A stretch of DNA of 37,784 bases from a virus (Duplodnaviria > Caudoviricetes): positions 1 to 37,784 of the IMG/VR virus record IMGVR_UViG_3300037045_000081; one strand, given 5' to 3'. Position 1 is the first letter of the stretch. Every line of letters begins with the position of its first letter. The notes under the pieces are model-generated. The model searched no databases. It was given only the letters and a program-made list of their open reading frames with translations, and was not told where the DNA came from. Made by a program: the position numbers and the translations under genes. Below, in pieces: positions 1-37,784 of this stretch.

Positions 1-127
1 TTACCAAGCCGGAGACATCGCAGGATGCGACGCCCTGGCGGACCAGGAAGCGAACCTTTCCGAGGACCTAGATATTGCATTTAATTCCATGCAGAAAAAA
101 TAGACCGAAATGTCAATTATACCACTT
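1..127. repeat. Terminal direct repeat, left copy (assembly overlap)
   Basis: Identical to 37658-37784; 127 is a common assembler k-mer size and the repeat cuts through a gene. Confidence 0.95.
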
Positions 128-154
128 GACAATACCGGACGTTGGGTTTATATT
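126..154 (+). promoter_or_regulatory. sigma70 promoter with pseudo-palindromic operator in the spacer
   Basis: TTGACA(126-131)-17 bp-TATATT(149-154); ACCGGAC|GTTGGGT at 134-147. Confidence 0.85.
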
Positions 155-180
155 ATATACATAGAGTAAGGGAGGATGAT

Positions 181-468
181 ATGGACGAAATGATGGAAAC
201 CAAAGTTGAAAAGCTGATTGCGATGGGCGGGAAAAAGTGGGAGAAGGCCGGACTGTCCAGGATCTACTTCAATGACAGCGCCATCGAAAAACTCCTTGGC
301 TTGACGGTGACCAGGTACAACGGCGGCAACGTCAGCTCCGCAAAAGACCTAAACGGCGAGCGCGTAAGCAACAGCAAAGCCCACATGATGCTTAGCAACT
401 CCCGCAAGGCTTACTATGATATACATACTGATACTTTCCATGACTTTGGTGGCAAAGTTTACTTCTGA
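181..468 (+). CDS. Small early protein, unknown function (WEKxGxxRIYFN motif)
   Basis: GGAGG at 171-175 then ATG 181; the TTG at 142 lies inside the promoter. Confidence 0.8.
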   Translation: MDEMMETKVEKLIAMGGKKWEKAGLSRIYFNDSAIEKLLGLTVTRYNGGNVSSAKDLNGERVSNSKAHMMLSNSRKAYYDIHTDTFHDFGGKVYF

Positions 469-480
469 AAGGAGGACGAT

Positions 481-717
481 ATGAAGATGACTAAAAAAGC
501 GTTGATCGAGGCGATCGAGAATGACGGCCGATACAGGGCCGTCAAAGTTGAAGGCGATGCCGTGACCGGCGTCCCGGTCAACGAGCCTTCCAACTACCAC
601 GCCGAGACCAACACCGGCGGGCGAAGATTCTTAGGCTGGGACACCGAACTCCTGGCCGCCCTGGTGGACGCGGGGAAAGTAAGCCCCGAAGACGCAGAAA
701 CCTACACCAACATATAA
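481..717 (+). CDS. Small early protein, unknown function
   Basis: GGAGG at 471-475; same GGAGGAYGATATG leader as the previous gene. Confidence 0.8.
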   Translation: MKMTKKALIEAIENDGRYRAVKVEGDAVTGVPVNEPSNYHAETNTGGRRFLGWDTELLAALVDAGKVSPEDAETYTNI

Positions 718-728
718 GGAGCGACGCG

Positions 729-1067
729 ATGAATAAACAGGGAAGAGAGAATATTATGAGCAGCGAAAAAGTATTCGAATTGTCCCACAGGGATGCAATG
801 CTCCGAGCGGCCGAGGCATACGAGAGGGACGCCGAGGATGCAGAGATTGACGGGAACGGGGACCCGGAATATCTCCGGGCCAGCGCCGCAGCTTGCCGCC
901 GCGAGGCGGAGAGAGATCCGCACGGGATAGCGGAAGCCCGAAGGGCAGGGAAAGCCCTGGGCAGAATCCGCACCGAAAAGAAAGCTGCTGCAGCCCGCGA
1001 GAACGGGAAAAAAGGCGGCCGGCCGAGGAAAAACGTTTCGCCACGTGGTAGTGGCGAAATTCAATAA
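729..1067 (+). CDS. Putative DNA-binding protein: acidic N-terminal part plus basic KKAAAARENGKKGGRPRK (AT-hook-like) tail
   Basis: AAGGAG RBS; GRPRK motif; alternative start at 757. Confidence 0.7.
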   Translation: MNKQGRENIMSSEKVFELSHRDAMLRAAEAYERDAEDAEIDGNGDPEYLRASAAACRREAERDPHGIAEARRAGKALGRIRTEKKAAAARENGKKGGRPRKNVSPRGSGEIQ

Positions 1068-1260
1068 TTGGGGCATCAGGAACCCAAGACCGAGCCCCAG
1101 GAATAAACAGAAACCCCTGGCAATATGGACATTTTTGTCCGCACGCGTCCAGGTTATTTAGCCCTTGGGGATAGCAAACCGTTTGGAAATCCTTTTAATA
1201 CAAGGAAATCTGAACGGTTTTTTTATATACATGGCGAAACGCGTGACAAAACGCCGGACA
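1036..1260. other. Putative attP region
   Basis: Mostly non-coding gap next to the integrase; TGGCGAAA at 1052 and 1232 and inverted at 1036; GGACA-TTTT-TGTCC palindrome near 1127-1140; imperfect hairpin 1176-1220 followed by a T run. Confidence 0.45.
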
Positions 1261-1278
1261 GATACTATATATAGTGGT

Positions 1279-2448
1279 ATGGCTAGACCAAGAAAACCAA
1301 TCAGAGCGCAAAAAATCGCAGACGGAAGATACCGGATAGCCTTCGACGACGCCCCCGGCTGGTGGTTCAATTCGCCCTACGAATCGGAGAAGGCAGCAAT
1401 TCAATGGGGAGAAAGGAACAAGCACAGCCTCCTCCGGCGGCACATTAAAGACACGCGCTTCGATCGCCTGGCATCCGGTTTTTTCGACGACGGGAGCCCG
1501 TGGAACCGAGACCAGGAGGACCGAGGGAGAACCAGGATCCCGGCCACGGTCAGAGTATACCAGGGCCTAGTCAAGGACCATTTAATCCCAGAATTCGGAG
1601 CCCTGGACGTCCAGGACATGACGACCAAGACAATCGACGACGGGATAAAGAGCGCCCGGACCATAATAAATCGCGGGGGGATCCACAAACCCCTAGCCCG
1701 AGGGACGCGGAATAAACTGATTTACGCCCTTTCCCTTATGTTCACATTTTGGAAGACCGAGGGCCTGGTCAGCCAGAACCCCCTCGAGGACCTGGTCAGA
1801 TATAGCCGGGATCCGGAAAAGCCAAGATCCGCCCTCCCGCGTTCCGTGCTTCCCAGGCTATACCCGGACACCCACGGGGAAGCGGTCAAGGTATGGGGAA
1901 GCCCCCTATGGATCGCATTTTTTTACATCCTGAACGACACCGGGGCCAGACCCGGAGAGGTCCGAGCCCTCCGATGGGGACAGGTAGACATGGCCAGAGG
2001 TTTTATACCGCTACGCACCGCGATTCAAACCGGGACTAAAGACACGGTCAAAGGGACAAAATCCGGCGCCGTGAAGCCGGGCTATATTTCAGAGCGGACG
2101 ATCCAGGAATTGGAGATATTCCGAGCGGAAAGCAAATTTTGCGACGATATGGATTTTATTTTTACCAAGAACGGGGCCCCGATAAGCGGGACCGCCTACA
2201 TGAAGGCATTCAGGACAGCACTAAAAAACACCGGCTACGAAGGAGAGGGCTGGACGCCCTACTGGCTGCGCCATTCATTCGGGACCTACGGCCTCGAGAT
2301 CCTAGACGAAAAGGAACTTATGCTTTTGATGGGCCACGCATCGGTCATTACATCCAAGATATACCGCCACCCGGATGACCAGACCGTATATAGGCAGGGA
2401 TACGCCGCAAAGGTCGCCCTGGACAAGGCCAGGAATGACCCTAAATAG
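1279..2448 (+). CDS. int: Tyrosine recombinase / phage integrase
   Basis: TGARPGEVRALRW (catalytic R), TPYWLRHSFGT, MGHAS..TSKIY (H and Y); frame open from 1165, ATG 1279 preferred. Confidence 0.92.
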   Translation: MARPRKPIRAQKIADGRYRIAFDDAPGWWFNSPYESEKAAIQWGERNKHSLLRRHIKDTRFDRLASGFFDDGSPWNRDQEDRGRTRIPATVRVYQGLVKDHLIPEFGALDVQDMTTKTIDDGIKSARTIINRGGIHKPLARGTRNKLIYALSLMFTFWKTEGLVSQNPLEDLVRYSRDPEKPRSALPRSVLPRLYPDTHGEAVKVWGSPLWIAFFYILNDTGARPGEVRALRWGQVDMARGFIPLRTAIQTGTKDTVKGTKSGAVKPGYISERTIQELEIFRAESKFCDDMDFIFTKNGAPISGTAYMKAFRTALKNTGYEGEGWTPYWLRHSFGTYGLEILDEKELMLLMGHASVITSKIYRHPDDQTVYRQGYAAKVALDKARNDPK

Positions 2449-2668
2449 ATGACCAGGAATCTAGATCAAAGCCATTCCCTGGCAAGATATTTTCCTCAAT
2501 AATCGCTTCGATTTCCTTATTGACCGACCGTTTATTGATTTTCGCCCGGCGTTGAATTTTTTCCATTAAAGCCTTGGGAATCCGTAGCGTATAACGCCCA
2601 AGACCCCCGTCATTTACGCTAGAACTAGAACCAGAACCACCCGAATAATCAACATCATATTGCACCAT
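2441..2668 (-). CDS. Arc-family RHH repressor
   Basis: RYTLRIPKALMEKIQRRAKINKRSVNKEI matches the Arc pattern; GGAGG RBS on the minus strand. Confidence 0.88.
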   Translation of the reverse strand: MVQYDVDYSGGSGSSSSVNDGGLGRYTLRIPKALMEKIQRRAKINKRSVNKEIEAIIEENILPGNGFDLDSWSSI

Positions 2669-2849
2669 TTAGACGCCTCCTGACCCATATTTTCGTCCCA
2701 TGCAAGCAAATAAGCAAGAGACGCTTCCTTTTTTCAATGATTTATTTATTAGAATTTTACTATTTAATGGGCCAGAATACGGCAGATTTTTACACTAAAG
2801 CAAAAAAACAATCAATACAAAAAAAGACAATTTTTCCCATTCCTGGGGC

Positions 2850-2895
2850 TTGCATTTATCCAAAAAGACGCCATAATGACGTCAGATTGACGCCA
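2850..2895 (+). promoter_or_regulatory. Early rightward promoter with three GACGYCA boxes
   Basis: TTGCAT(2850-55)-16 bp-CATAAT(2872-77); boxes at 2867, 2878 and 2889 (11-bp period). Confidence 0.7.
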
Positions 2896-2906
2896 CAGGA
2901 GGAAGG

Positions 2907-3386
2907 ATGGAAAAGATCGTGAGCCTTGAGGACCCTATCGAAATTGTAATTTATATCCCGAGGGGAACCGAAGCCAAAGCGAAGGCTGCAGCCACAGAGG
3001 CCGGCCAGAGCGTTGAGGCATGGATCCTCGACCAGATAGTCGGAGCCATGGAGGATCCCAGCCCGCGCCAGGACCTAGCCGGAGCGATCGCCTCCCTGCA
3101 GCGGACGGTCAAGGAAACGAAAAAAATACTTTCCGAGATCCACAAAGAGGAAACCCTCACCATAAGCGAGATCGCAGCCAGGCGGGGCGTTTCCAGGTCG
3201 AGCATATACGAACACCCCTGGAGACTACCGAATTTCGGCGTTCCAGACTTCGCAGCCAGGCCGCGCCGATGGAAGCTATCCACCGTCCTGGCCTGGGAAG
3301 CGGTCGACGAAGACACCCACAAGGCGGAATGGGAGACCATGGACGGCCGAACAAAAGCGAGGATTCGCAAGAGGTCGGCCGCATGA
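2907..3386 (+). CDS. Regulator: RHH-like N-terminus, coiled coil, AlpA/Xis-like HTH
   Basis: IVIYIP..AKAAA..GQSVEAWI; LTISEIAARRGVSRSSIY..RRWKLSTVLAWE; AGGAGG RBS. Confidence 0.7.
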   Translation: MEKIVSLEDPIEIVIYIPRGTEAKAKAAATEAGQSVEAWILDQIVGAMEDPSPRQDLAGAIASLQRTVKETKKILSEIHKEETLTISEIAARRGVSRSSIYEHPWRLPNFGVPDFAARPRRWKLSTVLAWEAVDEDTHKAEWETMDGRTKARIRKRSAA

Positions 3387-3826
3387 AAAAGACGGCCACG
3401 GAGCGAACCTGGGCATGGATCCCGGTCGCCGCATTTTCGGCTATCGGGACACCCAAGGCCCAGCCCAGGACCCGGCCCTGCTACAGGGGGTCCCGCCTTG
3501 GAGTCTACACCCCCGAGACGGCCGAATCATGGAAAGACATCGTCAGAATCGCAGCGTTAGAATTTAGCGGCCTCGAGATATCCGGACCAATCCGACTCGA
3601 GGCCGTTTTTATTTTGCCCAGGCCAAAAACCAAGAAGGCGGAGCGTTTCGTCGCCACAAAGCCCGACATTGACAACCTGACAAAACCAGTAATGGACGCG
3701 CTCTCAAGTATCCGCCTATGGAGGGACGACCGCCAGGTCGGGGCCATGGTAGTCGAAAAAGTATACCAAAAAGCCGGGGAGGCTCCCGGCCTAGTCGTAA
3801 CAATCCACGAATGGAGGGAGGAATAG
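3383..3826 (+). CDS. rusA: RusA-family Holliday junction resolvase
   Basis: KPDIDNLTKPVMDAL..WRDDRQV; ATGA overlap with the upstream gene. Confidence 0.9.
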   Translation: MKKTATERTWAWIPVAAFSAIGTPKAQPRTRPCYRGSRLGVYTPETAESWKDIVRIAALEFSGLEISGPIRLEAVFILPRPKTKKAERFVATKPDIDNLTKPVMDALSSIRLWRDDRQVGAMVVEKVYQKAGEAPGLVVTIHEWREE

Positions 3827-3829
3827 AAA

Positions 3830-4012
3830 ATGGGGAAGCGAAGCAAGAACGAGAAAATCCGAAGGATCCGAAAAGCCCTATGGGGAATCAGGCTGCGAAC
3901 CGGGACGCGGGCCGGATGGATTATGGCGGAGGAGCGATTCTGGATGGGATTAGGCGGAGGCATGGTAGCCGGGTTTTTTGTCGCCGTAATCGTGGCATTC
4001 GCCAACAGCTAA
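3830..4012 (+). CDS. Small membrane protein
   Basis: GGAGG RBS; basic N-terminus and C-terminal hydrophobic helix. Confidence 0.6.
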   Translation: MGKRSKNEKIRRIRKALWGIRLRTGTRAGWIMAEERFWMGLGGGMVAGFFVAVIVAFANS

Positions 4013-4023
4013 GAGGTCGCCCA

Positions 4024-4149
4024 ATGAAAAACCTTATCAAGAAAGTATGCAGCGAAGCCCAGGCCATCGGAAAGGCTATTTTTTGGACATTCTACGGGCC
4101 GAATTCGAGGTCCGAAGTCCGATACAGCCAGACGGAGGGCCGGGAATGA
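4024..4149 (+). CDS. Hypothetical 41-aa protein
   Basis: GAGGT RBS; ATGA overlap with the next gene. Confidence 0.45.
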   Translation: MKNLIKKVCSEAQAIGKAIFWTFYGPNSRSEVRYSQTEGRE

Positions 4150-4427
4150 ATACAGCCCACGAAGCAGCAGGCAGGCCCGGAGGCCAACCAATCGAGGTAT
4201 GGATTGACGGGAAGCATTATCCAGACATAACGACCGCAAGGATGGAATTCCAGGCCCTGACCGGACGAAAGCGCCGGGATTTTACCCAGGCCCTTTACAC
4301 GACGGGAGACTACAGAGGTCACCGCGTTTCCTTGTCTCCACCGCGAAGACACGAAACACCCAAGCCAAAACGACCAGAGGGGATCCTTTTATGGGGCCAT
4401 TGCGTCCACCGCCTCGGCACATATTAG
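4146..4427 (+). CDS. Hypothetical protein
   Basis: GGAGG RBS; ATG 4146 coupled to the previous stop. Confidence 0.65.
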   Translation: MNTAHEAAGRPGGQPIEVWIDGKHYPDITTARMEFQALTGRKRRDFTQALYTTGDYRGHRVSLSPPRRHETPKPKRPEGILLWGHCVHRLGTY

Positions 4428-4439
4428 GAGGAAATTACC

Positions 4440-4766
4440 GTGATTGAATTTTATCATCCAGAATTCGACATGGGCCAGGATCCAGCCCAGGAAACGAAGA
4501 TCCAGAAATTCCTCGCATTCCACCGGAAGCACCCGGAAGTATTCGAGGCTATCCGCAATGAAGCGCGGGTCCTTTACCCGGCGAAATATATGTCGATGCG
4601 CCGCATCATCAAAAACTTACGGGCAACATCGTTGGGACTACTCAAAATAAATAACAATTACGCGCCCTATTACACAGACGTCCTAATCGAGCTTGAACCC
4701 TGCTACGACGGCCGATTCCAGCGACGGGGGAGGGCCCTCCGGACCATGAAAAAGGTCCCCGCATGA
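4440..4766 (+). CDS. Phage hypothetical protein (FH..HPEVF / INNNYAPYY motifs)
   Basis: AGGAGG RBS; GTG start. Confidence 0.75.
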   Translation: MIEFYHPEFDMGQDPAQETKIQKFLAFHRKHPEVFEAIRNEARVLYPAKYMSMRRIIKNLRATSLGLLKINNNYAPYYTDVLIELEPCYDGRFQRRGRALRTMKKVPA

Positions 4767-4776
4767 AGGAGCAACT

Positions 4777-5238
4777 ATGGATTTATGGATAGGAGTCGAC
4801 CTAGACGGGACCCTCGCAAAGTATTACGGATGGAAAGGGCCTGGCCATATAGGCCCGTCAATCCCGCGCATGGTTGAAAAAGTAAAACGGCTACAGGCGG
4901 CCGGCGTCAAGGTAAAAATCTTTACGGCCAGAGTCTCAAGCAATAACCCAGGGAAAGAGGAATCGGAAGCAGCTATCGAGGCATGGACGCGGGAGATATT
5001 TGGAGAGCCCATACCCGCCACGGCCGAAAAAGACTTTTACATGATCGCAGTCTATGACGATCGAAGTATCCAAGTAATCCCGAACACAGGGGAAACGATA
5101 ATTGACCGACTAGAGAGAATCGCGTTCCTAAGAAGGGAAATAGCCAGAGCCGAGGACCCGAGCCACAAAGGTTTTTTCCATCTTGCCATGGCCATAATCG
5201 ACGAAATCCTAGCCGAAACAAAGGACTCAAACCCATGA
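4777..5238 (+). CDS. HAD-superfamily phosphatase (PNK-phosphatase-like)
   Basis: IGVDLDGTL (DxDGT), IFTAR, YDDR. Confidence 0.85.
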   Translation: MDLWIGVDLDGTLAKYYGWKGPGHIGPSIPRMVEKVKRLQAAGVKVKIFTARVSSNNPGKEESEAAIEAWTREIFGEPIPATAEKDFYMIAVYDDRSIQVIPNTGETIIDRLERIAFLRREIARAEDPSHKGFFHLAMAIIDEILAETKDSNP

Positions 5239-5522
5239 CGCCCCGCGATGAGCTTTTAGCCAGCCGGGGAATAGTAATCCGTGCCGAGGCCAGATTTTCG
5301 GAATTCCACGCGAAGGAAGGGAAGGAGCTGACCGCGACGACCGTCACCGTATCCCGGTCAGAGATCCAAGCCCTGCGGAACACCCTCGAGGCATACGTTC
5401 ACCAATCACGCGAAATTATCCGCCTCGAGGAGATCCTCCGGGACCAGATAAAGGCAGTAGAGGACCAGAGCCAGGGCCTACTTTTCACCCCGGAAGATCC
5501 TCCCCATCCCCGGCCTGCATGA
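5235..5522 (+). CDS. Hypothetical protein
   Basis: ATGA overlap; AAGGA RBS. Confidence 0.6.
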   Translation: MTPRDELLASRGIVIRAEARFSEFHAKEGKELTATTVTVSRSEIQALRNTLEAYVHQSREIIRLEEILRDQIKAVEDQSQGLLFTPEDPPHPRPA

Positions 5523-5694
5523 GTAGATCCGGATATTTGGCGCGGAGGTATTGCACCACCGCCCACAAGCAAAGGCCGGCCAGCGTCCGGCCTTCATTTT
5601 TCGCTGCCTGCACGATAGCAGCCCGAAGCCCAGGTTTCACACGCACCATAATTCCAGAGGAGGCCCCACCCTTGGGGGATTCATTTATAGCCAT
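5485..5694 (-). CDS. Second RHH (Arc/CopG-like) regulator, probably leaderless
   Basis: IMVRVKPGLRAAIVQAAKNEGRTLAGLC; has its own minus-strand promoter. Confidence 0.75.
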   Translation of the reverse strand: MAINESPKGGASSGIMVRVKPGLRAAIVQAAKNEGRTLAGLCLWAVVQYLRAKYPDLLMQAGDGEDLPG

Positions 5695-5700
5695 ACAGTC

Positions 5701-5796
5701 AAGATAACAGAGAGTTACTTTTTATGTCAATCTGCAAATAATCGCTTGCATATTGCAAACAGTAACTATATACTTCCATCAGTAACGGATGGTTAC
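5701..5796. promoter_or_regulatory. Back-to-back promoters with RTAAC-N5-GTTAC operators
   Basis: Minus: TTGACA(5730-25)-18 bp-TATCTT(5706-01) with TG extension. Plus: TTGCAT(5746-51)-17 bp-TATACT(5769-74). Operators at 5704-5718 and 5782-5796. Confidence 0.8.
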
Positions 5797-5820
5797 ACAA
5801 GATAAGAAAGGGGAGGAAGA

Positions 5821-6017
5821 ATGGAAACCATGTTTTATGACGTAGAGGAGGCCGCGAAAATGCTCCACTACACGACCACCACGGTCAGGACCAAGATCCG
5901 GGCCGGGGACATTCCCGCGAACCAGGTCGGCCGGAAATACTTATCCCGGCCGAGTATTTCAAAAGGATTCGGGCCGCTGCGCTCGTTTCCAAACCATGCA
6001 AGGAGGTCACGAATTGA
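5821..6017 (+). pseudogene. Excisionase-like HTH (HTH_17/MerR-type) with apparent 1-nt deletion near 5940
   Basis: YDVEEAAKML..TVRTKIRAGDIPANQVGRKY continues as LIPAEYFKRIR in the -1 frame and ends at TGA 6015-17, overlapping the next start. Confidence 0.65.
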
Positions 6018-7039
6018 ATCCATTCGAGGATGAGAGGAACCTAGCCCCCACCCAGGGAGGCGGAGCGGTCGCCGTGGAGAGCAATCGGGCGATCGCGGAG
6101 GTACAAGCCCAGGTCATCATGGCCAGGCACTACCCGAGGAACCAGGTCCTGGCCATGGACAGGATCCTCCAGGAATGCGAACGCGTCACCCTGGCCGAGC
6201 GGGCGATATACAGCTACCCCAAGGGAGGGACTCAGGTATCAGGGCCATCGATCCGCCTTGCCGAAGCCATCGCCAGGGCCTGGGGAAACATGGCCGCAGG
6301 AGTCACCGAGGTCGAGCGAGTAGGGAACGAAAGCCAAATGCTCGCCTACGCATGGGACCTTGAGACGAATACAGTTTTCCGCCGGGAATTCAAGGTCAAA
6401 CACCTCCGAGACACCAAAGAGGGTCCCAAGGCCCTCCGGGATGAAAGGGACGTTTACGAGCTGACCGCCAACCAGGGAGCCCGCCGCCTCCGGGCTTGCA
6501 TCCTGGCCACGATTCCCGGCGACGTAGTAGACGCGGCCGTCGCACAATGCGAAAGGACCATGACCGCCAGCGTAGGGGACCTTCCCGGCGCGATTAAAAA
6601 AATGGTCGAGAAATTCCAGGAAATCGGCGTCACAAAGCAGCAGATCGAGGCCCGCCTGGGCCACAGAATCGACGCCACCCAGGCCGGGGAGATCGTAGGG
6701 CTCCGGAACATTTATAACAGCATCAGGGACGGCCTCGCCGTTGCCGGCGATTTTTTCCACACCCCAAAAGAGCCCGAGGACTACGTCAAGCCGGTTTCAA
6801 CCGCAGCCCAGCCCCCGCAAAACCAAGCCCCAGCAGCACCCCAGGAAGAACCTACCATTGACGACCTGTGGGGAGAATTGACCGCATTCGCAGCCCTTCC
6901 CACCTTGCCGGCGGCTGCCCGTAAGGAGATCCAGGAAGCAAATTCCGAGGACGAAAAAGACCCGGAAAAATTAAAGGCCCTGCTCGCAAAAGTAAGGACC
7001 GCAGCACAGACCGCGCAGACCGCGCAGAGGAGAAAATAG
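6014..7039 (+). CDS. Putative single-strand annealing / recombination protein
   Basis: AGGAGG(6001-06) then TTG 6014; YSYPKGG..SGPSIRLAEAIARAWGN motif; clustered with exonuclease and SSB. Confidence 0.65.
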   Translation: MNPFEDERNLAPTQGGGAVAVESNRAIAEVQAQVIMARHYPRNQVLAMDRILQECERVTLAERAIYSYPKGGTQVSGPSIRLAEAIARAWGNMAAGVTEVERVGNESQMLAYAWDLETNTVFRREFKVKHLRDTKEGPKALRDERDVYELTANQGARRLRACILATIPGDVVDAAVAQCERTMTASVGDLPGAIKKMVEKFQEIGVTKQQIEARLGHRIDATQAGEIVGLRNIYNSIRDGLAVAGDFFHTPKEPEDYVKPVSTAAQPPQNQAPAAPQEEPTIDDLWGELTAFAALPTLPAAARKEIQEANSEDEKDPEKLKALLAKVRTAAQTAQTAQRRK

Positions 7040-7041
7040 AA

Positions 7042-7719
7042 ATGTTCGACCAGACCATCGAAATGGAAGCCACCCGCGAGAAGGCCGAGATCCAAACCAC
7101 TACCCAAGCCCTCCAGGTCGTCGACCAGGAAAGCTACAATTTCGCGGACCAGATCGCCGCCCGATGCGCCCGCGCCATCAAGAAGATCGAAACGGACTGC
7201 GCCCCCGCCATCGAGGCAGCACACAAGGCCCACAAGGCCGCCCTGGCCCAACGGGATAATTGGATCGCCCCGATAAAGACCCTCAAGGCCGACATTGACG
7301 CCAAGATGAAAACCTGGTGGAGGAAGGAGCAAGAGCGCCTCGAGCAGATCCGCCGCTATGAGGAGGAAAAGGCCCGCAGGGAGGCCGAGGAGAGAGCCCT
7401 GGAGGAAGCCCAGGCCCTCGAGGACATGGGATTTACCGATGCAGCCGACGAGATCCTCGCGGCCCCCGTAGTAACCCCCACAATCCATATCCAGGAACCG
7501 CAAAAAGGCGCCGGCGTATCCTACCGCGAAAATTGGAAAGCGGAGGTCGTCGACATAAACGCCCTGATCAAAGCCATCGCCGCAGGGCTGGCCCCAGCCG
7601 CCTACCTTATGCCGAACGAGAGCGCCCTGAACGCAGCCGCAAAGGCATTCAAGGGAACCGTCCAGATTCCCGGCGTAGTATTCAAGACCGAATTGATCCA
7701 GGCGAGGCGAATAGCATGA
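7042..7719 (+). CDS. Coiled-coil protein of the recombination module
   Basis: AGGAG RBS; long helical region; C-terminal W..EVVD..IPGV motif. Confidence 0.7.
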   Translation: MFDQTIEMEATREKAEIQTTTQALQVVDQESYNFADQIAARCARAIKKIETDCAPAIEAAHKAHKAALAQRDNWIAPIKTLKADIDAKMKTWWRKEQERLEQIRRYEEEKARREAEERALEEAQALEDMGFTDAADEILAAPVVTPTIHIQEPQKGAGVSYRENWKAEVVDINALIKAIAAGLAPAAYLMPNESALNAAAKAFKGTVQIPGVVFKTELIQARRIA

Positions 7720-8288
7720 TTTTCGATCCCGCCCGCCACGAATACCGAGACGGAGAGGAAAGGATCCTTTCCGTAACCCAGGTCCTCAAGCGGGCGGGGC
7801 TAATCGACGATCGCTGGTACACCGAAGAAGCCAGGGACCGAGGGAGCGCCGTGCATAAATTTTGCCAGATTTACGCCGAAGGGATCCGCCACGATCGCCA
7901 AGGCAGGGAATTGGCCGGCCTCCAGTACGTCGCCGGCCTTGCCCGATGGATGGAGGAAACCCGAGCCTACGCCATCCATACCGAGCGCATGATTGAAAAT
8001 ACCCTGAACGGCTACCGATACGCGGGGACCTATGACCTCCTCGCGGAGATCCACGGAGCCAGAATATTGATCGACTACAAGACAGGCCCGGCGGCACATT
8101 GGCATCCAGCCCAAATAGCCGCCTACAGCCTCGCAGAGAAACCCAGGGCTGCAGGGATCCTATACCTACGAGCAGACAAGCCAGCCATAGAGCGCCGACT
8201 AAGCGGCAGCGAACTTTTACACGCAATAGACGCATTCAAGAGGGCCCTCGAGAAGGCCCACGAAAACCCCCAGGAGGATGACCTGTGA
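7716..8288 (+). CDS. PD-(D/E)XK exonuclease
   Basis: FDPARHEY..SVTQVL..RGSAVH..E..AGTYDL..IDYKTG..QIAAY. Confidence 0.85.
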   Translation: MIFDPARHEYRDGEERILSVTQVLKRAGLIDDRWYTEEARDRGSAVHKFCQIYAEGIRHDRQGRELAGLQYVAGLARWMEETRAYAIHTERMIENTLNGYRYAGTYDLLAEIHGARILIDYKTGPAAHWHPAQIAAYSLAEKPRAAGILYLRADKPAIERRLSGSELLHAIDAFKRALEKAHENPQEDDL

Positions 8289-8473
8289 AAAAGTATTTTG
8301 TCGAAGCAGTTTGCACAACCAAGGGATTAAACAAGGTTAAAACGTTCACGTTCGAGGCCAAGGACGAGGAGGAAGCAATCGGATTCGCAGAGGCCAGACT
8401 TTCCCGAATGTATCCACTTTTCACATGGAACTACAAAGCAGGGAAACTCGTAAAGACCGAGGTCGAAGCATGA
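8285..8473 (+). CDS. Hypothetical protein
   Basis: AGGAGG RBS; GTGA and ATGA overlaps at both ends. Confidence 0.65.
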   Translation: MKKYFVEAVCTTKGLNKVKTFTFEAKDEEEAIGFAEARLSRMYPLFTWNYKAGKLVKTEVEA

Positions 8474-8955
8474 CGGACATAAACAGCCTGGTCATAATCG
8501 GCCGCCTCACCAGGGACGCGGAATTGAAGTACACGAAAGGAGGAACCGCCGTCCTCGCCGGATCCATAGCCGTAGGAAGATCCATTCCCCCAGGGCCCAA
8601 CGGCGGGGAATGGAAAAACGAAACCAGCTTTTTCGATTTCCAGCTATTCGGGAAATCAGCCGAAACCGCCACAAAGTGGGCCAAGAAGGGAAAACAGATC
8701 GCCATAAAAGGCGAGATCCGCCAAGACCGCTGGGAGCAAGACGGCCAGCCCCGAAGTAAGGTTTATATTGTGTGCGAAAAGATACAACCCCTTTCGGATC
8801 CCAAGGGAAGCGGGGCGAGGAATGGCGAGGATGAGACGGAGGGAGGCTGGGAGAGCCAGTCCACAAGGCCCGCGCCAAACCCCCATGGCTACGCCCCGAA
8901 GCCTCCGCAGCAGGCCCCAACCATCGATCCATTCGACGACGATATCCCATTTTGA
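8470..8955 (+). CDS. ssb: Single-stranded DNA-binding protein
   Basis: INSLVIIGRLTRDAELKYT OB fold; C-terminal DDDIPF. Confidence 0.96.
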   Translation: MTDINSLVIIGRLTRDAELKYTKGGTAVLAGSIAVGRSIPPGPNGGEWKNETSFFDFQLFGKSAETATKWAKKGKQIAIKGEIRQDRWEQDGQPRSKVYIVCEKIQPLSDPKGSGARNGEDETEGGWESQSTRPAPNPHGYAPKPPQQAPTIDPFDDDIPF

Positions 8956-8978
8956 GCAAGCGCGAAGGAGCCTGAAAC

Positions 8979-9911
8979 ATGAGCAGAATCAGAAACGTCA
9001 AACCCGATTTTCTACGCCACGAAGGGCTCCAGGACCTAGAGGTCGAGAATCCAGGATCCCACCCGATGCTGGTATTCCTCGGCCTATGGACCCAGGCTAG
9101 CCGAAACGGCGTATTCCCATGGAAGCCCAGGACCCTAAAACTAGACATCCTCCCGTTTCTTGACTTCCGCATGGAGGACACCCTGGAAATCCTATGGCGT
9201 GGCGGCTATATCCAACGATTCGAGGCAGACGGGGCGGAATATGGATTCATTCCCACCCTGGTCGAGCATCAGGCATTCAGTCACAAAGAGATGCAGGCGC
9301 CCCCGAGATATCCCGATTTCAACCCCGAAAATTTTATCAGAGTACCAGGGACAGACCAGGAATTACCCCAGCCCACGCCAGGGTCAGTCCCGGAACAGAC
9401 CCGGAACAGTCCCGGAACAGTCCCAGCACCGGCAGACATAGGACATAGGACTAAGGACATAGGACATAGGACCACGGAAGGCGCGAGCGAAATTTTAGGC
9501 TCCGACACGTTCCGGGAACCACCATTGAAAACAGCCCCAAGCATGACAGCAGAGAGGGCCCTAATCGATCCTATATGCCAGGCGTTCGAGTATTTCAACC
9601 CGAAGGGATTCACCGACACAGGCGCGGAGAACATAGGGGCCATCGGCCTTGCAGCTAAATTCGCCAGGCTAGGGGGAGAGGATCCGGGCAACCTAGCCCT
9701 AGCCGTGATTGAGCAATACGCCCGCATGGTCACAGCCGGCCGGGATAAATTCTGGAGGACCCAACCGTTGACCCCGTCCAACCTAAACAAGCCGGGGATT
9801 TTCGACCGAGTAATGGCAGAGATCCGGAACCAGCGCGGCACATTCGAGGACATAGCCGCAGAATGGGGAAAGAACGAAAGAAAAACCGCGATGATCGCGG
9901 AAGGAGCATGA
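8979..9911 (+). CDS. Phage replication initiator / replisome organiser
   Basis: MSRIRNVKPDF N-terminal motif; low-complexity linker containing iterons. Confidence 0.8.
   Translation: MSRIRNVKPDFLRHEGLQDLEVENPGSHPMLVFLGLWTQASRNGVFPWKPRTLKLDILPFLDFRMEDTLEILWRGGYIQRFEADGAEYGFIPTLVEHQAFSHKEMQAPPRYPDFNPENFIRVPGTDQELPQPTPGSVPEQTRNSPGTVPAPADIGHRTKDIGHRTTEGASEILGSDTFREPPLKTAPSMTAERALIDPICQAFEYFNPKGFTDTGAENIGAIGLAAKFARLGGEDPGNLALAVIEQYARMVTAGRDKFWRTQPLTPSNLNKPGIFDRVMAEIRNQRGTFEDIAAEWGKNERKTAMIAEGA
9385..9476 (+). repeat. Iteron-like repeats (probable origin) inside the initiator gene
   Basis: CAGWCCCGGAA at 9385, 9396, 9407 and degenerate at 9418; then six 7-mers of GACATAG type from 9435. Confidence 0.75.
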
Positions 9912-9971
9912 CACGATGGAAAACATGCTTGCCCGCCTCGAAGCCCTGCTCGCCAGGGCGGGGATGTAGGG

Positions 9972-10187
9972 ATGAAAGACAGTAGCAATCAAGAAATTGT
10001 GCCCATAAGGCCAAAATTGTCAGTCCATACAAACCGACATCCAAACACGGATGGAACATCGTGGGGCTGGATAGAAGGCTGTTCGAAAAACATATGTTGG
10101 TCGGATAACAAGTCCTTTAATTATGAGGCCGCTTGTAAATTTGTGAAAGGACATAATGCACAAGCGCGGAAGGAGAATATGGAATGA
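9972..10187 (+). CDS. Hypothetical protein (AT-rich accessory gene)
   Basis: ORF coupled by ATGA to the next gene; T-rich codons. Confidence 0.6.
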   Translation: MKDSSNQEIVPIRPKLSVHTNRHPNTDGTSWGWIEGCSKNICWSDNKSFNYEAACKFVKGHNAQARKENME

Positions 10188-10450
10188 CCCGCGAAGAACG
10201 AATCGAAGCGGCTCTTGGCACGGTAGGCAAGACGACGCCGGGACCATGGGAAATTGATGGTTGGTATATTGTTGGCGGGGATGGTTCTACCGTTGCCCAT
10301 TATATACCGTGGGATGAATCTGGTTGTAGAGAAGAAGATATTGCTAATCGTAATGTTCTCTCCGCCGCCTGCGACCTCCGCGAAGAGGTCATTGCCTTGC
10401 GGCAACTGGCAAAGACCGTGCCGAGAGCGATGTTGAAGGAGGTCACATGA
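10184..10450 (+). CDS. TPGPW-motif (Ead/Ea22-like) accessory protein
   Basis: KTTPGPWE..N..LSAA; AAGGAG RBS. Confidence 0.6.
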   Translation: MTREERIEAALGTVGKTTPGPWEIDGWYIVGGDGSTVAHYIPWDESGCREEDIANRNVLSAACDLREEVIALRQLAKTVPRAMLKEVT

Positions 10451-10842
10451 CCATAAAAGAATTCGGGATATGGCTTGAAGCCTATTACGGGCCATATACC
10501 AGCGCCGTGCAGCGCATAGAGGCTATCGAATACCTACGGGACCGATCCCCAGCCTTCCTGGACGCCCTAAAAAAAACCATGGTCATGAATTATTCGTCAG
10601 TATACGGGAAAACCCCCGACGTTGCCATTTTCGAGAAGTACAGGGAAGAAGCAGCCGCAAAAATTGAAACCCCGAGATTCCAGCGCATCGAGGCCCCCGA
10701 GGAGCAGCCCGTTACCATCGACGGGGCCGCCGTAATGCGGGAAATCATGACCAAGGCCCGAAAGGCTGCCCAGGAATCAGGAAAAAGACTACCGGATATA
10801 AAAAAAAGTGGCAAAACGATAGCGTCAGAACCGAAAAAATGA
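10447..10842 (+). CDS. Hypothetical protein, possibly helicase-loader-like
   Basis: AAGGAGGT RBS; position after the initiator; function is a guess. Confidence 0.6.
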   Translation: MTIKEFGIWLEAYYGPYTSAVQRIEAIEYLRDRSPAFLDALKKTMVMNYSSVYGKTPDVAIFEKYREEAAAKIETPRFQRIEAPEEQPVTIDGAAVMREIMTKARKAAQESGKRLPDIKKSGKTIASEPKK

Positions 10843-10897
10843 AGTACGCTACGCATGACGGACCACCCCGGAAAAGGGGAATGTTTTTACTTCGCAG

Positions 10898-10992
10898 CGG
10901 GACCGTCCAGGATAAAGCCCCCGGAGCCTCCCGGATATTCCGGCGGGAACGCACCAGCCCGCCGGAAACGCTACCAGCCCTGGACGGCCCCG
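10898..10992 (+). ncRNA. Putative structured cis-RNA upstream of the late operon
   Basis: Outer stem 10898-911/10979-992 (13 of 14 pairs); inner 10-bp stem 10938-47/10958-67; small CCGG/CCGG stem 10921-34. Confidence 0.45.
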
Positions 10993-11018
10993 TCCCATTT
11001 TACGACAAAGGGGAGAAC

Positions 11019-12527
11019 GTGCCGAAAGAGCAGCGAAACGACCAAACCCAGGACATAAAGATCGCCTGCCATGGAGCTGACAGGCTGCCCCTGGACGCGA
11101 TCGAGGATTTCCAGGGAAAACTAAAAAATAGATCCCGGAAAGACATTGATAAAATTATCGTCTCAATCGAGAAATACGGATTTTCATTCCCGTTTTTTGT
11201 ATGGCAAAGCCAGGGCCGAAATCTATGCCTTGACGGCCATGGAAGGATCCAAGCCCTCCACGAAATGCGCCGGCGCGGCACATCTTTACCTCTATTCCCC
11301 GTTGCCTATATCGACGCCCAGGATGAGGCCGAGGCCAAACAAAAACTACTCCGCCTGAATAGCCAGTACGGGGAAATGACCGTCGAGAGTGTCTTGGAAT
11401 TCATGGAGGGCCTAGAAATAGAGCCAGACGAACTAGCCCTTCCCACCGGCGGAACGCTGAAATTCACAGGCCCAAACCAGGACACGACCGGGGACGACGA
11501 TATCCCAGCCATCCAGGAAATACCGTTCACTAGGCCCGGAGACGTTTACACGCTGACAACCGGCAGGGGAACCCATCGCCTAATATGCGGGGATTCCACA
11601 AACCGGGAAACCGTATCCAGGCTCATCGAGGGCCGCCTTATTGACCTATGGCTGACCGATCCGCCACATAACGTAGACTATGCAGGCAAAAACGAAATGC
11701 TCAACCGAGCAGACAAAGGGAATCGCGTACAAGAAGCCATTGAAAACGACAAAATGGGCGATGCAGCGTTCCGAGAATTTTTGACCAAGGCATTTACCGC
11801 CGCAGCCGAACACCTGAAACCGGGCGGCGTTTTTTATATCCTCCACGCGCCAACGGAGACGGTGAATTTTTGGGGATCCATTACCGCCACAGGGCTTGAC
11901 GTCAGGCAAGTAATGGTATGGGTCAAAAACAATTTTGTCATAGGCCGGGCCGACTACCAATGGAAGCATGAGGGAATCCTCTACGGATGGAAAGCCGGAG
12001 CCCCGCATTTTTGGGATGGAGGCCGCAGCCAGACCACCGTCAGGGAAGATAGCCTGGAGAAACCCATCGACGAAATGAAAAAAGAGGAACTCCTCGAGCT
12101 GGTAAAAGCCCTCAAGGCAGAGCGCCGCGCCATACCCACAACCGTCATTGAATGCGACAAGCCAAGCCGGAGCGCAGAACATCCGACCATGAAGCCCGTC
12201 CGGCTTTTAGCCGGTTTCATCCTGAACAGCAGCAAGAAAAAGGGCCTCATTTTTGACGGTTTCGGAGGCAGCGGGTCAACCATGATTGCCGCCGAGCAGA
12301 CCGGCCGGACTTGCTACATGGCCGAACTTGACCCCCACTATTGCGACGTTATTGTCCGGAGATTCCATATTTGGGCCACGGAAAACGGAATGGAGCCGGA
12401 AATATTGCACAACGGGGAACCAATCAAAGGAGGACTTATCGATGAAGTAGAAAATGGCCGGGGAGGCAAAAAACTAAAGCAATTCGGAGCCTCCCCGTCT
12501 ACACCCCAGGAGGTAGCCATTGCCTAA
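11019..12527 (+). CDS. ParB-N domain fused to an N6/N4 DNA methyltransferase (beta class)
   Basis: SIEKYGF..DGHGR (ParB-N); HRLICGDS, TDPPHN, HPTMKPV, DGFGGSGST; GTG 11019 has a GGGGAG RBS (frame open from 10839). Confidence 0.9.
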   Translation: MPKEQRNDQTQDIKIACHGADRLPLDAIEDFQGKLKNRSRKDIDKIIVSIEKYGFSFPFFVWQSQGRNLCLDGHGRIQALHEMRRRGTSLPLFPVAYIDAQDEAEAKQKLLRLNSQYGEMTVESVLEFMEGLEIEPDELALPTGGTLKFTGPNQDTTGDDDIPAIQEIPFTRPGDVYTLTTGRGTHRLICGDSTNRETVSRLIEGRLIDLWLTDPPHNVDYAGKNEMLNRADKGNRVQEAIENDKMGDAAFREFLTKAFTAAAEHLKPGGVFYILHAPTETVNFWGSITATGLDVRQVMVWVKNNFVIGRADYQWKHEGILYGWKAGAPHFWDGGRSQTTVREDSLEKPIDEMKKEELLELVKALKAERRAIPTTVIECDKPSRSAEHPTMKPVRLLAGFILNSSKKKGLIFDGFGGSGSTMIAAEQTGRTCYMAELDPHYCDVIVRRFHIWATENGMEPEILHNGEPIKGGLIDEVENGRGGKKLKQFGASPSTPQEVAIA

Positions 12528-13239
12528 AAAAAAGCCAACTACCCAATTTGAAGACGTATCATTTGACCTTGACCTGGGGAACTTTAACCTTGAAATTGAC
12601 GCCCAGGCCACGGAGCCAGAAATTGAATCACGCTATGTTAAGCCACGCTACAAGCCCGAGATTCCCGAGCAGCTTTTAGCTTACAAAAAAGCCCAGGACC
12701 TGGCCGATGATGTCCGCATAACCCCCGGATCCCGCCATTATGTAGTCGTCGACGGAACTTTTTATTTTGGGGATTTCATCGAAGCCCTTATCGTAGGGAA
12801 TGACTGGCATATCCCGGAAATGACCGTTTCCACCCTTTCCATGAACGAAAACAACGTTGACAGCCTAGCGAATCTCCTCGAGGGAGGATATATCGACCGG
12901 CTGAATCTAATTATTTCCGCCTATTTTTACAGCCACGAGCGAGGCGCCCTGGTCAAATATATTTACGACCGACTAGACCAAGGAGACCGTTTCCAACTAG
13001 CCGCAGCCTCGAGCCATTGCAAGCTGGCGTTTTTCCAGACCGATGAAAAATTGAAAATAGTTATGCACGGATCCGCGAACCTACGCTCGAGCAGCAATAT
13101 CGAGCAAGTAATGATCGAGGAAAACGCGGACCTTTACGCATTCAACAAAGACATTCACGACCGGATAATCGACACCTATAAAACCATCAATCACCAGGTA
13201 AGGAGGAAAAGCCTATGGCAAGCGGTAGCGAAAATATGA
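12520..13239 (+). CDS. PLD-fold-like protein
   Basis: SHCK..HGSANL..NIEQ (HxK..GSxN..E); AGGAGGT RBS; TTG start. Confidence 0.65.
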   Translation: MPKKKPTTQFEDVSFDLDLGNFNLEIDAQATEPEIESRYVKPRYKPEIPEQLLAYKKAQDLADDVRITPGSRHYVVVDGTFYFGDFIEALIVGNDWHIPEMTVSTLSMNENNVDSLANLLEGGYIDRLNLIISAYFYSHERGALVKYIYDRLDQGDRFQLAAASSHCKLAFFQTDEKLKIVMHGSANLRSSSNIEQVMIEENADLYAFNKDIHDRIIDTYKTINHQVRRKSLWQAVAKI

Positions 13240-13397
13240 GCATGGCCGAGCAGGCCAAGAGAAGCCCTGTCGGCGGGAGAGCAAAAAGCGCAGCGAGTAC
13301 CAGGAGACCCAAGCGAGGATCCGCCCCGAAGACAAAAGCCCCCCGGAGCAGCCAGCCGACAAAAGCATGGGTCCCGTCGGCCAACGACATATTTTGA
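13236..13397 (+). CDS. Small basic protein
   Basis: ATGA overlap; K/R/S-rich, 53 aa. Confidence 0.45.
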   Translation: MSMAEQAKRSPVGGRAKSAASTRRPKRGSAPKTKAPRSSQPTKAWVPSANDIF

Positions 13398-13447
13398 CCG
13401 GCCTAGACGCCCTGGTTTACAGGCGAAATACAGGCGGAAAATGAGCA

Positions 13448-13780
13448 ATGCCAGGAGAACGGACCAGATTCAAGCCGGGCCAATCGGGAAACCCCGCAGG
13501 GAAACCGAAAGGGGCGATTTCCTTGTCAGCCCAGCTACGCAAGGCCCTAAAGAAGACCGTCCAGACCAAGGACGGAACGAAGCTGAAGACATACGACGCG
13601 ATAGTGACCAAGGCCATCCAGGCAGCCCTCCAGGGAGACACGGCCATGATGCGCTTAATATTCGACCGAGTAGACGGCCGGGTCAAAGACCTAGAATTCG
13701 AACCAGGCGGGCCAACGGAGGCGGAGCAAATCGAAAACGACAAGCATATTTTGTCCCAGCTTTTAGGGGATGAGGAATGA
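13448..13780 (+). CDS. terS: Terminase small subunit (DUF5681-like)
   Basis: RFKPGQSGNPAGKPKG..A.QGD..IFDRVDGR; directly upstream of TerL. Confidence 0.8.
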   Translation: MPGERTRFKPGQSGNPAGKPKGAISLSAQLRKALKKTVQTKDGTKLKTYDAIVTKAIQAALQGDTAMMRLIFDRVDGRVKDLEFEPGGPTEAEQIENDKHILSQLLGDEE

Positions 13781-15051
13781 GCGATCGAATGTATAAGCGC
13801 CTCGGAGACAAGGCCCTCGCCAGCATCAAGGCGAAGGGATTTTTAACCGTTTACGAGGGAGCAGTCAGATCCACAAAAACCGTCACCAGCCTGGTCAAAT
13901 GGTATAAATACATCATCCAGAGCCCGGAAAAGGTATTCCTCATGAGCGGGAATACCCTAGGGTCAGTCAACCGAAATTGCATTATCGGGGATTTCGGCCT
14001 TATTGCCATATCAAGCGGGAAGGCCAAGCCAAGGACAGACCAGGACGGATCCAAATACCTCCAGCTGGGCGATAAAATCATTTACTATTGCGGGGCCGAC
14101 AATGAGGCCAGCTATAAGAAGATCCGGGGCCTTTCCATAGGCGGCTGGTACGCCGACGAAGTGAACCTCCAGGCCCGGAATTTCATCGAGACAGCCCTGG
14201 CCCGATCGTTCGCCAGCCGGGACAGGCAGAATATTTGGACCCTGAACCCGGACGCCCCAATCCATTGGATTTACACCGAATATATCGACCGATACGCGAA
14301 GGAAAAAATCCCAGGATACAACTATTACCACTTCACCCTCGAGGACAATCCAGCCCTAAGCGACGAGCGGAAAGCAGAGATCGCGGCACAATTCACAGGG
14401 CTTTTTTATAAGCGTTACGTCCTGGGCTTGCGCGTCCGGGCCGAGGGAGGCATATACACCAGTTTTATCAATAACCGCCCAGGAGAGCCAGGGAACGTCA
14501 TGGACAAAGAGCCCGAGAAGATTCACCGCATCACCCTAGGCGCCGACTTTGGAGGATCCGCCAGCGCCACCGCCTATTCCGCCGTGGGCTGGTTTTTTAA
14601 CCAGGAAAAGCGCCTATCCCTGGTTGTCCTCGATGAACACTACGACACGGAAAACCGATCCGTTGAGGCCATCCTCCGGAATTGGCGGAATTTTGTAGCC
14701 AGGAACCGGGAGCGATTCCCCATTGACCGAGCATTCGGGGACAGCGCCGAGCAGCTAATTATCAAATCGATGAACAATTCCGGGGCCGGCGTATACGTTG
14801 AAAACGCCATGAAGCGGGAGGTCGTGGACCGTATCCGCCTATTCGACGTCCTATTCTCCCAGGGCCGGGCTTTTATCATGCGCCGATGCCGGCGGACCAT
14901 AGAGGCATTCGAAAACGCCGTATGGGACCAAAAAAAGATTGACGTCCGCCTAGACGACGGGACCACGAATATTGATTCCTTGGATGCGACAGAGTACGCC
15001 GTCGAGCGGGACGCGTCCCAGCTATTGCAATTTATAAGGAGCGCAGCGTGA
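13777..15051 (+). CDS. terL: Terminase large subunit (PBSX-like)
   Basis: Walker A EGAVRSTKT, Walker B WYADE, TLNPD, DNP, GADFG, DSLDATEY. Confidence 0.93.
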   Translation: MSDRMYKRLGDKALASIKAKGFLTVYEGAVRSTKTVTSLVKWYKYIIQSPEKVFLMSGNTLGSVNRNCIIGDFGLIAISSGKAKPRTDQDGSKYLQLGDKIIYYCGADNEASYKKIRGLSIGGWYADEVNLQARNFIETALARSFASRDRQNIWTLNPDAPIHWIYTEYIDRYAKEKIPGYNYYHFTLEDNPALSDERKAEIAAQFTGLFYKRYVLGLRVRAEGGIYTSFINNRPGEPGNVMDKEPEKIHRITLGADFGGSASATAYSAVGWFFNQEKRLSLVVLDEHYDTENRSVEAILRNWRNFVARNRERFPIDRAFGDSAEQLIIKSMNNSGAGVYVENAMKREVVDRIRLFDVLFSQGRAFIMRRCRRTIEAFENAVWDQKKIDVRLDDGTTNIDSLDATEYAVERDASQLLQFIRSAA

Positions 15052-16475
15052 AAAATTTATGGAGCAAGATTTTAGCTTTTTTGGCTAAACTACTTGGAAC
15101 AGCCTCGATCGCACCACCCGAGGTCAACGGCGCCGATGAAAATATCATGCGTTGGTGGGAGGTTTACCGGGCCAGATCGCCCTGGCTGAAATACGAATTC
15201 GTCACAGCCGACGGAGTAAAAAGATCCAGGCAGCGCATGACTCTAAACATGGCCAAGGTCCTATGCTCCGAGCTTGCCGGCCTTGTCCTATCAGAGCCCC
15301 CCACCGTAGAGGCCGGGGACCTGGTCGAAAAGATAATCGCAAAGGAAAGCCTATGGGACAACCTAAAGAAAACCACGGAGTACCAGGCAGCTATGGGAGG
15401 CCAGGTCCTTAAAGTAGGGATTGGGAAGGACAAGACCGGGGCCGCGCAGATATCCCTGGACTACGTCAAGGCCGCGAATTTTATTCCCCTGGCATGGGAT
15501 AATTCGACCATCACCGAGGCAGCTTTTATTGACAGGCGCGTCCTCGGAGGGAAAACGATAGCGCGAATCGAGACGCACCGGAAGGGAGAAGGCGGATCCT
15601 ACACCATCACCAATAAAGCATTCGATACGGAGACGGGGATAGAAATTCCACTTTCCAGGATAGACGAAACCCTCGAGGAAGAAACCACCGTCAAAATCGA
15701 AATGCCATTATTCGCATACATTCGAAACCCCGAGGCGAACAATATAGAACCCGAGAGCCCCCTGGGGATTTCCATTTTCGCCAACGCAATGGACACCCTC
15801 CAGGTCATTGATTTATCTTACGATGGATTCAAAACGGAGCTATTATCCGGCCGCCAGAGGATTGCCCTCCCTGGAACCGTAATGAGAGGATACATAGACG
15901 CAAACGGCATCCAGCGCCGAGGTTTCGACCCCACCGACGAGGCATATATCCGCGTTGAGGGAGACGACGCGGACAAAATAAAGCCCGTCGACCTATCCGG
16001 GCTTCTGCGCGTGGACGAATACAGGAAGGCAATACAGACAAACCTGGATATTTTAGCCGTACAAATAGGTTTTTCCGCCGGGTTTTTCGTATTCGACGGG
16101 CAAAGCGTGAAAACAGCAACGGAGGTTATATCCAACAATTCAAAGACCTACAAAACCATGACCAGCTACAGGGACGCGGTAGACGCGGGGCTCAAGCATA
16201 CCTTCCGAGTCATAAACGCCCTAGCCGAAGCCTACAAGATCCATGGAGGATCCAAAGATGATCCCGTCATCACATGGGACGATGGAGTCATTGAAGACCG
16301 GAATTCAAAAACGGACTACTGGCGGGGGATATACGAGGCCCACCTATGCGACCAGGTAACGGCCATCATGCAGATCCACGGACTAGACGAAGACGCCGCC
16401 AAGGAAATGGCGGACAAAATAAACAAGGGCCGACAGACCGCCACCGTCGACACCTTATTCCCGGAGGGACTATGA
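15048..16475 (+). CDS. Portal protein (A118/SPP1 gp6-like)
   Basis: LNMAK..CSELAGLV, ANNI..SPLGISIFANA, KTATEVIS, ITWDDGVIED. Confidence 0.92.
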   Translation: MKNLWSKILAFLAKLLGTASIAPPEVNGADENIMRWWEVYRARSPWLKYEFVTADGVKRSRQRMTLNMAKVLCSELAGLVLSEPPTVEAGDLVEKIIAKESLWDNLKKTTEYQAAMGGQVLKVGIGKDKTGAAQISLDYVKAANFIPLAWDNSTITEAAFIDRRVLGGKTIARIETHRKGEGGSYTITNKAFDTETGIEIPLSRIDETLEEETTVKIEMPLFAYIRNPEANNIEPESPLGISIFANAMDTLQVIDLSYDGFKTELLSGRQRIALPGTVMRGYIDANGIQRRGFDPTDEAYIRVEGDDADKIKPVDLSGLLRVDEYRKAIQTNLDILAVQIGFSAGFFVFDGQSVKTATEVISNNSKTYKTMTSYRDAVDAGLKHTFRVINALAEAYKIHGGSKDDPVITWDDGVIEDRNSKTDYWRGIYEAHLCDQVTAIMQIHGLDEDAAKEMADKINKGRQTATVDTLFPEGL

Positions 16476-16945
16476 ACACAGAATCGAGACAGGGACCGCA
16501 GCGGAAGAATCGGACGAAACCCTACAACACCCCCAGGATCCGCGAGACAGGAGTCAAGGGAGCTAAGGACCGAGAGCGGGCGATAAAGCACTACCACGAC
16601 GCCGCCCGATTTTTCAAGGTCAAGCCCGTGCCCGACAAAGACCTGGCCATAATGACCGGGACACAGATTTACCACCTGGGCGAAGACCTTTTCAATAAGC
16701 AGTCCCTCCGCCGAAAAGAGGACTATTTTCAGTATTTGGGCCTCCGCCCCAGGGCCAACCCGAAGGCCCTCAAGTGGTATATCCGGGACACGATCGCAGC
16801 CGAAGGGGCCGCCATGAACCAGGCGGAGCAGACCATCCTGGTCATTGCAGCCCTTTTCAAGTATTGCCTACGGAAAATAAAAGGCAAGAAAATAGCGAAA
16901 ATCGTCCCATACCAGCCAGCAAAAGAGAAGGCCGAGGCCAGATGA
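16472..16945 (+). CDS. Basic hypothetical protein between portal and minor capsid genes
   Basis: GGAGG RBS; ATGA overlaps at both ends. Confidence 0.7.
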   Translation: MNTESRQGPQRKNRTKPYNTPRIRETGVKGAKDRERAIKHYHDAARFFKVKPVPDKDLAIMTGTQIYHLGEDLFNKQSLRRKEDYFQYLGLRPRANPKALKWYIRDTIAAEGAAMNQAEQTILVIAALFKYCLRKIKGKKIAKIVPYQPAKEKAEAR

Positions 16946-18036
16946 GCGCAAGCCCTGTCGATATCCTATACGACGCCGAAACGGAGATTCTCACCACTAT
17001 TGCCCGACACCTACGCGCAGGGAATACCGCATCGGCAGACTACAAGATCGACAGGCTAAAAAAGCTGGGGATCCTCAACAAAGAGGCCGCCGCCATCTTA
17101 CAGCGATACAAGGCGTCAATTCAGGCAGGGACCGCCGGCGCCGTGGAACAGGCCGCCATGGACGCGCTGATCAAAGGGGAAGCCACCTTCGCCCGCGCAG
17201 CCAAGGCCGGGGCTACCATGCGCGACGTCCTCCCCCTCGAGGCGGATCCGGCTATCCGGGACACCATCGACGCATGGACCAGCACCGCGAAGACCCAGGC
17301 GAACCTGGCCATGGCAACCATGCTGGAGAAGACCGGGGAAGTATACGTTGACATATTAAACCGCGTAACCGCCCAGGTCGTAACCGGAGCAGCCGGCGGG
17401 CAAGAGGCCCTAGCATCGGCGGTCAGGGAATGGGCAGGGAAGGGAATCCCGAGCATCATAGATAAGGCCGGCCGCCAATGGTCAACGGAAGCCTACGCGA
17501 ACATGGTAATCCGGACCAACACCCGCAGGGTCACGACGGAAGCCACATTCAAGCGGGCCGAGGAATACGGGGCCGACCTGGTCGAGGTTTCTTCACACGC
17601 CGGAGCCCGCCCAGGATGCGCCCCATACCAGGGGAAAATCTATTCGATATCCGGGAAATCCGACAAATACCCGCCCCTGTCATCGACCAGCTACGGGGAG
17701 CCTGACGGATTATTCGGGATAAATTGTAGTCATGTATCTTATCCTTTTTTTGAGGGGATTTCCCGGCAAACCTACGCACCCACGGAAAACGCAGAAAAGA
17801 ACGCCGAGCAGTATCAAGAGAGCCAAAGACAGCGCCTCCTTGAGCGATCGATCCGGGCAGCCAAGCGGGAAGTTTCCACCCTGCAGGCCCTCGGGGACCT
17901 GGGGAAGGGAGAACTAGCCAGGGCCCAGCGAACCCTAGCCGACAGACAAGGCGCAATGCGGGAATTCATCAAGGACACCGGCCGGACCAGGCAGCGAAAC
18001 CGGGAACGAGTATACGACACCACACCAAACAAATGA
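16942..18036 (+). CDS. Minor capsid protein (Phage_min_cap2-like)
   Basis: DKAGRQW..EAY, VSSHAGARPGCAPYQGK, GLFGINCSH, QRLLERSIR, RQRNRE. Confidence 0.9.
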   Translation: MSASPVDILYDAETEILTTIARHLRAGNTASADYKIDRLKKLGILNKEAAAILQRYKASIQAGTAGAVEQAAMDALIKGEATFARAAKAGATMRDVLPLEADPAIRDTIDAWTSTAKTQANLAMATMLEKTGEVYVDILNRVTAQVVTGAAGGQEALASAVREWAGKGIPSIIDKAGRQWSTEAYANMVIRTNTRRVTTEATFKRAEEYGADLVEVSSHAGARPGCAPYQGKIYSISGKSDKYPPLSSTSYGEPDGLFGINCSHVSYPFFEGISRQTYAPTENAEKNAEQYQESQRQRLLERSIRAAKREVSTLQALGDLGKGELARAQRTLADRQGAMREFIKDTGRTRQRNRERVYDTTPNK

Positions 18037-18048
18037 GGAGGATAAGGA

Positions 18049-18648
18049 ATGAGCATTGAGAAGCGGATTTTTTTCGACGCGGACACCGGGACGGGAGGAG
18101 TCAGCCAGGCCCCCGCTACCACCGAAGGGGACACGGGCAAGGCCGCCGCCACCACACCCCCAAAGACCTACACCGAGGAGGAGGTCAACGGGCTTTTAGC
18201 GCGGAAGCAATCGGAGCAAGTTGACCGGATGCTAAAGGACCTGGGGATCGAATCGAGCGGAACCCTGAAAGAGAGGATCGCGGCCCTCAAGAAGTACGAG
18301 GACGAACATAAAACCGAGATCCAGAAGGAAAAAGAGGCCCGCACCGCAGCGGAAACCAGGCTACAGGAAGCACAGACCCGCGCCGACAAGGCCGAAGCCA
18401 AGGCCGAAGCCCTAGCCGTCGGCGTTCCCGCAGCCAAGGCGGAGCGTTTCGTTAAAATCGCCATGACCTACGAGGGGGAGACCGTAGCCGAAAAGGTAGC
18501 CGCAGCTATAAAAGACAACCCCGAATTTAGGGGAGAAACAGCCCCCGAGATCCCGAATGCCAACACGAAGGTCAAAAGCCAGGGGAGCCCCGAGGCCGAC
18601 AAAGTACGGGCAGCATTCAACGCAGCCCTAGGATTGAAGACCCCCTAA
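18049..18648 (+). CDS. Capsid scaffolding protein
   Basis: FFDAD N-terminus, KTYTEEEVN, coiled coil; upstream of the capsid gene. Confidence 0.85.
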   Translation: MSIEKRIFFDADTGTGGVSQAPATTEGDTGKAAATTPPKTYTEEEVNGLLARKQSEQVDRMLKDLGIESSGTLKERIAALKKYEDEHKTEIQKEKEARTAAETRLQEAQTRADKAEAKAEALAVGVPAAKAERFVKIAMTYEGETVAEKVAAAIKDNPEFRGETAPEIPNANTKVKSQGSPEADKVRAAFNAALGLKTP

Positions 18649-18665
18649 TTTTTTTTAACGGTTAA

Positions 18666-18709
18666 GACGTCAAAATGACATTGCGAAGACGTCAAAACCG
18701 GGCTATATT
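18666..18709 (+). promoter_or_regulatory. Capsid-operon promoter with GACGTCA boxes
   Basis: TTGCGA(18681-86)-17 bp-TATATT(18704-09); boxes at 18666, 18677 (degenerate) and 18688. Confidence 0.75.
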
Positions 18710-18715
18710 CAGAAG

Positions 18716-18909
18716 CGAAACAAGCGGAAACCACCACCGCTACCTTGCCGGAGGTTAAAACCGGGAGAGCTTGCCGGAGCGTAAAAAAACCGGGGGAGCC
18801 CTTGGTCGTTTACCAAGACATCCGGCCGCCGTATGGCGGACGAGACTATTGATAGGGCCGACCAATACCCCTGGTTTTTTTATTTACAGGCCCGAAGGCA
18901 GCACAACAC
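18716..18909 (+). ncRNA. Structured 5' leader of the capsid gene
   Basis: Two CTTGCCGGAG..TAAAA(n)CCGGG hairpins (18744-65, 18770-94); hairpins 18801-17 and 18826-39; alternative stem 18783-96/18868-81. Confidence 0.55.
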
Positions 18910-20091
18910 ATGGCAACCGCGAACGTATTGACCTACGCGGAGATTTTCCAATCCAGCCTTGACCAGCAATTCCTCGAGGTATCCACCACCGCATGGATGG
19001 AGGCGAACGCTTCCCGCGTCCGCTACAACGGGGGAAATAAGGTCCAGATTCCCAAGGTATCCGTTGAGGGCCTGGGAAATTATTCGAGATCCAGCGGCTT
19101 TCCCGACGGAGCCGCTACCCTTTCCTGGGAGGAACGCACACTCACCCAGGACCGTGGAAAGGAATTCAATCTTGACGCCCAGGACTACGACGAAACCAAT
19201 TTCGTCCTTGGAGCCGGAACCATCCTGGGAGAATTCCAACGGCTGAAGGTAGTACCCGAGGTCGACGCGTACCGATATTCCAAGATTTTCCAGCTTGCCA
19301 ATCAGCAGCTGAAAACCGCGTCCTACACCCCCGCCACCGGAACCATTTTCGCGCAGCTGAAGAACGATATCAAAACGATCCAGGACGTAATCGGAGAATC
19401 CGAGCCCCTGGTCATTGCCATATCCCACGCCGCCGCGAATATTCTGGACCAGTCCAGCGAGATCGAAAAGCACGTTTCCGTCGACGAATTCACCAATGGG
19501 GAATATAAGACCAAGGTTCGAGCCCTGGACGGGATTCCCATGTTCCGCGTTCCCAGCGCCCGCCTGAAATCCGACTTCACATTCAGCGCAACCAACGGAT
19601 TCACCCCCACCGCCGTGGCCATGGGGATAAACTGGATCATTGCAGCCAGGAGCGCCCTGATCGCGGTCGTGAAGACGGACAAGATCCGGATTTTCGACCC
19701 CGCCGCGAATCAGGATATGGACGCATGGAAAATCCAATATCGCAAGTACCATGACCTGTGGATCATGGACAACGCATTCGAAACGATCGTCGTTTCCTAT
19801 ACCGCGATCGAGGCGCCAGCCCTTACCGCGACCGTCGCCAAGGGAGCCGTCGCCGGAACCAAATTCACCGCCACCGCAGGAACCGGAAACAGCCTGGCTT
19901 ACAAGCTGACTGCCGGAGATGTAGCGGCGCCCAAATTTAACGATGTACCGACCGGCCTCACCGCATACACGTCCGGGGCCGACATTGCGACCGCAGTCGC
20001 AACCAACCGCCTGCATATGTACGTCCTCGACGCGACCGGCCACGTATTGAAATACGCCGTCGCAACCCTGACTTCGGGCGAAATAGTGTAA
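18910..20091 (+). CDS. Major capsid protein with C-terminal Ig-like extension
   Basis: YNGGNKVQIPK, LTQDRG.EF.LD..D.DETN, VVPEVDAYRYSK, YRKYHDLWI. Confidence 0.92.
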   Translation: MATANVLTYAEIFQSSLDQQFLEVSTTAWMEANASRVRYNGGNKVQIPKVSVEGLGNYSRSSGFPDGAATLSWEERTLTQDRGKEFNLDAQDYDETNFVLGAGTILGEFQRLKVVPEVDAYRYSKIFQLANQQLKTASYTPATGTIFAQLKNDIKTIQDVIGESEPLVIAISHAAANILDQSSEIEKHVSVDEFTNGEYKTKVRALDGIPMFRVPSARLKSDFTFSATNGFTPTAVAMGINWIIAARSALIAVVKTDKIRIFDPAANQDMDAWKIQYRKYHDLWIMDNAFETIVVSYTAIEAPALTATVAKGAVAGTKFTATAGTGNSLAYKLTAGDVAAPKFNDVPTGLTAYTSGADIATAVATNRLHMYVLDATGHVLKYAVATLTSGEIV

Positions 20092-20097
20092 TAAGCC

Positions 20098-20128
20098 AAT
20101 CCCAGGGCTAACCCCCCTGGGATTTATT
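20098..20128 (+). terminator. Hairpin terminator after the capsid gene
   Basis: AATCCCAGGG-CTAACCC-CCCTGGGATT followed by TATT. Confidence 0.6.
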
Positions 20129-20151
20129 CCAGCTAAAGGAGTGCCCAGCAA

Positions 20152-20334
20152 ATGGCCTATAAATTAACGAAAGGCAGCATTTCAGTGATCCGTAAAGACG
20201 CCGCAGGCATAAAGCAGGCGGAAGCGGCCGGATTCATTCTTGACGGGGAATGCGATGACGAAGGGACCCTGCTACCACCAAGACCCGTAGACGGACAGCC
20301 CCCAGCCCCCAGAAAAGGCAAGGCGAAGGCATAA
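20152..20334 (+). CDS. Small head-associated protein
   Basis: AAGGAG RBS; position after the capsid gene. Confidence 0.65.
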   Translation: MAYKLTKGSISVIRKDAAGIKQAEAAGFILDGECDDEGTLLPPRPVDGQPPAPRKGKAKA

Positions 20335-20739
20335 ATGGCGCACATAACCGCAGCGTTTTACAACGACGAATATTTTGGAGCCCCCGCAGAGGACCAATTC
20401 CCCAGGTACGCCGCTCGAGCAAGCGATGACATCGACATCACCGCAGGGGAACCCCTAAATATCGACGCGTTGCCGGAATCGCAGCGGATCCTCGTCAAAA
20501 AAGCCACAGCCGCGCAAGTTGAATGGTACGTCCAGAACGGAGACACCTACAACGAACCCCAGGGAGGCGGAGAATCAATCGGCAGCTATAGCCGAAGCGG
20601 ATTAGCAGGAGGACACTCATCTCCTTCACCGGCGGCACTTTCCCCCAGGGCGAGAGCCTACCTTGACCAATCCGGGCTTATGTATCGAGCGGTCAGGATC
20701 CTCGGGGCTTATGGCTACACGCGAGAGGATGACGAATGA
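20335..20739 (+). CDS. Head-tail adaptor
   Basis: RASDDID..VKKATAAQVEW..SIGSYS..YL..SGLMYR. Confidence 0.85.
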   Translation: MAHITAAFYNDEYFGAPAEDQFPRYAARASDDIDITAGEPLNIDALPESQRILVKKATAAQVEWYVQNGDTYNEPQGGGESIGSYSRSGLAGGHSSPSPAALSPRARAYLDQSGLMYRAVRILGAYGYTREDDE

Positions 20740-21071
20740 GCGCCCCGATCCCCCGCCGCCTCTTGCCCCATTCCGTGACCATTGACCGCTACGCTGGGAA
20801 CACGAAGGCCGGGCCATCCTACGGAGCCCAGGAAGATTTATATTTCGTCCGCGTTGAGCCCGTAAGGCATAACGCCCTATCGAGCATCGGGGACGCGAAA
20901 AATGACCGATTCCTGGTTTACATCGACGCCAAAAACAGCCAGCCGGAGGGATTTATCCCAGGGATTAAAGACCGGGTCACATTCCAGGGCCAGACCATGA
21001 CCGTGAGAACCATATCGGAATTCACGGGATCCGGCGGAGAGATCCACCACTACGAGGTCCGCCTTGTTTAA
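20736..21071 (+). CDS. Head closure protein (Minor_capsid_1-like)
   Basis: PIPRRLLPHSVT..VRVEP..HHYEVRLV. Confidence 0.85.
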   Translation: MSAPIPRRLLPHSVTIDRYAGNTKAGPSYGAQEDLYFVRVEPVRHNALSSIGDAKNDRFLVYIDAKNSQPEGFIPGIKDRVTFQGQTMTVRTISEFTGSGGEIHHYEVRLV

Positions 21072-21411
21072 CGCATCGTTCGAATTCGACACCAACAAGG
21101 CCCTACAGCTACGGGAAGCGGCCATCGGGAGAGCCCAGGCCGCCCTCGACGTCCAGGTAATCAAGGATTCGAATTTTTATTGCCCCCAGGCCGAGGGGAC
21201 CCTGCAGGCGTCAGCCCTCACCACATCAGAGATTGGGAAAGGCCGGGTCCTATGGGCTACCCCCTACGCCCGCCGGCAGTATTACGAGGCGCCAAACAAG
21301 AGCAAGGACAAGAACCCCAACGCACGGATGAAGTGGTTCGAGGAAGCGAAGGCCAGACAGCGCGAAAACTGGCTATCCATAGCCCGAAGGGAGGCGGGAT
21401 CCCATGCCTGA
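21064..21411 (+). CDS. Neck / tail-completion protein (Minor_capsid_2-like)
   Basis: DSNFYCP..GTL..TPYARRQYY..WFEEAK. Confidence 0.85.
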   Translation: MFNASFEFDTNKALQLREAAIGRAQAALDVQVIKDSNFYCPQAEGTLQASALTTSEIGKGRVLWATPYARRQYYEAPNKSKDKNPNARMKWFEEAKARQRENWLSIARREAGSHA

Positions 21412-21832
21412 CATCATGCAAGGATTGAACGCATACACCCTCAAAGCCCTAGAGAGAGCCGCGCAGGCAGACCCGGAGATCATAGCGCCGGCGGCCATCC
21501 ATGAAGATTTTTTCCCAGCGGACGACGAGCAAGAGGTTATTTGCCGACACGACCCAAGCCCCGTAATCGTCCGCCGCTACCTGACCGGGAGCTACTGGGC
21601 AGAATTTAACTTTTCCTACTATGCCCGGTCCAAGAACCCAGAGGCGGCCCGTAAGACCTTGGCCGCCATCGTCGACGCATTAAACCTTGACGTTTTTTCG
21701 GACCTATTCGAAATCGCAGAGGGCCGACTAAACGCGGTCACGCGGCCGTTACCCGTAGGGGAGGACGAAGCCGGCGTGATGACCTATACCAGCACATTTA
21801 GGCTGGTTTATTTCCAGGAGGACACGCCATGA
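21404..21832 (+). CDS. Tail terminator-like protein
   Basis: Size and position before the major tail gene. Confidence 0.7.
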   Translation: MPDIMQGLNAYTLKALERAAQADPEIIAPAAIHEDFFPADDEQEVICRHDPSPVIVRRYLTGSYWAEFNFSYYARSKNPEAARKTLAAIVDALNLDVFSDLFEIAEGRLNAVTRPLPVGEDEAGVMTYTSTFRLVYFQEDTP

Positions 21833-22545
21833 GCGCACCCTTGAACTTCCAGACCCTTTTTGAGCTGGATACAACCCCCGAAGGCGCCAGCCGGACCTGG
21901 GCCAGACTAGGCGATGGACTTGTCTCCGCCGCCCCCGCCACCAACGAGAAATTGGACCAGAAAGCCTATCTCGACGACGACGGAGGCCAGACCAGCGAAG
22001 TGACTGGATTCCAGCTGGTCTACAGCTTCTCCGGCGACAGGATCCCCGGAAACACCGCCCAGGATTTCATTTTCTCCAAGGTATTCGACCTGGGAGCGGC
22101 CCGGCATACCAATTTCCGGGCCACCGGCGCGGACGGAACCGTGATCCTTGGGGAAGCCACGATCGCAAACATCCAGCTGCCCGGAGGCGACTCCAACAGC
22201 CCCGCCGCGTGCGGTTTCGAGATCCACCTGAACGGGAAGCCCGGAAAGACCGACCCCGTCGCCGCCCCCGCGTTGACCTCGGTAGTCGCAGCCGGCGCCG
22301 TGATCGGGAATACCAAATTCACGGCCACCCCCGGATCCGGGAACGTACTCAAATACCGGCTGACCACCGCCGCCCAGGTCGTGAAGGATCGCCAATACGT
22401 TACCCAGGCCACCGCCTACACCAGCGGGAACGATATTCCCGCCGTGGCGGGCCAGTACCTCGGAATGTACGAACTCGACGCCTACAACCACGTCGTGAAA
22501 TTCGCTTCCGTCCAGCTGCAGGCCGGCGACATCAAAGCCGCGTAA
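21829..22545 (+). CDS. Major tail (tube) protein with C-terminal Ig-like extension
   Basis: WARLGDG..NEK..YLD..G..EVTG..FSGDR..AQDFI..LNGKP. Confidence 0.88.
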   Translation: MSAPLNFQTLFELDTTPEGASRTWARLGDGLVSAAPATNEKLDQKAYLDDDGGQTSEVTGFQLVYSFSGDRIPGNTAQDFIFSKVFDLGAARHTNFRATGADGTVILGEATIANIQLPGGDSNSPAACGFEIHLNGKPGKTDPVAAPALTSVVAAGAVIGNTKFTATPGSGNVLKYRLTTAAQVVKDRQYVTQATAYTSGNDIPAVAGQYLGMYELDAYNHVVKFASVQLQAGDIKAA

Positions 22546-22550
22546 TGACC

Positions 22551-22582
22551 AGGGGCGGGGCTAACCCCCCGCCCTTTTCTTA
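22551..22582 (+). terminator. Rho-independent terminator
   Basis: GGGCGGGG-CTAAC-CCCCGCCC-type stem followed by TTTTCTT. Confidence 0.7.
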
Positions 22583-22607
22583 TCACTAAACCCAGGGAGG
22601 GGATCCG

Positions 22608-23012
22608 TTGAAAACATTCGCATTCAAGCCAAAACAGCACATTCACAGCGTCAATATTTGCGGGAAGGTTTACGAATTTAATTGCAGCCCATCGAATTGG
22701 GACTACATAAAGCGCGTTTCCGACCTTTCCAGAGAGGTCCAGAAGTACGCCGAGGAATTCAACGCGCTGCCCAAAGACACCCTATTTGACATCGAAAAAG
22801 CGTTCGATTTCCTGAAGGACAAGGAAAAGGCCGTGATTGAAGCGGTCCTGCCGGGGAAATTCGACGAGCTATTCGAAGCCAGCGGCCACGACATCCTAGA
22901 AATGGTCGACCTGATCGCTTTTATCACGGATGAGATAAAGAGCGCAGGCGCCCAGGCTAAGAAAGAAGCGGTCCAGCCCGTAGCGGCCCCCGCAGATGCC
23001 CAAGCGGTTTAA
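22608..23012 (+). CDS. Tail assembly chaperone
   Basis: GGAGG RBS; TTG start; position after the tail tube gene. Confidence 0.75.
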   Translation: MKTFAFKPKQHIHSVNICGKVYEFNCSPSNWDYIKRVSDLSREVQKYAEEFNALPKDTLFDIEKAFDFLKDKEKAVIEAVLPGKFDELFEASGHDILEMVDLIAFITDEIKSAGAQAKKEAVQPVAAPADAQAV

Positions 23013-23583
23013 TCCGCTCATCGACCGGCCCCCCGAGACCGTAGAGGTCAACGGCAGGGAATACCGGATCGAGGCGGACTATCGGACGGTCCTCGCGTAT
23101 CAGCGCCTTCTCCAGGACCCCGAGACGGACGACCAGGACAAGGCCGTCCTGGGCCTTTCCTTATTTTTCGGGGACCAGATCCGCCGCGAGGACGTCCAGG
23201 ACCTTTTAGCCTATTCGCAATATTTCATCAATCGAGGCCAGGAGCCCCAGGACGACGACCGGGACGCGCCAAAGCGTGAAAAAACGTTCGACATCCTCGA
23301 GGACTCCGGGAGAATATTCGCCGCGTTTTTACAGGTTTACGGGATCAATCTACGGAAAGCCAAAATCCATTGGTGGATTTTTTGGGACCTCCTCGAGGGA
23401 CTACCCACGGAAGGGACCAAGCTATCCGCAGTATTGGAGATCCGAGGCCGCCAATTCAGAACGGATATGACCCCGGCGGAGCGGAATAGCCTAGCCAGGC
23501 TCAAGGAATACTACAAAATCGGAGACGACGCCCCCGACGTAATGACCGGGCTTTTTAACAGCCTTTTAGGGATAAGCCAATGA
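22996..23583 (+). CDS. Gp15-like tail assembly protein (A118 type)
   Basis: YRIEADYRTVL, D..RIFAAFLQVYGINL, HWW.F..LLEGLP, VLEIR. Confidence 0.88.
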   Translation: MPKRFNPLIDRPPETVEVNGREYRIEADYRTVLAYQRLLQDPETDDQDKAVLGLSLFFGDQIRREDVQDLLAYSQYFINRGQEPQDDDRDAPKREKTFDILEDSGRIFAAFLQVYGINLRKAKIHWWIFWDLLEGLPTEGTKLSAVLEIRGRQFRTDMTPAERNSLARLKEYYKIGDDAPDVMTGLFNSLLGISQ

Positions 23584-26500
23584 CCCAAGGATATGACGGG
23601 ACCCTCCGTTTCGATACCAAAATCGACGACCGCGACCTAAAGCCAGGGCTCGACAAGGTAAAAAGCAACCTACAGACCGCAGCCCAAAAGATGCGCGACA
23701 TCATGCAAGGCCCCGTCGCCGTATTCCAGACGGTCACGAGGGCCGTCGGGGCTTTATCGGCTAAGGTAGCAGCCATCGAATCGGAATGGGCTTACAGCGA
23801 GCAAACCGTCGCAATCCTAAATTCCACCCTTCGCGCAACCGGGGCCACATCCTGGACAACGAGCAAAGCAATCCAGGAAATGGCGTCGAAATTCCAAGCC
23901 TTGACCGGATATTCCAGCGACACGGTCCTGGCCATGCAGAACGTCCTCCTCGGATTCAAAAATATAAAAGGGGACAATTTCGAGGCCGCAAGCCTCCAGA
24001 TTATAAACATGGCCAAGGTCATGAAAATGGACCTTGCAAGCGCAGCGCAGGCCGTAGGAAAGGCGCTTGACGATCCTATAGCCGGGATCGATTCCCTTTC
24101 CCGCCAAGGTTTCCGTTGGACAGAGCAAGAAAAGGCCATGCTCAAGGCCATGGTCGAGACCGGGAAGACCGCCGAAGCCCAAAAGATCATAATTGACGCC
24201 CTGGCTACCACCTTTGGAGGAGCAGCCGAGGCCGCGAATAATACCGCGTCGGCCATGAAAGACCGGCTAAACGTTTCCCAGGGAGAACTCAATAAACAAA
24301 TCGGGAAATTCATATCCGAGGCCCTAAAGCCCCTCCGAGCGGAATTGATCCAGTCAACAGACCGATTCACGGAGTGGTTTAAAACCCTAAACGAGAACGG
24401 GAACGCCGCCGAGATCCTCGAGGGAATCGCCATCGGCCTGGCAGCAGTAACCGGCGGAGTAATCGCATTCATGGCCGTGGCCAAAGGCCATGCCATAATT
24501 TCCGCCCTGGCCACCGCATTAAAGGCCGTAGGGGCCGCCATAACCGGAGCCAGCCCCATAGGATTGATCGCCGCAGCCATTACCATGGTCCTAATCCCGG
24601 CTATTATTTTCCTGATCAAAAATTGGGACGAAGTAGTCCTTGTTTTCAAGGAAACCATAGCCAAAATCGGGGCCTCGTTCGCCATACTAGGATCCGAGAT
24701 TGAAGAATCGTTCGTCGTAGGGTTTAACGGGGCCAAGATCGCCGTATTGAACCTTGCCCAGGCCGTAACCGGGCCCGTCCTCAAGGGGATTTCCAAGCTA
24801 TTAGAGGTCCTGGGGAAATTGCCGTTCGTCGGGAAAATGTTCAACGACGCGGCCGCATCCGTGAAGGATTTCAACAGCAACCTGCAGGGATCCATAGACA
24901 AGGCAAAGGCCGACTCCAACCAGGCCATAGCAACCGCCAAAACCAAACAAGACGCCATACAGGCCACGCAGAGAGCGCAGATCAAGGCGATTATGGACGA
25001 GGCCAAGGCCAGGAAGGCAGTCAGGGACGCAGCAGCCCAGGAGGCGAAGAACCTAAAAACCAGCGTTGACGGGCTAACCCTTGAGAGCGAGGACGCAGCG
25101 CCCGCCGGCGGCACAATCCCAGGGAAAAAGGATAAGGACAAGACCCCCGCAGACCGCCTAGCCGACCTTGACGCCGAATTTTCAGCCAAGATTGACCTGG
25201 CCAGGGTCCGAGGCGAGGATACTACAGCCATCGAGGCCGCATGGTACAAAAAGCGCCTAAATCTCCTTGAGGATTTCGTTATTGAGAGCAAGCAGAAGGG
25301 GATAGAGGTAGCCGAGAGCTTAAAGGCAAACCTGGGAGGAGTATACAAAACCATAGGCGCCGAGCTTGACGCCACCATGAAGAAACAGCTGCAAATGGCA
25401 GGCGCACCGGAAGGCGGAGCGGAATGGACGATCCTAAATTTCCTCCCCGAAGCAGCCGAAATAGCCGACAACGTCCGGGCGGAATTGGAGCGATACACCG
25501 CAGAGCTTGAGGCTAAGGCTAAGGAATTCGAGCTATCCCAGGCCATAGCCCATACGATCGTCGATTTCCTTCCCGAAGCCAACGAGCTATTAGCCAACAT
25601 CCAGGCCAATCTTGACCAGTACACGGCTGGCCTGCAGAAAAAGGCCGAAGCCTACGCCCTAGAGCAATCCGTAACCTTTTCCATCATGGAATTTTTACCG
25701 GAAGCGGAAGCCCTAGCCGGGACCATCAAGGCGGGCCTCGACGCCTACACCAAGGCCCTCGAGGAAAAAGCGGAGGCATTCGACCTGGCTGAATCCGTAA
25801 CCTTCGCAATTATCGATTTCCTTCCCGAAGCCCAGGCCATCGCGGATAACGTGAAGGCGGAGCTAGACAAATACACGGCCGAACTCCAGGCTAAGGCAGA
25901 CGCCTACCAGCTGACCGAGGCCGTGACCTTCGCAATCACCGATTTTTTGCCCGAAGCGGAAGCCATGGCAGCGAACATCGCCGCAGGGATCGCCGCCTAT
26001 ACCGCAGAGCTGCAGGCTAAAGCGGACAAGTACGCCCTCGAGCAGGCCGTTACCTTCGCAATTACCGACTTCCTCCCCGAAGCCCAAGCGATAATTGACA
26101 ACATCGACGCCGAGCTTGCCCGCTACACCGCCGAATTGACCGCGAAAGCAGAAGCCTACAATCTGACCCAGGTTGTCGCCGGATCCATTATGGATGCCAT
26201 GCCAGAGGCCGAAGCCCTCGCCGCATCGATACAGGCGGGACTTGAGCTATACCGCGAGGAGCTCACGAAAAAAGCGGAAGCCTATGACCTTGAGCAATCG
26301 GTCACATTCGCAATTACAGATTTTTTACCCGAGGCAGAGGCCATCAAGGCGAATATCGACGCGGAGCTTGAAAGGTATAAGGCCGAATTGATCGCCAAGG
26401 CGGAAGCCTACGCACTAACCCAGGTCGTCGCGGATTCTATTATGGACTTCCTCCCGGAAGCCCAGGCCCTTATGGACAATATCCAGACCGGCCTGGCTGC

Positions 26501-28058
26501 CTATACGGCCGAGCTAAACAAGAAGGCCGAGGCATACGACCTAGCCGAGAGCGTGACATTTTCAATCCTAGATTTCCTCCCGGAAGCCCAGGAGATCCTC
26601 GCCAATGTACAGGCGGAAACGGCCAGATACCAGGCGGAACTTGAGGCCAAGGCGGCCGCGTTCGGGCTTGAGCAGGGAGTCGAATTTTCAATCGAGAGCT
26701 TTTTACCAGAGGCCGAGAAGATAGCCGAAAACGTCAAGGCAGAATTGGCAAGGTATACCGCCGAACTCACCGAGAAGGCCGAAAAATTCGCCCTTGAGCA
26801 GAGCGTCACTTTTTCAATCGACGACTTCCTGGCAGAAGCGAACACAATAGCCGCGAAGGGAGAAAAGCCCACATTCGACCGCCAGGTCCGGGAAATGAGC
26901 GAATTCGGCCGCGTGATAAACGACCTCGAGGACGCATGGAACGGCCTATCCGCGAACATAAAGAAGGACGCCAGGGACTGGAGCGACGTATTAGGGGACG
27001 TTTACACCACCGTAGAGGACCAGATCGCGGGCAGCCTTGAAACCCTGGGCCGGTCAATCGTGGAAGGCGGGGACGCATGGGACGGATGGGGAACATCAGC
27101 CCTCCGGGCCCTTGCCGGCGTCCTAAGATCCGTAGGATATCAGCTACTTGCCCAGGTCGCCCTGAACACCGTCCTCGGGATAACGGCGCTACTTACGGGA
27201 AATATTGCCGGATTCTTTGCAGCAGCAGGGTCAGCCGCCATCGGCCTGGCAGCAGCCGCAGCAGCGTTCGTCGGAGCCGGAATCATCGAGGGCCTGGCGG
27301 ACCAATACGATAAGGCAAACGAGGCGATAAACGAACACACGGACGCCCTCAAGGACCAGAACGAAGCCCTCCAGGAGAGCCGGGACCTATTCACCCGTGC
27401 AAGCATGGCCGCCGCAGCTTACGCGGCCGTCCTGGCCAAGGTATCCGCCAAAGCGACCGATTTTTACGAAGGGCTCCAGGACACCGGCGCGGACATCACA
27501 GAGAAGGTAATCGACGGGCTAACCCAGGGATTCGGCCGGGAAGATTTCCTCTACGCGATGCAAGAATACATCACAGAAAGCGTAGTCAAGGCCGCCGTAT
27601 TTACCGACGCGTTCATGGCCGAGGCCGCCACCATCGGAAGGGAAATAGCAGCGGGAATCGCCGGGGGATTCAGGACCGACCAGCTGCAGGGCCTCAAGGA
27701 TCGCCTGGCCGGCCTTTACGAGCAGGCAGCCACCGCCGCAGAGATCGCCACCGGCGTGGTCAATTCCGCGTTCGGATCCTATGACGTAGGGACCTTGAAC
27801 GTCCGAGGGGACCAGCTAGCCAGGATCCACAACCGCGAAATGATCCTCGAGCCGGGAATAGCAGAGCAGGCCAGGACCAGCGGAATCCATATCGGCCCGG
27901 TTTCCAGTATGGGGGACATGGCCAGGGGAAGCATGACACCAGCCGCGGCACAAATCCGCATAAGCGCAACCGGAACACTCCAGGTCGACGGCCGGGAAAT
28001 AGGCCGCGTCGCCTTCCAATTCGCAGACGAATTCCAAGGAAAAGCCTATGGCTATTGA
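23580..28058 (+). CDS. Tape measure protein
   Basis: 1492 aa, helical, YDGTLRFDTKID start, hydrophobic segments, C-terminal VDGREI. Confidence 0.93.
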   Translation: MTQGYDGTLRFDTKIDDRDLKPGLDKVKSNLQTAAQKMRDIMQGPVAVFQTVTRAVGALSAKVAAIESEWAYSEQTVAILNSTLRATGATSWTTSKAIQEMASKFQALTGYSSDTVLAMQNVLLGFKNIKGDNFEAASLQIINMAKVMKMDLASAAQAVGKALDDPIAGIDSLSRQGFRWTEQEKAMLKAMVETGKTAEAQKIIIDALATTFGGAAEAANNTASAMKDRLNVSQGELNKQIGKFISEALKPLRAELIQSTDRFTEWFKTLNENGNAAEILEGIAIGLAAVTGGVIAFMAVAKGHAIISALATALKAVGAAITGASPIGLIAAAITMVLIPAIIFLIKNWDEVVLVFKETIAKIGASFAILGSEIEESFVVGFNGAKIAVLNLAQAVTGPVLKGISKLLEVLGKLPFVGKMFNDAAASVKDFNSNLQGSIDKAKADSNQAIATAKTKQDAIQATQRAQIKAIMDEAKARKAVRDAAAQEAKNLKTSVDGLTLESEDAAPAGGTIPGKKDKDKTPADRLADLDAEFSAKIDLARVRGEDTTAIEAAWYKKRLNLLEDFVIESKQKGIEVAESLKANLGGVYKTIGAELDATMKKQLQMAGAPEGGAEWTILNFLPEAAEIADNVRAELERYTAELEAKAKEFELSQAIAHTIVDFLPEANELLANIQANLDQYTAGLQKKAEAYALEQSVTFSIMEFLPEAEALAGTIKAGLDAYTKALEEKAEAFDLAESVTFAIIDFLPEAQAIADNVKAELDKYTAELQAKADAYQLTEAVTFAITDFLPEAEAMAANIAAGIAAYTAELQAKADKYALEQAVTFAITDFLPEAQAIIDNIDAELARYTAELTAKAEAYNLTQVVAGSIMDAMPEAEALAASIQAGLELYREELTKKAEAYDLEQSVTFAITDFLPEAEAIKANIDAELERYKAELIAKAEAYALTQVVADSIMDFLPEAQALMDNIQTGLAAYTAELNKKAEAYDLAESVTFSILDFLPEAQEILANVQAETARYQAELEAKAAAFGLEQGVEFSIESFLPEAEKIAENVKAELARYTAELTEKAEKFALEQSVTFSIDDFLAEANTIAAKGEKPTFDRQVREMSEFGRVINDLEDAWNGLSANIKKDARDWSDVLGDVYTTVEDQIAGSLETLGRSIVEGGDAWDGWGTSALRALAGVLRSVGYQLLAQVALNTVLGITALLTGNIAGFFAAAGSAAIGLAAAAAAFVGAGIIEGLADQYDKANEAINEHTDALKDQNEALQESRDLFTRASMAAAAYAAVLAKVSAKATDFYEGLQDTGADITEKVIDGLTQGFGREDFLYAMQEYITESVVKAAVFTDAFMAEAATIGREIAAGIAGGFRTDQLQGLKDRLAGLYEQAATAAEIATGVVNSAFGSYDVGTLNVRGDQLARIHNREMILEPGIAEQARTSGIHIGPVSSMGDMARGSMTPAAAQIRISATGTLQVDGREIGRVAFQFADEFQGKAYGY
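25431..26850 (+). repeat. Eleven 126-nt (42-aa) tandem repeats plus a partial twelfth in the tape measure gene
   Basis: I.DFLPEA..I..N..AEL..YTAEL..KAE.Y.L.QSVTF; first unit at 25431, twelfth at 26817. Confidence 0.93.
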
Positions 28059-31000
28059 AGTACGAATTTCAGGGACCACCTACAAGGCCGCCGACGATAT
28101 CCTCATAAAGCAGCAGGCCGGCGCGGTTTCCATGACCAGCGTATCCGTCCTGAAGGGATCCAACCCCGCCCCGCAGCCCCTCCAATCAGCGCAAGTACGA
28201 ATCGGCGGGATCCCGGTTTTTTACGGCCTGATTGCCACCGTCCAGGACCCCAGGAGATCCACCGGATACGAGCCCGCCCGCTACACCCTGGAGATCCAAT
28301 CAATCGAGACGGTCCTGAATTTCCGCACGGCCAAGCGGAACTGGTACAACAAGCGCGTTGACCAGATCGTCCAAGATATTTTTAACGACTATTTAGCCGA
28401 GGAGGGCCTGACCCTCGGGGGGATTTCCACCACCACGGTCACGATCGGGGCCTACAGAAAGACCCATACGAAGCTTTCAGAGATCCTGGACGAATTAGCC
28501 GCCAAGGTAGACGGGGCCAGCTACTACATAGCCCCGGATAAGAAATTCTATTTCCTGGTCCGGGACGAATTTCAGGCAATCGAGGCCCCGGACAGGGTCA
28601 CGAATATGAGCCGCTCGAGATCCTACGGGGACTTGCGAACCGTCCAGATCGTGAAGGGAGCATCAGCCGGGATCCATGCCACATGGACTAATACCGCACT
28701 CAAGGCCGCGATATCAGCCCTTTCCGGGACCAGCGGAAAGATCGAATCCCTCCGGGACGATTCCACCATTCGCAACCCAACGGCCGCAGCCACGGAGGCA
28801 GAGGACACCGCCACCCGCCACGCCGAGAATGAGCAGACGATCCATTGCGAGGTCGAAGGGATAGCAGGGACCGACCTTTACACCCTATGGGACATCGCCG
28901 CCACCCGCGAGGTCGAGGGGGAAACCATCCCGACCAAATGGCCGGCCGAGTATGCCGGGGAATACGTCGTCATTGAACGGACCATATCCGGATCCGGAGG
29001 AAAGATCCAGACAGCCCTCACCTTACGAAACCGGAACTACTTCGCCCGCTACGGCTACACGGTCAGGGCCATAGCCGCAGGGAACGCACTAGCCAATGAG
29101 CGCCTGATCGAAGAATACAGCCCGGACAGGCTCACGCCAACAAAGAAAATCAGCGCCCGCAGGGATTTCCTGGCCGCAGGCGACACCGTGACAGCCCTTG
29201 ACGCCCAGGCAGACGCCCTGGGAATCACCACGGAAAAAGCGACATTCGACGCCGCATTCCAGGCCCTCGGGGACTACTTAAACGCCGGGGATCCATGGGA
29301 CGGGGAAGCGACCCCCGCATGGCTGACCGATGAGGCCATGACATTCACCGAGGAGATCGACGGCTCCGAATACGAGGCCGCCTGGTCAGCCTACTACAGC
29401 GCGAAGGCAACCCTTGAGGCCGCGATTTCCCAGGCTAAGGAAGCAGCAATCATCGAGCAGGCCGCACAGGAAGCCCCCAACCGAATGCCCCGCTACCACG
29501 GACCCCTCGAGTACCCCGCCACCCCCGACACGCCCCGCGAAAACGACCTTTTCCTTTCCTATTCCACGACTGCCGGCGACGAATACCGGAGCATGAAAAA
29601 ACTCACGGACGTTGCCGGGACCATGGAATGGATCCGAACCGTGGACCCGACGGACATTGAACACGGGATCCGGGATATATCGGACATCACAAACCGCCGA
29701 GACGAAGCCGGGACAAGAATTTACGGACTCCCCGAGGAATACGGCGTTTCCGAAACATCGATCGCCCATATCCGCCTGGGATTGATCGACATACTCAAGG
29801 CGGACGAAGTAGAGGTCCGGGGGACAGTCAAGGCCGAACGGGGCCATTTTCGCGGGCAGATCGAATCGCCGCCGATAAAAACCGAGGCCGCCCAGGTCCC
29901 CGGAATTATCACACCCCTCGCAACCCATTGGAGGGGGGACCAATTCGCCGCCCACATTGCCAGCCTGGCCGACGGGCTCCACAGCGCAACCGGGACATTC
30001 GACGGGAAAGCCGTTGACGCCATAATAAAAGGAGCTGGACATAACTATTATCTAAACGCCACCGCAACCCGCCTATATGGGGGGAATTGGCAGACCGCCG
30101 ACACCGTCGTCGCGGGGATATCCGGTCAGGTAGCCTTATCCTTCGATATGAGCATAGGGACGAGTGGCCAGACAGCCTACGGGCGAATATTGAAAAACGG
30201 AATAGAAATATTCAGCGCCCAAACCGGAACAATCATTCCAAGCTACCAGACATTTTCAAAAACCGAAAACGTCACGAAGGGCGACACAATACTATTTCAA
30301 TTCAAGGCAAGCCGTTTCCTATGGGTAGACTACTGGACATATTACCGGAACCTGAAAATTTCATCCATTGCCGGAACGTGCGGAATTCGCCACACGGACG
30401 GAGAGCATTTTTTCATAAGCCCCACGACCTACTACACCATCGAGGGAGCGGTCACGGTTCCACCCCTGGCCGAATACAATTTCGGATGGATGAAGGGCTA
30501 TTTCATCGGGACAGCCCTGGCCACCATGCTCCAAGCCGCCGGCGGATCGATATGGCAGCGAAACGACCTAGAGCCGAACAAATGGTCCGAAACCTACGGG
30601 GCCTCAATAACGAATTATTTCGCAGGGAAAGCCTGTACCGCCTACGAGATCCAGGACACCGGGACCGTCCTCTATAACGAAGACGGGACCACAACGAAAA
30701 TCTACTACGGGACCATGTACGCTTATTCGACAGCAAACAAGCTCTACCCCATGAGCAGAGGCGCCCGATTTACCGTAGGAGGCTACCGTTTCGAGACAGG
30801 AAACCCTGTTCCCATCCAGCGGATTGAGAACACAAACCCGATGGAGGACAACAGCCATTTTTCCGTCATTAGCCTGAACTCCCCGGAGCATAACCACGAC
30901 CCCCTCGCCAAGTACGAATCGACCTGGGCAAAGACCGTAAAATGGTTTTACAACCTATATCACGAATTCGTCAGCGACGACTCATTCCACAACCTGGTCG

Positions 31001-31956
31001 AGGAGAACCTTTCCGAGACGATAGCCCACGATGCCAGCCTCAAGCGGTTCACCCGCATAAGCGGGAATTTCCATACTTTCCTTGACGGAGTGGACGAATT
31101 CGAGGTCAAAGGCTATTCCGGGGCCTATGTAGGGAATAACGGGATATATCGCGGCCTGGACGTTCACACCCTTTACGTCGGATATACCACATTCGAGGGA
31201 GCGACCCCCGTCACCGCCCCGGCCATGGGGGGAATCAAGATCGGTAAGGAATCGTTCGAGGGATCCACGACCAAGATTTCCATTGACGCAGCCGCGAAGA
31301 CTATAACCAGGTCAGCTGGCACATTTTCCCGGAGCTTGATTGGGCCTGGGGAATACTTGGAGCTTTACGGCCTAGCTTCCGCAAATAACGGATTCTACCG
31401 GATAATCGAGATGGTTTCATCCACGGTCCTGAAATACGACGTTACCATGGGGAACACCCCCGTCACCGCCGCGAACGTTGCTGGCGTCCTGGTACGCTAC
31501 CCGATCCGACACGTTCACGCGATCCTAAATTTTGGCAATTCGACCTATGAGCTGCACAAGCCCCGCGTCCAATGGGGATACCAAAAGGGAGCAGGCGCCT
31601 ACGAATTCGGCATGGAATACAGCCACGCAACAAAGCGGGCATATATTCCAGGCGGCCGCAGGAGAGGCGGAAACGTCCACGCAGCCACGACCAGCGGGAG
31701 CCTTTTCACCACATTAAATGCGGTTTTGCAGTATGTCGGAGAAGATATAGTCTTGCACGGGGGATTGAAATATACCACCGCCGTCGAAGGGCCACCGGGC
31801 GATTGGACATATACCGATCACAGAGTCGTCGCATCTTACGCAGTAAAAATATCAGCATCAGTAATCCGGATTTACGGCCTGGACGGGACAGCCCTGGAAC
31901 AATTCGACGCCATAAGCGGGAGCGCCGAAGCCATCACGGTTTCAATTTCATGGTAA
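28048..31956 (+). CDS. Tail tip / hub and host-specificity protein
   Basis: 1302 aa directly after the tape measure gene; hub-like N-terminus, helical middle, beta-rich C-terminus. Confidence 0.75.
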   Translation: MAIEVRISGTTYKAADDILIKQQAGAVSMTSVSVLKGSNPAPQPLQSAQVRIGGIPVFYGLIATVQDPRRSTGYEPARYTLEIQSIETVLNFRTAKRNWYNKRVDQIVQDIFNDYLAEEGLTLGGISTTTVTIGAYRKTHTKLSEILDELAAKVDGASYYIAPDKKFYFLVRDEFQAIEAPDRVTNMSRSRSYGDLRTVQIVKGASAGIHATWTNTALKAAISALSGTSGKIESLRDDSTIRNPTAAATEAEDTATRHAENEQTIHCEVEGIAGTDLYTLWDIAATREVEGETIPTKWPAEYAGEYVVIERTISGSGGKIQTALTLRNRNYFARYGYTVRAIAAGNALANERLIEEYSPDRLTPTKKISARRDFLAAGDTVTALDAQADALGITTEKATFDAAFQALGDYLNAGDPWDGEATPAWLTDEAMTFTEEIDGSEYEAAWSAYYSAKATLEAAISQAKEAAIIEQAAQEAPNRMPRYHGPLEYPATPDTPRENDLFLSYSTTAGDEYRSMKKLTDVAGTMEWIRTVDPTDIEHGIRDISDITNRRDEAGTRIYGLPEEYGVSETSIAHIRLGLIDILKADEVEVRGTVKAERGHFRGQIESPPIKTEAAQVPGIITPLATHWRGDQFAAHIASLADGLHSATGTFDGKAVDAIIKGAGHNYYLNATATRLYGGNWQTADTVVAGISGQVALSFDMSIGTSGQTAYGRILKNGIEIFSAQTGTIIPSYQTFSKTENVTKGDTILFQFKASRFLWVDYWTYYRNLKISSIAGTCGIRHTDGEHFFISPTTYYTIEGAVTVPPLAEYNFGWMKGYFIGTALATMLQAAGGSIWQRNDLEPNKWSETYGASITNYFAGKACTAYEIQDTGTVLYNEDGTTTKIYYGTMYAYSTANKLYPMSRGARFTVGGYRFETGNPVPIQRIENTNPMEDNSHFSVISLNSPEHNHDPLAKYESTWAKTVKWFYNLYHEFVSDDSFHNLVEENLSETIAHDASLKRFTRISGNFHTFLDGVDEFEVKGYSGAYVGNNGIYRGLDVHTLYVGYTTFEGATPVTAPAMGGIKIGKESFEGSTTKISIDAAAKTITRSAGTFSRSLIGPGEYLELYGLASANNGFYRIIEMVSSTVLKYDVTMGNTPVTAANVAGVLVRYPIRHVHAILNFGNSTYELHKPRVQWGYQKGAGAYEFGMEYSHATKRAYIPGGRRRGGNVHAATTSGSLFTTLNAVLQYVGEDIVLHGGLKYTTAVEGPPGDWTYTDHRVVASYAVKISASVIRIYGLDGTALEQFDAISGSAEAITVSISW

Positions 31957-31969
31957 GGGAGGACCACAC

Positions 31970-32302
31970 ATGAACATAACACTAAACCTGGCAGCCATCG
32001 GGCAGATCCTCGCCATAGTAACCGCCATCGGGGCGATATGGGCAACACAGCACCAAAGGAGGCTCATAGCCGTGAAGGAAGGAGAACGCAACGCAGAGAT
32101 GAAAGCCCTTCAAGAGAAAATCAAAGCCCAGGAGGGAACCATTAAAGGACTAGAGGACAAGATCCACAAGACGGACGTCGACCTGGGCAAAATGAATCAA
32201 AAGATCGATATGCAAACCGAGATCCTCCAAGAGATCAAGGACAGGATCGACAAGATAGCACCGCCCACGGTTCACCCGCAGGCCAGGGAGGCGCGGAATT
32301 GA
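31970..32302 (+). CDS. Holin-like protein (one TM plus coiled coil)
   Basis: N-terminal hydrophobic helix; adjacent to the endolysin. Confidence 0.6.
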   Translation: MNITLNLAAIGQILAIVTAIGAIWATQHQRRLIAVKEGERNAEMKALQEKIKAQEGTIKGLEDKIHKTDVDLGKMNQKIDMQTEILQEIKDRIDKIAPPTVHPQAREARN

Positions 32303-32787
32303 GCACAAAGATCGACGACCTGGCCGAGCCCTTCCGGGCCAAGGCGAAAGCGTTTTACGAAGCCATTAGCCAGGACCCCAGGCTAAAGGACCTGGGAGCG
32401 GCCGGTTTTATAGTCCTGGAGACCAGGCGGAAGGAAGAGACCCAGGCAGCCTATTTCGCCCGCCTCCTGGCCAGCTGCGCGCCCGCGAAGTACCGGAAGC
32501 AAGCCATCCTATTCGTCCAGGCCGTTTACAAAATGGCCGGGCTTTACGAGGTCCCCGCGACCGAAGCCCTGAAGCCCGTGACCTGGACCATGCAGAGCCG
32601 TCACCTAGAGGGCCTAGCCTTGGATATATGGCCATCGAGGGACGGAAAGCGGATATGGTGGGCCCCGCCCACATGGGCCGGATGGGCCCGCATGGCCGAG
32701 ATCGCCAAGGACCACGGCATCGAAGCCGGATATACATGGGCAGGGGATGAGCAAGATCCTCCCCATTTTCAGGAGGCACGAAATTGA
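32299..32787 (+). CDS. Endolysin, M15-family zinc peptidase
   Basis: ET.R..E.Q, SRHLEGLALD (SxHxxGxAxD), DPPHFQ. Confidence 0.88.
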   Translation: MSTKIDDLAEPFRAKAKAFYEAISQDPRLKDLGAAGFIVLETRRKEETQAAYFARLLASCAPAKYRKQAILFVQAVYKMAGLYEVPATEALKPVTWTMQSRHLEGLALDIWPSRDGKRIWWAPPTWAGWARMAEIAKDHGIEAGYTWAGDEQDPPHFQEARN

Positions 32788-33038
32788 AATTCCAGCCACT
32801 AACCAAGGCCGCGACATACTGGTCGGCACTTTTTAGCATCCTGGCTATATTCTTCGCCACCCTAGCCCTTGACCAGGAAGGCGCCCAGCTAATCGCAAAA
32901 ACTATAGTCGCCGCGATTATAACCCTATCAGGGATATCCCAGGGGCTCAACGTAGCCAACAACGTCCAGCGATCCGCCCTATATAAGCCAGAGTTAGACA
33001 AGGAGAAAGACTCAAATGCTAAAACCAGCAGCCGTTGA
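32784..33038 (+). CDS. Holin (two TM helices)
   Basis: Two hydrophobic helices, charged C-terminus; TTGA overlap with the endolysin. Confidence 0.7.
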
Positions 33039-34491
33039 ATTTTCCGTTGCGAACGGGAACGCGATCCTCCAGGGCTCCCCCTGGGGAGCGGAAATCACCA
33101 TCACGGAGAGGGAGGACGGCGTTGACACCCCCGTCGATATATCGGGGATGCTAGGATCCTGCGTTATAAAAAACAGCGCCAAAAGCCCCGAGATCCTCGC
33201 GGTCCCGTATTTTTTGATAGTAGACGGCCCAGCCGGAAAATTTTCCCTTGCCCTGACCGCAGAGGAAACCGCAGCCATCACCACGCCGGGGAAAAGCCAC
33301 AGGGAGACCTCAAGGCTATATTTCGAGGCCCACCTGGACGAATTCCGGATCCTTCACGGAACCATTGAAGTGGTCCCGAGCATCGCCACAGCAGGGACCC
33401 CGCCCGTGGTAAACCCCTTCACCGGAGGGACAGGACCCCAGGGGCCGCAAGGCCCGAAGGGAGATCCCGGAAACACCGGCCCCCAAGGACCGCAAGGGAT
33501 CCAAGGGCCGCAAGGGATCCAAGGGATCCAGGGACCGGCCGGAGTCGTCGGGCCATGTTTAATATGGCAGCGATTCCCAGGGCTAGGGGCCGCCGGATGC
33601 AGCCACCTAGAGAAAATCGGGAGAACCGCAATCCTGGCGGTACGAAAATCACCGCTAAACGCGCTCCTCAGATCCACGGACGGCGGATATTCATGGGCTG
33701 AAATTTCCTTAGGATACCCATACATTGCCAGAAGCGCGGACTTCCAAGATGGATTCGAAAATGGAAATGTATTGAATTGTGGACTAAACGATATATCGAA
33801 ATCGTCCGACTATGGCGAATCATTCACGGTTAAACACCACGACAACGGCGCAAATTTTCAAGGAGTCTATGCTTTATCGACAACGGTAGCCATAGCCCTA
33901 GACATTGTACAAAGCCGGATACTACGAACAATCGACGGAGGGGAAACCTGGGGAATCGCCCAATCACTACGGGCAGCGAATACAAATTTTAGGGGATTTA
34001 TTAAGTATTCTACCACTACGGGGATCCTCTGCGAACTTTACAACGGAGCAACATATTTTTGGAAAACCACGGACGCAGGGGCCACGTGGAACCAAATATC
34101 CAGCATCGCAGACAGTAGAACCCCCTACGGTTTCACCTACCTCGGGGACAATATTTATATCGTAGCCATAGGGGACTCGGCCTCCCAGGCCGGGATATAT
34201 AGATCAACAAACGGATGCGCCACATGGACGAAACTGGCCAAATGGCCAGGCTGGCCAAGCTCGAAAACATTTTTGTGGTTTCAAAAATTGCCATCCGGAA
34301 GGATTATGACCAACGCAGACGCAGCCGGGGAGGTCTACACATTCAACGATGATTGTACAGTATGGACCCTTCACGGACGGCTAGATAATAGCGGAAATTC
34401 CGGGGCCGTCCTCGAGGTTTCCTCAAAATGCTTTTTGATCGGAGGAAACGGGGCCGCTTCGCTTTATTCACTTACCGAAATAACCCCGTAA
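33016..34491 (+). CDS. Receptor-binding / fibre protein: BppU-like N-terminus, collagen, Asp-box beta-propeller
   Basis: LALTAEET; GPQ repeats; [40 protein letters not shown]. Confidence 0.8.
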
Positions 34492-34506
34492 GGGGAAGGG
34501 GAATTT

Positions 34507-35220
34507 ATGGCAGAGATAATCTATACCATTTCGACGGAGCGGAACCCCGTATCGTACACGGTCAATATCGGCAGCCCAGGGCCGCGAGGACTGAAGGGAG
34601 ACAAGGGGGACCAGGGAGATCCAGGGCCGCAGGGAGCCCAGGGAATACAAGGCCCAGCCGGACCCCAGGGAGCTACCGGGCCGCAAGGCCCCACCGGACC
34701 AACCGGGGCCACAGGAGCCCAAGGACCGAAAGGGGACACGGGAGCTGCAGGGCCCCAAGGCGAGACGGGCCCGCAAGGTCCACAGGGAGACACCGGGCCC
34801 CAGGGACCGCAGGGGATCCAGGGCCCGACCGGGCCACAAGGCCCCGAAGGGCCCCAAGGAATCCAGGGGATCCAGGGCGAAGACGGACCCCAGGGACTCC
34901 AAGGGATCCAGGGGGAGCAAGGCCCCGCAGGCGCGACAGGCGTCCAGGGCCCACAGGGAACCCCCGGCGAGAGCTACGAAGGATATTCCACATTCTGCAC
35001 GGGCAAGGACGCCAACGGGATTTTTACACAGATCGACTACAAAGACGACGCCGGGATCCTCCGCAAGCGATCCGTACTATCCGGCGGCACTTCCCCGGCC
35101 TACACAACCAGAACCGTGACCATTTACGCGGCCGACGGAATCACCGTTACCGAAACCCGCGTATACGCCCTGACCTATGACACGGACGGGGACCTGATCA
35201 CCGAGGAGGAAACCGCATGA
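34507..35220 (+). CDS. Collagen-like fibre protein
   Basis: More than 40 Gly-X-Y triplets; C-terminal [21 protein letters not shown] domain. Confidence 0.85.
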
Positions 35221-36359
35221 AATCAGACCTTGAGCTACACCGCGTTATAGGCCGGAAGATAGCGCCTCGGGATTATGGATGGGGCCGCCCGGTGGACTGG
35301 CCGGATGTTCCCCCATACGAGGAGGGAGACCAAGGCTTTACCGGGCTGGCAATAATTCCAGAGCAAGGAGCGACCCTGTTTTTCAAAATGGTAGCAACTA
35401 CCGGCGGAACGATGGGGCATATTGATTGGGGGGATGGATCGGCCCCGGAGAGTATTGTTTCAGATACCCAATACAGCCACGCATATATATACAACGCCGT
35501 CCCTGGGGGAATTGTCCCGAGCGTAGGGGCGAAAATAGCGAAGGCTGTTTTTACAGCCTCGGCCGGGAAAAGTATCAGAGAAATTTATCTTACAAGGCCC
35601 ACAACAACAGACAAAAGTACCGTTCCGTGGCTGGATGTTCACGCCGCGAGCCCTAGCCTTGAGATATTTTGGCCTCATTCGGCCTCTTTGACATATCTTC
35701 GATTACTACAAAGCATAACCTTTCATGGAGAAGTCAATTACGGAGCAAGATCTTTTAGTTTTCAAGGATATCCAGCTTTGCAATATATAAGGCTTAAATC
35801 GTCTACGCCATTAGGACCACTCCCCCCAGCAGGGTGGAGTTATCCTTTCTACGCCCTGCCATCGCTAATCAGGGCTGACATCAACTGGGGAATAATAAGC
35901 AAAGATCTTTCTTCGGTTTTTCAAGGGTGTACGAATTTAGTAGAAGGCCCACCCATAAATGCGCCTAACGCGGTATCAGTAGGGAATTTATTTTATGGAT
36001 GTAACAACATGATTAAGGTGGGAACCATCAATTTACCATTGAACGAATTCGCACAAGGAATGTTCACAAATTGTTACAGTTTGAAGAAAATCCCTGCGAT
36101 TGATTTTAATTTCGTAACATCCGCCGGATACTTTGCAAAAGACTGCTACAGCCTCGAAGTATGCGACGTTTTCAATATTGGATGCTCGATTGAATTCAGC
36201 AATACCCGTCTCTCTCGCGATGAGCTAGTCAAGATTTTTGGCAACCTCAAGACCGTAGTAGGGAAGACAATCACCATCACCGGATCGGCGGGAGCCGCAG
36301 CCCTCAGCGCCGCAGACCGAGCCATCGCCACGGATAAGGGCTGGACTATTTCAGGATAA
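35217..36359 (+). CDS. PKD-like plus LRR (BspA/DUF285-like) putative adhesin
   Basis: IDWGDGS; repeats [27 protein letters not shown]; IAT.KGWTI end. Confidence 0.75.
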
Positions 36360-36369
36360 AGGAGGATTC

Positions 36370-36567
36370 ATGGACACGAGCGGATTTTACAAGTACCAGG
36401 ACGGGCAGCTATTTTTCGGCCCGAATTTCGTCGAATCGAAAGCCTACAGCCTCCGGAGGGAGAATAGGGAAAGCCTAGCCCTCCCCATAGACGGCTGGCA
36501 TTGGTTCGATTCCAGGGAGGAGGCCCTGGCCTATTTCGGGATCGAGGATCCCGAGGGGACACGATGA
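36370..36567 (+). CDS. Small protein, possible fibre chaperone
   Basis: AAGGAGG RBS; GFYK..GPNFV..PIDGW.WFDS.EEA. Confidence 0.7.
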   Translation: MDTSGFYKYQDGQLFFGPNFVESKAYSLRRENRESLALPIDGWHWFDSREEALAYFGIEDPEGTR

Positions 36568-36992
36568 ATGCAGCAACGAAAGCGGCGATTTTTATTCTAT
36601 GCCTTTTTATTGTCGGCGGTGGCGGCTTTTTCGCAGGCTATCGATACGGATATCCCGCAGGCTATACCGCCGGGGACACCGCCGGCAGAGCAGCAGAGCG
36701 CCGAACAATGGCCGAATCAGCCCGCGCCGATTCCATTAAATTTAGCCTCGAGCTTGAGAGAATTATCGGCCAAGCTAAGGAGCGAAGCGGCCGGATGGAG
36801 GACGGAATCAGGGGAGCTATTGAAGCTGGTCGAGGTATTGCAGGCATCATTGAGCGAGGCGGAAGCAGAGCGGACGTCCTTGACGCAATCGCTGGACAGC
36901 TTGACGGCCTGGCAAGCGCAATCGAGCGCAGCGCACGCCCAGGAAATAGCGGCTATCCGATCCGCCCTGGAGGCCGAAATAGCGAGGATTGA
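36564..36992 (+). CDS. i-spanin-like protein (N-terminal TM plus helical domain)
   Basis: ATGA overlap; AAIFILCLFIVGGGGFFAG TM segment. Confidence 0.55.
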   Translation: MNAATKAAIFILCLFIVGGGGFFAGYRYGYPAGYTAGDTAGRAAERRTMAESARADSIKFSLELERIIGQAKERSGRMEDGIRGAIEAGRGIAGIIERGGSRADVLDAIAGQLDGLASAIERSARPGNSGYPIRPGGRNSED

Positions 36993-37104
36993 AGGAGAGA
37001 GGATCCAGGCCCTGAAGGCCGCCCAGGCATGGAAGGCGGCCGCATTGATCGCAGGCGGGATCGCAGCCGGATCCCTTTTCCATATTATTACCCGAAAACC
37101 GTAA
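36568..37104 (+). CDS. Overprinted spanin-like protein (signal peptide, coiled coil, C-terminal TM)
   Basis: MQQRKRRFLFYAFLLSAVAAFSQA; heptads; WKAAALIAGGIAAGSLF. Confidence 0.6.
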   Translation: MQQRKRRFLFYAFLLSAVAAFSQAIDTDIPQAIPPGTPPAEQQSAEQWPNQPAPIPLNLASSLRELSAKLRSEAAGWRTESGELLKLVEVLQASLSEAEAERTSLTQSLDSLTAWQAQSSAAHAQEIAAIRSALEAEIARIEGERIQALKAAQAWKAAALIAGGIAAGSLFHIITRKP

Positions 37105-37136
37105 TTTCCGGACTATTTCCGGACTATTTCCGGACT
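37104..37136. repeat. Three perfect 11-bp tandem repeats ATTTCCGGACT
   Basis: Copies at 37104, 37115 and 37126. Confidence 0.9.
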
Positions 37137-37151
37137 ATAAAAAAAAAACAC

Positions 37152-37179
37152 AAAAAACCGCAGAAAATGCGGTTTTTTT
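37152..37179. terminator. Bidirectional terminator ending the late operon
   Basis: AAAAAACCGCA-GAAAA-TGCGGTTTTTT. Confidence 0.85.
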
Positions 37180-37190
37180 ATCTCACCCCA

Positions 37191-37220
37191 TTGACTCAAA
37201 ACCCAACGATAGGATATTAT
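37191..37220 (+). promoter_or_regulatory. sigma70 promoter with operator in the spacer
   Basis: TTGACT(37191-96)-18 bp-TATTAT(37215-20); ACCCAAC|GATAGGA at 37201-14. Confidence 0.75.
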
Positions 37221-37243
37221 ATATTCAGAAGGGAGGCACTAAG

Positions 37244-37552
37244 ATGCAAAACAAAGACGACATTTCCAACGAGATCCTCGCGGAGAATAAATTCTACCGC
37301 CTGGACAAGATGACCAGCACCCGCCCACTAAGCGGCGGAGTGTCATATTTCATCCTTTCCAAGGATCAGCTTGACGACTTCGGGCTCCCAGAAACCATCG
37401 TCCAGATAAACAACGAAGAGGACGGCGAGGCGAAGGCCACGGGAATTTTCAAGACCATGACCGACACCGCCGAAGTCCGCGAAAAGGTCAAGAAACAAAT
37501 CCGGGAAATCCGGGAAAGAGTAACGGCTGAACACATGGCAGCCACGGCCTAA
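37244..37552 (+). CDS. Small acidic early protein
   Basis: GGGAGG RBS directly behind the promoter. Confidence 0.8.
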   Translation: MQNKDDISNEILAENKFYRLDKMTSTRPLSGGVSYFILSKDQLDDFGLPETIVQINNEEDGEAKATGIFKTMTDTAEVREKVKKQIREIRERVTAEHMAATA

Positions 37553-37592
37553 ATAAAACCGGCCCCGCCTAGCGGGGCCAAAGGGAGAAACC

Positions 37593-37760
37593 ATGACCAA
37601 AGAGATCCGAGAGATTGAGAAGAAAATACAGCAGATCCAGGCCAAAAGGCGAGAGCTTTACCAAGCCGGAGACATCGCAGGATGCGACGCCCTGGCGGAC
37701 CAGGAAGCGAACCTTTCCGAGGACCTAGATATTGCATTTAATTCCATGCAGAAAAAATAG
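37593..37760 (+). CDS. 55-aa helical early protein (absent from the ORF track)
   Basis: AAGGGAG RBS; MTKEIREIEKKIQQIQAKRRELYQAGDIAGCDALADQEANLSEDLDIAFNSMQKK*. Confidence 0.75.
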   Translation: MTKEIREIEKKIQQIQAKRRELYQAGDIAGCDALADQEANLSEDLDIAFNSMQKK

Positions 37761-37784
37761 ACCGAAATGTCAATTATACCACTT
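37658..37784. repeat. Terminal direct repeat, right copy
   Basis: Identical to 1-127. Confidence 0.95.

Follow-up and report, generated by a model that had tools for sequence, protein, structure and literature searches.

A candidate lipoprotein-free, spanin-like gene pair encoded in overlapping frames of a likely spirochaete phage

Main finding

The stretch of DNA analysed here (the window) is a whole virus record of 37,784 bases, and the end of its late region carries two overlapped genes, A and B, that probably act as a lipoprotein-free two-component spanin analogue, stripping their host, likely a spirochaete, of its outer membrane as phage lysis is completed. The novelty lies in a spanin-like pair that lacks the defining lipoprotein; its lysis function is predicted.

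Layout of the pair and predicted features of its products

The sequence ATGAATG at 36564-36570 opens both frames. ORF A occupies 36564..36992 on the plus strand (142 aa), and ORF B, which starts 4 bases later in the +1 frame relative to A, occupies 36568..37104 on the same strand (178 aa), giving an overlap of 425 nt when A's stop is counted. A Shine-Dalgarno-like GAGGGG (36553..36558, plus strand) precedes the ATG codons of A and B by 5 nt and 9 nt, respectively. This single site could serve both starts, and similar purine-rich sites precede the paired starts in relatives too. The TGA of a 65-aa upstream gene (36370..36567, plus strand) overlaps A's ATG and abuts B's, so that translational coupling to both is possible; that gene belongs to a widespread viral family (201 matches) that is not specific to the pair. 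Directly after the B stop, at 37104-37136, three head-to-tail copies of the 11-mer ATTTCCGGACT were read by eye, and the tail of the window B is about 14 residues shorter than those of most homologues.

Protein A has a hydrophobic segment at residues 7-25 (nt 36582-36638; mean Kyte-Doolittle 2.23), which contains its lone cysteine, Cys13, and a predicted helical exported part of about 117 residues, and it carries a Gly/aromatic motif, GYRYGYPAGY. Its AlphaFold model is all-helical at low confidence (pLDDT 51). By sequence prediction, A has the i-spanin layout of an N-terminal membrane segment and a helical periplasmic domain. With a Gly+Ala fraction of 0.42 and a single basic residue, A might have acted by signal-anchor release, but this role was rejected because the property is not common to all A proteins (Gly+Ala 0.11 to 0.42).

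Protein B begins with a basic-hydrophobic leader, a predicted signal peptide of residues 1-22 that ends in AFS|Q, a site of the signal-peptidase-I type. A Pro-rich, disordered linker (9 Pro in the 35 residues after the leader) extends to about residue 56 and is followed by a single continuous predicted helix, 57-175, with no strands (model pLDDT 80.8). From Trp155 the tail is Gly/Ala-rich and hydrophobic, ending in a 19-residue uncharged run with a marginal membrane score. B contains no cysteine, and both proteins lack periplasmic cysteines for intermolecular disulfides.

A preliminary description of this DNA had reported the two frames 4 nt apart with their 425-nt overlap, and the coordinates were confirmed on the sequence. 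The signal peptide, Pro-rich linker and hydrophobic C-terminal anchor that it ascribed to B are likewise borne out by these predictions. Its label of "Rz-like" for A holds for topology and not for family, as A has no PHROG or Pfam match. Searches of Pfam and PHROG with the window pair returned only coiled-coil noise such as ATG16, below the cut-off, PDB sequence searches with the A and B profiles gave 0 matches, and the ESM Atlas returned unnamed clusters only (0.91 for B, 0.85 for A).

Evidence for dual coding

B is clearly a gene. Its profile search returned 22 proteins, 21 of which were aligned (the truncated P0013 was left out), and codon randomisation gave P=0.004 for B being open given A. 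The openness of A in the window genome is weak evidence by itself: synonymous shuffling of B gave P=0.067, and among 13 ordinary genes of the window 4 stay free of stops over as great a length in that alternative frame.

Comparison with two relatives, L001 and L002, is more informative. In both, ATGAATG and the two frames are retained, A is again 142 codons long and there are no indels, at a DNA identity of 70.6% between L001 and the window; the third frame contains 10-11 stops. Among codons for the same residue, changes were found in 18/77 (L001) and 21/78 (L002) for the B overlap and in 20/80 and 17/77 for A, against 152/324 and 157/331 in five neighbouring genes. Silent change is thus roughly halved in both frames (Fisher p 0.0002 and 0.001 for the B overlap versus neighbours), the two comparisons not being independent tests because L001 and L002 are closely related to each other. 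At fourfold sites alone, p was 0.06 and 0.14 for B and 0.002 and 0.0005 for A. Outside the overlap, the same-residue codons of B had changed in 12/16 and 9/15 cases, and within it the most conserved codon position is A's second. Because the frames, the starts and A's stop are kept and silent change is halved, we conclude that both frames are under selection, and we predict that both are translated. The dual-frame conservation that had been put forward as a check is found in relatives of about 71% identity.

Contigs from sequencing runs (8 runs, one of which gave nothing) showed no indel in the overlap among the matches listed; among the runs carrying the region, no RNA run is listed. Glu142 of B (column pair Ile141-Glu142) does not vary among the 21 aligned B proteins. 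In the window, A's stop comes from the codon of this residue, which hints that A's end is kept in further homologues.

Phage setting and late-region genes

Judged from its gene content (an integrase at 1165-2448, terminase, SPP1-type portal, capsid, tail genes, M15 endolysin and collagen-like tail fibres), the window reads as a temperate siphophage. In the late region, the M15 endolysin lies between two small membrane-protein genes, followed by the collagen-like tail fibres, the A/B pair and a terminator-like hairpin. The pair is located on the late strand after the tail-fibre genes, 3.5 kb behind the holin candidate and lysis genes.

The endolysin (32299..32787, plus strand) matches PF13539 at E 2.7e-6, above the cut-off, and a PHROG endolysin at E 1.3e-11. 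The gene after it (32784..33038, plus strand) encodes an 84-aa membrane protein without a family match that is a holin candidate; it has tblastn matches in L109, L110 and L114-L117, and its homologues in relatives are placed between the endolysin and the A/B pair. The gene preceding the endolysin (31970..32302, plus strand) encodes a 110-aa N-terminally anchored coiled-coil protein with weak matches, including the Rz-like phrog_739 (E 5e-4). Homologues precede the endolysins of L096, L107 and L109, and the protein is a putative lysis accessory. In the window and in L104-L120, the gene at this position always encodes a small coiled-coil membrane protein, anchored N-terminally in some phages and C-terminally in others (L111, L112, L115, L116), which may be a further lysis factor.

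The hairpin (37152..37178, listed on the minus strand), with A and T runs on its flanks, ends the late gene run after B; its class is weak evidence alone, with 3 sites found against 2.4 expected by chance, and the plus-strand T run was read by eye. Beyond it, a sigma-70-like promoter (37191-37220, 10 of 12) lies upstream of two short ORFs (37244-37760). As the window also opens with short ORFs, the record may be circularly permuted. Two further observations concern other parts of the window. Before the large terminase, two 110-codon ATG ORFs (13441-13773 and 13448-13780) lie in different frames with an offset of 7 nt; PHROG matches exist for the second only, and this is possibly another shadow frame. 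The major capsid protein (18910-20091) has a C-terminal SbsC-type domain (PF18316, E 1.9e-12).

Relatives and host

The host assignment derives from L004, which encodes the same proteins as L001 and L003. L004 is a prophage that runs from the pair into chromosomal genes, and its flank clusters are labelled Spirochaetia, Spirochaetales or Treponema sp.; one flank gene bears the name outer membrane protein assembly factor and has an Omp85 match that narrowly misses the cut-off (E 5.8e-5). By these labels the host of this close relative is diderm. A monoderm host had been named at the outset as an observation that would count against the proposal, and the close relative is instead found in the DNA of diderm Spirochaetia. 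The endolysin and holin candidate of the window are 68-74% identical to those of L001, so the window host is likely a spirochaete as well.

The distant B homologue P0022 (MEL7556621) belongs to a different assembly, where its accession is two and three numbers away from those of the same flank genes. A further homologue, P0019, comes from a 4.9-kb contig labelled Phycisphaerales, possibly through mis-binning; the Phycisphaerales are diderm. Different, unrelated-looking genes follow the pair in close relatives (L001:6861-7835 versus L002:6562-7404), which suggests that the prophage end after the pair is an accessory-gene slot.

Other collections yielded no further relatives. A protein search with A scored 0 of 219 candidates, and a viral scan with A found nothing. 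INPHARED tblastn searches (A, B, P0022, the type-2 B and the M23 endolysin) and PLSDB searches (integrase, type-2 B) gave no match, and GTDB genome scans by protein patterns gave no relative. A GTDB DNA pattern returned 6 loci and one Microviridae-like viral locus; none scored against the A or B profile, and they were taken as chance.

Recurrence of the pair in lysis cassettes

A scan with a related M23 endolysin fetched 17 loci, 14 of them distinct (L104-L106 are near-identical and L116 = L117). Common genes for integrase, tail or lysis proteins tie these phages to the window group. In all 17 (14 distinct), the start of an A/B pair follows the endolysin stop at a distance of 224-603 nt (worked out by hand), and a hydrophobic, holin-like frame of 63-86 aa lies between endolysin and pair in 14 of the 17. 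As background for the pair screen, 5 of 80 loci fetched through the 65-aa gene carried a pair, all five from the same phage group. The endolysins are swapped within the group, M15 in the window (32299-32787) and M23 in L104-L120, with homologous holin candidates and A/B pairs retained.

At three of these loci (L111, L113 and L107) both A and B are homologues of the window proteins, with profile E-values of 6e-9, 6e-8 and 8e-6 for A and of 2e-26, 3e-9 and 2e-19 for B, respectively. Their A proteins measure 114-119 aa versus 142 aa in the window, so both frames have been kept through length changes. In L111 the pair abuts the holin-like gene, and in L113 it lies 230 nt behind the endolysin. The spanin-like character originally proposed is thus supported by homologous pairs directly behind an endolysin and a holin-like gene, and the separated position of the window pair counts against it.

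The pair follows tail-fibre genes in the window, L001, L002, L061 and L096. L096, a close relative that has its endolysin and tail genes in common with the window, carries an overlapped pair of another type at this position, and so does L061; in L089 a third pair type stands directly after an M23 endolysin and a holin-like gene. Outside the membrane segment, profile comparison shows no similarity among the A proteins of the three types (hhalign probability 48% and 1.6%); the layout has therefore either evolved more than once or diverged until a common origin can no longer be seen. The Rz-like PHROG matches of the other A types are weak (E 3e-4 to 8e-3), and the unrelated 110-aa protein encoded before the endolysin scores as well as they do.

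In all 21 pair rows, a count that includes duplicates, B lies in the +1 frame of A, and A always keeps its start, membrane segment and frame; over a third of A lies outside B in L061, L108-L110 and L116. The motif x-x-[AGS]|Q occurs at positions 19-28 of B in 21/21 rows, as against 0/21 A proteins and 17.5% of shuffled B N termini, the pattern having been composed after viewing these proteins. We take the A/B pair to be a recurring, exchangeable lysis-cassette module.

Absence of a lipoprotein signal

Lipoboxes were sought with our own strict and relaxed rule sets rather than SignalP, and 0 of the 21 B proteins in the pair rows passed either. The window B, having no cysteine, cannot be lipidated. 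The earlier statement that the second frame lacks a lipoprotein signal is accordingly upheld, while its "no Cys" component applies to the window B and not to the family: 13 of 20 full-length members have a leader cysteine, nearly always after Phe, and 7, including the window B, have none. Since these 7 lack it, lipidation cannot be required in the family.

On the strand of the pair, a search for lipobox ORFs came back empty for the window, G012 (100% complete) and G008 (94%), and in G010 there is a single strict-lipobox ORF, 1.4 kb upstream of B. The relaxed test is passed by two A proteins (L109, L118). On the late strand of L113, a small strict-lipobox lipoprotein gene (L113:4398-4703) lies upstream of the lysis cassette, and L110 has a small strict-lipobox gene (L110:2356) 3.8 kb upstream of its pair, also on the late strand; both lack a Pfam match and are absent from the window.

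According to one report, more than 90 of Borrelia's lipoproteins are displayed on the surface, eight line the outer membrane on its inner face, and LolB is missing from spirochaetes (PMC11326224). The absence of LolB was considered as a reason for dropping the lipoprotein and judged weak, since the same text notes that alpha-proteobacteria also lack LolB (PMC11326224). It is further weakened by spanins predicted in Leptospira prophages with a lipobox-seeking procedure (PMC8705779).

Proposed mechanism and alternative explanations

In the mechanism that we propose, A would sit in the inner membrane, extend its helical body into the periplasm and take the i-spanin role, while B would be exported, cleaved at AFS|Q and held by its C-terminal hydrophobic tail. 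That tail, being weakly hydrophobic, would escape the inner membrane and engage the outer membrane in place of the o-spanin lipid. The two proteins may form a coiled coil that bridges the periplasm (helix 57-154 of B would measure about 15 nm), and once the endolysin has removed the wall the complex would pull the membranes together and fuse them. The common ribosome site would yield both chains in fixed proportion.

A broader proposal, which we would put at slightly less than even chances, is that spirochaete phages use a third spanin class, whose exported coiled coil, once cleaved, anchors itself in the outer membrane by a Gly-rich C-terminal helix instead of a lipid. The pair would have arisen more than once by +1 overprinting and would serve as an exchangeable module, which would explain how phages lyse diderms that do not sort lipoproteins as E. 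coli does.

The step that places B's tail at the outer membrane invites the main alternative. Scored with a hydrophobicity scale without position terms, the A segment is a firm membrane span in 16/17 proteins, and the B tail is marginal in 10/16 and firm in 6/16; Lys or Arg occurs within the last four residues of 10/16 B proteins and of 7/21 in the window's own B family. As the support for an outer-membrane tail is indirect and basic C termini occur, A (by its N-terminus) and B (by its C-terminus) might both stay in the inner membrane as a lysis accessory that, for example, regulates the holin or destabilises the membrane and never contacts the outer one. For a cleaved protein whose C-terminal tail is hydrophobic, the inner membrane is the default location, the basic C termini and the firm scores agree with this, the lysis-cassette position fits equally, and extra inner-membrane lysis factors have a precedent in Lcc6 of LambdaSo. 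We nevertheless consider this explanation unlikely, because it leaves phages of diderm hosts without a visible outer-membrane factor, the overlapped +1 layout and last-in-cassette position mirror spanins, and long exported rods exceed a regulator's needs.

Two further explanations, equally probable with each other, seem less likely still. B, which is hydrophobic at both ends with one continuous helix between, could be a one-chain spanin that keeps its N-terminal segment as an inner-membrane anchor and sends its tail to the outer membrane, with A as helper or inhibitor; the signal-peptidase-type motif with Gln at +1 in every row, across unrelated types, points instead to cleavage, and A is present in every locus. 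Alternatively, the fact that in the window and four close relatives the pair closes the late run, behind the tail-fibre genes, could indicate a non-lytic role, as a virion or tail-associated protein, in superinfection exclusion or in another membrane function. Against this stand the both-frame homologues in L111 and L113, abutting a holin-like gene and close behind an endolysin, and a secretion signal that is ill-suited to a virion protein; the pair is moreover on the late strand.

Very little probability attaches to B being an atypical spirochaete lipoprotein or the descendant of one, and hence part of an ordinary overlapped spanin. Spirochaete lipoboxes are looser than those of E. coli, leader cysteines are frequent in the B family, and L-F-A-C in P0014 fits a relaxed box by eye, yet seven members have no such cysteine, no row passes the strict or relaxed tests, the hydrophobic stretch continues past the cysteine to the invariant S|Q, and for the window B the idea is already refuted. 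Least probable of all is that only B is a gene and A a by-product of its codon use: long open runs in A's frame are common here, T-rich DNA is hydrophobic in every frame and the protein collection gave no A relative, but silent change in B is halved inside the overlap and not outside it, A's second codon position is the most conserved, A's start, membrane segment and frame persist in every row, with over a third of A beyond B in five loci, and overlapped genes are known to be skipped by gene callers, according to the spanin survey (PMC6139136).

Significance

In that survey, about 13% of the surveyed phages of Gram-negative hosts are without an identifiable spanin, and its authors state that their criteria would miss other anchors, e.g. 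a C-terminally anchored protein (PMC6139136). The A/B pair offers a concrete, clonable candidate for this gap, in a phylum with barely studied phage lysis. If the proposal is true, it would represent a new membrane-fusion device and a possible route for an alpha-helical tail into the outer membrane. It would also provide a searchable signature for genes that callers miss: an N-anchored gene with a +1-frame gene bearing leader|Gln and a hydrophobic tail. The pair is, in addition, a clean case of near-total dual coding in several apparently independent versions.

Comparison with known systems

The preliminary description had suggested an undescribed outer-membrane disruption system. Real overlapping genes, the missing lipoprotein, the diderm host of relatives and the placement of homologous pairs favour this suggestion, in which either protein would reach the outer membrane, bind the other and act in lysis. 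Our literature search, with most subscription journals outside its scope, returned no description of such a lipoprotein-free overlapped pair. Spanins are predicted in Leptospira transposable prophages in one study (PMC8705779), and the word spanin is absent from the available part of a Negativicutes phage survey.

The pair resembles two-component spanins, the overlapped P2 LysB/LysC and the embedded lambda Rz/Rz1, as presented in the spanin survey (PMC6139136): the first gene product is N-terminally anchored and helical, the second gene overlaps it in +1 and extends past it, and, in relatives, the pair comes last in the lysis cassette and the host is diderm. It differs from them in that B has no lipidation, with a cleavable leader, a long helix and a C-terminal hydrophobic tail. 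Moreover, a few bases separate the A and B starts, and the same DNA consequently encodes both membrane-targeting segments, whereas embedded o-spanins usually start at 0.4-0.5 of the i-spanin. Known two-component spanins form disulfides via periplasmic cysteines, which the pair lacks, and the window pair has no sequence match to them. An o-spanin is by definition an outer-membrane lipoprotein with a lipobox cysteine (PMC6139136), and the A/B pair therefore falls outside two-component spanins as defined. As spanins show no bias to the +1 frame in the survey, that frame is a family trait here rather than proof.

With unimolecular spanins such as T1 gp11 (PMC6139136), B has in common an N-terminal export signal and a C-terminal hydrophobic segment; unlike them, it lacks a lipidation signal, is helical and not predicted beta-rich, and always occurs with an overlapping partner. 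In PHROG, phrog_594 aligns with B homologues over their C-terminal coil and tail (P0022 at E 7e-7, L107 at E 2e-6) and phrog_38323 matches type-2 B proteins (E 2e-14 to 2e-9); PHROG 594 and PHROG 38323 carry no function label, and the window B matches neither.

The disruptin gp28 of phiKT (bioRxiv 10.1101/515445) likewise represents a lipoprotein-free route to outer-membrane disruption, as proposed for A/B. Disruptins are single short cationic amphipathic peptides, a description that does not fit A and B at 142 and 178 aa with their export or anchor signals, and where gp28 is one such peptide of 56 aa, A/B pairs would act as two anchored rods of 107-200 aa.
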